Source: an uncultured Gammaproteobacteria bacterium (GTDB lineage: Bacteria > Patescibacteriota > Microgenomatia > Woykebacterales > RBG-16-39-9b). From it: a stretch of 64,000 nt of DNA. The position numbers were made by a program, and so were the translations under genes. The stretch spans positions 71,296 through 135,295 of the forward strand of contig CAYIWY010000002.1 in the NCBI GenBank assembly GCA_964367355.1, read 5' to 3'. Of this stretch, positions 1-64,000 are shown in pieces (the first letter of the stretch is position 1; the number at the start of each line of letters is the position of its first letter). The notes beneath the pieces were generated by a model, which made no database searches, was not told where the DNA came from, and worked only from the letters and a program-made list of their open reading frames with translations.

Positions 1-1090
1 GGGCTTCAGTTGTGAAATAGGAAGGTGAAGAAAGACCAGCATTTGGACAATCAGCGACGTTACAGGCCCAAACCGACCAGTAGTACGTTTTACCCTTATC
101 AAGGACGGTCGGCGGAACTGGAAAGGCGCCGGAAGTACCGTTCTGAGTTAACCAACCATCTATACTCCAATTAGAAATACAACCAGTGGAATTACAACTA
201 GTTGGTGAGATGCTTTTATACCAAAATCCATTGCTGGCGAAATTTGCAGAAGTGGAAACCCAGAGAGCATAACGACTGGCACCAGGAACCGCCGTCCAGG
301 CGAAAGGAGTACTAATGGTAGTGACTCCGGTTTGTCCGTAGGTTGGCACACTTAAAGTTGGTTTAGAAGTTACCCCAATAGTCCCGGAAAATGTTCCGGG
401 TCTAAAATCAAGCAGTTGTTTAATACCATTTACGTCAGTTACAAAAAGTCTTGTATCAAAATAGATTGAGTTTGGAAAGTCTTGGAATTGAGCCGTCAAG
501 GTACTGTTTGTAAAACGCAGATCTTGATGACTAATACAGTAAGTTTTTGGATCAGAAACACAAACCTCATTAATATTACCTTGCTTGTAAGCTAAGATAC
601 TAAATACTGGAGTATTCCAACTAACAGTCTTCAAACAATAGGCAGCAGTACTAAAACAAGCCCCAGTAAAGCTCCCTCTTTGGTAACCAATAAAATAAAC
701 CCCAAGATTATTGTCAGCTCGAACTAATACATCGACATAATAATCATAGCCACGCCCGGGAACCTGCAAAAGACTTCCTGTTTGTTTTGGTCCGATCGAA
801 GCGTTGCCAGAATCACCAAACCCATCTGTCTCACTTCTTTGACACTGCGTCGTACTACCTTTTGGTTGACCGGCATTACAAACTTGCACCAACCAATGTG
901 GTGTTGTATTAAATTGAACTGATGGGTCGGGGTAATTTGGGTCGCCAAAACTCGCCGCCCGAATACGAGAGTCACGAATCGCGTTGACAGACAAAACAGT
1001 GATCGGAACAGAAATAAAAACTAGAATTGTAAATACTAGTGAAGCTTTTGTATGAAAAGCAAGAGTTTTCCAAATGGACAGCAGATTCAT
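1..1090 (-). CDS. Large secreted repeat protein, paralog of the 1578..4427 gene (N-terminal ~363 aa; C-terminus runs off the window start)
   Basis: My reverse-strand translation from ATG at 1090 gives an open frame to position 1: MNLLSIWKTLAFHTKASLVFTILVFISVPITVLSVNAIRDSRIRAASFGDPNYPDP... This is collinear with the N-terminus of the 962-aa protein. The 5' ends share nucleotide similarity (...ggacagcag.ttcatgtgtagtt.aacta). Not in the ORF track because there is no stop in the window. Confidence 0.7.
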   Translation of the reverse strand, partial: MNLLSIWKTLAFHTKASLVFTILVFISVPITVLSVNAIRDSRIRAASFGDPNYPDPSVQFNTTPHWLVQVCNAGQPKGSTTQCQRSETDGFGDSGNASIGPKQTGSLLQVPGRGYDYYVDVLVRADNNLGVYFIGYQRGSFTGACFSTAAYCLKTVSWNTPVFSILAYKQGNINEVCVSDPKTYCISHQDLRFTNSTLTAQFQDFPNSIYFDTRLFVTDVNGIKQLLDFRPGTFSGTIGVTSKPTLSVPTYGQTGVTTISTPFAWTAVPGASRYALWVSTSANFASNGFWYKSISPTSCNSTGCISNWSIDGWLTQNGTSGAFPVPPTVLDKGKTYYWSVWACNVADCPNAGLSSPSYFTTEA

Positions 1091-1100
1091 ATGTAGTTAA

Positions 1101-1574
1101 CTATTTGCAAGTGCTGGTGGTTAAATCAGATTTTGTTACTTGCCGACTCAGATCGGCTGAAACTCCCCAAATAATAGCTAATTTACATAAATCTGTAGCA
1201 CCAAAAATATTCAGCTTTTGCTCTGCCAACAATTTATTTTCTCGATACTCTTTCAAAGAAGTCGCTTTTATGTTAGCTGTTAGATATTTAGTGGTCGCAT
1301 CATAATTAAGGACAAATTTGCTTTCTGTGTAAGGCAAACTGTTCTTTACCTTTTTAATTTCAGTATCGCGAACAACTGATTTAGTAATTGACTCTCCTGA
1401 TTTAATATCCGGCAAAATTGTTTGGGCTTTCGCCAACTCTTTAGTGATCTGGGGAAGGTTGCTTAAACTTGCTTCTAAATTTTTGTCAACACCGCTAACG
1501 ATCAGTAAGTTAATCCCGATTAAGGATAATCCAATAACTATAAAAGAAGCAGTTAATACTTTCTGGTTATTCAT
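1101..1574 (-). CDS. Hypothetical membrane-anchored protein (157 aa, N-terminal TM helix)
   Basis: Complete ORF with hydrophobic segment FIVIGLSLIGINLLIVSG. It sits between the two giant paralogs in the same orientation (4-nt overlap with the upstream gene, 11-nt gap to the downstream one). Confidence 0.5.
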   Translation of the reverse strand: MNNQKVLTASFIVIGLSLIGINLLIVSGVDKNLEASLSNLPQITKELAKAQTILPDIKSGESITKSVVRDTEIKKVKNSLPYTESKFVLNYDATTKYLTANIKATSLKEYRENKLLAEQKLNIFGATDLCKLAIIWGVSADLSRQVTKSDLTTSTCK

Positions 1575-1577
1575 AAT

Positions 1578-4427
1578 CTAACAACCACCATATTTGTTTA
1601 TATATACAGACCAACGACAAGCAAAACCATCATTAAATAACTTGACCGCAACTCTCACTTGGGCGTATGGATTCCACGCACCAGCATCGTATCCTGCTCC
1701 TAAAAATGCTTTTGCCCAAAAAGTGTTATCACCGAAACCGACATCATCTCCGCCGGGGGTTTTCCAACAACCCGCTGCTTTCTTAGAACCATCCGCAGCG
1801 ACAATACTTCCCGAATCAGCATAGTTTAAGGCCTCTTCCCCACCTTGCTGCCACAAATCCGGAGCGAACTGAAAGACACCAATTGTTGATTGAAAAGGGC
1901 TTCCATCAGACCGTGTATCAATATGATAAGCACAATCTTCCCCACCTCCACTTTCTCCCAAAATCACTGTCGTTAGTATGTCGGCTAAGTTATCGTTTGG
2001 ACGTCGTTTGTCTTTTGGAGTAACTGCAAGTGAGTCAATGTAACTTACAATATAATTTCTAACCTCAACTGAGTCCGAACTACCACCGCCACCACCAGCT
2101 GCACCTCCACCCCCAGTACTGCTTGCAGTCATATCAGGACAAGCAGAAGTTTTAAAACTAGCTATGTTGCTTGGATACCATTGACCTGCGATATTAGTAT
2201 TTATCCTCCAAAAATGGACTCGGTTTGGTAGTAACCCTGGCCAGGCGTAACTCTTGGCGCCGACTACTGGTGGTGGATCGGAACTAAGAAATGTATCAAC
2301 CAAGAAATTGTTATCGAACAATGAAAGGTCAATGTACTGGGAAATTACACTCGTAGCACTCGCTGGATCCCAGTTAAAAGTAACATTGATTCTGCCATTT
2401 ATACAAGCACTTAAGGCTGGCGTTACCTGAGTTATGATAGCAGCAGAGGTTCCGCCACCACCTCCGCCTCCACCGCCACCACCGCCAGCTTGTCCACCGG
2501 AACCGGTATCGGGAGGTTTAATCGTACGAGCATTCACGGTAAACTTACTAATATCTGAAACAAGAAAACTACTGAGCCCACGAGTTATACACCCATCACT
2601 TACTTTACAAGCGAAAACTACAAAGTACCAATCCCCGGCCGGCAAGGGTTTTGGCGGTGAGGTAATATTGGCCGGTTCAACATTATTATTATAATAAGTC
2701 CAACTACCACTTAAATCAGTACTACAAGGATTCTTTGAACAGGTAATCTTCGTCTTTGCCCAATAGTCACCCTTAAACTGTCCACCTAAGAAATCACCGT
2801 TTTTTCCCTTTAGAAAAATTGTGTAGTCAACAATTTTACTCTGACTTCCAGCCTGATCCCAGAAAAACTTTGCACTACCATCCACATAAGTTTGGGCGGA
2901 GAGGTTTGTTGGCCCTGTTTCAGTTACATCTCCTTTTGTTCGAAAACTGGAATTACTTGGAAGACTACAACTATCGGTGTTACAAGCCCGCACTGACCAG
3001 TGATAAACTTGTCCAGGTTTCAGAGTAGAACTTCTTGGAACAATATTTTTAAAAGTTGCCCAGTTAGCACTGTCACCCCAGTTTCGACTGCATTGACCGC
3101 TGCTACAATTAGAATCCGCAAGATAAGAAGCCCAATAACCAGATAGGTCGTTTAATTTATTATAACTGTCAGAAACGGCAACTACATAAGTAGTGGCGTT
3201 GGCTGCACTCTCCCAACGAAAAACTGGTGACAAGTCAACATCCGGTGTTGGGGTACCATTATTCGCTAAACTTGGTGCGCTTAAGATCGGTGAATTTGGA
3301 GTTATTATCGGAGCAACTGGTTTTGGTTGTGTGGGTGGTGGGGTTGGCGTCGGTGTACTCAAGCCTTCAGTTGTAAAGATACTTCTCGGTGCCAAACCAG
3401 GACAGGTGGTCGCCGTGCAAGCAAAAACAACCCAAAAATATTTCTTTCCCGCTTCAATATTTGGCGGTGGGTTTCCGAGATTACTGGCAGAACCAGCTTG
3501 TGTTGTCCAACCACCATCAATTAAACCTTTACTACAATTTGTACTACATTCTCCTGCTTGAACTTTCTTCCACCAAAAGCCACCCTTACCATAGTCGTCA
3601 CTGGTGGAAACCCAAACAGCATAGTAACTTGCGCCTGGAACAGTTGACCACTGCAAACGGAAATTATTGAAAACATTTTGGGCAATATTTGCGTTATTTG
3701 GAGGATATTTCAAAGTTGGAGCTGAAATTTGCTGTACAGATCCTGATTGATTATTTTGCAAAATATCCATTAAATTATTATTTATCGTAATCTCAACTTT
3801 GAAATTGATATCATTTGGGAAATCTTTGAACTGGGCCGAAGCATAGGGTGGCCCATTTTTACTTAATGGTGCTGTTATTACTGAAACACAACTTGTAGGC
3901 CCACCTTGGCAGGCATTGGAATTATTAGATTGGTTTTTTGCGGTAAATAATATTGTGGGCGTATTCCACCTAATTATTTTGTCGCAAAGCGCTCCAACTG
4001 CGCAGGTACCTTGGAAAGTTTGTCTGTCGTAAACTACCCATTTAAGTAAGGCTGGGTTACTAGAGTCTTTAACTAAAAGTTTTACATAGGAATCAAATCT
4101 TCGGTCAGTTCCACCTTGATACAGCTTGTACTGCGGTTGACTTGTTCCTTGTCCAAAACCGTCGGTATCGGCAATCTGACATTGAGTTTTATCGTCCATC
4201 GCTTTACCACTATTACAAAGTTGTACCTGCCAATGTGGTGTTAAGTTCCAATTCACTACTGGATCAGGATAATTTGGATCGCCAATGCTGGCAGCTTTAA
4301 TCCGGTTATCACGGATAAGACTGGTCGATAAAACAGTCACGGGGACAGAAAAAAGGACGAGAATAGTAAAAATTAAAGAAGCTTTTGTATGTAAGGCAAG
4401 ACCACCCCAAAAGGACAGCAGTTTCAT
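1578..4427 (-). CDS. Giant secreted surface protein with FN3-like repeats, poly-Gly/poly-Pro linkers and a C-terminal Rpf-like (transglycosylase-like) muralytic domain
   Basis: 962-aa ORF. Start moved to the internal Met (MKLLSFWGG...) by paralogy with the 1..1090 gene. N-terminal signal/TM (ASLIFTILVLFSVPVTVLS). Repeated W..VPGAS.Y.VWVS segments. G12 and PTPTPPPTQPKP linkers. C-terminal ...ILGESGGGEDCAYHIDTRSDGSPFQSTIGVFQFAPDLWQQGGEE...AWNPYAQVRV...C resembles the Rpf/transglycosylase-like fold (ESxG ... GGVQF-type motif). Confidence 0.75.
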   Translation of the reverse strand: MKLLSFWGGLALHTKASLIFTILVLFSVPVTVLSTSLIRDNRIKAASIGDPNYPDPVVNWNLTPHWQVQLCNSGKAMDDKTQCQIADTDGFGQGTSQPQYKLYQGGTDRRFDSYVKLLVKDSSNPALLKWVVYDRQTFQGTCAVGALCDKIIRWNTPTILFTAKNQSNNSNACQGGPTSCVSVITAPLSKNGPPYASAQFKDFPNDINFKVEITINNNLMDILQNNQSGSVQQISAPTLKYPPNNANIAQNVFNNFRLQWSTVPGASYYAVWVSTSDDYGKGGFWWKKVQAGECSTNCSKGLIDGGWTTQAGSASNLGNPPPNIEAGKKYFWVVFACTATTCPGLAPRSIFTTEGLSTPTPTPPPTQPKPVAPIITPNSPILSAPSLANNGTPTPDVDLSPVFRWESAANATTYVVAVSDSYNKLNDLSGYWASYLADSNCSSGQCSRNWGDSANWATFKNIVPRSSTLKPGQVYHWSVRACNTDSCSLPSNSSFRTKGDVTETGPTNLSAQTYVDGSAKFFWDQAGSQSKIVDYTIFLKGKNGDFLGGQFKGDYWAKTKITCSKNPCSTDLSGSWTYYNNNVEPANITSPPKPLPAGDWYFVVFACKVSDGCITRGLSSFLVSDISKFTVNARTIKPPDTGSGGQAGGGGGGGGGGGGTSAAIITQVTPALSACINGRINVTFNWDPASATSVISQYIDLSLFDNNFLVDTFLSSDPPPVVGAKSYAWPGLLPNRVHFWRINTNIAGQWYPSNIASFKTSACPDMTASSTGGGGAAGGGGGSSDSVEVRNYIVSYIDSLAVTPKDKRRPNDNLADILTTVILGESGGGEDCAYHIDTRSDGSPFQSTIGVFQFAPDLWQQGGEEALNYADSGSIVAADGSKKAAGCWKTPGGDDVGFGDNTFWAKAFLGAGYDAGAWNPYAQVRVAVKLFNDGFACRWSVYINKYGGC

Positions 4428-4538
4428 GTGTAGTTTAACTAATATAAGCGTACCAAATATACTCAAACCGTGTCAATAAGGTATAAGCACTCGACCAGGT
4501 CTCGCGCTTGTAACTTAAGCAAGTTATAATTTCTGATT

Positions 4539-5300
4539 ATGACAATAAAAGAAATATTAAAACAATCTAAAATTAAAGGAGTTGAAACAGAAATTTTACT
4601 TTCAGCTGTTCTGAAAAAAGATCGAAGTTTTATTAACGCTTTTCCGGAAACTATTTTATCTAAAGTCCAGGAAAATAGGGTTAATGATTTTATTGACCGC
4701 AGAACGAAAAACGAACCAATACCCTACATTCTTGGTTTTAAGGAATTTTATGGCCTGAAATTTCTGGTTAACCAAGACGTACTTATCCCCCGTCCGGAAA
4801 CAGAAAAATTAGTTGAACAAATTTTAAACCACACCTCTAAAGAACGACATCAAAATTTAACCGTTGCCGATGTCGGAACCGGAAGTGGGTGTATCGCCAT
4901 CACACTAGCAATAAAAAATCCAAAGCTACATATAATTGCAACCGATACCAGTTCGCAAGCACTAGCAGTTGCGATTAAAAATGCTAAATTACACCAGGTT
5001 GAAAATCGAATAAAATTTATAGAGAGCAATCTTTTGGAAAAAGTTAACGAAAAAATGGATGTTGTTGCTACAAACCTTCCCTACATCCCAACTTCGAACT
5101 GGGAAAGATTGCCAGCCGAAATTAAGTATTTCGAACCAAGATTAGCTTTAGATTCAGGAAAAAGCGCATATATCCTTTATCATTTACTTTTTGAAGAAGC
5201 AGCAAAAAAATTAAATCCAGGGGGAGTTATTTTTTATGAAATTGACGGATCGATCAATCAAGTTTCGGCGGTCGATCTAGCGGAAACTCTTCCGGAATAA
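4539..5300 (+). CDS. prmC: Release factor glutamine N5-methyltransferase PrmC/HemK
   Basis: IPYILGFKEFYGLKFLVNQDVLIPRPETE, SAM motif VADVGTGSGCIAI, substrate motif NLPY (NPPY variant). Confidence 0.9.
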   Translation: MTIKEILKQSKIKGVETEILLSAVLKKDRSFINAFPETILSKVQENRVNDFIDRRTKNEPIPYILGFKEFYGLKFLVNQDVLIPRPETEKLVEQILNHTSKERHQNLTVADVGTGSGCIAITLAIKNPKLHIIATDTSSQALAVAIKNAKLHQVENRIKFIESNLLEKVNEKMDVVATNLPYIPTSNWERLPAEIKYFEPRLALDSGKSAYILYHLLFEEAAKKLNPGGVIFYEIDGSINQVSAVDLAETLPE

Positions 5301-5952
5301 AGATATTTTCCTTTGGAGCTTTGCGTTTTTTGAGATAGTACCAAACTCCCCCACCGATTATTAACAATAATATTATGAAAAAGGGCCACAGCGGTAGAGA
5401 TTTTTTTGCTTTTTTAGCCTTTGCCAGCTGAACATTTTCGGCAGTAGCTACGACACTGTAACTGCCACTTTGTACCTCGGTCAGTGAATCAACAGTTGTT
5501 GTGTGAGTTGGAATATTTGAATCAATTGTTGAATCTTTCTGAAAAGAAAGCGTCACACTTGTTTGCCCTGAATCTAAAATTTCGAATTTGATCGTTGCAA
5601 TAACAATATCACCGATAATCTTAACTCCAGAAGTTGGCGCTAAAGCGGAAATTCTAATTTTTCCGTTATCTGACTTCTTCACGGGATAATTACTGAAAAA
5701 ACTGCCTTCTTTAATTTCTTTAACTTTTAGGAAATTGACATCGTAAGATGCTACAACATCAACCCCGTCAACAGTTTCTTCGTTTCCCTTAATTACTACA
5801 TCGATGCTTAAATCTTTACCTTCCCCAACATTACTAAACGGTGGGTTTAGCAGCATCGAGCTGGCAAAAGTAGGTGAAAATCTCCCCACTAAAATAGTTA
5901 AAATAAATAGACTGAAAAAGAAAAGAATTGTTTTTGGCAGAAATTTTATCAT
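5254..5952 (-). CDS. Cohesin domain protein with N-terminal signal peptide and C-terminal TM anchor
   Basis: IDVVIKGNEETVDGVDVVASYDVNFLKVKEIKEGSFF ... GKIRISALAPTSGVKIIGDIVIATIKFEILDSGQTSVTLSF matches the cohesin beta-sandwich signature (V.V.V....G..F.L.YD...L.....G / G.I.F.F....A.IKF...). C-terminal LPLWPFFIILLLIIGGGVWYYLKKRK anchor. Start overlaps the stop of the upstream dockerin gene (TGATG). Confidence 0.65.
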   Translation of the reverse strand: MIKFLPKTILFFFSLFILTILVGRFSPTFASSMLLNPPFSNVGEGKDLSIDVVIKGNEETVDGVDVVASYDVNFLKVKEIKEGSFFSNYPVKKSDNGKIRISALAPTSGVKIIGDIVIATIKFEILDSGQTSVTLSFQKDSTIDSNIPTHTTTVDSLTEVQSGSYSVVATAENVQLAKAKKAKKSLPLWPFFIILLLIIGGGVWYYLKKRKAPKENIFIPEEFPLDRPPKLD

Positions 5953-7556
5953 CAGCTACCCTTTTTACCTTGGTTTACTAATAATAACGAATAATCGACA
6001 CTATTCACAACCCCATCATAATTGATATCGTAAAGAATTTCTCCACTTTTGATCCCATTTGGAACCAAAAGATCAGTATCTTTACTATCAATTTGATTAT
6101 CATTGTTAAAATCCCCTGTTACAAAAGTGGCTATATTCAACGAAGTATTGTTGACATAAGTAAATCCAATTTTTTGTACTAAGGAATTTTTTGAAAAAGT
6201 TTTAAGTACATAAGCAGCATTCTTTTTAAGCAAACCACTGGCTTTTATAACTAAAGCCCCACCGTCTTTTCCAACTGAAGCATTTTGGTTCACGGAAGTT
6301 CCATCAATAATTAATGTTACATTCATTGAACCCTTCAAAAACGCATTGGGGACAAAAGTTAATTTAATATCGTCTGGTCCAGCAGTTGGTTGTTGGGCAG
6401 GATTGGTAGATGGTGGAACCACCTTTGGCGGAGATGGTGGCTTTGTTCCAGGAGGATTAGTACCACCACAGTTACTACCACAACCCGGTGGGCTGGAAAC
6501 ATTAACAACTACAGAATTTGATGCACTACCACATGTAATCGAATAGGTTTTTGGAGAAGTGAGAATTCCGGTGGAGACTCCGGAACTGTTTGACCCTCCA
6601 GTCGACCAATTGCCCGACGGCATACCTGATGAAGCACTACAACTACTGGCGTTGGCAATTGCCCAGGTTAATGTTGCTGCGCTGTTGTAACTGATTGAAA
6701 TCGGTCCATCGGAACCATTGGCTTTAATATTAACCGTCGGACTTGGTGGGGGTGGTGGAGGTGGCGGTGGCGGTGGCGCGTTTACAGTCACAGTCAGATT
6801 TACATCGTTATCCCCTTCGGTTGATTCAGCCACATTTGCATAGGCATCGGCCCGAAAGAGCATACTTTTCGAACCCGTCTGATCCCATCTAGTGGTAAAA
6901 GTATGGCTAATGCTCCCACCTACCCCAAGACTGCCCACAGAAAAGTCTTGCTTCGGATTTGAAGTACCAGTTCCATAATTTTCAACAACCGTGCCGGAAG
7001 CTCCGGCAGTCCCTGTACCGATATTTGCTGTTCGAAAAGTATAGCTAACCGTTTGTCCTTGCGTCACTGAAGTGGGACCGGTAACTGCTCTATTGGTTCC
7101 GACTCCATTTTGAATAATTAGGTTTGGAAATGTGACCGAGGGCGGTGTACAAGATAAACTAGCAATACTGTTAGTGGTTCGAATCCCGTCAACATAGCCA
7201 AAACGGTTGAGCCAACCGTAGTATGTCTTGTTTGCAAAAGTGGGTACATAGGTTACTAATTGGGAAGTTGAACCTATGTGATAAGTCCAGACAACGTCTG
7301 CCTTGGCAAGATCAGTTGTAACGTGAATCCAAGTATCTAAACCATCAGAGGTAAAATTATATTTAATTCCCCACTTACTATCGCTCTGGCAAACAACTGA
7401 AGATGATAAAGCCAATGTAGCTGCTTTTGATCGTTCATCACGGGTTGTTCTAGTTGCCAACTGAGTAACAACGATGGAACCAAAAAGCAGTAAGGTTAGA
7501 CAAAGAGAAAACCAAGTTTTAGTGGAAAGTTTTATTTTTTTGGACAACAGGAGCAT
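5952..7556 (-). CDS. Secreted surface protein with poly-Pro linkers and C-terminal type-I dockerin (paralog 1)
   Basis: N-terminal signal/TM. P12-SP and PPGTKPPSPPKVVPP linkers. C-terminus GDFNNDNQIDSKDTDLL ... YDINYDGVVNSVDYSLLL is two canonical dockerin Ca-binding repeats (D.N.D...N..D). The ORF-track start is a GTG at 7559; ATG at 7556 is preferred. Confidence 0.75.
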   Translation of the reverse strand: MLLLSKKIKLSTKTWFSLCLTLLLFGSIVVTQLATRTTRDERSKAATLALSSSVVCQSDSKWGIKYNFTSDGLDTWIHVTTDLAKADVVWTYHIGSTSQLVTYVPTFANKTYYGWLNRFGYVDGIRTTNSIASLSCTPPSVTFPNLIIQNGVGTNRAVTGPTSVTQGQTVSYTFRTANIGTGTAGASGTVVENYGTGTSNPKQDFSVGSLGVGGSISHTFTTRWDQTGSKSMLFRADAYANVAESTEGDNDVNLTVTVNAPPPPPPPPPPPSPTVNIKANGSDGPISISYNSAATLTWAIANASSCSASSGMPSGNWSTGGSNSSGVSTGILTSPKTYSITCGSASNSVVVNVSSPPGCGSNCGGTNPPGTKPPSPPKVVPPSTNPAQQPTAGPDDIKLTFVPNAFLKGSMNVTLIIDGTSVNQNASVGKDGGALVIKASGLLKKNAAYVLKTFSKNSLVQKIGFTYVNNTSLNIATFVTGDFNNDNQIDSKDTDLLVPNGIKSGEILYDINYDGVVNSVDYSLLLVNQGKKGS

Positions 7557-7564
7557 CACTATCT

Positions 7565-7593
7565 ATGCTATCAAGCCTCAAGATTAAAGTCAA
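7565..7593 (-). promoter_or_regulatory. Promoter-like element TTGACT-N17-TAGCAT ~8 nt upstream of the dockerin paralog-1 start (near-leaderless)
   Basis: Reverse strand reads TTGACTTTAATCTTGAGGCTTGATAGCAT then agatagtg ATG. The same element is conserved upstream of paralog 2. Confidence 0.4.
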
Positions 7594-7630
7594 AACTCAA
7601 ACTGACCAAGGGCAGTAAAATTTTCCTTCT

Positions 7631-9055
7631 TTAGCCTTTTTTACCTTGGTTTACTAACAATAGCGAATAATCGACACTATTCACAACCCCATCATAATTG
7701 ATGTCGTAAAGAGTGTCACCACTCTTAATTCCGACTGGGGTAAACAGAGTTAAATCATTCGCATCAATCGAGTTATCACTATTGAAATCTCCGGTAACAA
7801 AAGCGGCCACACTTACAGCTGTATTATCAACATACTTAAACCCAACTTTTTGGACAAGTGAGTTTCTGGAAGAAGCTTTCAGTGAATAGTTAGTATTTTT
7901 TGCTAGTAGGCTACTGGTTTTAAAGACAGAGATTCCGCCGTCTTTTCCAATCGAAGCGTTTTGCGCCAAACCAGTTCCTTCGATCAATAGTGAGAGCGTC
8001 ATCTGGCCCTGCAAGAAACTATTTGGGGCAAAGTTTAATTTAAGATCATTTATACTTGCAGCCGGCTGCTGTCCTGAGCCTGGCGGCACAACTTTTGCAG
8101 GTGGTTTTTTTGATACCGGTGGATTTGATGCAGGCGGCTGGTTTACTGGGGGTGCCGCTCCAACATTAACAACAACTTGTTTTGATAAAGAACCACCCGC
8201 ACCGGAACAACTTAAATCATAAGTTTTCTGACTAGTTAAATTACCCGTCGGTTCAGAACCTCCGGTACTATTTTTTGCATTAGACCAGCCATTGGAGGCT
8301 GTACAGGATGTGGCATTTGCTGCTGTCCATCTAAGGGTAGTTGCAGTATTGTAAGATAAATTTATGCTATCTGCCCAGAAATTAAGGGTTGGTGGTGAGG
8401 GGTCGGGAACAGTATAATTTACCACCAATCTGGAACCACGATTAACTTGATTGTACTCTTCGGGAGAACCGGGAGGCAAGAATCCAGGATTGGTCTCCTC
8501 TCGATCACTGAGAAGAACATATCTAGTCGAGCCGGTTTTATTTATGGTACTAGCGCTGATTTGAATAGTAAATTCCTGGCTATTGGATGGTAGACTAACG
8601 GTAGAAAAAAGTCCTGCAATCGATCCCGAATGAGGGTCGCCTCCCCAATCCCCACAATCTAAACTGGTCCCCCAATCGGCGCTGCGAATTCGATAGGTAA
8701 AGTCAGTCTGAGTGCTATCGGTATTTTCAGTCAATATTAAACTTGCGCTAGTAACAGTCGCTCCAGCAGGCAAAGTAGTATTAAAACTAACATAGCTTCG
8801 CCAGGCAGTGCTTTCCTGCTGACCAGTAGGCAAAGTTGCAGCAGACCCAACACTACAGCTTCCTAAAAAATTTTGCAGAAAACCTTCGGAAGCGGCTGTT
8901 ACGGTAATTGATCCATTGGCAGCCTGGCTACGATTGTCCCTAATATTTTGAGTTGCAAACTGAGTTAGCACAATTGCGCCAAACAAAAAACCAGTTAAAA
9001 ATAGTGAAAACCAAGTTTTTGGGGATAATTTCAACTTATATGAAAGGGGAGGCAT
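7631..9055 (-). CDS. Secreted surface protein with C-terminal type-I dockerin (paralog 2)
   Basis: C-terminus GDFNSDNSIDANDLTLF ... YDINYDGVVNSVDYSLLLVNQGKKG is near-identical to paralog 1 at the nucleotide level. Shared middle ~70-aa Cys-containing domain. Start set to ATG (MPPLSYKLKLSPKTWFSL) by alignment with paralog 1; the ORF track uses an upstream TTG at 9073. Confidence 0.75.
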   Translation of the reverse strand: MPPLSYKLKLSPKTWFSLFLTGFLFGAIVLTQFATQNIRDNRSQAANGSITVTAASEGFLQNFLGSCSVGSAATLPTGQQESTAWRSYVSFNTTLPAGATVTSASLILTENTDSTQTDFTYRIRSADWGTSLDCGDWGGDPHSGSIAGLFSTVSLPSNSQEFTIQISASTINKTGSTRYVLLSDREETNPGFLPPGSPEEYNQVNRGSRLVVNYTVPDPSPPTLNFWADSINLSYNTATTLRWTAANATSCTASNGWSNAKNSTGGSEPTGNLTSQKTYDLSCSGAGGSLSKQVVVNVGAAPPVNQPPASNPPVSKKPPAKVVPPGSGQQPAASINDLKLNFAPNSFLQGQMTLSLLIEGTGLAQNASIGKDGGISVFKTSSLLAKNTNYSLKASSRNSLVQKVGFKYVDNTAVSVAAFVTGDFNSDNSIDANDLTLFTPVGIKSGDTLYDINYDGVVNSVDYSLLLVNQGKKG

Positions 9056-9063
9056 TAGTTTAT

Positions 9064-9092
9064 ATGCTATCAAGCCTCAAAATGAAAGTCAA
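9064..9092 (-). promoter_or_regulatory. Promoter-like element TTGACT-N17-TAGCAT immediately upstream of the dockerin paralog-2 start
   Basis: Reverse strand reads TTGACTTTCATTTTGAGGCTTGATAGCAT then ataaacta ATG. Conserved with 7565..7593. Confidence 0.4.
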
Positions 9093-9117
9093 AGTTTGCC
9101 TAACAGCTAGCGGAAAT

Positions 9118-10329
9118 TTATTGGGGATTTTCTTCCAAAGTAACGGTTAATTTTACTGTTTTTTCGTCCCGGTAAACTTCAACAGCTACTTTTTGTCCCA
9201 CCTTCAAAATATTCAAAATCGAGACTAAATCATTTTCATCGTTTAATGCCTGGCCATTTAATTTGGTAATTATATCCCCGGCTTCAATTCCAGCCTTATC
9301 CGCTGGTGATCCGCTAACAACTCGCTTAACAAAAGCCCCTGGAGAAATACCTTGGATCTCGGCTAATGCTTTGTCAATCGTCTGATAAGCAACCCCAATA
9401 TATGGTTTGACAATTCGACCGTCTTTTTTGTACTGAGCAATAATTTCTTTAACCCGGTTAATCGGGATCACAAATCCGATATTTTGAGCACTTCCAGAAG
9501 TCGCAAAATTAACCCCGATAACTTTACCGGAAAGATCAAGTAGTGGTCCCCCGGAATTACCTGGATTTAGAGCTGCATCAGTTTGAATAACATTCTGCAA
9601 TGTTTCACTTGTTTGACCGTTGCAGCCACTACCAGCTGCTGTTACTCCGCGGCCAAGACCGGAAATAACGCCAACTGTAACTGTATTTTGAAATTGTCCC
9701 AAGGCGTTCCCAATCGCAACAACTTTTTGTCCTGGTTTGAGTAAAGTCGGATCACTATCTCCCAGATCCAACTTGGGTAAGTCTTTGGCATCGATTTTGA
9801 GTATTGCAATATCATTAGCCGGATCAAAATCAATTTTTTTGACATTGAAGGTTTTATTATCTTTTGTCACGACTGCATAACTTAAATCATTCTGACAAAC
9901 AACATGGTTGTTGGTAATGATTAAACCATTCTCTTCAATGATAAAACCTGTGCCAATTCCTTGCTGATCGTTGACCGACCCACGGGTTGGGTCAAAGCTG
10001 ACTGTTTTAGCCACAATAGAAACTACCCCCGCTGAAGTTTTGTCGACCACGTCAATAACTGTAGACTCTTCGACTGTCCGAATAACTGTCTCTCCTTTGC
10101 TATTTGTTACATTCGAAGTTTGAGAAATTTGTTTCGGACGAAACGCTTCTGGGATGGAATCTTTAAACGGTAAATTTTGATACCAAGCTGGATAAGTTAT
10201 GCCAACTACTATTCCGACAATTAGAATAATGAAAAACCCAAGTACGATTGAAGCTAAAAGCAATAATTTTTTATCGATTTTTTCAAAGATATCTGGTTTT
10301 GTGGGATTTGGGCTAGTTAAATTTTCCAT
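9118..10329 (-). CDS. htrA: HtrA/DegP-family periplasmic serine protease with PDZ domain
   Basis: N-terminal TM. Catalytic-triad context (NNHVV, DIAILKI, GNSGGPLLD) and a C-terminal PDZ domain. Confidence 0.9.
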   Translation of the reverse strand: MENLTSPNPTKPDIFEKIDKKLLLLASIVLGFFIILIVGIVVGITYPAWYQNLPFKDSIPEAFRPKQISQTSNVTNSKGETVIRTVEESTVIDVVDKTSAGVVSIVAKTVSFDPTRGSVNDQQGIGTGFIIEENGLIITNNHVVCQNDLSYAVVTKDNKTFNVKKIDFDPANDIAILKIDAKDLPKLDLGDSDPTLLKPGQKVVAIGNALGQFQNTVTVGVISGLGRGVTAAGSGCNGQTSETLQNVIQTDAALNPGNSGGPLLDLSGKVIGVNFATSGSAQNIGFVIPINRVKEIIAQYKKDGRIVKPYIGVAYQTIDKALAEIQGISPGAFVKRVVSGSPADKAGIEAGDIITKLNGQALNDENDLVSILNILKVGQKVAVEVYRDEKTVKLTVTLEENPQ

Positions 10330-10413
10330 TTTGTAAGTACATATTATAGCACTAACCTCCTACTTTAAAAAAGTTAGCTTAGTTAAACTTACCTGGAAAA
10401 AGAAAGTGCAGAA

Positions 10414-10761
10414 TCAACAATCCTGCACTTTTAGTTCTCCAAAACTTTTCTTAAAAAACCATTGGTTGCCTAACATTACCAAACACAAACGTTTTGCCTC
10501 GTAATCCAAAGACTCGGTTAAAGTCAATAATTTAACCTTTGTCCCTTGGAAAACTTCCAGCGAGAAAACTCTCTCCCCGTCTCTTTCTAAGCTTAAAATC
10601 GCCGTTACACTTCTTAAATAACGCTCCGCTGACATTCGATAAGAGTACGGTCCGGTTGCTTCTTGCCTTGTAATTTCGACAACCAATCCAACGCTCGCTG
10701 CCCGGCAGAGAGTTTTGACTATCTCGCCAACACAAGTCTTCCCGAATTGCATCTCTTCCAT
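10414..10761 (-). CDS. Hypothetical protein (GC-richer, ~115 aa)
   Basis: ORF in the track. Start chosen at MEEMQFGK because it has a strong SD (AAGGAGGTGgagaATG). Intrinsic terminator overlaps the stop (agtgcag...ctgcact + U-run). Confidence 0.4.
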   Translation of the reverse strand: MEEMQFGKTCVGEIVKTLCRAASVGLVVEITRQEATGPYSYRMSAERYLRSVTAILSLERDGERVFSLEVFQGTKVKLLTLTESLDYEAKRLCLVMLGNQWFFKKSFGELKVQDC

Positions 10762-10787
10762 TCTCCACCTCCTTTCCTTTTTAGGCA

Positions 10788-10811
10788 CAAAAAAACCCCG
10801 ATTACTCGGGG
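10788..10811 (-). terminator. Rho-independent terminator downstream of the purC-like gene
   Basis: Reverse strand reads CCCCGAGTAATCGGGG followed by TTTTTTT. Confidence 0.6.
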
Positions 10812-10950
10812 CTACTGCGCAGAACTTTTCAGATTGGTCTTTTGTTTAGCCATTCTGAGATTTAATTATACACTAGTGAAAACAATGTTTGTCAACAAAA
10901 GAAAACGCCGTCTGATAACCAAATTTGGTTAAACAAACGACGTTAACTTA

Positions 10951-11820
10951 TCACCACTGACTTACTAATTCAGCAGCAAGAAGATAATTTGCTCTAATCT
11001 CCTCCATTGCTTCCGGAGTTACAACTTTCAAATCCCGGAAAGGCTGTTTGCTAAGAATCTTTCCGTTCCAGGTAACTCTCCAACTGTCACAATCAATGAC
11101 ATCAGCGACGACAAGGATACTATAGCTGTTGAAGCCAAACTCGAGCTTGATGTCCCAAAGCAACCCGCCAACTTTTGCCCAAGCTTTTTCCAAAACTTCA
11201 AAAACTCTCCGCCCTACTTCCGCTATTTCCACAAGATTTATTGCGACCAAGTGATCGAGTGTCCCAGGCGGACTTAGGTGAAAATCTGATTCCAGAATCG
11301 ATGATTCTTGGCCAGACAACGGTTTGGTCGGATCCCAGAACAACCATTGTCCAGTGGTAAGATCATACGTCAGATAAGGATCGTGTCGAGAGTCGTCTTT
11401 GAGAAAAAACTCAACCACTATTGGATCTAGACGTGTTCCTTCCGCAACACTCGGATTCCGTTTCAGATAAGATCCAGAAGCCAAACGGCGCATGACCACT
11501 TCAATCGCAATCATATCGCAGTGTTCGACGATCATCTGATTTGGCTGCAACCAATCTCCAATCAAATGTGTCATAATTCCTGCTTCTTCCAAAAGATCAA
11601 AACACTTGATTGTCGTTTGGCAACTGGCGATACCTTTACCAGACATAATTTCGTGGCGAGCACCGTCTACAGCCGTAATATCGTCCTTATGCTCCATCAG
11701 GAGCGTGCCGTTTCCGAATTGGAAATTCCGCTTGGTTTTGCCCTCAGAAAACAAGGGCCCTTTCTCTCCAAACTGTTTAACGGCTGGTCGTTTCACCAAC
11801 GTGTCTCCTCCCTTGTTCAT
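10951..11820 (-). CDS. purC: SAICAR synthetase (PurC) family protein
   Basis: EGKTKRNF ... MEHKDDITAVDG ... GKGIASCQ ... LLEEAGIMTH ... IAIEVVMRRLASGSYLKR ... DIKLEFG is collinear with PurC motifs. GC-richer than surroundings. Confidence 0.7.
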   Translation of the reverse strand: MNKGGDTLVKRPAVKQFGEKGPLFSEGKTKRNFQFGNGTLLMEHKDDITAVDGARHEIMSGKGIASCQTTIKCFDLLEEAGIMTHLIGDWLQPNQMIVEHCDMIAIEVVMRRLASGSYLKRNPSVAEGTRLDPIVVEFFLKDDSRHDPYLTYDLTTGQWLFWDPTKPLSGQESSILESDFHLSPPGTLDHLVAINLVEIAEVGRRVFEVLEKAWAKVGGLLWDIKLEFGFNSYSILVVADVIDCDSWRVTWNGKILSKQPFRDLKVVTPEAMEEIRANYLLAAELVSQW

Positions 11821-12341
11821 TATCTTTCGATTTTGATCACTGCAGCTAATGACCGTAACGATTCGTCGAGTTCTTCGAGACTACGACAAATCCTTTCCCC
11901 ACTGCTTTCTTCAATAAAATATTCAACCTGCAAGTTGACCGTAGAACCTAGGTTGTCAGCCGCGAGACGGAAATCGGTACGCAAACCAATGATAGTTTTC
12001 CCTAGACCGAAAGCAAAACCAATCTCACTGGCTGTACCGGAATCAACGTCTGATCCATCTAAAACAGCGACCAAAACATCAGACTGACAAATCAAATCCG
12101 CATTTTTTCGACCAATTACCTGGTTGACCTGTTCATGCAGATAGATTCTGCGCTCCTCCATTTTTTCGAGCTTTTCCGCTTCTCTGAAGAGATCTCCGTA
12201 ATCCTGATCCCAAGGATCTAAAACCTCAAACCCATGTTTTTCGAGTAACTCATGAATCTTTTTCAGGAATTCGCGGGTACTATCAGCAAACCCCAAGGGT
12301 GAAGCAATGTAAGCTTTCACTTTTCCTCCTTTAAAAAACAA
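11820..12341 (-). CDS. Nucleoside 2-deoxyribosyltransferase-like protein
   Basis: KAYIASPLGF ... VLDGSDVDSGTASEIGFAFGLGKTIIGL matches the NDT/Rcl-like fold signature. 1-nt overlap with the purC-like gene. Confidence 0.6.
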   Translation of the reverse strand: MFFKGGKVKAYIASPLGFADSTREFLKKIHELLEKHGFEVLDPWDQDYGDLFREAEKLEKMEERRIYLHEQVNQVIGRKNADLICQSDVLVAVLDGSDVDSGTASEIGFAFGLGKTIIGLRTDFRLAADNLGSTVNLQVEYFIEESSGERICRSLEELDESLRSLAAVIKIER

Positions 12342-12421
12342 AATGAAACCACAGAGGCAGTTTCAATTACAAAAAGTTTAACACTGGAAAGTTTGATTAA
12401 CAACTCTAGAGAAATTTGAAC

Positions 12422-13639
12422 CTACATGCTATCGAGAACTTCACGGGCTTTGGTCAGTTGCGGATCAACGCTGTCTTTAATGTTTTGGTCAGTTATATCG
12501 ACTTTGTAATCAGGTGTAATTCCTTTTTTGTGAACCCAGGTCCCATTTGGAGTCAACCATTTGGCCACCGTAATATGCAGCCCAGAACCATCTGCCAAAT
12601 CATCGACTGTCTGAACCGTACCTTTGCCAAAACTAGTTTCACCGACAATAGTGCCCTTTTTGTGGTCGGATAGTGCACCGCTTACAATCTCTGAAGCAGA
12701 CGCGCTACCTTTATTAATTAAGACAACGACTTTTAGATCCTGCAAACGTCCGTCAACAGTGTTATACATCGGCTGACGTTTACCATTGGCATCTTCCTGC
12801 TGCACAATTATATCTTTGGTGGTGAGAAAATCACCGGCAACATGAATAGCACTCTGGAGTAAACCACCTGGATTATTGCGCAAATCTAAAACTATTTTCC
12901 TGATTCCCTTGGTCGTGATTTCATTTATCGCCTTATCCCATTCATCGTTAGAATTTTCCCCAAACTGATTTAGATTGATAATAGCTGTATCTTTTTCTAT
13001 TGTTAATTTGATGGTTTTGACAATAATCGTACCTCGAATAATTTCAAATTTGCGTACCACTGTTTCGGTTCCACGTAAGATTTCAAGTTTAACTTTTGTT
13101 CCCGCTTTTCCTCTGATCATTTTAACTGCGTCCACAATTGTAATAGTGGTTGCATCTGTATCATCAATTACAACAATACGATCAGCTGCTCTGATTCCTG
13201 CTTTTTCCGCCGGAGAATCTTCGATCGGAGCAATAACTACAAGATTATTGTCTTTTGACCCAAGTTCCATACCAACCCCTTCAAACGATCCGGAGATTTG
13301 ATCGTTGAATGAGACATTGGCATCAGGATCAAAATAAGCTGTGTACGGATCCCCAGCAGCAGTAACCAAACCTTTGATCGCCCCCTGCAACAATTTTTGG
13401 CCGGAAAGATCTTTTTTAAATAAGAAATCTTTATTCAACTTATCCCAAACTTGCCAAAACGAGGAGAAATCAACACTATCCTTTTTGTAAATTTTATTGG
13501 TAACACTAATTTTTTCCTGGTTATTTGGTAAAAAGGGTACGTCGACATAGCGCCCAAACCAAAACCCAAACAATAAAAAGAAAACCGTTACAATAAATTT
13601 TGGGAAGATATTATTGATATTTTTTTGATTGTTGTCCAT
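12422..13639 (-). CDS. ctpA: C-terminal processing (tail-specific) peptidase, S41 family, with PDZ domain
   Basis: N-terminal TM. PDZ (GSFEGVGMEL...IEDSPAEKAGI). S41 motifs (LDLRNNPGGLL, GSASASEIV, TSFGKGTVQ). Confidence 0.85.
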   Translation of the reverse strand: MDNNQKNINNIFPKFIVTVFFLLFGFWFGRYVDVPFLPNNQEKISVTNKIYKKDSVDFSSFWQVWDKLNKDFLFKKDLSGQKLLQGAIKGLVTAAGDPYTAYFDPDANVSFNDQISGSFEGVGMELGSKDNNLVVIAPIEDSPAEKAGIRAADRIVVIDDTDATTITIVDAVKMIRGKAGTKVKLEILRGTETVVRKFEIIRGTIIVKTIKLTIEKDTAIINLNQFGENSNDEWDKAINEITTKGIRKIVLDLRNNPGGLLQSAIHVAGDFLTTKDIIVQQEDANGKRQPMYNTVDGRLQDLKVVVLINKGSASASEIVSGALSDHKKGTIVGETSFGKGTVQTVDDLADGSGLHITVAKWLTPNGTWVHKKGITPDYKVDITDQNIKDSVDPQLTKAREVLDSM

Positions 13640-14697
13640 TAAGAAATTATTTCCAAATTCGCAGCTGGAACGGAAATCTTCCGCCCACTGGAAAATTTTA
13701 TCTCCGCTAAAATCGAAGAGAGACCAGACTCTAATTCTACATCCTCTGAACTAATTGATTCAACTACCCCAACTAATTCCGAAGTGTCGCCGTGGAAATG
13801 TCGAACAACATCACCAACTTTGAGCTCTCGCCAAGTCTCACGATCCAATGGTTTATTATCGACGATTTTTTTGTCCTGCGGAACTAAAACTGTTCTTTCC
13901 GAACCGTTGATAAAAGCAAATTTGTCATTTTCCTTGTTAAAAGCTTCATAGACATCTTTGCCCATGGTAACTGTTCCAAATCCTTCGGTGACAATTATCG
14001 TAATCCCAACATCACTTTCGACTCCCAAACTCATAAAATCACGATAATCAATCCCGCCAACTACAATTCCCTTAACTCCAAGCGTAAGAGCTTTTTCAAT
14101 CGAGGCACGATCCAAATGTGATCCCCCGACCAAAATCCTCCCCTGGCAAGATGAATCAATCTTCTGCGGAATAATAAACTCGTTTTGTCCGGCGATTATT
14201 TTAATTATCCCTTCCCGTGGTTTTCCTAAACCGGCTGATCCGATAATCTCGCTTCCAAAAGTCCGAACGATGACAGCGTCTTCCCTGACATCTTCAATCA
14301 ATCCTGAGGCTCCAGCAACTAGCCTGACTGGCATCGGCAAAAACTTCACGACAATATCCCCAGATTCATCGATGCTAGTTATGACTCCATCCGCTGGACT
14401 TTTGAGTTCTTTTTTACCAACTCCAAAGACTCCTTTTTTCCTGGCAATAATCTCACCTTGATAGATACGATCCCCAATGCTGCGAAGTAAATATTTTTTA
14501 ATATCACGTCGTGGTACACCAAGTGTGTGAGCAATTTTTACTAAACGCTGCCCAGCAGAAACCTCACAATGCGCCACAACACTAGCAGCATCAACCCGAT
14601 CTCCTTCTTTCACTGAAGGTTTACAATGACCAATGTAGGAACGAACCAGATCAAACTCACTATTTATAATTACTCTTCTCCAAACAGGACAAATCAT
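13639..14697 (-). CDS. Hypothetical protein (352 aa) co-transcribed with ctp
   Basis: Complete ORF with 4-nt overlap on both neighbours. No family recognised; it has a weak lipoyl/biotinyl-like N-terminal stretch KEGDRVDAASVVAHCEVSAGQ. Confidence 0.5.
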   Translation of the reverse strand: MICPVWRRVIINSEFDLVRSYIGHCKPSVKEGDRVDAASVVAHCEVSAGQRLVKIAHTLGVPRRDIKKYLLRSIGDRIYQGEIIARKKGVFGVGKKELKSPADGVITSIDESGDIVVKFLPMPVRLVAGASGLIEDVREDAVIVRTFGSEIIGSAGLGKPREGIIKIIAGQNEFIIPQKIDSSCQGRILVGGSHLDRASIEKALTLGVKGIVVGGIDYRDFMSLGVESDVGITIIVTEGFGTVTMGKDVYEAFNKENDKFAFINGSERTVLVPQDKKIVDNKPLDRETWRELKVGDVVRHFHGDTSELVGVVESISSEDVELESGLSSILAEIKFSSGRKISVPAANLEIIS

Positions 14698-15746
14698 TCA
14701 ATCATCTCCAGTTTATCTATCGCTCCTTGCCATTTTTTAATATCAGCTCGACTCTTAATTCTCCCGAAAGCAATTTTCAAGGGTTTAATCCGACCGTCCA
14801 ATAAAACCCCAAACGCACCGCCGTTTAAAGATACCTTTTCTTTTTCTTTTGAATCAAGAAAAGTTACTTCGAGTTTTTGCTTTGCTGGAGCCGGTACCAG
14901 TGCAATTTCATCTTCAATTATGGAAATTTCTTGATTTTCAGTAAAACCGTAATCAAGCATAACTTTGCCCTCACCGCCAAAAGAAATAAAAGCACCGAGA
15001 TCCTGCAAAAAACTATTTTCCCACTCGGCTATTTGGGGATATTTTTTTAATAAAGCTCCGAAACTAACCAAGAAAATATCACGATCCAGTTTAACTTGAG
15101 CGACTCTACCCTTTGCCAAAGTATCCAAAATTACCAAAGCTATTTTTGACTGCTTGGGTGCTAAAGAAAAAAAGGCACCGGTAATAACAATATTTATAAC
15201 GTTTTTAGCTGCAATAAAATCTGAGTTTCGGCTAAATGCTAGTCTATAAAAAGCTTCCTCGATTTCCAGCTCTGTCTTTTCTTCAGGAATCGAATGTGGA
15301 CGGACTGATTTATTTCCGAAATAATTTTCGATATCAACCTCTGTAAGTTCAGAGGTGAGAAAAGCACCAATTTGATTAATTTTTATCGTGGGGTTGTAAC
15401 TGTAATCACTAGTATCCAAAATTATTGGATTTTTGAAATCTTCCTTTATTAAATATTTCTTTATCTCCTCTTTTGAATCTTCTTCGGAAATATAGATAAC
15501 ATCAAGATTTTTAGCGAGGACTTCAGCTTCCGGAATTGGACCGGTAATAATAACTTTACTATCTTTGATTACCTTCATTTCCGCAAAAAGCTTATTGACA
15601 GTAAAGCTGATATCACCACTGGAGGTCGGCAAAGAAGCTTTCTTTGAAATTACAAGTCTATTCTTATCATTTTCAACTAAAAAAGCCTTTGTCCAAGATT
15701 TTCCAACGTCAAGAACAAAGGTTTTTGGGAAGGCTTGGCTAGTCAT
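14694..15746 (-). CDS. Hypothetical protein (350 aa), possible actin-like/ASKHA-fold ATPase
   Basis: N-terminal FVLDVGKSWTKAFLVE resembles a phosphate-1 loop of ASKHA ATPases. Otherwise unassigned. Confidence 0.4.
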   Translation of the reverse strand: MTSQAFPKTFVLDVGKSWTKAFLVENDKNRLVISKKASLPTSSGDISFTVNKLFAEMKVIKDSKVIITGPIPEAEVLAKNLDVIYISEEDSKEEIKKYLIKEDFKNPIILDTSDYSYNPTIKINQIGAFLTSELTEVDIENYFGNKSVRPHSIPEEKTELEIEEAFYRLAFSRNSDFIAAKNVINIVITGAFFSLAPKQSKIALVILDTLAKGRVAQVKLDRDIFLVSFGALLKKYPQIAEWENSFLQDLGAFISFGGEGKVMLDYGFTENQEISIIEDEIALVPAPAKQKLEVTFLDSKEKEKVSLNGGAFGVLLDGRIKPLKIAFGRIKSRADIKKWQGAIDKLEMIE

Positions 15747-15763
15747 AGTAACAATATTTTAAC

Positions 15764-16012
15764 TTAACCGACGGAAACTGCAAACGGTAACAAAGCCATA
15801 TAACGACTTTTTTTGATTGCATTTGAAAGTTGTCTTTGGTGTTTGTAGCAAACTCCAGATCGTGTGCGAGCCACGATCTTACCGCGATCGGTCGTCAAAC
15901 GACGCAAACTAACAACTTCTTTGTAGTCTGGTGTAGTACCCTCTTTGCAAAAAGAACAATATTTTTTTCGGGTTGGTTTTAAATTGTTTCGATCATTCGT
16001 TCGTCTCAACAT
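15764..16012 (-). CDS. rpsR: 30S ribosomal protein S18
   Basis: RKKYCSFCKEG...DYKEV..LRRLTTDRGKIVARTRSGVCYKHQRQLSNAIKKSRYMALLPF. Confidence 0.9.
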   Translation of the reverse strand: MLRRTNDRNNLKPTRKKYCSFCKEGTTPDYKEVVSLRRLTTDRGKIVARTRSGVCYKHQRQLSNAIKKSRYMALLPFAVSVG

Positions 16013-16022
16013 AAGTTCTTAA

Positions 16023-16574
16023 TTAAAAAGGAATGTCATCGATATTAATTTCGTCTGATTCTTCCTCTTCTTTTTTTGGCTTTTCCTCTTTCTTGTCCGC
16101 TGGTTGGTCTTTTTTCTTCCCGTCTTTTTTCTTTTCGTCTTTTTCCTCTGGTGCAACATCGACTTCGTTGACTGCCGGTGCCTCAGCGTCAGATTTATAA
16201 CTGGATTCCTGAGATTCCCCAACACTTCCCTCGCGGCGGGAATCCAAAAGTACCATATCCTCAGCGACTATTTCAGTTGCATTACGTTTTTCACCTTCTG
16301 GTCCTTCCCAATTTCTAGTTTGCAAACGTCCTTCAATGTAAACTTTACGACCCTTAGTCAAAAGTTGAGCACAAAGTTCAGCCAGCTTATTCCAAGCAAC
16401 TATTCGATGGAACTCAGTCTCTTCACGACGTTCTCCTGCCTCACCCGAAGCCCAACTACGATTTGTCGCCAATCCGAAAGAACATACTCCAGCACCGTTT
16501 GGTGTGTAACGCATTTCCGGATCCCGGGTTAGGTTACCAATTAACATTACCTTGTTAAGTGATCTAGATGACAT
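16023..16574 (-). CDS. ssb: Single-stranded DNA-binding protein
   Basis: OB-fold N-terminus (NKVMLIGNLTRDPEMRYTPNG), acidic tail ending DDIPF. Confidence 0.95.
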   Translation of the reverse strand: MSSRSLNKVMLIGNLTRDPEMRYTPNGAGVCSFGLATNRSWASGEAGERREETEFHRIVAWNKLAELCAQLLTKGRKVYIEGRLQTRNWEGPEGEKRNATEIVAEDMVLLDSRREGSVGESQESSYKSDAEAPAVNEVDVAPEEKDEKKKDGKKKDQPADKKEEKPKKEEEESDEINIDDIPF

Positions 16575-16585
16575 AAGTTCCTCCT

Positions 16586-16939
16586 TTAACGAATAATTAC
16601 TGTTTCAACTGACTTCTTTGCTTTTCTAGTATCCTTTTTGCGAGCCTTTTTGATTATCTCTTTTTTTGTAATTAAAAATCTGATAACTTTATCCTCAATT
16701 CGCAAGTTATCATTAACCGCCTTTGGTAAGTTCTCACTTCCTTTTAGACTCAAAAGCGAATAAAAAGCACTCTTGTTTTTTCCAATTGGAAAAGCTAGGG
16801 CTTTTTTACCCCAGCTATCGGTTTGAGCAACCTCACCTTTGGCTTTTTCAACAATAGTGGTGAGTCCATTTAATATTTTCTTTTGTTCCTCTTCTGATTG
16901 ATCTTCAGCAATCGCGAGTAATAGTTCGTAATCTGTCAT
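16586..16939 (-). CDS. rpsF: 30S ribosomal protein S6
   Basis: MTDYELLLAIAEDQSEEE...DSWGKKALAFPIGKNKSAFY. The ORF-track N-terminal extension overlaps ychF and is unlikely. Confidence 0.85.
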   Translation of the reverse strand: MTDYELLLAIAEDQSEEEQKKILNGLTTIVEKAKGEVAQTDSWGKKALAFPIGKNKSAFYSLLSLKGSENLPKAVNDNLRIEDKVIRFLITKKEIIKKARKKDTRKAKKSVETVIIR

Positions 16940-17001
16940 AAGTTTTAATTCCGCTGGGAGTATACCACAAGCTAAAATAGGTACGCAAGCAGGGTTTAAA
17001 T

Positions 17002-18138
17002 TCAAACGTTAAATTTAAAAATCGTTGTATCCCCGTCTTGAAAAATATAATCTTTGCCTTCGAGTCTGACCCAGCCTTTTTCCCTCGCCTGACTCCAACC
17101 ACCAGCGGCAATTAATTTCTCCCAATGAATCACCTCAGCTTTAATAAAACCGCGTTCAAAGTCGGTGTGAATGACACCGGCTGCTTGCGGTGCTTTAGAA
17201 CCGGCTTTTATCGTCCAAGCTCGTACTTCTTTTTCCCCGGCAGTGAAAAAAGTCTGCAAACCAAGTAATTTAAATGAAACCTGAATTAACTTTTCCAAAC
17301 CAGATTGTTCAACTCTAGCTTCTTTTAAGTATTCCTTTTGCTCATCTGAATTTAACGTAACCAATTCCTCTTCCATTTTGGCAGAAATTATTACATTGGG
17401 CTGAAATACTTCGATTAATCGAATCATCGAAGTGGTATCTTTCAGTTTTTCTTCAGCAACATTAAAAACATAAATAACTGGCTTCAAAGTAATTAAAGGT
17501 AATTGTTTGACGTACTCGTGATATTTTTCTTCAACTTCAACACTACTAGCTGGTTTTTCTACCTCCAGAGCTTCCTTTATACTATTAAGGACATTTAACT
17601 CACCTGTAGCTTCTTTTGAGGTTTTTAGTTCCTTTTCCTTAGCGTCAATCAATTTTTGCAAGGTTTCCAAGTCTGCTAGCATCAGCTCGATATTAATTGT
17701 TTCAATATCGCTCTTTGCCTGCCCGCCAATTGCTTCGCCGCTAGGCGATGGCAGGCGGGGATCGATTCCTGAACGGATAATATTGGGATCTTCAAAGACG
17801 CGGACGACATGGGCTATGGCATCAACCTCACGAATATAAGAAAGGAATTTATTGCCAAGCCCTTCCCCACTCGAGGCTCCTTTAACGAGGCCGGCAATAT
17901 CGACAAATTCGACCGTTGCCGGAATAATCGGCGGAGCCGTTCTGAGCGAAGTCGAAGAATCTCTGATTACTTCTGCAAGTTTTGTCAAACGTTCATCAGC
18001 AACCTCCACTACTCCCACATTGGGATCAATAGTTGTAAACGGATAATTAGCCGCCGCAGCGATTTGTTTTTTTAAGAGACTATTAAATAATGTGGACTTA
18101 CCCACGTTTGGTAAACCCACAATTCCGCATTTTAACAA
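17002..18138 (-). CDS. ychF: Ribosome-binding ATPase YchF (Obg family)
   Basis: [26 protein letters not shown]-terminal TGS domain. Confidence 0.95.
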
Positions 18139-18150
18139 TTTTTACCTTCC

Positions 18151-18525
18151 TTACCAAATAACTTTTGGGTAAATTTTAGAAATTTCTTGATCTTTTGTTA
18201 CAAGCGGAAGATTTAAGATCTTAGCAGTAACAACTATGACTCTATCGTGCATCTCAAGACTCTCTGCAAAACCTGTATATCCGTTAAGAATCTCCAAATT
18301 CAATGGATAGATAAAGCATGCTTTATTGGAAATAAGTTCACCCAGAAGTTGCTTAAACCTTCTTTGCAAAAATTTCTTTGCAAGTATTGCCTCAAGTTCC
18401 AAAATAACGATCGTTGGGATTACAATTACCGAAGCGCCGTCAAAAAGTTCTATAATTTTTGTGGGAAGTTTTTGTGGGTCTTCGAAGTACCAAAATAGAG
18501 CGTGGGTATCCGTTACAGCGTTCAA
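18151..18525 (-). CDS. PIN-domain protein (VapC-like toxin candidate)
   Basis: DTHALFWYF near the N-terminus, ~124 aa, preceded 10 nt upstream by a 60-aa ORF. Confidence 0.6.
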   Translation of the reverse strand: MNAVTDTHALFWYFEDPQKLPTKIIELFDGASVIVIPTIVILELEAILAKKFLQRRFKQLLGELISNKACFIYPLNLEILNGYTGFAESLEMHDRVIVVTAKILNLPLVTKDQEISKIYPKVIW

Positions 18526-18534
18526 TAAAAACTC

Positions 18535-18717
18535 CTAGGGCATTCTAACTTTATTAAATGCCTCTTTCGTCTCTTCAATTTCCTCATCAGTTATATTTGC
18601 ACCTCTTAAGAAACCTCTTAGGGATCTTGCACCACCCTTTTCGCCCTGGAAGTTCTTTATGGATTCCAATTCTTTTTCCATTGTTTCAATTGTTTTTTCC
18701 AAAACTTGGCTCTTCAT
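18535..18717 (-). CDS. Small protein upstream of the PIN gene (antitoxin candidate)
   Basis: 60-aa charged ORF in the position and orientation typical of a type II antitoxin. No recognisable DNA-binding fold at sequence level. Confidence 0.35.
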   Translation of the reverse strand: MKSQVLEKTIETMEKELESIKNFQGEKGGARSLRGFLRGANITDEEIEETKEAFNKVRMP

Positions 18718-19296
18718 TCTGAAACTATAGCAAATCGGGTCGTATTAAACAAGTTACAAACAGCTCGACGTGCTGCGGCTCCAACTCCCATTGAAAGTAA
18801 GTAATGTCTTATAACGCCCTTCGGCCGATATTTTCTCGAAGACTCGAAATTGAAAAGTTTCTGTTTAAGTGTCATATATTGGGCGAAATATACTAGAGAG
18901 TAAATTCTTCTTTATGGATCAAAAAGATTTAGAGGCATTCGAAAAACTACTCCAGAAAAATCTAAAAAACGAGCTCCAGATAGAGCTTACACCTCTAAAG
19001 AGTCAAGTAAATGAGATGCAAGAAACCCTAGATACGGTTGCTGGTTCGGTTATAAAAATTGAAAACGAAATAAACCTCCGAGGGTTGAAAACCCTCGGTT
19101 TCTTCTCTAGGTTTTTTCCTCTCTTCACTTCATCCGTGGACTGAGAGTCCACGGTTTTCGTGAAGTCGGAAATAAAAAGTCATAACGATGCTTTGGATAT
19201 CGAAAGAAAACGAATCGATAAACACGACAAAAGAATAGAAATAGTTGAAGAAACCTTAGACCTCAGTAATTAATTTCCCAACAACAAAAAGGCAAT

Positions 19297-21858
19297 TTAT
19301 TCTCGATCTTCAATTTTCTTGTAGAAAAAGTGTTTGAATAGTTCAGTGGTTATAAAGTACCCAAGTAAAACAACTGTGACCCAAATCATAATTGAGACTG
19401 GCGGGACACTAAACTGGAAAAGTTTCTGTCCAATTGGCAGAAGTGGTAAAAGAAGTACAACGATGCCAGTGGCAACCGTAAGCCATAGAAGCCAACTGCT
19501 AGGCCGACTTTTGTAAAAAGGCAATCTCGTACGAATTGCAAAAGTTACCAGCATTTCAGACAAAGCCGACTCGACAAACCAAGCAGTTCGGAAAACTTCA
19601 GGGCTGGTTTGCCAGATAAATATTAAAGGTAGTATCAAAAGCAAATCGAAAAATGAACTAATGAATCCAAAAAAAGTCATGAACTTTGCAATAAACGGAA
19701 TGTCCCATTTTCGTGGTCGATGGGTAACTGATGAATCGACATTATCAGTTGCAATTGCTAAAAGCGGAACATCGGATAAGAAATTGTTCAAAACTATTTG
19801 GGTCGGAAGCAACGGGATAAACGGCAGCAACAGTGAAGAAATCGCGACTGTAAACATATTGCCGGAATTGGCACTAATAGTGTTTTGAATATATTTGGTA
19901 ATGTTGCTAAAGACTTTACGACCCTCAACTATTCCTTCTGAAAGGACTTTTAGGTCTTTTTCCAACAAAACAATATCAGAAGCTTCTTTGGCAACACCGG
20001 CTCCAGTATCAACTGCAATCCCCACGTCCCCGGCTCTCAATGCTGGTGCGTCATTGACCCCGTCCCCGAGAAATCCAACAATATGGCCTTCTTTGTTTAA
20101 ACTGTTCACAAGTTTAAATTTTTGCTCGGGTGTAACTCGGGCAAAAAGTGAGTATTTATTGGCCAAAACTTCAATTTCTTTATCTGTTAGTTTGGCTAGT
20201 TGATCACCGGTAATAACAATATCGTCTGACTTTTTTAATCCAATTTTCTCGGCTACATAAGCTACTACCGACGGGCTATCCCCACTCATAACTTTGATCG
20301 CTACTCCCAGATCGGCAAACAATGCAAGGCTGTTGGCAGCGTCTTCTTTGACCGGATCAGAAAACAGAATCAGCCCTTTAAGAGTTAATTTATCAATTTT
20401 TTTAACGTCGATTTCTTTTTCGGGGATTTCAGCGGTTGCAACAGCAATTACCCGATTTCCTTCCAGTTCGTACTCTGAAATTTTTTCAGTCAATTTATTT
20501 TTTTCTTCGTTTGACTGATTTGTTTTTTCTAAAACCGTTTCCCAAGCACCTTTAACTATAAAAATAGTTTTTTGACCCTCTCTAACAATCACACTCATAA
20601 CTCTTGCTTCGTAATCAAACTCATTTTCCTTAACCAGTTTGAAAGCAGCCAAATCTTCTTGAACCCGATCCAGATCAAGACTAGCCCAAAGAGCCTTATC
20701 CGTCTGATTGCTGGTGAGTTTGCCTTCAGTCGAAAAACCAGAAGAACACATCAAGGCTAAATTCAAAACCTCTCGTTCTTGTTTGTAACTAAGGTTTAGA
20801 TAATCAGCCAATGTAAACTCCCCTCTGGTCAGTGTCCCGGTTTTGTCAGTACACAAAGTATCAATATTCCCAAGATCTTCAATTGCCATTAACTTTTTGA
20901 CAACCACTTTCTTTTTAGCCATTTTTCGGGCCCCATGAGAAAGGGTGACGGTGATTATCGCCGGCAGCAACTCTGGGGTAATACCAACTGCTAATGCGAT
21001 TGCAAAAAGAAACGAGGGGAAAGTTCCTTTCCCAAGAAAAGCATTGGCCAAGAAAACAAAAACTGTCAAAACCAAAATAATTTTAAAAAGAAACGTGCTG
21101 AAGTTGCCGATTTGTTTTTGGAAGTTAGTTGGTGACTCTTTCCTGTCTAGTAAATGAGCTGTTTGTCCAAGCAAGGTTCTACTACCAGCTCTGACTACAA
21201 CCCCCACTCCTGTACCGGAAACAACGTAAGTACTCATAAACGCCAGGTTTTTTTGCTCCTGCGGAAGCAGTTGATCAGAAGAAATTTTTTCGATATTTTT
21301 TTCAACAGGTAGGGATTCACCGGTTAAAATTGCTTCATCAATGGTTAAATTGTTAACTTCAATTAAGCGCAAATCTGCCGGAACCCGATCCCCAATATGC
21401 AACTTGACCACGTCCCCAACTACCACCTCACTGCTGTCAATCTGTAACCAAACACCCTCTCGAAAAACATTGGCTCGGTGTGAAATATACTTTCCCAAAT
21501 TCTCAACTACCTTCTCCGCAGAGTATTCCTGATAAAATCCAAAAATACTACTCAAAGCGACTATTCCAAGAATTACCAAAGCATCGATTTGATCACCTAA
21601 AAAGAGAGCGACGACAGCGGCCAGTATCAAAATTATCACCAACCAACTTTTGAATTGTGATACTAAGAGTGCAAAGATTTTGCCGGATTTTTTCTTTTCG
21701 ATTGTATTTTTTCCAAAAAAAGACAGCCGCTCGCGTGCTTGTGAAGCACTTAAACCATCTCTTTTGGATTGGAGTTTAGAAAAAACTTCATTTTGGTCTA
21801 ATGACCAAGGGGCTTGAATTGACAGGTCTTTCATCTTCATTAAGTTTATAAGAACCAA
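19297..21858 (-). CDS. Cation-transporting P-type ATPase (P2/P3-type; Mg2+/Ca2+-like)
   Basis: TGESLPVEK, DKTGTLT, GDGVNDAPAL, ~10 TM segments. Confidence 0.9.
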   Translation of the reverse strand: MVLINLMKMKDLSIQAPWSLDQNEVFSKLQSKRDGLSASQARERLSFFGKNTIEKKKSGKIFALLVSQFKSWLVIILILAAVVALFLGDQIDALVILGIVALSSIFGFYQEYSAEKVVENLGKYISHRANVFREGVWLQIDSSEVVVGDVVKLHIGDRVPADLRLIEVNNLTIDEAILTGESLPVEKNIEKISSDQLLPQEQKNLAFMSTYVVSGTGVGVVVRAGSRTLLGQTAHLLDRKESPTNFQKQIGNFSTFLFKIILVLTVFVFLANAFLGKGTFPSFLFAIALAVGITPELLPAIITVTLSHGARKMAKKKVVVKKLMAIEDLGNIDTLCTDKTGTLTRGEFTLADYLNLSYKQEREVLNLALMCSSGFSTEGKLTSNQTDKALWASLDLDRVQEDLAAFKLVKENEFDYEARVMSVIVREGQKTIFIVKGAWETVLEKTNQSNEEKNKLTEKISEYELEGNRVIAVATAEIPEKEIDVKKIDKLTLKGLILFSDPVKEDAANSLALFADLGVAIKVMSGDSPSVVAYVAEKIGLKKSDDIVITGDQLAKLTDKEIEVLANKYSLFARVTPEQKFKLVNSLNKEGHIVGFLGDGVNDAPALRAGDVGIAVDTGAGVAKEASDIVLLEKDLKVLSEGIVEGRKVFSNITKYIQNTISANSGNMFTVAISSLLLPFIPLLPTQIVLNNFLSDVPLLAIATDNVDSSVTHRPRKWDIPFIAKFMTFFGFISSFFDLLLILPLIFIWQTSPEVFRTAWFVESALSEMLVTFAIRTRLPFYKSRPSSWLLWLTVATGIVVLLLPLLPIGQKLFQFSVPPVSIMIWVTVVLLGYFITTELFKHFFYKKIEDRE

Positions 21859-21895
21859 AACTCTCTGGCAATTGCCACTTCAAAAGTGTAATTTA

Positions 21896-21939
21896 GATAA
21901 AAAAAGAAGGGCTGCGGTAACAAGTTGTTACGTTGGCCC
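21896..21939 (-). terminator. Rho-independent terminator after the 21946..22326 gene
   Basis: Reverse strand reads GGGCcaacGTAACAACTTGTTACcgcaGCCC then TTCTTTTTTTAT. Confidence 0.55.
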
Positions 21940-21945
21940 AAATGT

Positions 21946-22326
21946 CTAAGAACTTACTGGAACTTTCCAAAGAGCTAAAGGCTCGTCGTTTAACCCTGCA
22001 AAATTCTTTTCCAGACCATGTTGCAGCATAAGGTGCTTCTTGAAACCTTCGAAAAGACTGAGAGCTTCTGTTACAGTCTTAACGTCAAAATCGTACCGAA
22101 AAATGGTTTCCAGAGGTTGGTCCTTACGGGCCGCAGCCACAACAACGTACAAGAATTCTGCTACTGCTGCCCAATCATTATCACCGTGTGCGGCTGGATC
22201 CGAACAAGCCAGACTCAGGCTTTCCGCCAACTTCAGAACGATGTGCCGAAGCAATTGCGTCGGCAGATGGATCATCGCATTAAGCGTATTCCCACCAACT
22301 TCGATTCGACTAATGTACTCTCCCAC
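21946..22326 (-). CDS. Hypothetical protein (126 aa, GC-richer)
   Basis: ORF preceded by a strong SD (GGAGGTAAC ATG). Forms a 2-gene cassette with 22339..22656. Confidence 0.4.
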   Translation of the reverse strand: MGEYISRIEVGGNTLNAMIHLPTQLLRHIVLKLAESLSLACSDPAAHGDNDWAAVAEFLYVVVAAARKDQPLETIFRYDFDVKTVTEALSLFEGFKKHLMLQHGLEKNFAGLNDEPLALWKVPVSS

Positions 22327-22338
22327 GTTACCTCCTTC

Positions 22339-22656
22339 TTAACCTGCAGGTGCTGCAGATTCATCAACTTCCCTTGTCAGCCAAATTTCCTTGTCGTAAT
22401 CCATTCCCTTGGACGGAAACACGGTGATGGTTGTCCAACCATTCTTATTGAGCAATTGGACAGCTGTGTAATCCCTCAACTCTATCTTTCTCCAGGAGTC
22501 ATTAGAGTCCTCTGGTATCATAGATACCAAACAATTTGGTGGGGGCCACGGACATACACTTTCTACGTAACCAGTGCGGATAGTAAGTTTCAGTGTCTGC
22601 TGCACTTGTTTCTCCCTTTCAACTAGACTTGTTGGGCACAATATTAACACAAACAA
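22339..22656 (-). CDS. Hypothetical protein (88-105 aa, GC-richer)
   Basis: ORF in the track. Alternative GTG start with SD (aagggagaaacaaGTG). Confidence 0.35.
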   Translation of the reverse strand: MFVLILCPTSLVEREKQVQQTLKLTIRTGYVESVCPWPPPNCLVSMIPEDSNDSWRKIELRDYTAVQLLNKNGWTTITVFPSKGMDYDKEIWLTREVDESAAPAG

Positions 22657-22679
22657 ACCTAAAAGTCAATTACTATCGG

Positions 22680-22708
22680 TTGATTAATTAGGTGAGGTGT
22701 GTTATACT
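22680..22708 (+). promoter_or_regulatory. Sigma70-type promoter TTGATT-N17-TATACT driving the DEAD-box helicase gene with a ~190-nt leader
   Basis: ttgattaattaggtgaggtgtgttatact. Downstream leader up to ATG at 22904. Confidence 0.5.
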
Positions 22709-22903
22709 ATTTTCTAGTTGAATTAGAACCCAGAGCTTTTTACAAACGTTCTCCCTTTCTTTTCTGCATTTAGCAGAACAGGTTTCTTTTGAAAATTAGC
22801 TCCTAAGATACTTGTTCTGTTTACAAATACTTTCCGTATCTTTAGTCTTCTGAGACGCAAGGCGCGAGTAGCGACTTAGAATATCTACTTCACAAAAGAA
22901 AAT

Positions 22904-24178
22904 ATGTTTAACCCAAACAATTCGGGCTTTAAGAAACGTGGTTTTAGTGGCAACCGTAATCGCTTCGGCAAGCCTTCAAACGGAGGCGGATTTAATCGTG
23001 GTTTCAACAATGGTCGTAGCAGCAGTTTTGCCAACCGTCCGACTAGTGGCCCAGCTAACCTTAAAGGTAAACTTGGCAGCCGGGACTCTCATCTTTTTAT
23101 TAAGAAAGCTGCTGAAATTACAACCGAAAGTGCTTACACACCACATTATAGTTTTGCTGATTTCGCTATTAATGATGTTTTGAAACGAAATATTATAAAA
23201 CGCGGTTACACCCACCCAACACCGATTCAGGATAAGGCAATCCAACCAATACTTGATGGTAAAGATCTTATTGGTCTGGCCAACACCGGGACCGGGAAAA
23301 CCGCCGCTTTTCTAATTCCCCTGATTGATAAAATGGTTAAAAATCGAAACGAAAGACTTTTAATTATTACTCCAACAAGAGAACTCGCCGGACAGATCAA
23401 TGCTGAACTAAAAGAATTTTCTTTTGGTCTCAATATGTATTCTTCACTAGTTATCGGTGGGGCCAATTTACACCGCCAAATGTCGGATCTCCGTCGTCGA
23501 CCAAATGTTGTCATCGGCACACCAGGAAGGATTAAAGATTTGATTGAAAGAAAAGCACTTTTTCTTTCTGATTATAAAAACTTTGTGCTAGATGAAGTTG
23601 ACTTAATGGTCGATATTGGTTTTATTAATGATATTAAATTTTTTATTTCATTGCTCCCATCGGTACGCCAATCGCTTTTCTTCTCCGCAACTATCCCTCC
23701 AAAAGTTCAAGAGGTTTTGCAAGCGTTTGTAGTTGATCCAATTACTGTCTCAGTCCAAACGCAACCAACAAGCGAGAATGTTGATCAGGATATTGTCCGA
23801 GTAGTCGATCGTAATAAAAAAGTTGAACTTCTTCATGACCTTTTGATTCAAAGTGATTTCAGTAAAGTCATGGTTTTCGGCCGCACTAAACACGGGATTG
23901 AAAAACTCAATAAACAACTCGAGCTGCGAGGCTTTAAAGTTGGCGCACTCCACGGCAATCGGACACAAGGTCAGCGCCAAAGAATCTTGCGCAGCTTTAA
24001 AGAAGACCAGATCAATATTCTTTTAGCTACAGATGTCGCTAGCCGAGGGCTGGATATAGATAATGTATCTCACGTTATCAACTATGATCTCCCGGAAACT
24101 TACGAAGACTATATTCACCGAATTGGCCGAACCGGTCGCGCCGACAAAAAAGGTGTGGCTTTAACATTTGTCGAATAG
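22904..24178 (+). CDS. DEAD-box ATP-dependent RNA helicase
   Basis: RG-rich N-terminus. Q-motif TPIQ, GLANTGTGKT, TPGR, DEVD (DEAD variant), SAT, HRIGRTGR. Confidence 0.9.
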   Translation: MFNPNNSGFKKRGFSGNRNRFGKPSNGGGFNRGFNNGRSSSFANRPTSGPANLKGKLGSRDSHLFIKKAAEITTESAYTPHYSFADFAINDVLKRNIIKRGYTHPTPIQDKAIQPILDGKDLIGLANTGTGKTAAFLIPLIDKMVKNRNERLLIITPTRELAGQINAELKEFSFGLNMYSSLVIGGANLHRQMSDLRRRPNVVIGTPGRIKDLIERKALFLSDYKNFVLDEVDLMVDIGFINDIKFFISLLPSVRQSLFFSATIPPKVQEVLQAFVVDPITVSVQTQPTSENVDQDIVRVVDRNKKVELLHDLLIQSDFSKVMVFGRTKHGIEKLNKQLELRGFKVGALHGNRTQGQRQRILRSFKEDQINILLATDVASRGLDIDNVSHVINYDLPETYEDYIHRIGRTGRADKKGVALTFVE

Positions 24179-24303
24179 ACAAATGCAGTCTTTCTGAAAG
24201 AAAGTATACTTTCGTAGGGAAGTCTTTTTCAATTAGTCTTTTTCGTAGCTAATCGTCTATCTACCTTCGTGCATCTTAAGAAGATTACAATCATGAATTA
24301 TAA

Positions 24304-24800
24304 TTTTTCCTTCCTTAGAAAGCAATTTAGCGTTTAAAGTTGTATAATCGGGTCAATTGAAAGGAGAAAAGTCGTGCCGGATATACCAATGCAGAAACTC
24401 TCTGTACTACGCTTTCTCGTAATGATGATTGAAAAACGTTTGCTTGCGGACGGATTAATGTTCAATGGCCATCTGTGTGTGGTACTCACCCACCCGGAAA
24501 AGAAACTCACCTGGTTGGTAAACGACGATCCTTTCTGGCTCTCGATCAAAGATCTTGGTAATGATTACCAAATTACGGTTCTGACCATAAATCAAGATCC
24601 ACCAACTCAGAGTTATCAGGTTTCGCGAGAAAACTTGCAAACTTGGGTCGAAGCAGCAAAACCCAACCTGGACGATTGGGAAAAAATTACTCTCTGGATA
24701 CGTGAAGGTTCTAAGAGAGAAATGGGTCAGATCCCTGATCAAATTAAAGAGTGTCTTGCCTCTTAAAACCGTACACAATCTGTGTGCGGTTTTTCCTTTA
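24304..24800 (+). repeat. Copy 1 of a ~500 bp duplicated cassette (promoter + 130-aa gene + terminator)
   Basis: About 90% identical to 28816..29315 by eye. Includes the extended -10 (aaagTTGTATAAT) and SD (AAAGGAG) ahead of the GTG start. Confidence 0.8.
24374..24766 (+). CDS. Hypothetical 130-aa protein (duplicated family, copy 1)
   Basis: Near-identical paralog at 28887..29279 (LRFLVMM.EKRL..DGLMFNGHLCVVLTHPEKKLTWL...). Followed by a hairpin + U-run terminator. Confidence 0.6.
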   Translation: MPDIPMQKLSVLRFLVMMIEKRLLADGLMFNGHLCVVLTHPEKKLTWLVNDDPFWLSIKDLGNDYQITVLTINQDPPTQSYQVSRENLQTWVEAAKPNLDDWEKITLWIREGSKREMGQIPDQIKECLAS

Positions 24801-24983
24801 TTTAAAAATAAATTCAAATTTGAGTAAAAAATAAGGGAAGAATAAATTCCTTCCCTTGTTAACTAAAGTTGTCACCAAACCCCACCTCTTCTGGCCATGT
24901 CTCGGATGTGATCGTCGTCAACATCCTCCCAAGTTCGCACTCGCTAAATCTTCTCTTTTTTTATCGGGTGTATAATCTCAAAA

Positions 24984-25406
24984 ATGTCAGAACTAAAGAC
25001 AAAAGTAAATTCCGACAGTGTTAGCGACTTCCTAAACTCTGTTGCCGATGAGACCAAAAGAGCCGACAGCTTCACCCTTCTCAAAATCTTTGAAGATATC
25101 ACAGGAGAAAAACCCAAAATGTGGGGCACTAGAATCGTCGGTTTTGGGCAGTATCATTACAAATCCGAACGCAGCAGCCAAGAGGGCGACTGGCCACTGA
25201 CTGGCTTCTCCCCACGCAAGCAGGCCCTGACTCTCTATCTCATGCTTGGACTTGAAAGTAATGACGATCTACTCGGAAAACTTGGCAAACACAAGAAAAG
25301 TAGAGGTTGTCTCTACGTCAACAAACTCGCCGATGTGGATGAAAAAGTACTATGGAAACTAATCGAAAAATCAGTAGTAGAAATAAAGAAAAAGTATAAA
25401 TCTTAA
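24984..25406 (+). CDS. DUF1801-family protein
   Basis: KMWGTRIVGFGQYHYKSERSSQEGDWPLTGFSPRKQALTLYLM matches the DUF1801 signature. Extended -10 (gggTGTATAAT) upstream. Confidence 0.6.
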   Translation: MSELKTKVNSDSVSDFLNSVADETKRADSFTLLKIFEDITGEKPKMWGTRIVGFGQYHYKSERSSQEGDWPLTGFSPRKQALTLYLMLGLESNDDLLGKLGKHKKSRGCLYVNKLADVDEKVLWKLIEKSVVEIKKKYKS

Positions 25407-25416
25407 AACTTTGCTT

Positions 25417-25986
25417 CTAGGTAAATGGGTTTTTGCCCTGTTCCAATCTTGGCAATAGCTTTTGCACTCTCAGTTTTCTAGTTTCCGCCTGCTTTGCACT
25501 ATAAATGTAGTAAAGAACCTGTTTTCGCAGCGATACAGAAAACTTTTCAAAATTCTCCTCCGCATTTTTATTTTTCGCGAAGACCTCTTTCATCTGCTCT
25601 GGCAAAACCAAATCTTCCACCACATCAAAGGCAGTCCAAGACCCATCTTCCTTCGCTCTCTCCACCACTCCAAGGCCCGTCCTTGTCATTAGACCATTTT
25701 TAATTAGTCTCTCAACTCTATCTTTATTGGACTTGGCCCAAATGCTTTTTGGTTTGCGAACCGATAGATATATTTGGGAGTGTTTCTCATTGAGTTTCTT
25801 GACTGTACTATCGATCCAGCCAAAACAAAGTGCCTCCTCGACAATGTCGTCATAAGAAAGTTTATCCTGCTTAGCGAACTTGTCGTGAACAAGCCAAATA
25901 CTTTTGACCTTATCGTGATTTTTCTCAAACCATGCTCGCCAAGTTCTTCTGTCGGTAAAGTAAATTTTCTGAACATCAATTGTCAT
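25417..25986 (-). CDS. YdeI/OmpD-associated family protein
   Basis: WRAWFEKNH...SIWLV...SYDDIVEEALCFGWIDS...RKPKSIWAKSNKDRVERLI. Confidence 0.65.
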   Translation of the reverse strand: MTIDVQKIYFTDRRTWRAWFEKNHDKVKSIWLVHDKFAKQDKLSYDDIVEEALCFGWIDSTVKKLNEKHSQIYLSVRKPKSIWAKSNKDRVERLIKNGLMTRTGLGVVERAKEDGSWTAFDVVEDLVLPEQMKEVFAKNKNAEENFEKFSVSLRKQVLYYIYSAKQAETRKLRVQKLLPRLEQGKNPFT

Positions 25987-26050
25987 TTGGGAAAAGTATA
26001 TCAGAAGAAAGCGAAATCAAACGAGAAAAAACCTGGGCTCAAGGGTTAAA

Positions 26051-26740
26051 TTAATTAGTAGATTTTAGCTTAATGATTAGAGGGTTGAAGTTCGTTTTCT
26101 TGTCAAAATAATCCTCTTTTTCCAATTTCTTTAACTTTCCAACTACAAAGTAAGTTGCCGGAGTCATTACTACTTCGATCATTACCTTGAGAAACCAAGC
26201 AGAAAGAATAGATTTTATTAAAAGCCCGCTTGGAATAACATTGTATAAAGCAATTGTATAAAAGGCAGTTGTATCGGCCGCCTGTCCGAACAAAGTCGAT
26301 CCAATCGTTCTCATCCACAAATGCTTGCCTCTGGTTAACACCTTCATCTTTGCGAGCACAAAATCATTAACAAATTGTCCGGCAAATAGAGCTACCCAAG
26401 CACCGATCACTACTCTGGGAACTTGTCCTAAAACCAAGGTGTAAGCAGCGTTGCCACCAAATCCTCTAGCCGGCGGCAGAAAAACAGCCAACTGAAAAAT
26501 TATTGCCGTTAGAACAGTGGAAAGTATCAAGATCCAGGTCGCCCGCCTAGCCTGTTTGTAACCGTAGACCTCGGTCAGGACATCTCCAAAGATATAAGTT
26601 ATCGGAATGCACAAGGATGCCGCTGACAAAGTAAAAATCCCAACCTGAATTATCTTTCCGGAAATGACATTGACAATCGCCATCATCGTGATGTCGAGAA
26701 AAATAATCAGATCTAGATACTTAAAGGCTCTGTTTTTCAT
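26051..26740 (-). CDS. yhhQ: Queuosine-precursor transporter YhhQ (DUF165/VUT family)
   Basis: PITYIFGDVLTEVYGYKQARR signature, ~6 TM helices. Confidence 0.75.
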   Translation of the reverse strand: MKNRAFKYLDLIIFLDITMMAIVNVISGKIIQVGIFTLSAASLCIPITYIFGDVLTEVYGYKQARRATWILILSTVLTAIIFQLAVFLPPARGFGGNAAYTLVLGQVPRVVIGAWVALFAGQFVNDFVLAKMKVLTRGKHLWMRTIGSTLFGQAADTTAFYTIALYNVIPSGLLIKSILSAWFLKVMIEVVMTPATYFVVGKLKKLEKEDYFDKKTNFNPLIIKLKSTN

Positions 26741-26798
26741 ATTCCCATAATTTTAATTATCTTTGGAGTTTTAACCAAAAAATGTTAAAATACCTGAA

Positions 26799-27503
26799 AT
26801 GCAGAATATTACTCCGCAAGCAAAGGCTATCTATCGTTTACTCTCGTCTGGGAAATCTTTAACCGCAGCCGAAATTTCTAGCCGGTTAAACATTTTTCCC
26901 AACGCTGTTTACCGCGGTGCTAAAGTTTTGGAAAAATTTGGCTTTGTAAGAAAGGTTGGCCGCTACCCTATTGTCTTCTTTGCATTGCATCCTGCTACAC
27001 CACTCGGCCTCTACGCTAAAGTTGTCAAAGATAGCTTGGCCGAATCTTTTTCCCAGACAACTCTACCCAAAACCGCAACCAACCTAGATGTTTCCTTTAT
27101 AAATAATCGGGCGGAGCTACTTGAGAAAACCAATATTGATTTTGAAAACTGCGAGAAGGAAGCTTGTTTAATTGTTTCTGGTTTAGAAGTTCCGGCGGAA
27201 ACCATGCTCGAATATAAGAAATCCATTGACCGCGGTGTCAGGGTCAGAATAGTTGTTCAGAATCTGGATGAAGTGAGAAAAGAGATGCTAAGCAATTGGC
27301 AGAAAATGGGGATCGAAGTCCGCCACTATCCTCTGATCGAAGCAAGAATCTTTGTCTTTGATGCAAAGGTCGCCTACATCAGCTCCTACAATCCGAATCT
27401 ACAAGAGGAAGGTCTGGGAGTTCGTTTTAATTATCCCCCAGTTGCAGCAATAATGAGTGATCTTTTCGAACAACGCTGGGAAGAAGCAAAAGAGATAAAA
27501 TAA
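26799..27503 (+). CDS. TrmB-like winged-helix transcriptional regulator
   Basis: N-terminal HTH (AKAIYRLLSSGKSLTAAEISSRLNIFPNAVYRGAKVLEKFGFVRKV) plus a C-terminal TrmB-like domain. Confidence 0.5.
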   Translation: MQNITPQAKAIYRLLSSGKSLTAAEISSRLNIFPNAVYRGAKVLEKFGFVRKVGRYPIVFFALHPATPLGLYAKVVKDSLAESFSQTTLPKTATNLDVSFINNRAELLEKTNIDFENCEKEACLIVSGLEVPAETMLEYKKSIDRGVRVRIVVQNLDEVRKEMLSNWQKMGIEVRHYPLIEARIFVFDAKVAYISSYNPNLQEEGLGVRFNYPPVAAIMSDLFEQRWEEAKEIK

Positions 27504-27535
27504 TGAGCAAAAACTTGGGTTAAATGGCTCTTTAT

Positions 27536-28276
27536 TTACTGCTTTAGAATCTCATAGACCTTCTTAAATTCCTTGTCATTTTGATTCAAATTATCGAGTT
27601 GTAGGCCGTTGAAAATAGTGGGCCCTAAACCATACAGTTTTAATCTATCGGTGATAATATCAGCTATATAATCTAATGGTTTTAAATGTTGATTATCGTC
27701 TTCAGTCTGAACCAAAATCCCATCTCTACTTAAAGATAAGATATCAAAGTAAACTCCGGTCACTGTTTCAGTTGCAGCTTTACGCTTGTATTTCTCTTTA
27801 AAAGGTAGTTTGCTTAAAGACAGTTTTTTGCCGACCACACTAATTATGCAAAGTTTTCTAAATGATAACGACTCGGCTAGCTTAAGGGTCTCTATGAGAT
27901 TTTCAATCGGTGTGTTTGTAAAAGTAGCGTTAGAGTTTAGGTTTGCGAGAAGCGGAACTTTTCTTTCCTCATAGCTATCCCTAGCAGTTAAAAGAGTACC
28001 TTCAAGAAGTACTTTTAAATCATCTAGAGATTTATTAGAACTTGGAACGGATCCGCTATTAAGCTTACTTGTTATCAAATCTTTTGATATTTCGTAAACT
28101 TCTTGAACTCTGCTTTTGCTTTTATCACTTAAGGATTTTTCCAAAACATCAGACAAAATAGATGCAAAAGCAGAACCTAATAACGATCCTCCTGGACCAA
28201 ATACTAAACCAAGTCCAGTTCCAACTGACCAAACAGCGGCCTTAGACGAAGTTTTTATCAAACTTTTCTTTTTCAT
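27536..28276 (-). CDS. Hypothetical protein (246 aa)
   Basis: Complete ORF, Gly-rich N-terminus. No family recognised. Confidence 0.5.
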   Translation of the reverse strand: MKKKSLIKTSSKAAVWSVGTGLGLVFGPGGSLLGSAFASILSDVLEKSLSDKSKSRVQEVYEISKDLITSKLNSGSVPSSNKSLDDLKVLLEGTLLTARDSYEERKVPLLANLNSNATFTNTPIENLIETLKLAESLSFRKLCIISVVGKKLSLSKLPFKEKYKRKAATETVTGVYFDILSLSRDGILVQTEDDNQHLKPLDYIADIITDRLKLYGLGPTIFNGLQLDNLNQNDKEFKKVYEILKQ

Positions 28277-28300
28277 TAGGAGAATTCTAACTTTTTCCTT

Positions 28301-28404
28301 CGCTTGAAAGCAAATAAAAAAGGGTCACGAGCAGAAATGCTCCCGACCCTTGATGAACAGATTGAATCTCGGTTCCCTGTTGTGTGCTTACTTTGGGGCA
28401 AATT
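28301..28404 (-). repeat. ~100 bp 3' repeat (gene tail + terminator), copy A
   Basis: Near-identical to 29327..29428. Reverse strand hairpin AAGGGTC-N18-GACCCTT + U-run. Covers the last codons (..FAPK*) of the 28388..28783 gene. Confidence 0.75.
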
Positions 28405-28783
28405 TACTTCCAAGTTGTCTGTCAAAAAAGCTGTTTTCGAATGGTTTCTTTGGAAGTTCGCCTTTCAAAAACTTAACTGCCTGAGAAATAACATCTGCCT
28501 CCTCAAAAAAAGGGTGTCCATGGATTTTGTAAATTTTCTGACTAAAGGCTAGTGTCCTCGTCCGATCCATAAAATCGTTTACATAAACAATCAGTTCGTC
28601 TGCCGTGAGATCTTCGAAACACTTCTTGCAAACAAAATTTACACCAGAGTTGTTACCTGCAGGAATGCTGTAACGCCCAACACCTGAGGAATAGAGTCTT
28701 CGCATACAGTGAAAACAGCGTCCCGGATAACAGTCCACTCCCAAGAAAAGCAGCAGTCTTGCATAGAAATTTCTCTCTGCCAT
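28388..28783 (-). CDS. Small Cys-rich protein (~131 aa)
   Basis: Start MAERNFY preceded by SD (GAAGGAGGaagaggaATG). C...C.C / C..C motifs. The longer ORF-track version (to 29023) is antisense to the 130-aa gene and is rejected. Confidence 0.45.
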   Translation of the reverse strand: MAERNFYARLLLFLGVDCYPGRCFHCMRRLYSSGVGRYSIPAGNNSGVNFVCKKCFEDLTADELIVYVNDFMDRTRTLAFSQKIYKIHGHPFFEEADVISQAVKFLKGELPKKPFENSFFDRQLGSKFAPK

Positions 28784-28815
28784 TCCTCTTCCTCCTTCTT
28801 TCATCGAAAGTATAG

Positions 28816-37888: not shown

Positions 37889-39685
37889 TTATTCAATCTC
37901 CTTCCAGGAATTGATATTGAACCCTCCCCCAGGTCCGGACGAGAAATTTGTATTAGCCAGACCCGATTCGTAGGTCACGGTCGCATTATTTTCCAATTCA
38001 ATTCCGTAACCAGTTATTTCCTTAGCGCCACCATTATTAGCAACATCAACCTGACCACGGGAGCCGTAGATAACAGCCGCACCCACGTTGTTACCGACAT
38101 TAATTGCTGAATTACTACTAGTACAAGTTTGTCCGGTCGGACTATTAGTACCGTTGCAATCGTTTGTCGAAATCAATAAAAAGTAGCTCCCGGCTTGTCC
38201 CGAACCTTGAAAAGTAGTGTTGTTGGAAAGATTTATATAACCATCAGATAGCATAACCCCACCGTTAGCTCCATAACCAGCATCAAGTTTCACTATTACA
38301 TTATTTGATAAAGTAATAGTTCCTTGCACCCAAACTGTTCCTGTAATAGTCAGGGTTACGTTGTTATCCAAAACCATATTACCAGTAATCTTTGTCGGTC
38401 CTAAGGAAGCTGTTGCTCCATTGTTTAGCGTGTAATTTCCACTAACCACTCCTCCTGCTTCTGCCTCTGTTTTCCACTGGTTGATATTGGCATCAGAGAT
38501 AGCAAAATTTTGTGGCGTCGGGTCGGCTTGAGAAGTATTGCAAGCTTTATTATTACCACTCCCAGTTTGGCAATAATTTGTCCCCGCTATTGTCGAGTTG
38601 TTTACTGTATGAGCTCGAGCATCCCCAGTGGAACCTGTTCCGATAAGAACACTATTAATCGTCCCAGTTATCCCCCCTAAATAAAGTTTAAAATAGCCAT
38701 CTAAACTAGTAATATTCCAAGGTCCAGCGGAGTACGGGCCAGTTTTGGCTTGACCATTTGCATAAGTATTGTTTGCCGCCCATTGATAATACCGAGTCGC
38801 ATTGGTTGCCCCATCCAAAACCAACCAGTAAGTAACCCCAGCTATCAGTTGTGGGTTGGAAGTAAAGTTCACGCTCACCCAGCCGTAGCTTGAAGTAACT
38901 GAGGAAGCACTTAAAGATCCGGAGGTCACTGTAGTTGAGCTTGGGTTTCCGCCTGAATCGGTGGTGATTCTAACTGTCAGGTTTCCGGGCGTACTAACTT
39001 TGCGAATATAAAGCTGGACATTATTAGCCAGGTTAGTTGTGGCAACCTGAAAACTTTGGGCCGCATCTTGAGTAGAGCTCGCATTTCCAAAAGCTATCAA
39101 ATTTGTTGGTGTGGAAGGGGTATCATTAATTTGATCTGGGGTCGAGGCGGGACTATTAGCGGCAATAGCCGTTCCCGTGACAAAGGCTCCATTGGAACCA
39201 GTAATACTCCCGTTGGAGTAGACATTACCGTTAACACCGGAATTATTAGCCATCTCCAAACCACCAAAACCGACCTGAACACCGTAATTAAAGGCAACAT
39301 TCGTCGTGGACTGAGTCGTTCCTAGGCCAACTTCCAACTTTCGGTAATTACTACTTATATTTCCGTTGGAAGTAACGACCAAAGCTGTCAACGGACCACT
39401 AACGTCAACCTGAGTACTACCAGTGCCAACGTTCAATGTGTAAGAAGTTGAATAGTTTTTTGCATTGGCGATCCGATAAACCGCATCTTCAATTCCAGAC
39501 TCGGATGTATAGTAACTCTGAGCTGAGTCGACGACATTGCCGATAGTTTTCAGATCGTTGTAAGTCAAAACACCAACACTTGAAATCACAACAAGCATCA
39601 CCGTCACAACTACCAAAATCATTACTAGTGCCGACTGACCTGCTTGGTTTTTGATTTTACCTTTTAATAAATCTAAAGTTTTCAT
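37889..39685 (-). CDS. Large pilus-associated protein with PilX-N-like N-terminus and beta-helix-like G/N/T/S-rich body
   Basis: N-terminus QAGQSALVMILVVVTVMLVV (PilX_N-type). 598 aa, low-complexity repeats typical of tip adhesins. Confidence 0.5.
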   Translation of the reverse strand: MKTLDLLKGKIKNQAGQSALVMILVVVTVMLVVISSVGVLTYNDLKTIGNVVDSAQSYYTSESGIEDAVYRIANAKNYSTSYTLNVGTGSTQVDVSGPLTALVVTSNGNISSNYRKLEVGLGTTQSTTNVAFNYGVQVGFGGLEMANNSGVNGNVYSNGSITGSNGAFVTGTAIAANSPASTPDQINDTPSTPTNLIAFGNASSTQDAAQSFQVATTNLANNVQLYIRKVSTPGNLTVRITTDSGGNPSSTTVTSGSLSASSVTSSYGWVSVNFTSNPQLIAGVTYWLVLDGATNATRYYQWAANNTYANGQAKTGPYSAGPWNITSLDGYFKLYLGGITGTINSVLIGTGSTGDARAHTVNNSTIAGTNYCQTGSGNNKACNTSQADPTPQNFAISDANINQWKTEAEAGGVVSGNYTLNNGATASLGPTKITGNMVLDNNVTLTITGTVWVQGTITLSNNVIVKLDAGYGANGGVMLSDGYINLSNNTTFQGSGQAGSYFLLISTNDCNGTNSPTGQTCTSSNSAINVGNNVGAAVIYGSRGQVDVANNGGAKEITGYGIELENNATVTYESGLANTNFSSGPGGGFNINSWKEIE

Positions 39686-39712
39686 ATTAGTTAAGCAAAA
39701 TTACTTCGTAAT

Positions 39713-40243
39713 TTAGTAAGTCCTCAAAACTGCCGTCGAAGTAAGTGTTACGGCATTTTTTGGTCCGGTGATCGGATCTTTATACTCGACCGTTATCGAA
39801 ATCCGTATTGCATCTGCTCCACCAGTATTATTATTTATAAAAGTCAAGTTGGTGACTTTAACTTTTTCCGAGGTAAGTAGTTGGTCAGACTGGCCCTCAC
39901 GTTTAAGATAAAGATTTCCCTCGTCAACATAAAAATCAACAAAGGTCAGGTCTTCGTCATCAGGCAAATCCCGAACTGATGCCAAACTAAGTTGACCTGG
40001 ATTGGTCCCGAAAACACTTGTCGGGGTATAAATACTATCAGCATGCCGGATTTCCTGGGAAATTGTTTCTAGAGAGCGTCTGGCATTATCCAGCGATTCT
40101 CTGGTTCTTCTGGTTGTCTCGTTCACGCCTAGTAGTTGATTGACGAAAAGTAAAACTACAAGACTTATTACCGCAAGCAGAATTGCATAGATCAGTACCT
40201 CAATTAGTGTGAATCCTTTTTGCTCTAATTTATTAGATTTCAT
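39713..40243 (-). CDS. Prepilin-type minor pilin / pseudopilin
   Basis: KGFTLIEVLIYAILLAVISLVVL N-terminal methylation motif (G|FTLIE). Confidence 0.7.
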   Translation of the reverse strand: MKSNKLEQKGFTLIEVLIYAILLAVISLVVLLFVNQLLGVNETTRRTRESLDNARRSLETISQEIRHADSIYTPTSVFGTNPGQLSLASVRDLPDDEDLTFVDFYVDEGNLYLKREGQSDQLLTSEKVKVTNLTFINNNTGGADAIRISITVEYKDPITGPKNAVTLTSTAVLRTY

Positions 40244-40244
40244 T

Positions 40245-40730
40245 TTAATTATTTTTAATATTTGCAATATAGCTAGTTAGTTTTACTGATTTTAATCCCG
40301 AGTCTGTCCAACTAACTGTTGCAACAACTTTTTTGGTATTGGGATCATTTGTACCACCGCTAGATAGAATATTAAAACTGCCGTCACGACCAATATTTGA
40401 AAAAACTATAGTTGGAGTGTAGTAGCTGGAAGAATTGGAATTCGTCGTCGTCAAGGACCAGGTAGTACCAGTGAGTTTCGGATAATAAGTTGTTCCAGCG
40501 GTCAAACCTGCAATATTAGTCGTCCAATTGTCATCTTTTAGTTTTCTGACAACTTCCATCGCTTCTTCCCCTACCGCAACTGCTTCGGTATTTCTCTGGG
40601 CTTTCAAAGTCGCGCTGCGAGAAAAAAGAATAAAGCTAAGAAAGGCAGTAAAAGAAATAACAATGATTGTTGCAGTAATTACTATCTCGATTAAACCAAA
40701 TCCGTTTTGAGTTTTGTGTTTGTTTCTCAT
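40245..40730 (-). CDS. Prepilin-type minor pilin (PilV-like)
   Basis: NGFGLIEIVITATIIVISF N-terminal motif. Confidence 0.7.
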   Translation of the reverse strand: MRNKHKTQNGFGLIEIVITATIIVISFTAFLSFILFSRSATLKAQRNTEAVAVGEEAMEVVRKLKDDNWTTNIAGLTAGTTYYPKLTGTTWSLTTTNSNSSSYYTPTIVFSNIGRDGSFNILSSGGTNDPNTKKVVATVSWTDSGLKSVKLTSYIANIKNN

Positions 40731-41677
40731 TGGGTAGTCATCGTGCCTCCATACGCACCCACTGTTGCGACTCCGGCTGCGGAATAGGAAACTATTCCCT
40801 TGGAATCAATACTTATATCCAATGCTTTATCATTGAAACGTTTATCGCGAGTGATACTTAAATCTGTATCGAAAGCATCAAGTGAGTGGGTATGCACCCG
40901 AAGCGTTTGGTTACTACCATTAACATCTATTGTTCCTGACCAATCAAAAACCGATTTTGGACCATCAAAAAAGCCGACCATCGCAATATTTTGGACCGTA
41001 TCTGGATTTGGTGAATTGTGAAAAGTCAGTGTAAGTGTGACTGCAGTTTGAAGAGTCCAGCCTAAATCGAAATGCAGGTGACGGCTGTCGGTAACACGAG
41101 CAGTGGGAGAAGCAATTGTATCGGTAATGCTCACCTGCCCAGAGGATGCAATATTTATTGTTTTCGTCTTGCTTGTATCACTAGTTAGGCGTACAACTAC
41201 ACTACCGAATTGAGTTGTCGTCCCACGAATACGAGCAAAAACAACCTCACTCCCTCCTCCATTTAAACTTATCGAACTAATCTCGCTATCTCCTAAAAGA
41301 TATTCTTTATTGCCAGCTGCGCCATCTGTATAGCTAGTACCAGTAAAAAGAACATATTTCGTTGTTTCAAAATGTACACCGTAGGCACTTTGGCTCTTGG
41401 AGGCTAACGTCTGACTGCGAGCTAGCCTAAGTGTACTTAAAATGTTTTGTGAAGAAGATTCAAGAGAAATCTGTTTGTTCAATGTTGATAAACTAAAAAG
41501 AGTAACTACGGTGATGATCAGAATTATCCCAATCGCGATAAGTATTTCGATAAGCGTGAATCCTTTGGGTTCAACGCTTGCGCTGCGAAGCATCTTAAGC
41601 GTGAATCCGTTACTTTTTTTTATAACATCAAAGTTTTTAGGAAAAGAGAAAAGTTTTTTTCGACTTGTAGAAGACAT
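40727..41677 (-). CDS. Prepilin-type pseudopilin (FimT/GspH-like)
   Basis: KGFTLIEILIAIGIILIITVV motif. The true start may be the internal MLRSASVEPKGFTL (~41593). Confidence 0.65.
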   Translation of the reverse strand: MSSTSRKKLFSFPKNFDVIKKSNGFTLKMLRSASVEPKGFTLIEILIAIGIILIITVVTLFSLSTLNKQISLESSSQNILSTLRLARSQTLASKSQSAYGVHFETTKYVLFTGTSYTDGAAGNKEYLLGDSEISSISLNGGGSEVVFARIRGTTTQFGSVVVRLTSDTSKTKTINIASSGQVSITDTIASPTARVTDSRHLHFDLGWTLQTAVTLTLTFHNSPNPDTVQNIAMVGFFDGPKSVFDWSGTIDVNGSNQTLRVHTHSLDAFDTDLSITRDKRFNDKALDISIDSKGIVSYSAAGVATVGAYGGTMTTQ

Positions 41678-41727
41678 AAGGCAGTTTTAGGTTAAGGTAA
41701 TTGTATCAAAAATTGGAGAAAAACGCA

Positions 41728-42507
41728 CTAAAGAAGAATTTTAGCAAACCAACTGCTCACTGTCTCACAAACTTCTTTAAGATGTTCTGGTTTTGTGTAG
41801 TCGTGATCTGAACCTTTAATAATTTTTAGTTGTTTGTTGGTAAACTGAACACGATCGAAATAATTTTGAGTATGACTAAGCAACCCATCATTAGTTCCAC
41901 AAAGAACCATTATCGGGCAGCTAATATTTTCAATCTCTTTGTCCATTTCGTAACTAACCCCATCATCGTAAAAAGATTTATTGAGTTTGAGGTTTCGTTG
42001 GGATGATCGCGAATAAACATAACCAAACCCTTTTTCTCTTGCTTCCTTGATGTAATCACCATAATATCTCTCAAAAGTTTCTGTAAAACTATAAACTGCC
42101 GAAAGCGGTGCTAATGCCTTAATTTCCGGATGAGTCGCACTATACCAACTAACAACCAAACCACCTAAAGAATGTCCTGCCAAACCAATCTTTTTTGGGT
42201 CGATCTCTTTTTGCGTTTTAACAAAATTTATTGCCTGATCCAAAACTTCTAACTCGTAACTGATGGTCATATCCTCAAAAGGTAAACTGCTCTCTCCCGG
42301 ATTTTCCGTAAAATCAAATCGCAGCGTTGCAAGGCCCATCCTTGTCAATGCTTGTGCGATTATTTTGAGATGGTCCTGGTTACGGTCTCCCTTGAATCCA
42401 TGGCAAAGAATTACCACTGGAAGTGGTTTAGTCCACTCCGGAATCGATAATGTGCCAACTATTTTTCGGCCTTGTTTATCTTTAAACTCAACCAATTTTT
42501 CATGCAT
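41728..42507 (-). CDS. Alpha/beta hydrolase (dienelactone hydrolase/esterase-like)
   Basis: Nucleophile elbow GHSLGG plus downstream Asp/His. 259 aa. Confidence 0.7.
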   Translation of the reverse strand: MHEKLVEFKDKQGRKIVGTLSIPEWTKPLPVVILCHGFKGDRNQDHLKIIAQALTRMGLATLRFDFTENPGESSLPFEDMTISYELEVLDQAINFVKTQKEIDPKKIGLAGHSLGGLVVSWYSATHPEIKALAPLSAVYSFTETFERYYGDYIKEAREKGFGYVYSRSSQRNLKLNKSFYDDGVSYEMDKEIENISCPIMVLCGTNDGLLSHTQNYFDRVQFTNKQLKIIKGSDHDYTKPEHLKEVCETVSSWFAKILL

Positions 42508-42514
42508 AATCTTG

Positions 42515-42530
42515 TATCAATCTATTGATA
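42515..42530 (-). promoter_or_regulatory. Palindromic operator-like site TATCAATCTATTGATA, 8 nt upstream of the hydrolase start
   Basis: 7-bp perfect arms (TATCAAT/ATTGATA). Same motif at 42940..42955 and 60774..60788. Confidence 0.5.
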
Positions 42531-42542
42531 TATTAAAGCAAA

Positions 42543-42935
42543 TTAACGAAACAGCTTCCCTCTAGCTTTCATATCAGTCTTTGCTTTTAAAGCTGCTTCC
42601 AGCCAACTCGTTTGTTTATTTTTATCAAATTGTTTGGTAACCTTACTTATAAAAGCGTTGAAACTCTTTACTTCCAATTTGGAATTAATCTCTCTAATTG
42701 TCGCGGTACTTACTTTCAGTTCTTGCGAAATACTTCGGTAATCGACGCCTTCCTTTAACATAACGGCAATCGCCAACCTCTTTGCTAACATAACTTTCTC
42801 AGCCTTGGAAAGAAACACTTCAAAAACTGCTTTCACTTCTTGTTTATCATGTAAATCAACGATCATCTCGTAAAATGTACTAAAAATCTTTGTGAACGTC
42901 TTTTGTTTAATTGGGTTTTTAGAAACTCTTGTCAT
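42543..42935 (-). CDS. TrpR-like YerC/YecD-family DNA-binding protein
   Basis: FEVFLSKAEKVMLAKRLAIAVMLKEGVDYRSISQELKVSTATIREI is collinear with B. subtilis YerC (…AQRLEVARMLREGHTYRDIVQELGVSSATISRV…). Confidence 0.75.
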   Translation of the reverse strand: MTRVSKNPIKQKTFTKIFSTFYEMIVDLHDKQEVKAVFEVFLSKAEKVMLAKRLAIAVMLKEGVDYRSISQELKVSTATIREINSKLEVKSFNAFISKVTKQFDKNKQTSWLEAALKAKTDMKARGKLFR

Positions 42936-42939
42936 TATG

Positions 42940-42955
42940 TATCAATCTATTGATA
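42940..42955 (-). promoter_or_regulatory. Palindromic operator-like site TATCAATCTATTGATA, 5 nt upstream of the yerC-like start
   Basis: Identical palindrome plus shared flank (..ATTGATAAATTGAAACA) with the 60.78 kb copy. Confidence 0.5.
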
Positions 42956-42988
42956 AATTGAAACATTGTCAATACAGGGATTCACTAG

Positions 42989-44404
42989 TTAACGAACTAT
43001 TTTCTTAAGTTTTGTTCCTCTTTCCTCATCGATAACTTCAAACCCCTTCTCTGCAATTTGTTTACGCAATTGGTCAGACTTTGCAAAATCTTTGTCCGCT
43101 CTGGCCTTTTCTCTTTGTTTAACCAAATCTTGAATTTCAGTTGGAATGGGTTGTTCGGCAATAGCATTTAACCCAAGGCCCAAAACTTCATCAAATTTCA
43201 GCAAACTTTGAAGTTTGGCAGAAGCAGGGTAATCCGACTTAACCAGATCCCACATTACTGCCAATGCTTTCGGGGTATCGAGGTCATTGTTAATTGCCTC
43301 AAGAAATTGCTGTTCAAACTCAGCGCATCCCACTTTGGCTTCACCATAACTTGAAACCTCGCGGTAAAGATTTGTCAACGCACTCTGCGCAGCTTGCAAA
43401 CTTTCCCAAGTAAAATTCATTTTACTGCGGTAGTGTGCAGTTAAACAAAGGTAACGAAAGGCTAAGGGATTTACACCTTTTTCGATCAGATCTTCTAGCG
43501 TCAAAACGCTGCTACCCGACTTGGCCATTTTATCGCCATCAAGTTGTAAGAATTCATTGTGCAGCCAAAATTTGGCCAGGATCTTATCAAAAGCTGCTTC
43601 GGATTGAGCAATTTCATTGCTGTGGTGGGTACCGATATGATCGACACCGCCAGTGTGAATATCGATTGGTTCCCCTAAACTTTCGTGAATGATTGCCGAA
43701 CACTCTAAGTGCCAACCTGGAAAACCCTCACCCCAAAGGCTGGGCCAGTGCATTTGGTGCTCCTTGAAACGTCCGGTGGTAAAGAACCAGAGAGCAAAAT
43801 CTTGCGGATGGTGTTTGTTTTCATCAGTGACAACTTCGGCTCGGGCGCCAACTTCTTTATCGACTAGTTTTTGGCCGGACAATTTTCCGTAGTCAGCAAC
43901 TTTAGTAACATCAAAATAAATTGCCTCTTCCGTCTGATAAGCAAAGCCTTTTTCGAGCAGAGTTTGTACCATGGCAACTTGTTCTTTGATCATCGACGTA
44001 GCTTTTATCAATTTTTTTGAAGGCAGGATATTGAGGGCTTGGGTGTGGCGCTTGAAAGCATCGGTATAAAATTCCGCCACTTGCCAAACTGTTTTATTCT
44101 CACGCGCCGCCCCTTTTTCGAGTTTGTCTTCGCCCTCGTCGGCGTCACTGGCCAGATGACCAACGTCAGTAATGTTCATCACGTGATTAACGTCAAGCGA
44201 GTTGAATTCTAAAGTCCGCCGCAAAATGTCATTGAAAACGCTATTGCGTAAATTGCCAATGTGAGCGTAGTGATAGACCGTCGGCCCACAGGTGTAAAGC
44301 TTTACCACGTTTCCTTCGAGGGGTAAGAACTTTTCTTTTTTGCGAGAAAGCGTGTTGGTTAAAAAAATATCTGCCATTTGACTCATTATAGTATTATATA
44401 TCAA
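42989..44404 (-). CDS. cysS: Cysteinyl-tRNA synthetase
   Basis: HIGN (HYAHIGN), KMAKS (KMSKS variant), class-I Rossmann fold and anticodon-binding domain. 471 aa. Confidence 0.95.
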   Translation of the reverse strand: MIYNTIMSQMADIFLTNTLSRKKEKFLPLEGNVVKLYTCGPTVYHYAHIGNLRNSVFNDILRRTLEFNSLDVNHVMNITDVGHLASDADEGEDKLEKGAARENKTVWQVAEFYTDAFKRHTQALNILPSKKLIKATSMIKEQVAMVQTLLEKGFAYQTEEAIYFDVTKVADYGKLSGQKLVDKEVGARAEVVTDENKHHPQDFALWFFTTGRFKEHQMHWPSLWGEGFPGWHLECSAIIHESLGEPIDIHTGGVDHIGTHHSNEIAQSEAAFDKILAKFWLHNEFLQLDGDKMAKSGSSVLTLEDLIEKGVNPLAFRYLCLTAHYRSKMNFTWESLQAAQSALTNLYREVSSYGEAKVGCAEFEQQFLEAINNDLDTPKALAVMWDLVKSDYPASAKLQSLLKFDEVLGLGLNAIAEQPIPTEIQDLVKQREKARADKDFAKSDQLRKQIAEKGFEVIDEERGTKLKKIVR

Positions 44405-44436
44405 CCATTGGGTATGAAGGTCGGAAAAAGGAGGTT

Positions 44437-44652
44437 TTGATGACCGGGCCCAAAGCTAGAAGCGTAACAGAAGTTGGAAGAGGCGACTACATCAAAGTTG
44501 GTGATCAGTGGAAGAAAATTGTTTCCAACTCCGCCGCTGGTGCACAAAGCACACCAAGGAACTGGGTCGTTCGGACAGAGGGTGGTGGCGAGTACAGCAT
44601 GTGGAGTATTAACGCTTACGCAAAGGCAGACGATTTGAATCCTAAGCCTTAG
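44437..44652 (+). CDS. Hypothetical small protein (71 aa, GC-richer)
   Basis: SD AAAAGGAGGttttgATG. Own intrinsic terminator at 44669..44708. Confidence 0.5.
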   Translation: MMTGPKARSVTEVGRGDYIKVGDQWKKIVSNSAAGAQSTPRNWVVRTEGGGEYSMWSINAYAKADDLNPKP

Positions 44653-44668
44653 AGCTAAACCGGCCAAT

Positions 44669-44708
44669 GAGCGAGGTATGACATAATTGTCGCCTCGCTT
44701 TTCTTTTT
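44669..44708 (+). terminator. Rho-independent terminator
   Basis: agcgagg-N16-cctcgct + ttttctttttcc. Confidence 0.6.
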
Positions 44709-44758
44709 CCAAATTTGGCTATAGGGTGTATAATTTATTTGAGTGAAAGGAGATAACG

Positions 44759-45028
44759 GTGATCAGAGTGATCTTCGTAACCTTAATGGTAAAAGGACTA
44801 GTACTAGGTGTTTTGTGGGGAGCTTTCGGCCTAGGACAAATCCTGGAACCAGGTTTCCTCGGTAGCGCGGGTAACCCCATAGGAGACAGGCTTCTCGGTA
44901 TATTAGACCTTTTCGTAGGAGCAATATTAGCTGTAATGTGCTTCCTGTGTCTATTTGTATTGGATGGTGGGGCTTGGTATAAGAAAAACTGGCACCAATA
45001 TCAAAAGGAAGGAGATCCACATGTCTGA
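44759..45028 (+). CDS. Small membrane protein (89 aa, 2-3 TM)
   Basis: SD GAAAGGAG + GTG start. Stop overlaps the next gene's ATG (translational coupling). Confidence 0.45.
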   Translation: MIRVIFVTLMVKGLVLGVLWGAFGLGQILEPGFLGSAGNPIGDRLLGILDLFVGAILAVMCFLCLFVLDGGAWYKKNWHQYQKEGDPHV

Positions 45029-45380
45029 CGATCGAAAGTTCTTTGTTTTCATTGGGGGTAGAGACTACCATCCAGATAGTCGTCATTTCAGTCCCGTCCT
45101 AGGACAACCCTACATCGTCGTAACACTCCAGGCTACCTCCAAAGGGTGGTACGCAGAAGGAGAGGTGCGGTCCGACGTTCCGAATACTGAGATTCGTCCT
45201 CACGTAATATCGTCATCGACAACTCATTTGGAAGATGATCTCAGAGGGTTTCTTGGCAACAAGGCAAGGGCAGAAGATATCGGACTCATGACTAGAGCGG
45301 TCTACTCAGTGCTGGTTAACCTCGTTATCGATTCTGCCAAGAAAACGCAAGACCCAGAAGTTACTGCAGCAGCCCATTAA
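45020..45380 (+). CDS. Hypothetical protein (119 aa)
   Basis: MSDDRKFFVFIGGRDYHPDS... with SD AAGGAAGGAGatccacATG. Followed by the terminator at 45390..45425. Confidence 0.5.
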
Positions 45381-45389
45381 GCAGCTCAA

Positions 45390-45425
45390 AAGCGAGGATT
45401 AAAACCCCTCGCTTTACTTTTTTTA
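45390..45425 (+). terminator. Rho-independent terminator (possibly bidirectional with the DUF1003 gene)
   Basis: agcgagg-attaaaacc-cctcgct + ttacttttttta. Confidence 0.6.
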
Positions 45426-45845
45426 TTTGGAAACTTTTGGAGGTTCTTGACCTGGGAAGTTAGATTCAATTTTTTCAATCAGACGGCGAACTTCAGATAA
45501 ATCTTCGGACAAATCGGTAAATTCTTCTTTGATGTCCTCAATGTCTTCTTCAATTTCTTCTTGCTCGGCCTCATCTTCTTTATCTCTTTGTTCAGCAATT
45601 TCTGCTTGGCGGTTTTGGTTAACCATAATGAAAGTTGCCAGAAAAATTGCTTCGAGTGAAACGATCATTGTGAGAAGACCAAAAGGAAAGGAATCCCCGA
45701 TTTTGCGCGCAAACAGCACCCACAAGACAAACCAAATAATGTGTATGTAAACAAAGGCCATACTCCCAGCAAAACGGGTTATTTTATCAGCGATTTTTGT
45801 TTCACTTTCATGAAATTTTTTATTTTTGAATCCTAGAAAAAACAT
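45423..45845 (-). CDS. DUF1003-family membrane protein
   Basis: KIADKITRFAGSMAFVYIHIIWFVLWVL...FPFGLLTMIVSLEAIFLATFIMVNQNRQ followed by an acidic coiled-coil tail. Confidence 0.65.
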   Translation of the reverse strand: MFFLGFKNKKFHESETKIADKITRFAGSMAFVYIHIIWFVLWVLFARKIGDSFPFGLLTMIVSLEAIFLATFIMVNQNRQAEIAEQRDKEDEAEQEEIEEDIEDIKEEFTDLSEDLSEVRRLIEKIESNFPGQEPPKVSK

Positions 45846-46716
45846 CGATCAAAGAGCGTTATTAAACAGTGTAAACATAATTCAAATTGGTTGGTAGTTA
45901 ATAAGTTAGGGGTTGGTAGCAGTGGCTTTATCGTCGTCTCTGAAGCTAATTTTACTAAATTTGAGATTAAATTGCAACTAGTTTCAAGAGGAAGGCGGGG
46001 GTAGAGTGCTTTGCTGTAAACGGCGGGGTACAGCAAATCATTTTCTACCCCCATTTTGTATCACCGACAAAGTTCGCCTCCGTAATCGTGTCGTGTGCGG
46101 GGACCCTTACCTCGATCACAATAAACTTACTTGTCGGTAGACACCAAAGGTTGTTTTGGGGAGTGGTCAGAAGATTTTTAGTCCTGGCGGGGTAGGTTTT
46201 CTTAAAGGTGCTGGAGGCAACCTTCTTTGCATCCCCTGCTAGCCACTCCCCAATTCTGATTCTCTATTGCAACTCTCCTCTCTTAGAGCTAGCGTGAATC
46301 GTGTTTTCACTTTTCACTAGCTTGCTAGCTTAAAAGTACTCTTATGTCAATAAAAAATCAAGAAGAAAATATTTTAAAAAGAAGCGGGGCATGCAAGTGA
46401 GAGTTTCACAAACATGCCCCAAAGCTAGACTCATACCTCCTTCCCTTCTACCGTAACGTATTCAAAGTTGGGACTGACTGGTTTTTGTATTTCCCCCGCC
46501 AAAGTTCGATACGCACCCCGGGTTTCCACCAAAGAGCTGAAACCATCTCGCCCAACAACCGTCTCGAATACGCCAATACCTACTCGGCTAGTCGGTGGCA
46601 GCAGATATACATATCTATATACTCTTTTTTAATTGAAGTTTCAAGCAAACAAGGAAGGGGCTTACAATGTACACCTCCGAGGTGTACATGTACTTTTGTG
46701 AATTAAGAAGGTTTTT

Positions 46717-47160
46717 TTAGGATAATTTTTGTTTAACTAGGTCGCTAACCAGACCCATATCGGCTTTGCCTTTAAGTTTTGCTGAAAGCATGCCCATAAG
46801 TCGACCCATTTCTGTTATCGAAGAAGCACCGCTCGAAGCAATAACCAGAGTTACTTCTTTTTCGATTTCTTCTCTGCTCATTTGTTCTGGGAGATAAGAT
46901 TGCAAAATTGAGAGTTCCTTTTTTTCTTTGGCGGCCATTTCAGTTCGGTTGCCTTTTTCAAACGCTTCGATACTCTCGCGGTGGCGCTTCACTTGTCTTT
47001 CAAGCAAGATAGCTATATCTTCGTCCTCAAGTTCCCTTTGTTTTTCGATTTTTAAGTTTTTCATATCAGCCATCAGAAATCTGATCGTTGAGACTCGCAG
47101 CTCGTCACGGGCCATCATTGCTTCTTTTAAATCATTAGTTAATTTTTCATTCAAACTCAT
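46717..47160 (-). CDS. yqeY: GatB/YqeY-domain protein
   Basis: MSLNEKLTNDLKEAMMARDELRVSTIRFLMADMKNLKIEKQRELEDEDIAILLERQVKRHRESIEAFEKGNR. Confidence 0.85.
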   Translation of the reverse strand: MSLNEKLTNDLKEAMMARDELRVSTIRFLMADMKNLKIEKQRELEDEDIAILLERQVKRHRESIEAFEKGNRTEMAAKEKKELSILQSYLPEQMSREEIEKEVTLVIASSGASSITEMGRLMGMLSAKLKGKADMGLVSDLVKQKLS

Positions 47161-47717
47161 AAAACTCCTTTTAATTTTAAAAACTCTGCAATTTCTTGAT
47201 TTACTTCTGATTTTACCTTATCTGTCGAAATAACAATATTAGTAAGTTCTAAACACCCTTTTGTGTTCTGTCCCCATTCTGGCTCACCGTAACCCGCATC
47301 CCGTTTCTCCCCAACTTGAAACTCTTCCCAAGTTTTTGGATCGCGGGAAAGTTTGTTAACTCTTTGAAACCTAACTTCAACTGGCGCGTTTAAACCAATC
47401 AAATAAAAATTATCGCGTTTTTTAAACGGGTAAATTTCACCGGGATTGCGACAGCCTTCAATGACAATTTTTGACTCTTTTGGAAGTTTTGCAATTGTTT
47501 TTAAAATTCTCCGGCTGATGAAATCAACTTTTTTTGCACGCCACTCGTTGCCAATATCCTGGTAATTTTTGCGGCTAAATTCAAGATTTCTCTTTTTTAT
47601 TTCTTTTTCGATTTCCTCTGAAAAACGCAAATGGACAAAACCTTTTTTTACTAAAAACGCGGACGTTGTACTTTTTCCAGAACCTATAGGTCCAACTATT
47701 CCGACAACTATCTGCAT
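47157..47717 (-). CDS. P-loop NTPase (dephospho-CoA kinase / nucleoside kinase-like)
   Basis: Walker A IVGPIGSGKST at the N-terminus. 186 aa. 4-nt overlap with yqeY. Confidence 0.5.
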   Translation of the reverse strand: MQIVVGIVGPIGSGKSTTSAFLVKKGFVHLRFSEEIEKEIKKRNLEFSRKNYQDIGNEWRAKKVDFISRRILKTIAKLPKESKIVIEGCRNPGEIYPFKKRDNFYLIGLNAPVEVRFQRVNKLSRDPKTWEEFQVGEKRDAGYGEPEWGQNTKGCLELTNIVISTDKVKSEVNQEIAEFLKLKGVL

Positions 47718-47744
47718 ATTGTAATTCTAGTTAATAATAGACGG

Positions 47745-48341
47745 TTAGTAATCCACCCGACCTTCGATTGCACGGGAAAGTGTAGTTTCGTCAGCGTATT
47801 CGAGGTCGGCTCCAGTTGGCAATCCGCGGGCAATTCGGGAAACTTTGACTCCAAGTGGTGAGATTATTCTTTGGATATACATTGCGGTTGCCTCACCCTC
47901 AATGTTTGGATTGGTTGCGAGAATTACTTCTTTAACTTCTCCACTTTTTAATCTAGGTAAAAGTTCTTTAAGATAAATCTCATCCGGGCCAATGTTATCT
48001 AACGGCGCAATCGATCCGTGCAAAACGTGATACATACCCTTGAACGAGTGTGAACGTTCAATGGCGAGTGCATCAAGTGGCTCCTCGACAACCATTATTA
48101 TGCTGCGGTCGCGAATTTTACTACCACAAACTTCACATGGATCCTCCTCGGCCACATTGTAACAAGTACTACAAAGAACGGTTTTATCACGCAGCTCTGC
48201 AATCGCCGCCGCCAACTGCGCTGAAACTTCTTTCGGTGCATGAAGTAAATGATAGGTCAATCTTTGAGCACTCTTTGGCCCGACTCCAGGAAGTCTTTCA
48301 AATTCGCCTATAACGTTAGCGACACTTTTGGGGATTTGCAT
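47745..48341 (-). CDS. recR: Recombination protein RecR
   Basis: HhH (LPGVGPKSAQRL), C4 zinc finger (CSTCYNVAEEDPCEVCGS), Toprim domain. Start set at MQIPKSV; the ORF-track extension is unlikely. Confidence 0.9.
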   Translation of the reverse strand: MQIPKSVANVIGEFERLPGVGPKSAQRLTYHLLHAPKEVSAQLAAAIAELRDKTVLCSTCYNVAEEDPCEVCGSKIRDRSIIMVVEEPLDALAIERSHSFKGMYHVLHGSIAPLDNIGPDEIYLKELLPRLKSGEVKEVILATNPNIEGEATAMYIQRIISPLGVKVSRIARGLPTGADLEYADETTLSRAIEGRVDY

Positions 48342-48544
48342 TTTGTTTATTTTAACAGAAATTTCTAAGCTCGTCCTAACGAGCATTGCGTCTTGCGAAC
48401 TGAAACAAAGCGACCTAGCACAAATTGTTTTGTCTGACGAACAAAGTGAGGAGTTTAACAATTTTGCTTGAGCGACTTTCAGTAAGTAGCAAGCGCAGTT
48501 GACGAGTGTTTTGGTATCACCTTTTCGAAAAGGTGATAAAGATA

Positions 48545-48590
48545 ATCAAAAAAAGAAAGGCACCCAAAGTTAAATTTAACTTAGAGTGCC
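48545..48590 (-). terminator. Rho-independent terminator after the acyltransferase-like gene
   Basis: Reverse strand reads GGCACTCT-AAGTTAAATTTAACTT-tGGGTGCC then TTTCTTTTTTTG. Confidence 0.6.
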
Positions 48591-48606
48591 TGTTGTCTCC
48601 TTACTC

Positions 48607-49488
48607 TCAACTAATTTCCCGCACTTCCATGAAACCAACCCTCCACCATTGGAGAACATTGGCTTGGAGGTAATTACGGTATTCGCACAACACCGACAAG
48701 GTATTGTTCTCGACCGAACGTCCATAGGCCAGTGCGAAAGGCTCAACCGTAAGATACGTCTGCTTTCCATCCCACTTTGGAAAAGCTAGGAACAGTTCTG
48801 CTCCCGCTTGTTGGGCAATTTCGATTGCACCAACCCGGAAAGTTGCCTCTCCTCTGCCGATTACAAAATCAACTCCCTTGCCTTTTTTGGTGGTAATGTC
48901 CATCGCCAGAACAACGATTTTCCCTTCCGAAAGTTTCTGAAGGCAAACTTGCTTGGTCTCTCCCTTCTGCACCGGTGCAAATTCTATGTTACCATGGCGA
49001 GACCGCAGACCAGACATGAGTTTGAAAATAACCGGCGGTAGATTTTCGGCCGGAATAAAGGCTTCTAAATCCAAGGCTTTCAAGGCGGCTGTCAAACTAT
49101 TGATGTCACCAACGTGAGGAAACACCACGACGACTTTCTTTCCAGCCCGAACTGCGACAACGATAGATTCTCCACCAATGATCCGCTTTCGTATTTTCGG
49201 GAGGTTCACTCTTTCGGTTCCCAGTAAGGAGCTCCAAGAATAAACCAGGGTTTTGACATTGATCCATGCTGCCTCTTTCCGATTATTAACCAAACTTGGC
49301 TTAATGAGAAAAAGGTTGCGCTCGATTCGCTCTCTACGATTCTTCAAAATTCGAAACAAAACCTTGGCAATTGGCAGCAAGGCCCAGTAACGCAGCCGGT
49401 GCGGCAGCCAACCAACTCCGACGTAAACCAACCAGAACAGAAACCCGGCAACCACACCGGCTAACCAAAGTTTGGGCTTGCGAAACAT
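48607..49488 (-). CDS. Lysophospholipid/lipid A acyltransferase-like (LPLAT superfamily) membrane protein
   Basis: N-terminal TM, HtrB/LpxL-like length and layout. Assignment is by overall resemblance only. Confidence 0.45.
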   Translation of the reverse strand: MFRKPKLWLAGVVAGFLFWLVYVGVGWLPHRLRYWALLPIAKVLFRILKNRRERIERNLFLIKPSLVNNRKEAAWINVKTLVYSWSSLLGTERVNLPKIRKRIIGGESIVVAVRAGKKVVVVFPHVGDINSLTAALKALDLEAFIPAENLPPVIFKLMSGLRSRHGNIEFAPVQKGETKQVCLQKLSEGKIVVLAMDITTKKGKGVDFVIGRGEATFRVGAIEIAQQAGAELFLAFPKWDGKQTYLTVEPFALAYGRSVENNTLSVLCEYRNYLQANVLQWWRVGFMEVREIS

Positions 49489-49607
49489 CTCTCATCCTTT
49501 CTCCTAAATATTTGAATTTATTGGTATAAGTATACCACAAATTATCAACTATAGGTTTGTGAAAAAGGAAAACGCCCTGAAGAAATTTTACTTCAAGGCG
49601 CAAAGGT

Positions 49608-50459
49608 TTATTTGAGTCTAGCAACTGCCTCAGAAAACTGCGATTCAGCTAGTGCAGCTTCTTCGGGTGTAATTTCCAGGACTTCCTTTATGATGGGAAG
49701 CCACACGTCCCAAACAACATAGTTGACCCACTCCATACCGTTGGCTCTGTCTTCCTTGGCAAATCCCCAATCGAAATCTTCTGTCAAAGCAATGAGCTCT
49801 GACACAAGACTTGTAAGGTGTCTGTGAACCTCGAAACGAAGGTAACGGACGTTAACAATTTTAGCCAAACTCCGACTAATTATTGCTACCCGTTCCTTAG
49901 CATGACGATCCCCTTCAAGACCAAAACGCTCTAAGGACGCAACGGTCAATTCGTTGGCTTTATCGATTTGCCGTTGGATTTCGGATAAACCCGAACTTTG
50001 CGTTTGTGACATTGACTGCTCAAGAATTCTTAATGTTTCCGTTCGTACCCTGTCGAAACTAATGCCAAATGCTTCAAGTGCTCCCTTAGCCACACTATCT
50101 TCCGGTAAAGCCAACAGACCAAGCAAAATATGCTCGGTTCCAATGTAGTGGTGATTCAGAAGCTTTGCCATCTGCACAGAAAGTCGAATTACTTCCTTGC
50201 CGGCTGGTGTCAATCCAACTTCACCAAGAGTGGCACGTTCCCCACGTCCGATGATAAATTCGATAGCAGAACGTAACTTTTTGAGCTCAACTCCCAAATT
50301 CACCAAGACCTTCCCGGCGACACCCTCTTCTTCTCTCACCAAACCAAGCAGAAGATGCTCTGGACCAATCCCAATATGGTTCAACCTTTCTGCCTCAAGT
50401 TGAGCGAGAGTTAAGACCCGTCTTGCTCTTTCGGTAAACTTGTCAAACCGATCTGCCAT
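49608..50459 (-). CDS. Clp N-terminal (Clp_N repeat) domain protein without an ATPase module
   Basis: FTERARRVLTLAQLEAERLNHIGIGPEHLLLGLVREEEGVAGKVL and a second repeat (IGTEHILLGLL...). GC-richer. Confidence 0.65.
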   Translation of the reverse strand: MADRFDKFTERARRVLTLAQLEAERLNHIGIGPEHLLLGLVREEEGVAGKVLVNLGVELKKLRSAIEFIIGRGERATLGEVGLTPAGKEVIRLSVQMAKLLNHHYIGTEHILLGLLALPEDSVAKGALEAFGISFDRVRTETLRILEQSMSQTQSSGLSEIQRQIDKANELTVASLERFGLEGDRHAKERVAIISRSLAKIVNVRYLRFEVHRHLTSLVSELIALTEDFDWGFAKEDRANGMEWVNYVVWDVWLPIIKEVLEITPEEAALAESQFSEAVARLK

Positions 50460-50595
50460 TACTCTCCTCCTGAAAACAACAGTTTTTCCTTGTTGGAAAG
50501 GATAATACCACGCGAAGAGCGTAAAATCAAAAAAAGGAAAACGCCTCTGTTAATAACAAAGGCGTTAAATCCACCATGATCTTACCGTACGGTCT

Positions 50596-50874
50596 CTACA
50601 ATTCCTTCTGCTTCGCCCACTCCTTAAATTCAGTAAACCAACCACTGATCCAGATTGATACGATAATGGTTACCAAGGTGTCCACAATAACCAAACCGTA
50701 CCAAGTTGCATCTGGTACACGATCGAAACCTAGGTTATTTAGGCCCTTTAACGATCCCAACCAAAAGAGCCAAAACCAGATAAACAGCCAGGCGAGATAC
50801 CCAGCCATTGCGGTGATAAAACCCCAAAGCGTGACCTTCTGCCCAGTTGCAGCAATAATGGCTTTTGAATCCAC
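50596..50874 (-). CDS. Small Trp-rich membrane protein (92 aa)
   Basis: Complete ORF with three hydrophobic helices. Confidence 0.4.
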   Translation of the reverse strand: MDSKAIIAATGQKVTLWGFITAMAGYLAWLFIWFWLFWLGSLKGLNNLGFDRVPDATWYGLVIVDTLVTIIVSIWISGWFTEFKEWAKQKEL

Positions 50875-50938
50875 GGTACTCCCTCCAGAATAACTGAAAC
50901 TCTTTTCTTAATTTTTATTATACACCTTAAGGGTAATT

Positions 50939-51220
50939 TTAACCTTTGAGTAAATCGGAAAGGCCACCCATGCCACCCATCATACCCTGCATTTTTTTGG
51001 CAGCGATCTTTTGGGCTTCGTCGCTGGCTTTATTAATCGCATCACGAAGTTTGTCCCGATCAATATCGTCGGGAAATTCTAGATTTAGAATTTTCTGGGC
51101 GCCGTTAATCTTTACTTTCACATCTCCATGTTCTACTTCAAGTACTTCGGCTTCCAGCTCTTTTTTCATCTGGTCAGCTTGTTTTTTTAATTCATACATC
51201 TGCTTCATTTTGTCAAACAT
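50939..51220 (-). CDS. ybaB: Nucleoid-associated protein YbaB/EbfC
   Basis: MFDKMKQMYELKKQADQMKKELEAEVLEVEHGDVKVKINGAQKILNLEF...MMGGMGGL. Confidence 0.9.
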   Translation of the reverse strand: MFDKMKQMYELKKQADQMKKELEAEVLEVEHGDVKVKINGAQKILNLEFPDDIDRDKLRDAINKASDEAQKIAAKKMQGMMGGMGGLSDLLKG

Positions 51221-51287
51221 TTTTTCCTTCCGAGGAAAAATTAATTTCCTACGTTCTAATTATTAATTTTGAATTATCAATTATAAC

Positions 51288-52871
51288 TTAGACCAACTTT
51301 CCAAAAATCTCGACTGGATCAACTTCTTCAATCTGTTCTTCTGTTTCGCGAACGGTTTTTGGTCGGTTTTCAGCAACTTTACCTTTTATTCTAACAGGCC
51401 TGCCAAGTACTTCCGACAAAACAGTAGCGATAATAGTATTATTTTTCGATTCCTCAAGCCTGTCTTTATGAAACACGTAACCTACCTCGAGAGTTATCAA
51501 ATCTTCCTCAATTTCGCTTGGGATTGCTCCTCGCAAAAATATCTCCAGGGAATTGTTGTGTGGTTTAACTTTTTTCAAAACCTCCGTCCAGTTTTTTTGA
51601 ATTTCGTCTATTGTGATCTCGGGGCTTTTGGACTTTTTAACTTTTTTTTCTTTAACTATTTCTGTTTCAATTGAAACTGAAACTTCAGGTTCATTTTTAA
51701 TCTTTTCTTCGTTTGAATTTTGAATATTAACTTTGGACTGTGTTTTTTCTTCCGATTCTAAGCTTGAAACGCGCAACTCTTCGCTCACTTGAAATTCACA
51801 AGCCTCGACAATAGCCAATTCGATCGGTAGGCTTGGTATCGGACTATTCTGCATTTCCGAAACCGCAGTTGTAAACAAAGAAAGCCAACTTGAAAGTTTT
51901 TCGTGATTAATTTGACTACTAAAAGTGGACAGTTTGGTAAAGTTTTCAGGTGCAAGACTGGATTCTTTTTCGCTCAAAGCTCCAACTTTTAAAAGCAAGA
52001 CTTCGCGCAGTAACTCGATAAAATTTTCTAAAAATACCTTCGGGTGACCACCTTTTTCCAAATAATTACTAAACCAAAAAATAGCCTCTTTGGTTTTTTT
52101 CAACAAAAGAAGATCCAGTAGTGACAAGAGATCTTCACTCTTACCGTAACCTAAGATTTTCGCAACTTCGCTATCCTTTGGACTAGCGTTGGCCGAAACT
52201 ACTTTTTCCAAAAGTACTTCAGCATCACGATAACTACCTTCGGCCAGTTTAGAAATTAACGACAAGCTTTCATCGGAAATTTTTGCGTTTTCTTTTTTTA
52301 CTACCCGCTTAAGTTTTTCTTCAATCTGCCCTCTGGCGGCCTTTCCAAAATCAAATTTTTGCACTCGGCTAAGAATAGTTGCTGGAATTTTGTGAGCTTC
52401 GGTTGTCGCCAAAATAAAAACCGCATGAGCTGGGGGTTCTTCCAAAGTTTTGAGTAATGCGTTGAAAGCTTCGCTGGTGAGCTGATGAGCCTCGTCGATA
52501 ATATAAACTTTGAATTTTCCGGCCATTGGGGCAAGATTTATTTTTTCTCGCAGGTCACGAATCTCATCTATCCCACGATTGCTGGCAGCATCAATTTCGA
52601 TCACGTCAAGGTAACGACCATCGGCAATTGCTAGACAGTTTTCACACTTGTTGCAAGGCTCACCAAATTTAGCAGCCGTATTATTTTTGCAATTGATGGC
52701 TTTGGCAAAAATCCTGGCAGTCGATGTTTTCCCCGTTCCGCGTGGGCCGGAAAAAAGATAAGCATGGGCAATTTTGCCACTTTCAAGCTGATGGAGCAGT
52801 GTTTCGCTGATGTGGCTTTGGCCAACTATTTCAGCAAAAGTTTGGGGGCGATGCTTGCGGTATAAATTCAT
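51288..52871 (-). CDS. dnaX: DNA polymerase III subunit gamma/tau
   Basis: GPRGTGKTSTARIFAKAINC, zinc module CNKCENC, DEAH-type box IIDEAHQL. Confidence 0.9.
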   Translation of the reverse strand: MNLYRKHRPQTFAEIVGQSHISETLLHQLESGKIAHAYLFSGPRGTGKTSTARIFAKAINCKNNTAAKFGEPCNKCENCLAIADGRYLDVIEIDAASNRGIDEIRDLREKINLAPMAGKFKVYIIDEAHQLTSEAFNALLKTLEEPPAHAVFILATTEAHKIPATILSRVQKFDFGKAARGQIEEKLKRVVKKENAKISDESLSLISKLAEGSYRDAEVLLEKVVSANASPKDSEVAKILGYGKSEDLLSLLDLLLLKKTKEAIFWFSNYLEKGGHPKVFLENFIELLREVLLLKVGALSEKESSLAPENFTKLSTFSSQINHEKLSSWLSLFTTAVSEMQNSPIPSLPIELAIVEACEFQVSEELRVSSLESEEKTQSKVNIQNSNEEKIKNEPEVSVSIETEIVKEKKVKKSKSPEITIDEIQKNWTEVLKKVKPHNNSLEIFLRGAIPSEIEEDLITLEVGYVFHKDRLEESKNNTIIATVLSEVLGRPVRIKGKVAENRPKTVRETEEQIEEVDPVEIFGKLV

Positions 52872-52966
52872 GTCAAAGTGTATTTTAAACTCCTAGAGGT
52901 CTTGAGACAAGCAGCCGAAACTATATCAACTTGATTATTTTTTGGAAATTATCAATACTTTATATA

Positions 52967-53350
52967 ATGGTTACTGCTGAAGATGCCTTTGCCCGCAAGT
53001 TAAACAACGTCGCCCTGACGGCTATCGGCAAAGTAATAAATATCCTGCCGGACGATACTGACTCTACCCCCCACCAAAAATTTGTTATTGAAATCCATTC
53101 CGGACACACAATATTAGTAGCGAATAGTTTATTGAGAGCATATCGGGTCCCAATAAAAATTGGCGACCGAGTTGAGATTCATGGAACTTATGTTTGGAAT
53201 CATTACGGTGGACTGTTGCACAATACCCACCATTTCAACGACAACGAGTGTGTTGGTAATTATTGTGAACACCACGAAGATGGTTATATCAATTTCGTCG
53301 GCATCCACAAAAACCCGCACATCGAATACGGCCTCCCCAAACAAAGTTAA
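52967..53350 (+). CDS. DUF3465-like protein
   Basis: GKVINILPDDTDSTPHQKFVIEIHSGHTILVANSL...GDRVEIHGTYVWNHYGGLLHNTHH pattern. Start at MVTAEDAF preferred. Confidence 0.5.
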   Translation: MVTAEDAFARKLNNVALTAIGKVINILPDDTDSTPHQKFVIEIHSGHTILVANSLLRAYRVPIKIGDRVEIHGTYVWNHYGGLLHNTHHFNDNECVGNYCEHHEDGYINFVGIHKNPHIEYGLPKQS

Positions 53351-53419
53351 AAGGAAAAAGAAGAGCCAAGATTAAACGCTAAGCGTCTACTCTAGGCTCG
53401 ATCTCTCTAGTTCATCCGT

Positions 53420-53929
53420 TTATCTCCCCGTTAAAAAGGCACCCGGCATAATTTCCTTAAGCAGATCCTCTCCGCGCTCGGTCAACAAGCGGAAGAAATT
53501 TGGATCTACCTGGTAGAGTGCTATCAGCAAGCACTCCCGACAGGCGGCTTGGGGAAAACCTAGTCCTTGCCATACTCCAAATTTCGGTCCAGAGTGGTGT
53601 TTGTCGTGAAAGATGAGCACCCAATCAAGAGCCTCTGGATCGTGCCGTAGCATAACACACAACAAGCACTTCGGGCAGAAGGTTACCTCTTCTTCGCTGT
53701 CGAATTCGATTGAGACAGTCTTGCACTTTCCATCGTGCCAAGTCTCTTTGAGCGTCCATTCAAATTCCTCGGCATACTCATCTTTGATGAGCTCCCGAAG
53801 ACAGGTCCGGCAAGCCCGAACTTTGTCATCGAGAAAAATGCACTCGTTAGGGCTCACTCCGTTACAGTGCTGTGCAATTTGTAAAGTGCACCAATCCGAA
53901 CCTACCGAAATCTCTGTCGTCTCTCCCAT
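53420..53929 (-). CDS. Cys-rich hypothetical protein (169 aa), paralog of 53972..54310
   Basis: ISVGSDWCTLQIAQHCNG...RACRTCLRELIKDEY...FCPKCLLC is shared with the neighbour (ISVGNDWCSLRLHKDCRG...RICRPCLYELSKQEF). GC-richer. Confidence 0.5.
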   Translation of the reverse strand: MGETTEISVGSDWCTLQIAQHCNGVSPNECIFLDDKVRACRTCLRELIKDEYAEEFEWTLKETWHDGKCKTVSIEFDSEEEVTFCPKCLLCVMLRHDPEALDWVLIFHDKHHSGPKFGVWQGLGFPQAACRECLLIALYQVDPNFFRLLTERGEDLLKEIMPGAFLTGR

Positions 53930-53971
53930 GATCCCTCCTGAACTAACTTCCTGCCGCTAGGAGTCAATCTT

Positions 53972-54310
53972 TTACTCTGCGGATTCTCTTTCTACCTGCC
54001 GTCGCGTCATGTAGATGGCATCAACCCTGGTTAAGCCACCACACTTGAAGCATTGCAAAGAGTTTCCGTCGCAATTCCCTGTTCGGTGGCAAGGGCAGTT
54101 GCATTCTCCACTCATCCCGTAATCTTCGGGAAACTCTTGCTTGCTTAATTCGTACAAACAAGGTCGGCAGATCCGAATCCTCTCAGCAAGAAGAAGACAG
54201 AGGCTTGAGAGACTGAACCTTCCCCGACAATCTTTATGGAGCCGTAAACTGCACCAATCGTTACCCACTGAGATCCTCATCGTCTCTTCCATGCGCTCCT
54301 TTCCGGCCAA
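53972..54310 (-). CDS. Cys-rich hypothetical protein (112 aa)
   Basis: See 53420..53929. Additional CNCPCHRTGNCDGNSLQCFKCGG cluster. Confidence 0.5.
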   Translation of the reverse strand: MAGKERMEETMRISVGNDWCSLRLHKDCRGRFSLSSLCLLLAERIRICRPCLYELSKQEFPEDYGMSGECNCPCHRTGNCDGNSLQCFKCGGLTRVDAIYMTRRQVERESAE

Positions 54311-54467
54311 TTTTGGCCAAAAAATACCCCCGAGCGGGGGTTTCAGCCTAAATATTTATCTTTGATTGGCGGTCTCATTCTGAGATTTAATTTTAACTAA
54401 ACCCAACAAAACTGTCAATATCATAAGCAAAATTAAAGCCTCGTGAAAATTCACAAGGCTTTAGAAT

Positions 54468-54965
54468 CTAGACGACTCCTTTACGGAACCTTTCTTCTCG
54501 CATTTTTGCACCCAACTTATTCAGTTGGGTTAATAAATCTCCTAGTTCTCTTGAGTGAACGAACAACCCATCCCGTTCCCCTGATAGGACTAACTTTTTG
54601 ATTTCGGCCCATTGAAGCAAAGCTTTTGTTCGCAGATCGAAACACTTATTCTCAAATTCTTTTCCGAACCCAAGATCAGCACTGGCTGGATAATGGTTCA
54701 GCTCATGAAATAGACCAATTAGATGTCTGTCAATACCTTCGTGCCAAACCCTATTGCCGAAAGTTCTCTGATCACGGATGTAAGAGTCGAGTGAAGCATA
54801 CTCATCCCAAACTCCGCACAACCAACGCCAAAATTCCTCATGGCATTCCGTAGCAATCAGCTTTTTACCTTCCCTACCGATTCGCTTGAGAATCAGAACC
54901 AGAAAACTCACACTGAAAACTGAAAGGACCAGTTTCTTCTTCACACCTTCCTCCTCTTTCTTCAA
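54468..54965 (-). CDS. Hypothetical membrane-anchored protein (165 aa)
   Basis: N-terminal TM. Intrinsic terminator directly after its stop (AGCCTTGTGAAnTTTTCACGAGGCT + U-run). Confidence 0.45.
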   Translation of the reverse strand: MKKEEEGVKKKLVLSVFSVSFLVLILKRIGREGKKLIATECHEEFWRWLCGVWDEYASLDSYIRDQRTFGNRVWHEGIDRHLIGLFHELNHYPASADLGFGKEFENKCFDLRTKALLQWAEIKKLVLSGERDGLFVHSRELGDLLTQLNKLGAKMREERFRKGVV

Positions 54966-55073
54966 CTGAACTTGATAACTTATAGCACTTTTGCGATTTT
55001 AATTCAAGAAAACTTTACAAAGTATGTGACAAGGACGGGCCTTGCAGGCTAAAAATGAAAAAAATGCTTGACT

Positions 55074-56747
55074 TTATTTCAATTGTTCAACAGCTTGGGT
55101 TAGGAGTTGGACGTACAGTTCGAAACCAACCAAAGAAATATTTCCGCTCTGAGCTGAACCAAGTAAATTTCCGGCGCCGCGAATTTCCAGATCTTGGTTG
55201 GCGATTTTAAAACCACTACCAAGTTCTTTAGCTTGTGAAATTGCAAGCAGTCGCATGGCAGCAGCGCCTTCGGGTTTATAATTTTTTGGATAGAAAAGAT
55301 AGGCAAATGCTTCCCGCGCACCCCGACCAACGCGACCACGCAATTGGTAAAGATCAGCTAGACCAAATTTGTGGGAATTTTCGACAATGATTGTATTTAC
55401 ATTGGGAATATCTAGTCCCGAGCCAATAATTGATGTACAAACCAAAACATCGATCTTACCGTCAAAAAACAGGTCCATGACTTTTTCAATTTTGTTTTCA
55501 TGCAGTTGACCGTGCGCATACGCAACTCTTGCACTCGGAATTAACCCCTGAATTTGTTTAGTTTTGGCCTGGATTGTCGCAACTCGATTGGAAAGATAAA
55601 AAACCTGGCCGGAACGAGCAAGTTCTTTTTCAATTGCTGTCTTGACCTCTTCAAGATTGTATTCTTCGACTTTTGTTTCGATCGGCAGTCGTCCAAACGG
55701 AGGCGTTGCAAGAAGCGAAATGTCGCGAATTTTGGTCAAACTCATATGTAAAGTCCGCGGAATTGGCGTCGCTGATAAACTTAAAACATCTAGTTCGGTT
55801 CTGAGTTTTTTTAATTTTTCCTTCTGAATTACCCCAAAACGATGCTCTTCATCAACAATCAATAAACCAAGGTTTTTGAATTTAATATCTTTTGAAAGAA
55901 TTCTGTGTGTTCCAATAATGATATCAATTGAACCGTTTTCCAAATTATTAATAGTCTTTTTTTGTTCAACATCCTCAACAAAACATGACAAGTGCGCGAC
56001 TTTTAGCGGAAAATCTTCCAGGCGTTCTTTAAATAAATGGTAATGTTGCTCAGCTAAAATTGTCGTCGGTACCAAAACGGCGACTTGAAAACCACTGGCA
56101 GCAACTTTAAAAGCACCGCGGATAGCTACTTCAGTTTTCCCAAAACCAACGTCCCCCACCAGAAGCCGGTCCATTGGCCGAGTTCCTTCCAAATCTTTTT
56201 TAATTTCATTGATCGCTTGGATTTGGTCAGAAGTTTCGTGATACTCAAAACTATCCTCGAGATGTTTTTGCCAAGCGCTATCGTGTTGGTAAGGTTTTCG
56301 TTTAACAAATTCACGACGGGCATAAACTTCCAAAAGTTCTTTGGCAACTTCGATCACCGAATCTTTTACTCTCTGTTTAATTCTTTCCCAACTGGCCGTA
56401 CCGAGTGAACTAAGAGCTGGTTTTTTGGCTGACCCACCGATATATTTGGTCAGTCGCTCGATTTGATTAACCGGCACAAACATTCGGTCACCCCGGGCAT
56501 ATTCGACAATTAAATTTTCTGTTTTTTGTCCATTGCTGAGTCGAGTTTCAAAACCAATAAATTTACCAATTCCATTATCGATATGGACAACATAATCGCC
56601 AATTTTTATTTCCGAAAGGAAAATTTTCTCGTATTCTCTATCCCCTTGTTTTTTCCAAACTTTGTCCAAATCTGGCAAAGACTTAAAAGGAATAATGATC
56701 AGTTCTTTTAACTCCCGAACTTTTTCGTTGGTGAGAGGGTTAAACAA
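55074..56747 (-). CDS. mfd: Transcription-repair coupling factor Mfd, short form (CarD/TRCF domain + SF2 helicase)
   Basis: CarD_TRCF-like KIGDYVVHIDNGIGKF...VPVNQIERLTKY. Helicase motifs GDVGFGKTEVA, DEEH, QLRGRVGRG. Lacks the N-terminal UvrB-homology and C-terminal D7 regions. Confidence 0.8.
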   Translation of the reverse strand: MFNPLTNEKVRELKELIIIPFKSLPDLDKVWKKQGDREYEKIFLSEIKIGDYVVHIDNGIGKFIGFETRLSNGQKTENLIVEYARGDRMFVPVNQIERLTKYIGGSAKKPALSSLGTASWERIKQRVKDSVIEVAKELLEVYARREFVKRKPYQHDSAWQKHLEDSFEYHETSDQIQAINEIKKDLEGTRPMDRLLVGDVGFGKTEVAIRGAFKVAASGFQVAVLVPTTILAEQHYHLFKERLEDFPLKVAHLSCFVEDVEQKKTINNLENGSIDIIIGTHRILSKDIKFKNLGLLIVDEEHRFGVIQKEKLKKLRTELDVLSLSATPIPRTLHMSLTKIRDISLLATPPFGRLPIETKVEEYNLEEVKTAIEKELARSGQVFYLSNRVATIQAKTKQIQGLIPSARVAYAHGQLHENKIEKVMDLFFDGKIDVLVCTSIIGSGLDIPNVNTIIVENSHKFGLADLYQLRGRVGRGAREAFAYLFYPKNYKPEGAAAMRLLAISQAKELGSGFKIANQDLEIRGAGNLLGSAQSGNISLVGFELYVQLLTQAVEQLK

Positions 56748-57109
56748 ATATATTCCTTCAAGTTTGTTGCCGATGAGATCAAGTCTAATTGGAATTTTGT
56801 AACGCTCCAGCCAAATGTCGAGCAGACCGCCGCGAAAAGAAAATTGTCCTTCCTCAACAACTTGAGACCTGCCAACATTTTCGTATTTGTAACTTGTGAG
56901 TTTTTCAGCAATCTCCGAATACTTTATTTCTTGTTTTTGGACAATACGAAAGCTCTCCCACTGCAGATTTGATGGGGTGGGGGTAAGATCTGAACGTGTT
57001 TTATTGACTACTCTAACAGTTGCCTCCTTTCGGTGGGAACAATTATATATCTAATTTATAAAGTTTTGCATTTTGAGCAAAGAAAAGAATATAATTAAGC
57101 CACCTGCCA

Positions 57110-64000: not shown

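What the first reader, a model, noticed from the sequence alone, without database searches (positions are those of the whole stretch)
41728..42960. YerC/TrpR-like regulator with a candidate palindromic operator TATCAAT-CT-ATTGATA before its own gene and the adjacent hydrolase
The 16-bp palindrome lies 5-8 nt upstream of the start codons of both the yerC-like gene and the downstream alpha/beta hydrolase. Each time it has the same A/T-rich flank and no intervening SD. This suggests an autoregulated two-gene unit in which the operator overlaps the TSS and possibly leaderless transcripts. YerC-family proteins have no assigned regulon, so an operator-target pair would be informative.
Basis: partly seen in the sequence, partly recalled or inferred. 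Interest (0 to 1): 0.55.

Follow-up and report, generated by a model that had tools for sequence, protein, structure and literature searches.

The report
Self-flanking operator of a TrpR-like repressor
A small TrpR/HisR-like DNA-binding protein of an uncultured groundwater bacterium (Candidate Phyla Radiation, CPR) has its probable binding site on its own promoter and again just after its own stop codon. This layout recurs in most homologue loci examined, so it gives a testable regulator-and-site pair for bacteria whose gene regulation is almost unknown.

Summary
TATCAATCTATTGATA occurs exactly at 42515-42530 and 42940-42955, 7 and 4 nt before the hydrolase and yerC-like start codons on the minus strand. 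The repeated unit is longer, 24-28 nt. It consists of three ATTGAW hexamers spaced 8 bp apart. A third copy lies at 60771-60798.

The upstream copy covers the spacer and -10 of a promoter, TTGACA-17-TAGATT, that ends 8 nt before the ATG. The transcript is therefore leaderless or nearly so. This geometry is kept in orthologues down to 53% identity.

Among 72 non-redundant homologue loci from metagenomes, 59 carry a near-perfect palindrome just upstream of the gene. Of 55 testable loci, 45 carry a second copy of their own palindrome starting a few nt after the regulator's stop codon, whatever gene follows. Control regions gave 3 of 1100.

I read this as the cognate operator of an autorepressor from a large, undescribed CPR subfamily of TrpR/HisR-like proteins. 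Two corrections apply. B. subtilis YerC already has a regulon (HisR, histidine). The second site belongs to the regulator cassette rather than specifically to the hydrolase. The effector and wider regulon are unknown, and nothing has been tested experimentally.

The parts
42543..42935 (-). Gene for a 130-aa TrpR/HisR(YerC)-like helix-turn-helix protein, with a C-terminal extension relative to HisR and TrpR.
   Evidence: PF01371 E=4e-14. TIGR02531 scores 39.6 bits, below its 42.2 cutoff. The PDB profile search finds 3FRW at 6e-16 and E. coli TrpR at about 0.02. The AF2 model has pLDDT 82, and the top 42 Foldseek hits are all TrpR/HisR-like.
42938..42965 (-). Operator O1. On the gene strand it reads TTCAAT-TT-ATCAAT-AG-ATTGAT, with hexamers at 42957-42962, 42949-42954 and 42941-42946.
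   Evidence: Conserved upstream of orthologues in L009, L011, L012, L014 and L083.
42944..42972 (-). Sigma-70-type promoter of the yerC-like gene. The -35 TTGACA is at 42967-42972, followed by a 17-nt spacer and the -10 TAGATT at 42944-42949. Eight nt separate the -10 from the ATG at 42935, so the transcript is leaderless or has a leader of at most 3 nt.
   Evidence: Best promoter match in 41500-43100, 10 of 12 positions. The layout TTGAC(A/T)-17/18-TA(G/A)ATT-7/8 nt-ATG is conserved in five orthologous loci.
42513..42540 (-). Operator O2. It starts 3 nt after the yerC stop codon (42543-42545). On the gene strand it reads TTTAAT-AT-ATCAAT-AG-ATTGAT, with the palindrome at 42515-42530. An internal -10-like TAGATT lies at 42519-42524, 11 nt before the hydrolase ATG. 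No convincing -35 is present.
   Evidence: A second copy just after the regulator's stop is found in 45 of 55 homologue loci, against 3 of 1100 control regions.
41728..42507 (-). Alpha/beta-hydrolase (carboxylesterase-like) gene and candidate regulated target. It carries a GHSLGG nucleophile elbow. It is present only in the closest relatives.
   Evidence: Pfam Abhydrolase_1 and related families. PDB sequence hits to MHETase-like, feruloyl and cinnamoyl esterases, E 1e-27 to 1e-18. Present in L009 and L011, absent in L012 and L014.
60771..60798 (-). Operator copy O3. On the gene strand it reads TTCAAT-TT-ATCAAT-AG-ATTGAA, with a -10-like TAGATT at 60777-60782. It lies just after the intrinsic terminator of gene 60851-61360 and upstream of a remnant of the pth 5' end.
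   Evidence: Only the 24-nt motif is shared with O1; the flanks differ.
36547..41677 (-). Type IV pilin-like / PilN-like gene cluster downstream. In the more distant orthologues it directly follows the regulator and O2.
   Evidence: N_methyl and PilN hits. Synteny cysS - regulator - (hydrolase) - pilins is seen in L009, L011, L012 and L014.

Best explanation
The 130-aa protein belongs to a large, uncharacterised subfamily of TrpR/HisR-like repressors from Candidate Phyla Radiation (Patescibacteria) bacteria. The repeated element is its operator.

O1 covers the spacer, the -10 hexamer and the start point of the gene's own promoter. Bound repressor would therefore exclude RNA polymerase, giving negative autoregulation of a leaderless mRNA. 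The operator consists of three ATTGAW hexamers at 8-bp spacing. The 16-bp palindrome (ATCA-N6-TGAT core) has the same 4-N6-4 dyad geometry as HisR operators and is the likely seat of one dimer. The third hexamer, 8 bp further on, is a remnant or second contact inherited from an ancestral 26-28 bp perfect palindrome.

O2 lies directly after the regulator's stop codon. It lets the same protein gate what lies downstream, here the esterase-like hydrolase. It could do so by occluding a weak internal -10 or by blocking read-through, and it may also strengthen autorepression through cooperation with O1.

Shown:
- the sequence, positions and promoter geometry;
- conservation of the site and its co-variation between lineages;
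- the protein's fold and family.

Inferred:
- binding by this protein;
- the sign of regulation;
- the stoichiometry;
- the role of O2.

The effector is unknown.
For: - Exact repeats far beyond chance.
- O1 overlaps the best promoter in the region, TTGACA-17-TAGATT, which ends 8 nt before the ATG. This geometry is kept in orthologues of 85%, 55% and 53% identity.
- In L012 both halves of the inner palindrome changed together (TCGAT..ATCGA), in both copies.
- 59 of 72 non-redundant homologue loci have a dyad of at least 8 of 10 paired positions within 70 nt upstream of the gene, mostly ending 5-14 nt from the ATG.
- The core differs between lineages (ATGATTTAAATCAT, ATGATTCGAATCAT, ATGTATTAATACAT, ATGTTTTAAAACAT, ATGAATTAATTCAT). 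It is the same in the two copies of a locus in 45 of 55 cases, against 3 of 1100 control regions. Core types go together with recognition-helix types.
- In the one related genome held in the genome collection, Woykebacteria RBG_13_40_15, the motif pattern occurs exactly three times: before the regulator, after it, and before an SDR-MaoC operon.
- The protein is TrpR/HisR-like by profile and by fold.
- HisR and TrpR are known to bind roughly 20-bp palindromes and are often autoregulated (PMC9413887).
- The RNA folds of the three sites are unremarkable, and there is no Rfam match.
Against: - No binding or expression data exist.
- The correlation between operator type and protein type is confounded with phylogeny.
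- O2 has no recognisable -35. Family-wide it is anchored to the regulator's stop codon at variable distance (4 to about 190 nt) from the next gene, often with a separate promoter in between. Classical promoter occlusion of the downstream gene is therefore not general.
- O3 precedes no intact gene.
- 13 of 72 loci lack a clear palindrome.
- A -10 hexamer close to the ATG is common in this genome, so leaderless layout alone says nothing about regulation.
Confidence: 0.75

Rival explanations
1. The repeats are only duplicated core-promoter sequence (-10 plus spacer) for leaderless genes. No dedicated regulator binds them, and the dyad is incidental.
For: The element contains a -10-like TAGATT in all three copies. 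Many genes in the window have a -10-like hexamer 6-12 nt before the ATG and lack an SD.
Against: - Sigma-70 does not need a conserved dyad-symmetric spacer.
- Other promoters in the window do not carry the motif.
- In distant homologues the palindrome keeps perfect symmetry while its sequence changes, and it is copied after the stop codon even where the next promoter lies about 100 nt away.
- In L054 and L014 a separate promoter lies downstream of the motif.
Confidence: 0.07
2. The palindromes act as RNA hairpins, for example terminators or stabilisers at the 3' ends of cysS and yerC, rather than as DNA sites.
For: Both flanking copies lie shortly after a stop codon. In a few homologue loci the second palindrome is followed by a T-run (L098).
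Against: - Predicted folds are no better than shuffled sequence, with z = +0.95, -0.84 and -1.21.
- The stems are A/T-rich and generally lack a U-tail.
- The genome uses canonical G+C-rich terminators, one of which sits directly next to O3.
- With the inferred start point, O1 is not transcribed.
- The terminator scan finds nothing at the sites, and Rfam finds nothing.
Confidence: 0.05
3. The sites are bound by a different protein, such as a global or nucleoid factor or DnaA (TTATCAATA resembles a DnaA box), and their link to the yerC-like gene is only positional.
For: No experiment ties the protein to the site. TTATCAATA matches 6 of 9 positions of TTATCCACA (this comparison rests on my own knowledge).
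Against: - The site follows the gene across 59 of 72 loci with diverse neighbours, and changes with the protein lineage.
- The family consensus AATGATTTAAATCATT has no likeness to a DnaA box.
- Only about three copies occur per genome where this could be counted.
Confidence: 0.08
4. The unit palindrome-gene-palindrome is a small mobile or recombining cassette, in the manner of REP/RAYT or IS200-like ends, and the palindromes are its termini.
For: The gene is bracketed by identical palindromes. Homologues sit in many different gene neighbourhoods.
Against: - The protein is a TrpR-like HTH, not a transposase or recombinase.
- The synteny cysS - regulator - pilins is stable from 100% down to 53% identity.
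- There are no dispersed copies: extra copies were found in 3 loci in 231 kb scanned, all within 1 kb of the gene.
Confidence: 0.03

Closest known systems
HisR (B. subtilis YerC and orthologues; TrpR family; structures 3G1C, 3FRW, 3KOR)
   Same: It is the closest family by profile and by fold. It binds a palindromic operator and is frequently autoregulated, with a site upstream of its own gene (PMC9413887). The 16-bp palindrome here has the same 4-N6-4 dyad geometry as cacTTTAnnnnnnTAAAgtg. The outer flanks of the Woykebacteria site (CACTTCA...TGAAGTG) resemble the HisR flanks but lie 8 bp further apart.
   Different: The score is below the TIGR02531 cutoff. The protein is 130-150 aa with an extra C-terminal helix, whereas HisR is under 100 aa. 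The operator is 22-28 bp with different bases. No histidine genes lie next to it; its neighbours are an esterase, pilins and others. The host is a CPR bacterium, a group not covered by the HisR study. The site copy anchored after the stop codon is not mentioned in the parts of the HisR study I read.
E. coli TrpR and its operators, including tandem binding at 8-bp offsets (PDB 1TRO, 1TRR)
   Same: The fold is the same, with TM about 0.72-0.77 normalised to the target. The operator overlaps the promoter and the gene is autoregulated. The hexamers here repeat every 8 bp, the offset at which TrpR dimers bind in tandem (my own knowledge; the title of 1TRR appears).
   Different: Pairwise sequence similarity is not significant, BLASTP E=0.53. 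There are no trp genes. Conservation of the tryptophan-binding residues is not established. Tandem binding here is only a hypothesis.
Controller (C) proteins of restriction-modification systems
   Same: They are small HTH proteins with palindromic sites immediately upstream of their own gene. They are said to use leaderless transcripts (from my own knowledge; the systematic prediction paper PMC2632904 appeared but was not read).
   Different: They belong to an unrelated HTH family. Their two sites are adjacent upstream, not flanking the gene, and no R-M genes are present here.
Auxiliary downstream operators and roadblocks (lac O2 at +401; PurR, CcpA or CodY roadblock sites)
   Same: A second copy of the operator lies several hundred bp downstream of the promoter-proximal one. 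It could cooperate with the first by looping or could stop elongating polymerase (my own knowledge).
   Different: Here the second site lies outside the coding sequence, at a nearly fixed distance after the regulator's own stop codon, and it is conserved family-wide. Neither looping nor roadblock has been tested.

Membership tests
TrpR family (Pfam PF01371) | Sequence match to the family profile above the curated cutoff | tested here: met
   PF01371 E=4e-14, 52.9 bits against a cutoff of 27, residues 19-90.
TrpR family (Pfam PF01371) | All-helical TrpR-like fold with a helix-turn-helix | tested here: met
   AF2 model with pLDDT 82 and seven helices. The top 42 Foldseek PDB hits are all TrpR/HisR-like, with probability 0.98-1.00 and target-normalised TM 0.69-0.77.
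TrpR family (Pfam PF01371) | Binds a palindromic operator of about 20 bp that overlaps a promoter | not testable with these tools
   The sequence evidence fits, but binding has not been shown.
TrpR proper (TIGR01321, tryptophan repressor) | Equivalog score; tryptophan co-repressor; trp/aro regulon | tested here: not met
   TIGR01321 scores 29.9 bits against a cutoff of 67.25. BLASTP against E. coli TrpR gives E=0.53. No trp genes are adjacent.
HisR / YerC-YecD (TIGR02531) | Score at or above the curated cutoff | tested here: not met
   39.6 bits against a cutoff of 42.2. It is nevertheless the closest solved relative: 3FRW at 6e-16.
HisR / YerC-YecD (TIGR02531) | Length under 100 aa; operator cacTTTAnnnnnnTAAAgtg; sites before his, hisXYZ or yuiF genes | tested here: not met
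   The protein is 130 aa. The operator is TTCAAT-N2-ATCAAT-N2-ATTGAT. The neighbours are cysS, an esterase and pilins. HisR features are taken from PMC9413887. Only the window and the fetched loci were examined, not the whole genome.
CPR subfamily defined here (130-150 aa TrpR-like protein with flanking palindromes) | N-terminus M-x-[RQ]-[VI]-S; invariant E46, AKRL (51-54), V75, S76 and T79; a palindrome upstream and a second copy after the stop codon | tested here: met
   Alignment A1. Upstream and downstream copies are present in the window and in 45 of 55 loci. The family has 2182 clusters at E<=1e-10.

The most novel reading that the evidence does not exclude
The CPR TrpR-like proteins form a portable, self-insulated regulatory cassette. 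The cassette has one operator on the promoter and an identical one fixed a few nt after the stop codon. Through their extra C-terminal helix, two DNA-bound dimers (or tandem dimers at 8-bp offsets) would bridge the two sites and loop out the regulator's own gene, or would act as a protein roadblock in place of a terminator. Whatever gene lands downstream (esterase, pilins, RluA, ABC transporter and others) would thereby come under control of one unknown, possibly host-derived, signal. That would be a previously undescribed way of wiring regulation in minimal genomes.
Probability: 0.25. Interest if true: 0.75.

Novelty: new variant of a known kind. Interest (0 to 1): 0.55.

Why it matters
Almost nothing is known about transcription control in CPR/Patescibacteria. 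My literature searches found no description of this regulator family or its site.

This work provides three things:
- A regulator family with about 2,200 clusters at 50% identity.
- A predicted operator for each lineage.
- A conserved and unusual layout, with copies of the site flanking the regulator gene.

All of this can be tested with a 130-aa protein and 30-40 bp oligonucleotides. It also gives sequence-level evidence that leaderless transcription from promoters abutting the ATG is common in this lineage.

In the closest relatives the cassette sits next to an esterase and a type IV pilin cluster. Type IV pili are thought to matter for the host-attached lifestyle (my own knowledge), so the unknown effector could be biologically informative.

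Tried and rejected
- **Genome-collection scan** with TCRATYTATYGATAWATTRAA. It returned 66 loci, almost all single chance hits in unrelated A/T-rich genomes. The window's own genome is not in that collection, so its genome-wide regulon could not be defined. Only Woykebacteria RBG_13_40_15 gave meaningful hits (3 sites).
- **Known RNA element.** No Rfam match in the window, and the RNA folds are unremarkable.
- **Terminator reading.** The scan finds nothing at the sites.
- **Direct similarity to E. coli TrpR.** BLASTP is not significant, so ligand-site residues could not be compared reliably.
- **Conserved downstream target.** Rejected, because the next genes are diverse.
- **Fixed distance from O2 to the next gene's start**, for example a class II activator position. 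Rejected, because the distances vary from 4 to about 190 nt.
- **DnaA-box reading and REP/RAYT or IS200-like cassette.** Rejected (see rivals).
- **Degenerate operator-like sequence before the pilin gene** (41678-41727). The arms are too weak in the window to claim a site.
- **SD census**. This is crude, using ORFs of at least 120 aa and simple 4-mers, and should be read only as a trend.
- **Link between regulator subtype and operator subtype**. This was judged by eye and is not corrected for phylogeny.

Full report
**1. What is in the sequence**

All relevant genes are on the minus strand:
- cysS, 42989-44404.
- A 130-aa TrpR-like gene, 42543-42935.
- An alpha/beta hydrolase, 41728-42507.
- A cluster of type IV pilin-like genes, from 41677 downwards.

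The 16-mer TATCAATCTATTGATA is present exactly at 42515-42530 and 42940-42955. It ends 7 nt before the hydrolase ATG and 4 nt before the regulator ATG. Each ORF has an in-frame TGA inside the palindrome, so the start codons cannot lie further upstream. The N-terminus M-T-R-V-S is shared by homologues.

It is a 28-nt family with three members, the third at 60771-60798. The 24-mer TCAATCTATTGATAWATTRAARCA matches three times against 0.00 expected.

Read on the gene strand, the element is three hexamers at an exact 8-bp period: TTCAAT-TT-ATCAAT-AG-ATTGAT. The first and third hexamers form an outer dyad.

**2. Relation to the promoter**

The best sigma-70-like match in 41500-43100 is TTGACA-17-TAGATT on the minus strand at 42972-42944, with 10 of 12 positions. 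Its -10 lies inside the operator and ends 8 nt before the ATG.

The same layout, TTGAC(A/T), 17-18 nt, TA(G/A)ATT, 7-8 nt, ATG, is found upstream of the orthologues in L009 and L011 (85-86% identity), L014 (55%) and L012 (53%). The transcript should therefore start at or within about 3 nt of the A of the ATG.

This is not peculiar to this gene. Many ORFs in the window have a TATAAT-like hexamer 6-12 nt before the ATG, and only 16 of 59 long ORFs have an SD-like 4-mer (a crude census).

O2 carries the same TAGATT 11 nt before the hydrolase ATG but has no convincing -35.

**3. Source and synteny**

The window comes from a 214-kb contig of a Hainich groundwater metagenome. The nearest named relative is Candidatus Woykebacteria RBG_13_40_15.

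The order cysS - regulator - pilin cluster is conserved. The hydrolase lies between regulator and pilins only in the window, L009 and L011. In L012 and L014 the regulator is followed directly by the pilin genes.

L012 and L014 nevertheless have a second operator copy right at the end of the regulator gene, about 70-85 nt before the pilin start. In L014 the gene call even reads through it, giving the tail ...RPLQSIDKLKCRVIL. The N-terminal extensions of P0005 and P0009 (QSIDKL, QSIDRL) are likewise the translated operator.

**4. Family-wide test**

A metagenome scan with the protein alignment returned 80 loci at 29-55% identity. Results on the 72 non-redundant loci:
- 59 have a 20-mer with at least 8 of 10 dyad pairs within 70 nt upstream, most ending 5-14 nt from the ATG.
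- The palindromes are often perfect over 26-38 bp, for example ACTTCAATGATTTAAATCATTGAAGT in L089.
- The dyad-symmetric consensus is TACTTYAATGATTY|RAATCATTRAAGTA. The most conserved positions are ATG/CAT at +/-5-7.
- The core differs between lineages (..GATTTAAATC....GATTCGAATC....GTATTAATAC....GTTTTAAAAC....GAATTAATTC..), always symmetrically. Core types go together with recognition-helix types.

In 45 of 55 testable loci the locus's own 20-mer recurs with at most 3 mismatches close to the regulator's stop codon. The start is mostly +5 to +11 nt after the stop, with a mode of +7, and the site sometimes supplies the TGA itself. Control regions of the same loci gave 3 of 1100.

The genes that follow are diverse: pilins, RluA-like, ABC ATPase, lamin-tail-domain proteins, TyrRS, TatD and others. 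Their distance from the second site ranges from 4 to about 190 nt, often with a separate promoter in between. Extra copies are rare and local: in 3 loci in 231 kb scanned, all within 1 kb of the regulator.

The window clade keeps the family's outer arms (CACTTCAAT...ATTGAAGTA in L014). It has replaced the symmetric inner 10 bp by the asymmetric CTATTGATAA, which creates the third hexamer.

**5. The protein**

- PF01371 is well above threshold.
- The HisR/YerC equivalog TIGR02531 is just below its cutoff, and TrpR proper is far below.
- A profile of the family finds the HisR-type structures 3FRW, 3KOR and 3G1C at E 6e-16 to 9e-13, and E. coli TrpR only at about 0.02-0.4.
- The AF2 model (pLDDT 82) superposes on those structures.
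- It has one more C-terminal helix (about residues 109-128), predicted with low confidence and absent from HisR and TrpR.
- BLASTP against E. coli TrpR is not significant.
- An exhaustive profile search gives 2182 50%-identity clusters at E<=1e-10, mostly 130-150 aa. This is a large family.

**6. What is already known**

B. subtilis YerC is HisR, the histidine repressor (PMC9413887). That study reports:
- a 20-bp palindrome, cacTTTAnnnnnnTAAAgtg;
- regulons comprising his operons and histidine transporters;
- frequent autoregulation;
- in vitro validation with the R. gnavus protein.

The statement that YerC-family proteins have no regulon is therefore outdated. That study did not include CPR. 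My searches found nothing on TrpR-like regulators in CPR/Patescibacteria.

The 16-bp palindrome here (ATCA-N6-TGAT) has the HisR 4-N6-4 geometry. The perfect 26-bp palindromes of the wider family can be read as two such cores overlapping at an 8-bp offset: TTCA-N6-TAAA and TTTA-N6-TGAA. This recalls the tandem binding of TrpR dimers. It is an inference, not a result.

**7. Mechanism**

Most likely (about 0.75), the element is the cognate operator. O1 mediates negative autoregulation by covering the -10 and the start point.

The role of O2 is less certain. In the window clade it lies 7 nt from the hydrolase ATG with its own -10. It could therefore repress a weak hydrolase promoter or block read-through from yerC. 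Family-wide, its anchoring to the stop codon argues that it belongs to the regulator cassette, whether as a roadblock or insulator or as a partner of O1 in cooperative binding or looping.

O3 lies after a canonical terminator and before a 21-codon ORF that contains a degenerate duplicate of the pth N-terminus (MKMIVELVNPGA compared with MKLIVGLGNPGA). An 88-codon ORF on the other strand and then the intact pth follow. Its target is unclear.

In Woykebacteria the third genomic copy precedes an SDR-MaoC operon. The hydrolase resembles carboxylesterases. The effector remains unknown.

**8. Rivals**

- Promoter duplication without a regulator.
- RNA hairpins or terminators.
- Binding by another protein.
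- A mobile cassette.

All four are disfavoured by the dyad symmetry with lineage-specific co-variation, the weak RNA folds, the stable synteny and the very low copy number.

**9. Verdict**

The system is a new CPR variant of TrpR/HisR-type autoregulation with an unusual gene-flanking pair of operators. It is of moderate interest and needs a simple binding experiment.

Noticed in passing
window 60399-60750 (and pth at 59793-60329): A 21-codon ORF (60685-60750, minus strand) contains MKMIVELVNPGA, which resembles the N-terminus of the intact peptidyl-tRNA hydrolase 400 nt downstream (MKLIVGLGNPGA). Between them lies an 88-codon plus-strand ORF with a hydrophobic N-terminus. This looks like an insertion or rearrangement that duplicated the pth 5' end. 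Operator copy O3 sits just upstream.
   Followed up: partly
window, many gene starts (e.g. 24984, 25986, 26799, 28276, 47717, 63339): A TATAAT-like hexamer lies 6-12 nt before the start codon of many genes, and only 16 of 59 long ORFs have an SD-like 4-mer. Leaderless or very short-leader transcripts appear common in this genome.
   Followed up: partly
O1/O2/O3 in the window compared with L012, L014, L054 and L083: The asymmetric operator core has opposite orientation relative to the genes in the two clades, in all copies at once. The central hexamer and the 2-nt spacers are reverse-complemented, which amounts to 4 substitutions. Loop inversion at a quasi-palindrome is a possible cause but was not tested.
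   Followed up: partly
L111 and L158 (both from contig Ga0082335_1000175, 173 kb): One genome carries two paralogous regulators of this family about 46 kb apart. Both have the same operator core, AATGATTTAAATCATT, so cross-regulation is possible.
   Followed up: no
L140 3510-3602: Two operator copies lie downstream of the regulator: one at the stop codon and a second 7 nt before the next gene's ATG. In this locus the downstream gene seems to have its own site.
   Followed up: no
window 24296-24652 vs 28808-29165; 28318-28403 vs 29343-29428: There are direct repeats of 54 nt (91% identity) and 300 nt (85%), and of 86 nt (99% identity). They include two 130-codon ORFs (24374-24766 and 28887-29279). 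This is probably a local gene duplication.
   Followed up: no
window 31607-35092 (minus strand): A metal-resistance cluster: a CsoR-type repressor (PF02583), a 184-aa protein, a cupredoxin-like protein and a P-type ATPase with an HMA domain, according to the gene table of L001.
   Followed up: no
window 60805-60840: A canonical G+C-rich intrinsic terminator (GGCGTGATAAATTAAATATCACGCC followed by a T-rich tail) lies after gene 60851-61360. This shows that the genome does use classical terminators. None is found after cysS or after the regulator gene.
   Followed up: partly

Follow-up and report, generated by a model that had tools for sequence, protein, structure and literature searches.

A probable composite of one old gene and two young orphans in the slot between cysS and a DUF1003 gene of a CPR bacterium

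Three small genes (g1, g2 and g3) lie between cysS and a gene for a DUF1003 membrane protein in a 64-kb stretch of DNA, the whole of which is called the window here. Comparison with relatives (numbered with the prefix L) indicates that this locus is probably a composite, in which an old, vertically inherited g3 has been joined by the young orphans g1 and g2, and not one acquired module. The gene g3 would be an old resident of a subgroup of groundwater Saccharimonadia (CPR bacteria), fixed between cysS and DUF1003 and ending at an ancestral hairpin terminator. By contrast with this age, g1 and g2 appear to be young, lineage-specific orphans. They lie between cysS and the ancestral leader of g3, where relatives have different ORFs of about 70 aa without similarity to these, or nothing. 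The junctions would consist of recycled expression signals, with T1, duplicated from the g3 terminator, joined to a promoter–Shine–Dalgarno module (P2), and turnover of the genes may proceed by homologous recombination at such common signals and inside g3. We infer the direction and mechanism of these rearrangements from a handful of short metagenomic contigs.

The cassette has the anatomy described in the earlier note: three small ORFs divergent from cysS, each led by a near-perfect Shine–Dalgarno (SD) sequence, in a soluble–membrane–soluble layout (Table 1), with g1 reaching 70 aa from its preferred ATG. Across the window, only 1.7% of start-like codons have a strict SD core ahead of them. 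Many further small ORFs in the window are also SD-led and GC3-richer; the cassette is thus not alone in these features, and we rejected strong SDs as a mark specific to it. For each of the three genes, the annotated frame alone among the six has a positive codon log-odds score. The reported overlap of g2 and g3 exists but measures 8 nt (ATGTCTGA) and is not of the 4-nt ATGA type. No terminator lies between these two genes, and the cassette is predicted to form two transcription units, one of g1 ending at T1 and the other running from P2 through g2 and g3 to T2. As g3 both overlaps g2 and has an SD of its own, it could be translated in two ways, from that SD and by coupling to g2.

Table 1 Features of the cassette and its two anchors
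Feature	Coordinates	Strand	Details
cysS (cysteinyl-tRNA synthetase)	42989..44377	-	Conserved left anchor of the slot; Pfam tRNA-synt_1e
g1 Shine–Dalgarno	44428..44434	+	AAGGAGG, 5 nt before ATG 44440
g1	TTG 44437 or, better, ATG 44440 to 44652	+	70 aa, without TM segment
T1 hairpin	44669..44700	+	-18.6 kcal/mol, z -3.7, then TTTTCTTTTTCC; T-run 44701-44712
P2 promoter-like module	44706..44734	+	TTTCCA-17-TATAAT; promoter scan, 10/12 matches
g2 Shine–Dalgarno	44746..44752	+	AAAGGAG, 6 nt before GTG 44759
g2	GTG 44759 to 45028	+	89 aa, two hydrophobic segments
g3 Shine–Dalgarno	45009..45014	+	AAGGAG, 6 nt before ATG 45021
g3	ATG 45021 to 45380	+	119 aa, without TM segment
g3 variable beta2–beta3 hairpin tip, codons 35-46	45123..45158	+	Nucleotide identity 0.43-0.55 in several pairs
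T2 hairpin	45389..45415	+	-13.1 kcal/mol, z -2.5, then T-run ACTTTTTTTATT
DUF1003 membrane protein	45423..45845	-	Conserved right anchor of the slot, convergent to g3; Pfam PF06210, E 3.7e-22

At the left edge of the slot, the true start of cysS is ATG 44377 and not the TTG at 44404, and the resulting start MADIFLTN is kept in L008, L017 and L018. A TATAAT on the minus strand (44390-44385) lies 7 nt before this ATG, the same box is read 7–8 nt upstream of the cysS ATG in the window, L001, L012 and L008, and cysS is probably leaderless. The spacer of 62 nt is common to cysS and g1, and a consensus scan of it found no promoter for g1.

The evidence for an old resident comes from the relatives of g3. 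A significant profile match unites nine orphan sequences (six close and three distant, 109-121 aa) into a family that is previously undescribed and structurally unmatched. Its members share the motif G-x-V-R-x-D ... I-x-P-D/H-V, within the conserved stretch GEVRxD..EIxPDV, and the invariant residues G12, P25, G28, P30, L36, G47, V49, R50, D52, I58, P60 and L101. The gene occupies the same slot, with cysS divergent and DUF1003 convergent, in four further lineages (L001/L002, L008, L012 and L016), of which L016 is a distant relative, 32% identical in the multiple alignment and 35% identical over 94 residues by tblastn; the tblastn match of P0011 to the window has an E value of 9e-8. The strain L009-11 has g3 as well, on short contigs that do not reach the flanks, and in L007 the gene adjoins rpiB, a different downstream context. 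Among GTDB representatives that share this synteny, the two nearest (L017 and L018) lack the gene, which is therefore clade-restricted and not universal; none was found in GTDB representatives, JGI metagenomes or IMG/VR. The earlier note had taken the three genes as a single acquired cassette, a view with which these orthologs at one locus do not agree, and had held that such orthologs would argue for core genes, which describes g3 but not g1 and g2, which are accessory. It had also read acquisition from a deviant composition. The deviation itself stands (GC 0.467 against 0.405 for the window, with only 1.3% of equal-sized windows as GC-rich), but g3 orthologs are GC-richer than their flanks in every lineage compared, so the elevated GC of g3 is no mark of recent transfer.

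The gene is under purifying selection, with pairwise dN/dS of 0.2-0.4. Constraint is uneven along its length: the variable hairpin tip has a regional dN/dS of 0.74, against 0.13 in the adjacent conserved motif, a value in keeping with relaxed constraint and insufficient as evidence of positive selection, which we rejected. The AF2 model (pLDDT 73, pTM 0.67) has four strands and two helices, and g3 is predicted to be a cytoplasmic alpha/beta protein. The structure comparison proposed in the earlier note gave no significant fold match for g3 or for the g1 model: Foldseek of g3 against PDB and BFVD returned a best E of about 0.1 (PDB 0.15) with TM below 0.3, and a profile search against PDB sequences returned nothing. 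Weak Foldseek matches to RNase H-like proteins were not meaningful, and this assignment was discarded.

The two terminators tie the young part of the locus to the old one. Both hairpins have the common stem GCGAGG/CCTCGC, as previously observed, and are followed by a T-run, and both have the form of an intrinsic (Rho-independent) terminator, with a GC hairpin leading directly into a U-run. The pattern GCGAGG..CCTCGC occurs at these two sites only in 64 kb, against 0.04 expected. A simple terminator scan missed both, probably because their loops exceed its 8-nt limit. Equivalent terminators are present in L001, L008 and L012, and the 3′ arm and T-run of T2 (CCTCGCTT.A.CTTTTT) are recognizable in L008, L012 and L016. 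By this alignment T2, which sits between g3 and the convergent DUF1003 gene and whose hairpin also forms on the minus strand, appears to be ancestral, and T1 appears to be its paralogous copy.

The P2 module is homologous to the module that precedes the d1–d2 membrane genes of L008 and L012 (blastn matches window 44693-44752 to L012 815-873), the SD core of g2, GAAAGGAG, is kept before d1 in both, and the SD and start position of g2 are conserved relative to these d1 genes. The whole terminator–P2–SD module is common to the window, L009, L012 and L008; in L008 and L012 it lies downstream of g3, ahead of two different 2-TM genes. At the other end of g2, similarity of L001 to the window picks up again at 45001, and the g3 leader aaaaggaaggagatccacATG is identical in L001. 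The last ~28 nt of g2 traverse this ancestral leader and its SD, and this read-through places the g2 stop codon 8 nt inside g3. Hydropathy assigns the encoded protein two hydrophobic segments, residues 1-19 and residues 48-66, and the protein ends in a charged C-terminal tail (DGGAWYKKNWHQYQKEGDPHV). Homology of g2 to d1, d2 or d75 of relatives was not established (BLASTP E 0.017, shuffle-test p 0.06-0.08).

The content of the slot differs from relative to relative. Its ORF has 72 aa in L001, is Cys-rich with 71 aa in L012, and is Cys-rich with 73 aa in L018, without g3; the slot is empty in L017, and L016 has g3 alone. A check of presence and absence, suggested in the earlier note, supports the accessory status of g1 and g2, which have no homolog beyond the species or strain and whose place in relatives is held by other genes: in 5.8 billion protein clusters each matched itself alone, and g1 was found only in this species. 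The small soluble protein g1, predicted to be beta-rich, has an AF2 single-sequence model of pLDDT 58 with no significant structural match. Three candidate relationships of g1 were rejected. Resemblance to the KOW-like domain of EF-P/eIF5A was judged uninformative, with matches only at E above 0.5 and a model at that pLDDT; descent from g3 as a degenerate tandem duplicate gave an hhalign probability of 0.1% and no BLASTP match; and comparison with the ~70-aa ORFs that L001 and L012 carry showed no similarity, the 24% identity by MAFFT being an alignment artefact.

One co-occurring strain appears to record the process. L003-L006 are 100% identical to the window across the cassette. In L009(-11), 100% identity runs from the 3′ arm of T1, its left breakpoint, through g2 to codon 11 of g3. 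Codons 26-45 of its g3 are then unlike any sampled lineage, codons 51-85 are 98-100% identical to the L001 lineage, and from codon 86 the sequence is again identical to the window. This strain reads as a recombination mosaic with a breakpoint inside T1.

Only g3 might be functional, with g1 and/or g2 being non-functional or very young ORFs (proto-genes or rearrangement remnants) behind recycled signals, a reading that we consider unlikely. Consistent with it, neither g1 nor g2 has any homolog, g2 ends where its frame, which differs from that of g3, first meets a stop within g3, the g2 codon score is low (0.04-0.09), no g1 promoter emerged from the scan, and both genes are invariant for measuring selection, with the cassettes of L003-L006 and the g2 of L009-11 identical to those of the window. 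Against it, all three genes have strong, well-spaced SDs at the low chance rate given above, and the annotated frame is the sole positive one for each. The score of g1 (0.24) equals the mean of long genes and is like that of a typical native gene; that of g2 falls at the low end of the range for other small TM ORFs. Moreover, the SD and start of g2 hold their position relative to d1, g2 encodes two clean TM helices and not random sequence, and this genome contains many small SD-led ORFs like these.

The three genes could instead form a horizontally acquired toxin–immunity or abortive-infection module, with g2 as the effector and g3 and/or g1 as a regulator or immunity factor, as their resemblance to such modules had suggested. 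We regard this as very unlikely. The layout, the tight 8-nt overlap and the elevated GC invite it, as do the two TM segments and charged tail of g2, a topology of the kind found in class II holins and small membrane toxins, the variable surface hairpin of g3 and the recombination within the gene. Genes of the g3 family also adjoin unrelated small 2-TM ORFs in four of eight lineages, although with so many small TM ORFs in this genome such adjacency could arise by chance. However, the extension of the g2 ORF across the ancestral leader of g3 accounts for the overlap. In L001 and L016, g3 has no membrane partner at all, and its synteny persists across deep divergence, whereas a patchy, mobile distribution is typical of TA and Abi modules. 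Phages, plasmids and IMG/VR yielded no relatives. Searches of Pfam, NCBIfam, PADLOC and PHROGs with g1–g3, the nine g3 members and the relatives' slot neighbours returned sub-threshold noise only, in line with the earlier statement that none of the three is recognizable by sequence, and no toxin or antitoxin fold was found. PADLOC assigned zero families, and the neighbours (cysS, a TrpR-like gene, DUF1003, YqeY, RecR, YbaB and DnaX) are housekeeping genes and not a defence island; g2, beside g1, g3 and housekeeping genes, has no lysis cassette (endolysin or spanin) or phage context.

A remnant of a prophage or mobile element made of moron-like units, each with its own promoter and terminator, would suit the self-contained g1 (SD, ORF, intrinsic terminator and a deviant GC of 0.50, z 2.6) and the weak PHROG matches of g2 (phrog_22651, E 0.003; a 'membrane protein' moron family, E 0.02), but E-values of this size are expected by chance for TM proteins. 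The vicinity contains no integrase, attachment-site repeats, tRNA or phage genes, INPHARED phages, IMG/VR and plasmids hold no relatives, and all relatives keep syntenic housekeeping genes on the flanks, so that we give this reading very little credence.

We therefore return to the composite of old g3 and young g1 and g2, and think that the locus is probably an ordinary hotspot of small-gene turnover around a conserved g3. What g3 does can be put only in graded terms. It may have a housekeeping-like role specific to its lineage, with the neighbours as independent accessory small proteins, which we hold to be nearly an even call. It is less probable, and in our view a tentative idea, that g3 acts at the membrane with small 2-TM hairpin partners, g2 here and d75 or d1/d2 elsewhere. 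Bolder, but improbable, is an integrase-free gene-shuffling site in which a reusable terminator–promoter–SD junction swaps small proteins by homologous recombination and g3 serves as a conserved cytoplasmic adaptor whose variable hairpin docks on whichever 2-TM partner is present; g3 and its partner might then belong to a so far undescribed kind of system, one that diversifies rapidly and serves the envelope or host interaction (epibiont).

Beyond the DUF1003 gene lies a stretch without ORFs (45846-46716, 740-870 nt) that is highly conserved and strongly folding. Rfam gave nothing real for it, no tRNA or tmRNA was found there, and a pattern scan of metagenomes recovered the same organism only. 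This stretch may deserve more attention than the cassette.

If the composite reading is true, the cassette reveals, down to the base pair, how tiny orphan genes come and go in a streamlined CPR genome that uses no mobile-element machinery for this, through reuse of a duplicated terminator–promoter junction and recombination between co-occurring populations. The gene g3 would then define a small, conserved and structurally unmatched family specific to a groundwater Saccharimonadia clade, and a candidate for lineage-specific biology. The cassette reveals no new defence or toxin system, and its value is mainly that of a documented example.

Among known systems, phage morons are reportedly autonomous promoter–gene–terminator units inserted between conserved genes. 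Like them, g1 is small, deviates in GC, has its own intrinsic terminator and is placed between conserved genes, the P2–g2 unit would bring a conserved putative promoter of its own, and the content of the slot differs among close relatives while the flanks stay syntenic. Unlike morons, the locus sits in a CPR chromosomal housekeeping neighbourhood and not in a prophage (no phage genes or tRNAs were found and no attachment sites identified), it has no phage homologs, and g1 has no identified promoter.

With type II toxin–antitoxin and small membrane-toxin modules, g2 and g3 share small size, overlap and, as read from their arrangement, probable co-transcription, as well as the pairing of a 2-TM protein with a charged tail and a soluble protein. 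They differ in that no toxin family or fold (RelE, MazF, VapC, HicA and others) and no antitoxin DNA-binding domain (RHH, HTH or AbrB) is present, and in that the soluble g3 is syntenic down to 32-35% identity and alone in some relatives. The endolysin of holin systems is missing, and so is a mobile distribution, g3 being unmatched in plasmids, phages, IMG/VR and GTDB representatives.

The locus also recalls integron cassette arrays, as small ORFs are each followed by an inverted repeat with a common sequence and content varies between strains. In contrast to attC sites, however, the repeats have the form of intrinsic terminators, with a GC hairpin leading into a T-run, and one cassette has a putative promoter of its own; the core motifs RYYYAAC and GTTRRRY are absent from either strand of 44400-45459, and Pfam annotation contains no integron integrase (IntI) within ~6 kb on either side. 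A further likeness is to ORFans in the variable slots of streamlined and CPR genomes, which are short, have no homologs outside the species or genus and are replaced by unrelated genes. Unlike in the usual ORFan slot, the junctions are traceable here, to an apparently duplicated terminator and a reused promoter–SD module, and a recombination mosaic is directly visible.

The interval between cysS and a gene for a DUF1003 membrane protein comprises three small ORFs led by Shine–Dalgarno (SD) sites (g1, g2 and g3), two hairpin terminators (T1 and T2, after g1 and g3) and a conserved promoter-like module with its SD (P2, before g2). The SD sites lie at canonical spacing (AAGGAGG for g1, AAAGGAG for g2 and AAGGAG for g3), and just 1.7% of the start-like codons across the window have a strict SD core in front of them. 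When codon log-odds, trained on the long genes, were computed for six frames per ORF, the annotated frame was the sole positive of the six for each gene (0.24 for g1, 0.17 for g3 and 0.04–0.09 for g2, against a range of 0.05–0.25 for other small membrane ORFs in the genome). The three SD-led ORFs described beside cysS in the earlier note are therefore real by sequence criteria, and the deviating composition it reported is confirmed: the GC content of 0.467, versus 0.405 for the window, is matched by only 1.3% of equal-length windows. Two details need correction. As described, g1 is a small soluble ORF, but it most likely has 70 residues and not 71, with its start at ATG 44440; g2 and g3 do overlap, but by 8 nt (ATGTCTGA) and not as TGA/ATG. 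Hydrophobic segments occupy residues 1–19 and 48–66 of g2, followed by a charged tail, and the same hydropathy test found none in g1 or g3.

Features of the cysS–DUF1003 interval and other features of the window
Feature	Position	Strand	Description
SD-led paralogous pair	24374-24766; 28887-29279	+	130 aa each; start VP(D/E)(I/T)P.QKLS(V/I)LRFLVMM
Small SD-led ORFs	29413-29736; 34264-34413; 50596-50874	-	39-107 aa (range over all six small SD-led ORFs listed here)
Small SD-led ORF	35260-35379	+
Three consecutive genes	39713-41677	-	upstream of hydrolase and TrpR-like genes
cysS	42989-44377	-	start ATG 44377 from gene callers and conserved N terminus MADIFLTN
TATAAT before cysS	44375-44390	-	7-8 nt before the ATG, coding strand
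g1	44440-44652	+	70 aa; 71 aa if start is TTG 44437
T1	44669-44700		hairpin, -18.6 kcal/mol, z -3.7, then T-run
P2	44706-44734	+	promoter-like, TTTCCA-17-TATAAT (promoter scan)
g2	44759-45028	+	89 aa, GTG start
g3	45021-45380	+	119 aa
T2	45389-45415		hairpin, -13.1 kcal/mol, z -2.5, then T-run
DUF1003 membrane-protein gene	45423-45845	-	Pfam E 3.7e-22
DUF1003-YqeY gap	45846-46716		ORF-free
Promoter-like site upstream of DUF1003	45949-45977	-	TTGCAA-17-TAAAAT
SD-led Cys-rich paralogous pair	53420-53929; 53972-54292	-	start ..ISVG(S/N)DWC(T/S)L
Further small SD-led ORFs	63431-63700; 63684-63974	+	overlap 17 nt

Near-identical terminator stems had been proposed after g1 and g3, and folding and a unique shared stem support them: GCGAGG...CCTCGC occurs at two sites in 64 kb (T1 and T2) against 0.04 expected, and both hairpins are predicted to behave as intrinsic terminators. 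A simple consensus terminator scan picked up neither; it accepts loops of up to 8 nt, and the longer loops of T1 and T2 are the probable reason. In the window, the T1 3′ arm with its T-run is followed by P2 and then by the GAAAGGAG SD before g2; this row aligns with a terminator–promoter–SD module that lies 3′ of g3 in the relatives L012 and L008, before their 68-aa ORFs d1 and d2. For T2, the corresponding 3′ arm and T-run (CCTCGCTTTACTTTTT) can be made out even in the distant relative L016, which argues that T2 is ancestral and T1 its duplicate. In its last ~28 nt, g2 takes in the ancestral g3 leader ('aaaaggaaggagatccacATG' recurs unchanged in the relative L001); g2 reads through this leader to the first out-of-frame stop inside g3, which accounts for the 8-nt overlap with no need of evolved coupling, although translational coupling would still be expected physically. 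We propose two transcription units, one running from g1 to T1 and the other from P2 through g2 and g3 to T2, and translation of g3 would rely on its own SD as well as on coupling to g2. Upstream, cysS appears to be leaderless: TATAAT stands close to its ATG in the window, L001 (7630-7660), L012 (100-125) and L008 (205-230), with no SD before cysS in any of the four. Only 62 nt are thus left for a divergent g1 promoter, and the promoter scan identified none in this spacer.

Sequence comparisons show g3 as a vertically inherited, conserved gene. Five relatives at 65–70% identity were found among 5.8 billion protein clusters, and three further members (23–32% identity, E 1e-5 to 6e-4) came from a profile search that covered 1.84 billion representatives. 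Where contigs are long enough for synteny to be judged, the order in L001 and L002 is cysS(−), a 72-aa ORF, g3(+), DUF1003(−), YqeY, AAA_18 and RecR, and the layouts of L008 and L012 are consistent with their cysS–g3–DUF1003 order. In L016, the family member P0011 (32% identical to g3 in the multiple alignment; 35% over 94 residues by tblastn, E 9e-8) is the only gene separating cysS from DUF1003, and YqeY, AAA_18, RecR, YbaB and DnaX come next, a position that, on gene order, speaks decisively for g3 synteny. The cysS product of L016 (708-2879, − strand; 723 aa) carries Glycos_transf_2 and tRNA-synt_1e domains, an unusual fusion or possibly a gene-calling merge. In all lineages compared, the g3 ortholog has a higher GC content than its flanks (0.474 versus 0.409 in L001, 0.502 versus 0.423 in L016), which marks raised GC as an old property of the gene and not as a sign of recent import. 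The acquired origin suggested for the whole cassette therefore fails for g3, which keeps the same slot down to L016. Pairwise dN/dS among close relatives is 0.2–0.4, with 0.13 in the motif G-E-V-R-x-D...E-I-x-P-D-V and 0.74 at the tip of the β2–β3 hairpin, as would be expected of an ordinary protein kept by purifying selection, one loop of which is only loosely constrained. An AlphaFold model from a nine-sequence alignment (pLDDT 73, pTM 0.67) orders strand 6–11, a long conserved loop, strands 31–38, 43–50 and 62–65, and helices 70–81 and 84–118; it has no significant fold match in PDB or BFVD, and no PDB sequence-profile match was found. Not every relative has the gene: L017 and L018, both GTDB representatives with the same cysS/DUF1003 synteny, lack it, and in L007 it is followed by rpiB.

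Around g3 the content of the slot is lineage-specific. Protein-cluster searches returned no homolog of g1 or g2 but themselves, and neither has relatives in phages, plasmids or IMG/VR; a low-confidence model of g1 (pLDDT 58) vaguely resembles a KOW/SH3-like barrel (E above 0.5). Against L001, blastn similarity ends at the cysS start (44378) and is picked up again only at 45001, 20 nt short of the ATG of g3. Upstream of g3, L001 and L002 have an unrelated 72-aa ORF, L012 a Cys-rich 71-aa ORF and L008 nothing; downstream, L012 and L008 share the same two 68-aa ORFs with two transmembrane (TM) segments (d1 and d2), L013 and L014 have a 75-aa 2-TM ORF, and L015 a basic 70-aa ORF. Of the lineages without g3, L018 has a Cys-rich 73-aa ORF in the slot and L017 an empty 344-nt spacer. 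None of the relatives' small slot proteins matches a known family, and homology among slot proteins is demonstrable only for d1 and d2 between L008 and L012 and for the Cys-rich ORFs of L012 and L018. The latter (YC(R/H)CG...C; L012 194-409, +; L018 1454-1675, −; tblastn E 3e-8) adjoin g3 in L012, stand alone in L018 and have a weak, sub-threshold, zinc-finger-like Pfam match. With no homologs elsewhere and slot content that differs by lineage, g1 and g2 are accessory, as the earlier note had supposed.

All three proteins recur verbatim on a 214-kb Hainich groundwater contig (0.1-µm filter fraction) and on several identical contigs of other runs. Searching from the neighbouring DUF1003 gene led to a Candidatus Saccharimonadales MAG as the nearest GTDB representative, so the host is a CPR (Saccharimonadia) bacterium; CPR genomics of the Hainich groundwater project is a subject of PMC8672522. 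Other wells in the aquifer yielded contigs (L009–L011) of a co-occurring strain whose DNA is 100% identical to the window over a stretch that begins within the 3′ arm of T1 (44691), spans the whole of g2 and ends at codon 11 of g3. Upstream of that arm, its sequence no longer matches the 3′ end of g1. Codons 26–45 of its g3 are unlike any sampled lineage, codons 51–85 are 98–100% identical to the L001 lineage and codons 86–119 are identical to the window, making this allele, P0004 (L009 365-724, also in L010 and L011), a three-way mosaic when set against g3 of the window and L001 8001-8363. We take the mosaic as direct evidence that related populations exchange DNA by homologous recombination, with breakpoints at the terminator and inside g3. 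Gene content would turn over by homologous recombination at the shared terminator–promoter junctions.

Small genes of this kind recur in the window. There are many further SD-led ORFs of 39–107 aa (six are listed, between 29413 and 63974), hydrophobic as judged by eye, with GC3 values of 0.38–0.53, mostly above the long-gene mean of 0.36; the cassette thus falls into a class of small, unannotated genes with raised GC3 that is found genome-wide. Two SD-led paralogous pairs, one of them Cys-rich, are also present. Among the products of the three genes at 39713-41677 are some to which the precomputed annotation assigns a faint match to N_methyl (type IV pilin-like prepilin).

The DUF1003–YqeY gap is 95.3% identical to L001, versus 72–93% for neighbouring genes. 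On the − strand its predicted fold is far more stable than those of shuffles (MFE z −6.9; + strand, −3.6), and it contains GC-rich long hairpins and a recurring GGCGGGG motif. RNAalifold predicts 209 pairs, and the substitutions within them (13 one-sided and 2 double) keep pairing in 15 of 15 cases, none breaking it, in a comparison of only two distinct sequences. No Rfam, tRNA or tmRNA match was found, and a metagenome pattern scan for the feature recovered only the same organism. The first ~130 nt hold a conserved DUF1003 promoter; the promoter-like site there implies a 5′ UTR of ~100 nt, and the surrounding motif ..CAAATTTAGTAAAATTAGCTTCA.. is the sole part of the gap common also to L008, L016 and L018. 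The other ~740 nt (mainly 45980-46660, − strand) look like a candidate large structured ncRNA, which may be of more interest than the cassette.

Four mutually alternative readings of function can be ranked. A lineage-specific cytoplasmic role of g3, unrelated to its changing neighbours, has slightly less than an even chance. That g3 works with small 2-TM partners is rather unlikely; 2-TM ORFs adjoin it in four of eight lineages, but the genome is rich in small TM ORFs generally. Lower still we place the idea that g1 and/or g2 are functionless. A toxin–immunity pair is very improbable: Pfam, NCBIfam, PADLOC and PHROGs gave nothing above noise for g1–g3 or any g3 family member, the cassette region has no attC-type core sites, no integrase, tRNA or phage genes were seen nearby and the neighbours are housekeeping genes, so the earlier toxin–immunity or abortive-infection reading reflects layout, with no family or fold behind it.

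Phage morons, integron cassettes and toxin–antitoxin modules are, by analogy, the closest known systems; each shares part of its anatomy with the cassette, but for each at least one tested defining feature failed. The locus is best described as a slot between conserved core genes whose content of small orphan genes varies. Such slots are already known; this one is unusual in how clearly its junction sequences can be followed.

Follow-up and report, generated by a model that had tools for sequence, protein, structure and literature searches.

The window, a 64,000-nt stretch of a groundwater Patescibacteria (CPR) genome from the Hainich site (ERZ1292616), contains between yqeY and a DUF1003 gene a gene-free gap of 871 nt (45846–46716). 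CPR/Patescibacteria genomes are very small and tightly packed. Both flanking genes read along the minus strand. Only ORFs of 73 aa or less occur within the gap; the five tested have no Pfam family, and a translated comparison gave no reading frame conserved among relatives. Close relatives match the gap in all six translated frames and distant ones in none, and indels among relatives are not multiples of three. It is thus reasonable to read the gap as non-coding. The original prediction, which had called the region gene-free, was borne out in this respect, also when a conserved ORF, one of the findings it had named as speaking against RNA genes, was specifically looked for. The combination expected of a small-protein gene, a conserved frame with a functional ribosome-binding site, was not found in the gap, nor was a CRISPR/TIGR-type repeat array, the repeats present being chance-level 10–18-mers. 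The region is not GC-rich as had been claimed (42.9% against 40.5% for the window); high GC is a property of its stems only. It does fold better than dinucleotide shuffles, with z = −3.4 for the plus strand and −4.6 for the minus strand.

Four stem-loops had been predicted in this region and all four exist, at positions 1–14 nt away from those proposed. The stem GGGGGTAGAG/TTCTACCCCC, with its inner TTTGCTGTA/TACAGCAAA, spans 45997–46052 rather than 45983–46053; GGGGAGTGG pairs with CCACTCCCC from 46158 and 46243 rather than 46157 and 46241; and the hairpin GGGGCATG-N19-CATGCCCC occupies 46386–46420. The last one, ATGTACACCTC-C-GAGGTGTACAT, was found at 46667–46689 instead of 46655–46678. It had been drawn as two 9-nt arms around 3 nt, whereas a single base separates the arms, which leaves a working stem of about 8 bp and a loop of 3 nt. 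A fifth long-range stem, ACCGACAAAGT at 46063 with ACTTGTCGGT at 46129, had been overlooked. The gap as a whole is organized as follows, in the direction of yqeY:

46667–46689, minus strand: hairpin directly past the yqeY stop codon, a perfect 11-nt inverted repeat
46616–46644, minus strand: promoter-like site P_A, TTGAAA-17 nt-TATATA
46376–46610, minus strand: RNA A, about 235 nt, 5' end placed from the −10 box and 3' end at the U-tract
46333–46361, minus strand: promoter-like site P_B, TTGATT-17 nt-TACTTT
45986–46326, minus strand: RNA B, about 340 nt, 5' end placed from the −10 box
45949–45977, minus strand: promoter-like site of the DUF1003 gene, TTGCAA-17 nt-TAAAAT
45846–45942, minus strand: probable 5' UTR of the DUF1003 gene, between its promoter-like site and the ATG at 45845, outside both RNAs

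The two terminal hairpins are each part of a unit on the minus strand, and these units follow one another head to tail in the direction of yqeY and DUF1003. The convergent terminators and opposite strands of the original prediction are therefore not found. Its suggestion of one or two structured RNA genes fared better: two units can be recognized, whose folds have support from covariation and whose promoter-like and terminator elements are conserved.

The comparison drew on the orthologous gaps of eight metagenomic contigs from relatives. The gap measures 756–906 nt in L084, L086, L241 and L087, and 836 nt in L094. In L087 it is still there although DUF1003 is missing and RNA B directly precedes cysS. 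Units A and B come and go independently among relatives, and their order is constant wherever both occur. Their number varies, with one unit in L176 and L092, two in the window and three or more in L177; the single unit of L176 carries both GGGCGGG and CCCCGCCC. Contigs L001–L003 are identical to the window contig and add no variation. Relatives with a YqeY identity of less than about 60% lack the RNAs at this locus. None of 80 GTDB loci fetched via YqeY, all at most 52% identical, has similarity to the gap, and a JGI metagenome scan yielded only relatives at 61% or less, including one (L096, 53%) with an unrelated 822-nt gap of its own in which nothing was alignable. A 15-mer from RNA B has 63 matches in IMG/VR, estimated to be about chance level, and blastn against phages gave no match. 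The gap RNAs have a narrow phyletic range and fast sequence turnover.

Three promoter-like sites of the form TTGNNN-17-TANNN(A/T) recur at corresponding positions in as many as 8 genomes, their spacers being variable, and the window gap holds 5 sites of this form against 0.6 in shuffles. Both hexamers of P_A and their 17-nt spacing are present in 7/7 genomes with RNA A, the spacer sequence being variable. P_B has orthologues of the form TTG(A/C)(A/T)N-17-TAnnTT in L086, L241, L087, L090, L094, L092 and L176, and L084 shows TTGTTT at this place. The DUF1003 site is kept in L084, L086, L241, L094, L176, L177 and L092. Downstream of it, relatives have a dedicated, separate DUF1003 leader, and the 5' UTR in the window is without this structured leader. 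At the other end of the gap, the hairpin past yqeY is kept at the same position in L086, L090 and L241, where 5–6 T follow on the yqeY strand; in the window the U-run is degenerate. This hairpin is probably the terminator of the yqeY operon. Each of the two units is probably driven by a sigma-70-type promoter and would end at a hairpin terminator.

RNA A contains the following elements:

46576–46608, minus strand: helix H1, a 5' hairpin with conserved UGCCACC in its loop
46454–46575, minus strand: helix H2, long-range pairing of UGGCGUAUUCGAG with CUUUGAAUACGUUA plus an inner extension, enclosing a variable core
46487–46512, minus strand: helix H3, a hairpin presenting the G-loop GGCGGGG at 46494–46500
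46435–46448, minus strand: purine-rich, Shine-Dalgarno-like tract GAAGGGAAGGAGGU, its AAGGAGG conserved in 6/7 genomes
46376–46420, minus strand: intrinsic terminator T_A, GGGGCAUG...CAUGCCCC then GCUUCUUUUU

Homologs of RNA A were found in L084, L086, L241, L087, L090 and L094, making 7 sequences with the window. Alignment for covariation, one of the checks proposed with the original prediction, revealed compensatory changes that support the folds of both RNAs. For RNA A, 88.9% of cells pair and 13 pairs are doubly changed, against 5.3 ± 1.7 in shuffles (0/500) and 2–5 with slid partners, counts that derive from 7 sequences of about 4 lineages and a shuffle control that ignores kinship. The consensus fold has an energy of −23.1 on the minus strand and −9.4 on the plus strand, where the share of paired cells drops to 73.1%; RNA A was therefore assigned to the minus strand. 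In H1, compensatory changes affect 3/5 outer pairs and 100% of cells pair. In H2, 8 pairs are changed on both sides, and abundant G-U pairs fit the minus strand only. The core of RNA A varies in length among genomes. Sequences and folds agree that the H3 loop UGGCGGG(G) is kept while its stem differs between genomes: GUAUC/GAUAC, GUUAUU/AAUAAC in L086 and GGUUUG/CAAACC in L094. A second copy of the G-loop is shown by L086, L087 and L094; L090 also has a second GGCGGGG, with its hairpin not resolved. The T_A hairpin and U-run are present in 7/7 genomes, with 6–7 consecutive U in L087, L090 and L094. A covariance model of RNA A, run against 33 sources, returned only its training sequences and a 12-bit noise match inside a 746-aa ORF.

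RNA B is a chain of hairpin domains:

46288–46321, minus strand: 5' hairpin, GCUAGU...GUGAA-loop-UUCAC...GCUAGC
46275–46282, minus strand: Shine-Dalgarno-like purine tract GAGAGGAG, predicted to pair with the 3' tail
46158–46251, minus strand: domain P2, closing stem GGGGAGUGG/CCACUCCCC and a hypervariable interior that includes CCCCGCC at 46186–46192
46063–46138, minus strand: domain P3, closing stem ACCGACAAGU/ACUUUGUCGGU and an inner hairpin with the C-loop CCCCGC at 46097–46102
45997–46052, minus strand: domain P4, the 3' terminal hairpin, with the C-loop CCCCGCC at 46022–46028
45986–45996, minus strand: pyrimidine-rich 3' tail GCCUUCCUCUU, in place of the U-tract of relatives

Sequence homologs of RNA B are present in L084, L086, L241 and L087, and its architecture recurs in L094, L092 and L176. 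In the alignment, 90.3% of cells pair and 15 pairs are doubly changed, against 9.9 ± 2.0 in shuffles (4/500) and 4–7 with slid partners, from 5 sequences of about 3 lineages and, again, with a shuffle control blind to kinship. The strongest stems of RNA B are simply conserved in sequence. MAFFT, also in localpair mode, puts P3 and P4 of the window group out of register with those of L241/L087, which makes these counts conservative, and some helices were read by eye. The strand is indicated by U-runs: in L087, L241, L094, L092 and L176 they come after the 3' hairpin when the strand of yqeY is read.

The inner stem of the 5' hairpin of RNA B is invariant and thus gives no covariation evidence. 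Four pairs of the helix between purine tract and tail are changed on both sides, which speaks only weakly for it since a U/C-rich tail pairs with any purine. The P2 closing helix has 98.5% of cells paired and 3 compensatory pairs, and its 3' strand UCUGACYACUCCC is conserved as far as L092 and L176. The inner stem of P3 covaries (GAUCG/CGAUU; GUCG/CGAC in L241 and L087; GGGCCA/UGGCCC in L094), and despite these changes the loop (A/U)CCCCGC is retained; its unpaired probability is 0.67–0.99. P4 shows compensatory changes in L241 and L087 (G-C to A-U, U-A to A-U), and the unpaired probability of its loop is 0.9–1.0. Of the six genomes examined, all have CCCCGC in the P3 loop and five have it in the P4 loop, where L241 shows CCCCGU and L094 has no such motif. 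P4 is followed by 7–8 U in L241, L087 and L094, and in the window only by CCUUCCUCUU. The 3' end of RNA B is for this reason uncertain, and read-through into DUF1003 is possible.

The loop motifs of the two RNAs are complementary to each other, GGCGGGG of the RNA A loop matching CCCCGCC of the RNA B loops. The G-copy lies on RNA A and the C-copies on RNA B, in highly unpaired loops whose stems covary. Both motifs are concentrated in the 871-bp gap, which contains 4/5 GGCGGGG sites and 6/13 CCCCGC sites of the 64 kb. This complementarity holds for the window, L084, L086, L241 and L094, and for L087 via the first G-loop; one G-loop of L087 has decayed to GGCGGGU. In L094 both motifs persist where the surrounding sequence is no longer alignable. 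Such conserved complementarity between accessible regions is what characterizes an sRNA and its sponge, and it suggests that the two RNAs may bind each other through their loops. The match is only 6–9 nt long, and 5 bp in L177, and no compensatory double change between A-loop and B-loops occurs in the genomes compared. Folding of the full-length A–B duplex is uninformative, as it pairs everything, no better than shuffles. An RNA B-like unit is present and RNA A absent in L176 and L092, so that RNA B would be independent of RNA A in some genomes. In principle, the loop motif could function as DNA, in which case its orientation would be irrelevant.

Two other pairings were considered and dropped, GGCGGGG with the CCCCGC of T_A as an antiterminator, and UCUAGC of RNA A with the 5' AAGCUAG of RNA B; in either case the partner is not conserved in L087, L090, L094 or L241. 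Paralogy of the two RNAs was also dropped, as their common 13-mer CGAACUUUG(G/U)CGG is at chance level. Within the 64 kb, GCGGGG does not occur near any start codon, and duplex scans of 70 translation-initiation regions gave no convincing mRNA target site. The best duplexes were rejected, lying inside a coding region or being the mere complement of a neighboring gene's Shine-Dalgarno sequence.

Our preferred reading, to which we give a probability of roughly 0.6, is that the gap consists of a tandem of independent non-coding RNA genes, both on the minus strand: a base-pairing sRNA with C-rich loops and a partner with a G-rich loop. RNA A and RNA B are most likely previously undescribed structured small-RNA genes of this CPR genome. 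At the level of sequence they have what is expected of trans-encoded sRNAs, i.e., a promoter-like site, a hairpin with U-run and no conserved ORF. RNA A would lead from its 5' hairpin through a long stem around a variable core, with GGCGGGG in one or two loops, to the purine tract and a strong terminator. RNA B would present, behind its 5' hairpin and purine tract, three hairpin domains (P2–P4) with CCCCGC(C) in two or three loops. Base pairing is the most likely mode of action. RNA B would be akin to the C-rich-loop sRNAs of Hfq-independent Gram-positives, and the G-rich loop of RNA A would bind it loop to loop as sponge, antagonist or partner.

No family of Rfam 15 accounts for these RNAs. 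A search against Rfam, another check proposed with the original prediction, covered the 4227 models of Rfam 15, including RNase P, tmRNA, SRP, 6S, T-box, riboswitches, OLE, ROOL, GOLLD, HEARO and RsaE. At gathering score, neither the whole window nor any of 13 related loci yielded a match. At E ≤ 10 only noise-level matches appeared in 45300–47300, the best with 22 bits against a cut-off of 79, and at E ≤ 1 there was nothing on L177. ARAGORN found neither tRNA nor tmRNA in the window.

RsaE/RoxS-type and LhrC-type sRNAs of Firmicutes, among the closest known systems, carry C-rich motifs in hairpin loops, and the LhrC1-4 genes are in tandem. The present units resemble them as small independent genes with their own (here predicted) promoter and intrinsic terminator, with several unpaired C-rich loop motifs (CCCCGC in the P3 and P4 loops, unpaired probability 0.67–1.0) and with more than one sRNA gene in tandem. 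They differ in having no sequence or covariance-model similarity, in the length of RNA B, which is three to four times greater, in the motif (CCCCGC(C) instead of UCCC/CCCC), in the host, a Patescibacteria lineage, and in that the 64 kb yielded no G-rich targets at ribosome-binding sites. In the RosA-RoxS pair of Bacillus subtilis, a G-rich sponge RNA titrates the C-rich regions of the sRNA. Here too, two RNAs carry G-rich and exactly complementary C-rich single-stranded motifs (GGCGGGG/CCCCGCC); unlike RosA-RoxS, the genes are adjacent in conserved order, the interaction is predicted, and some relatives have RNA B alone. Complementary loops on multiple hairpins per partner recall the kissing-complex geometry of ColE1 RNA I/RNA II and CopA/CopT, whose RNAs, however, are transcribed from the two strands of the same locus and are complementary throughout, whereas the present RNAs are co-directional with a 6–9 nt match. 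OLE, ROOL and GOLLD are likewise long, multi-domain structured non-coding regions in otherwise compact genomes, but the gap has no covariance-model match to them, contains an internal terminator and promoter-like site, and is narrow in range and quick in turnover.

A further-reaching proposal, which we regard as tentative and clearly less probable than two independent genes as such, is that in a clade of Patescibacteria A and B, a G-loop RNA and a multi-C-loop RNA, form a conserved, genetically linked two-RNA module with two or three kissing contacts, acting as an sRNA with its dedicated antagonist or as a bipartite scaffold. This circuit would be among the first defined in Patescibacteria, and the gap would be a fast-evolving "sRNA island" of one to four units.

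The same loops could be explained by one large, ornate structured RNA of about 620 nt, transcribed from P_A to P4, in which T_A would be structural and the G- and C-loops would make intramolecular tertiary contacts. Their complementarity agrees with this, as do the fixed A–B order wherever both are present and the unit of L176, in which GGGCGGG and CCCCGCCC could close a helix in cis. We nevertheless consider it unlikely. T_A is a canonical GC-rich hairpin with a U-run in every genome, and the AU-rich spacer past it holds −35/−10 elements at exactly 17 nt while the sequence between them varies. Furthermore, unit B occurs without A in L092 and L176, in both cases with a promoter-like site of its own, and L177 has three or more units.

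That the units act in cis appears slightly less likely still. They would then form a long yqeY 3' UTR, as the original prediction had offered for the recR-kinase-yqeY operon, or attenuator or riboswitch-type leaders of DUF1003 or cysS that operate via T_A and P4. In favor of this, the units lie between co-directional genes and have a terminator hairpin at their 3' ends, cysS comes immediately after RNA B in L087, and read-through past P4, lacking a U-run in the window, is conceivable. A long 3' UTR is unlikely because yqeY is followed by a terminator-type hairpin, a conserved −35/−10 pair with 17-nt spacing belongs to each unit, and the units are gained and lost independently. A T-box or riboswitch leader was rejected, given the promoter-like sites between RNA A, RNA B and DUF1003 and a downstream gene that is DUF1003 in most genomes and cysS in L087. 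The DUF1003 gene of relatives has its own leader downstream of its promoter-like site, Rfam contains no matching T-box or riboswitch, and the length-variable core of RNA A is unlike a ligand pocket.

We find it improbable that small proteins are encoded instead, for example by a 30-codon frame running from the ATG right after AAGGAGGT in RNA A through the terminator. The window, L084, L241, L087 and L090 do have ATG or TTG 1 nt past AGGAGGT, and their insertions before CTAGC are multiples of three. However, this nearest start codon lies 1 nt past the Shine-Dalgarno-like tract, compared with 5–7 nt at neighboring genes, and no start codon was found at the latter spacing. L086 has no start codon at all, and a 1-nt indel shifts the frame. 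The predicted peptides range from 13 to 31 aa with unrelated C-termini, and the frame would extend beyond the terminator. It is not conserved among relatives, has no translated similarity in distant ones and no Pfam match.

Least probable of all are divergent housekeeping RNAs (RNase P RNA, tmRNA, SRP RNA or 6S RNA) missed by standard models, for although CPR RNAs are often atypical and 235 and 340 nt fall within the 6S/SRP and RNase P/tmRNA size ranges, the Rfam and ARAGORN searches were negative as described, the hairpin chains have no P4-type pseudoknot core, tRNA-like domain, SRP domain IV motif or 6S central bubble, and the RNAs evolve too fast and are absent at the locus below about 60% YqeY identity. 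Three of these candidates were also rejected singly: tmRNA, as neither RNA has a GGUUCGA-type T-arm; bacterial RNase P RNA, as RNA B is a chain of four hairpin domains; and 6S RNA, as the 5' and terminator hairpins of RNA A are separate and RNA B falls into 3–4 separate domains.

Literature searches turned up no work on sRNAs of Patescibacteria and none on DUF1003-linked riboswitches. The 870-bp non-coding stretch is probably functional, because it is kept across species-to-family-level relatives in compact genomes, and its promoter-like sites, terminators, covarying helices and complementary loop motifs make a function likelier. If expressed and interacting, the two independent RNA genes would provide a concrete and testable example of post-transcriptional regulation in a Patescibacteria lineage. 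Should the two-RNA module be true, it would be among the first RNA–RNA regulatory circuits defined in ultra-small, largely uncultivated bacteria. The alignments of RNA A and RNA B could seed new RNA families. Even as ordinary lineage-specific sRNAs they would be of use for annotation; in L092 a 156-aa gene, probably spurious, has been called over the RNA B homolog.

A 214-kb contig from the 0.1-um filter fraction of Hainich groundwater (ERZ1292616) matches the window, and among named organisms the nearest YqeY relatives come from Candidatus Woykebacteria and other Patescibacteria. The genes around the gap between yqeY and the DUF1003 gene all lie on the minus strand, except three small plus-strand ORFs:

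recR, then an AAA_18 kinase gene; minus strand; upstream of yqeY
46717-47160; minus strand; yqeY
45846-46716; gene-free gap of 871 bp between yqeY and DUF1003
45423-45845; minus strand; DUF1003 gene
44437-44652, 44759-45028 and 45021-45380; plus strand; three small ORFs between DUF1003 and cysS
cysS; minus strand; beyond the three plus-strand ORFs

These three ORFs (window 44405-45380, local GC about 0.50, GC skew positive) run opposite to all neighbouring genes; the source contig and the related contig L084 both annotate them as genes, and a Pfam search placed them in no family. The sequence before the DUF1003 ATG (45845, minus strand), CUCUUUGAUCG (45846-45860), lacks a Shine-Dalgarno-like element, in contrast to the clear AAGGAGG at neighbouring genes.

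The four stem-loops listed in the original prediction were all recovered, at 45997-46052, 46158/46243, 46386-46420 and 46667-46689, with positions differing by 1-14 nt from those first assigned; the last has arms of 11 nt, one base apart, at other coordinates than proposed. A fifth long-range stem lies at 46063/46129. On both strands the fold of the gap is better than that of dinucleotide-shuffled versions (z = -3.4 and -4.6). Its description as GC-rich did not hold (42.9% GC vs 40.5% for the window).

A protein search provided a graded series of YqeY homologs, whose contigs were fetched:

Contigs carrying YqeY homologs, with YqeY identity and gap length
L084; 94%; 824 nt
L086; 84%; 808 nt
L241; 80%; 906 nt
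L087; 80%; 756 nt
L090; 73%; contig ends 395 nt past yqeY
L089; 73%; much shorter, 277 nt
L092; 71%; 615 nt
L094; 70%; 836 nt
L175; 70%; much shorter, about 400 nt, after a GIY-YIG gene
L176; 69%; 615 nt
L177; 69%; 2079 nt

Contigs with identical YqeY have an identical gap. Most fetched relatives retain a gene-free stretch after yqeY, L087 even although DUF1003 is missing. Below about 60% YqeY identity the gap is essentially lost, L096 excepted, and the loci of GTDB species representatives (YqeY identity at most 52%) show no similarity to it. The RNA family described here is narrow, limited to relatives with YqeY identity of at least about 65-70%, and evolves fast.

Read on the yqeY strand, the alignments give the following succession:

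hairpin right after the yqeY stop codon, with a U-run in L086, L090 and L241
block CTTGTTTGCTTGAA...TATATA; TTGAAw/TATAnA hexamers and 17-nt spacing invariant, spacer variable
RNA A, structured stretch of about 235 nt, ending in GGGGCAUG...CAUGCCCC and a U-run
AU-rich spacer after RNA A, carrying TTGAT(T/C)-17-TAnnTT
RNA B, structured stretch of about 340 nt, ending in a long GGGGGUAGA...UCUACCCCC hairpin, followed by 7-8 U in L241, L087 and L094 and by CCUUCCUCUU in the window
TTGCAA-17-TAAAAT, then an untranslated leader of about 100 nt, upstream of DUF1003

A scan for TTGNNN-17-TANNN(A/T) found the three sites to be orthologous in up to eight genomes, and counted five such sites in the window's gap vs 0.6 in shuffles. 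We read this order as three successive transcription units (RNA A, RNA B and DUF1003), whose transcription we infer.

RNAalifold was applied to seven RNA A sequences, and covariation was counted on a plain MAFFT alignment. In the consensus, hairpin H1 at the 5' end is followed by the long closing stem H2; a weak hairpin then spans a purine tract that ends in AAGGAGGU, with the terminator downstream of it. In this fold 88.9% of alignment cells pair, and 13 of 39 pairs are doubly changed vs 5.3+/-1.7 in shuffles (13 or more in 0/500); structures with slid partners yield 2-5. Fifty cells are G-U, and on the opposite strand 73.1% of cells would pair; the consensus energy is -23.1 kcal/mol on the minus strand vs -9.4 kcal/mol on the plus strand. 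In all genomes H2 encloses a further hairpin (H3), with a varying stem (GUAUC/GAUAC; GUUAUU/AAUAAC in L086; GGUUUG/CAAACC in L094) around a constant UGGCGGG(G) loop. A second such loop occurs in L086, L087 and L094, and L090 has a second GGCGGGG with no assigned hairpin. UGCCACC is retained in the H1 loop. A covariance-model match to RNA A at 32391-32506 (minus strand; 12 bit, rough E-value 0.013) lies inside a 746-aa ORF and was dismissed as noise.

For RNA B, aligned from the window, L084, L086, L241 and L087, 90.3% of cells pair and 15 of 74 pairs are doubly changed vs 9.9+/-2.0 in shuffles (reached in 4/500), slid structures giving 4-7. Comparison of related genomes, as the original prediction had proposed, found doubly changed pairs in excess of shuffles in both RNAs. 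The RNA B counts are conservative because MAFFT mis-registers parts of the hairpin domains P3 and P4. Direct reading reveals GGGGG/CCCCC to GAGGG/CCCUC in the P4 outer stem, AUCG/CGAU to GUCG/CGAC in the P3 inner hairpin and one G-C to A-U swap in the hairpin domain P2. The closing stems of P2 (GGGGAGURG/CYACUCCCC) and P3 (CCGRCA/UGUCGG) keep their sequence as far as L092 and partly L176, with a P2 interior of about 25-100 nt. L094, L092 and L176 cannot be aligned to RNA B at the nucleotide level; they share its order of elements (5' hairpin, AAGGAG-like tract, three hairpin domains of similar total length, terminator). RNA B is assigned to the minus strand chiefly from its promoter-like site and from the U-runs seen in relatives; the strand energies (-62.5 vs -57.7) barely discriminate, and 90.3% vs 81.5% of cells pair. 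An AAGGAG(G) tract, unpaired or weakly paired, occurs in both RNAs. Its predicted partner in RNA B is the 3' tail, which is rich in pyrimidines (covariation helix 3). Such pairing would close the molecule end to end; we give this little weight because U/C tails pair with any purine run.

The H3 loop GGCGGGG and the RNA B motif CCCCGCC are exact 7-nt reverse complements. GGCGGGG has five sites on both strands of the 64-kb window, about chance level for the whole; four of the five lie inside the gap (three CCCCGCC on RNA B and one GGCGGGG on RNA A). Similarly, 6 of 13 CCCCGC sites fall in the gap vs about 0.17 expected per 871 bp. The P3 and P4 copies lie in loops with unpaired probabilities of 0.67-1.0 in five genomes and persist as the stems change. 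In L241 the P4 loop is CCCCGUC, which still pairs with GGCGGGG via G-U, and L094 keeps two G-loops and two C-motifs in wholly diverged surroundings. The relation is one of conserved complementarity and not of covariation, because no compensatory double change was seen between the putative partners. Against pairing, the second G-loop has decayed in L087, L177 has a 5-bp match only, and L176 and L092 have no RNA A beside their RNA B-like unit. GGGCGGG and CCCCGCCC of L176 share a single RNA, where cis pairing is conceivable.

Taken together, the data show two structured units on the minus strand that are non-coding and whose promoter-like and terminator elements are conserved. Lineage-specific sRNAs are common across bacteria, and these units are probably trans-encoded sRNAs of this kind, possibly an sRNA/sponge pair. 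Their function would most likely be base pairing, RNA B offering repeated C-rich loops and RNA A a complementary G-rich loop in a sponge-like manner. Repeated C-rich loops are a trait of RsaE/RoxS- and LhrC-type sRNAs, which RNA B, with its predicted loops, resembles; RNA A with its complementary loop may be likened to RosA, the sponge of RoxS. A search for mRNA targets in the 64 kb found none, and no GCGGGG site there lies near a start codon; the best duplexes lay within a coding region or simply complemented the Shine-Dalgarno of a neighbouring gene. Searches of the literature turned up no account of sRNAs from this lineage (Patescibacteria). That a streamlined CPR genome conserves so long a stretch of non-coding DNA, and that the proposed interaction of the two RNAs can be tested, make the locus worth following up.

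If the RNA A terminator is leaky, the gap might instead yield one ornate RNA of about 620 nt; against this, that terminator is canonical, a promoter-like site follows it, and unit B occurs independently. A motif role at the DNA level is also possible, but leaves the placement of the motifs in loops on covarying stems unexplained. The hairpin after yqeY and the intervening promoter-like sites speak against the long 3' UTR of the yqeY operon originally considered and against an attenuator-type leader. Of the other initial proposal, one or two structured RNA genes on opposite strands, the genes stand, as two units, and the strand evidence places both on the minus strand.

Small proteins in the gap are unlikely. 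Its longest ORF has at most 73 aa, and none of five ORFs tested matched Pfam, in line with the gene-free status first noted. All stop-to-stop frames were compared in translation: L086 and L087 gave matches in every frame, as nucleotide identity predicts, and L094, L176, L177 and L092 gave none in any. Indels are often not multiples of three. The sole frame worth discussing begins 1 nt past AAGGAGGU in RNA A, vs 5-7 nt past the Shine-Dalgarno at neighbouring genes; it is absent in L086, is shifted by a 1-nt indel, encodes peptides of 13-31 aa with unrelated ends and would need to cross the RNA A terminator. A 156-aa gene call at L092:4435-4905, opposite strand, spans the RNA B homolog without a Pfam match and is probably spurious. 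Divergent housekeeping RNAs are likewise unlikely; Rfam 15, which the original prediction had suggested consulting, gave no match at gathering score in the whole window, the gap RNAs included, and noise only at E<=10 in 45300-47300, and ARAGORN found nothing.

Other relatives differ at this position. The 2079-nt gap of L177 (3442-5520, on a 938-kb contig) has no called gene and apparently at least three units, each bounded by a promoter and a terminator; a middle one contains GGGCGG motifs and the last one CCCCGC(C) motifs. This suggests a variable "sRNA island" between yqeY and DUF1003. In L096, a 53%-identity relative, an unrelated gene-free stretch of 822 nt after yqeY (2942-3766) includes a TTGACT-17-TATACT site and an AAAGGAG tract, ends in a GC-rich hairpin with U-run, and lacks the G and C motifs; it may be another large non-coding RNA in the same genomic place.

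Ahead of the DUF1003 start and downstream of its promoter-like site, several relatives share a conserved structured leader that the window lacks:

L241:1510-1591
L177:5208-5293
L176:3910-3989
L175:2470-2567
L089:4497-4570
near L094:5195-5260, a degenerate copy

It had no Rfam match, and a literature search found no paper linking DUF1003 to a riboswitch. It has the form GGCAUCU...CGCCGCAU-[covarying hairpin]-ACCCGACGU...ACAGGGAAACCAAAGC...AGAUGCC followed by a U-run, and looks like a riboswitch-type attenuator; 8 of 29 predicted pairs are doubly changed.
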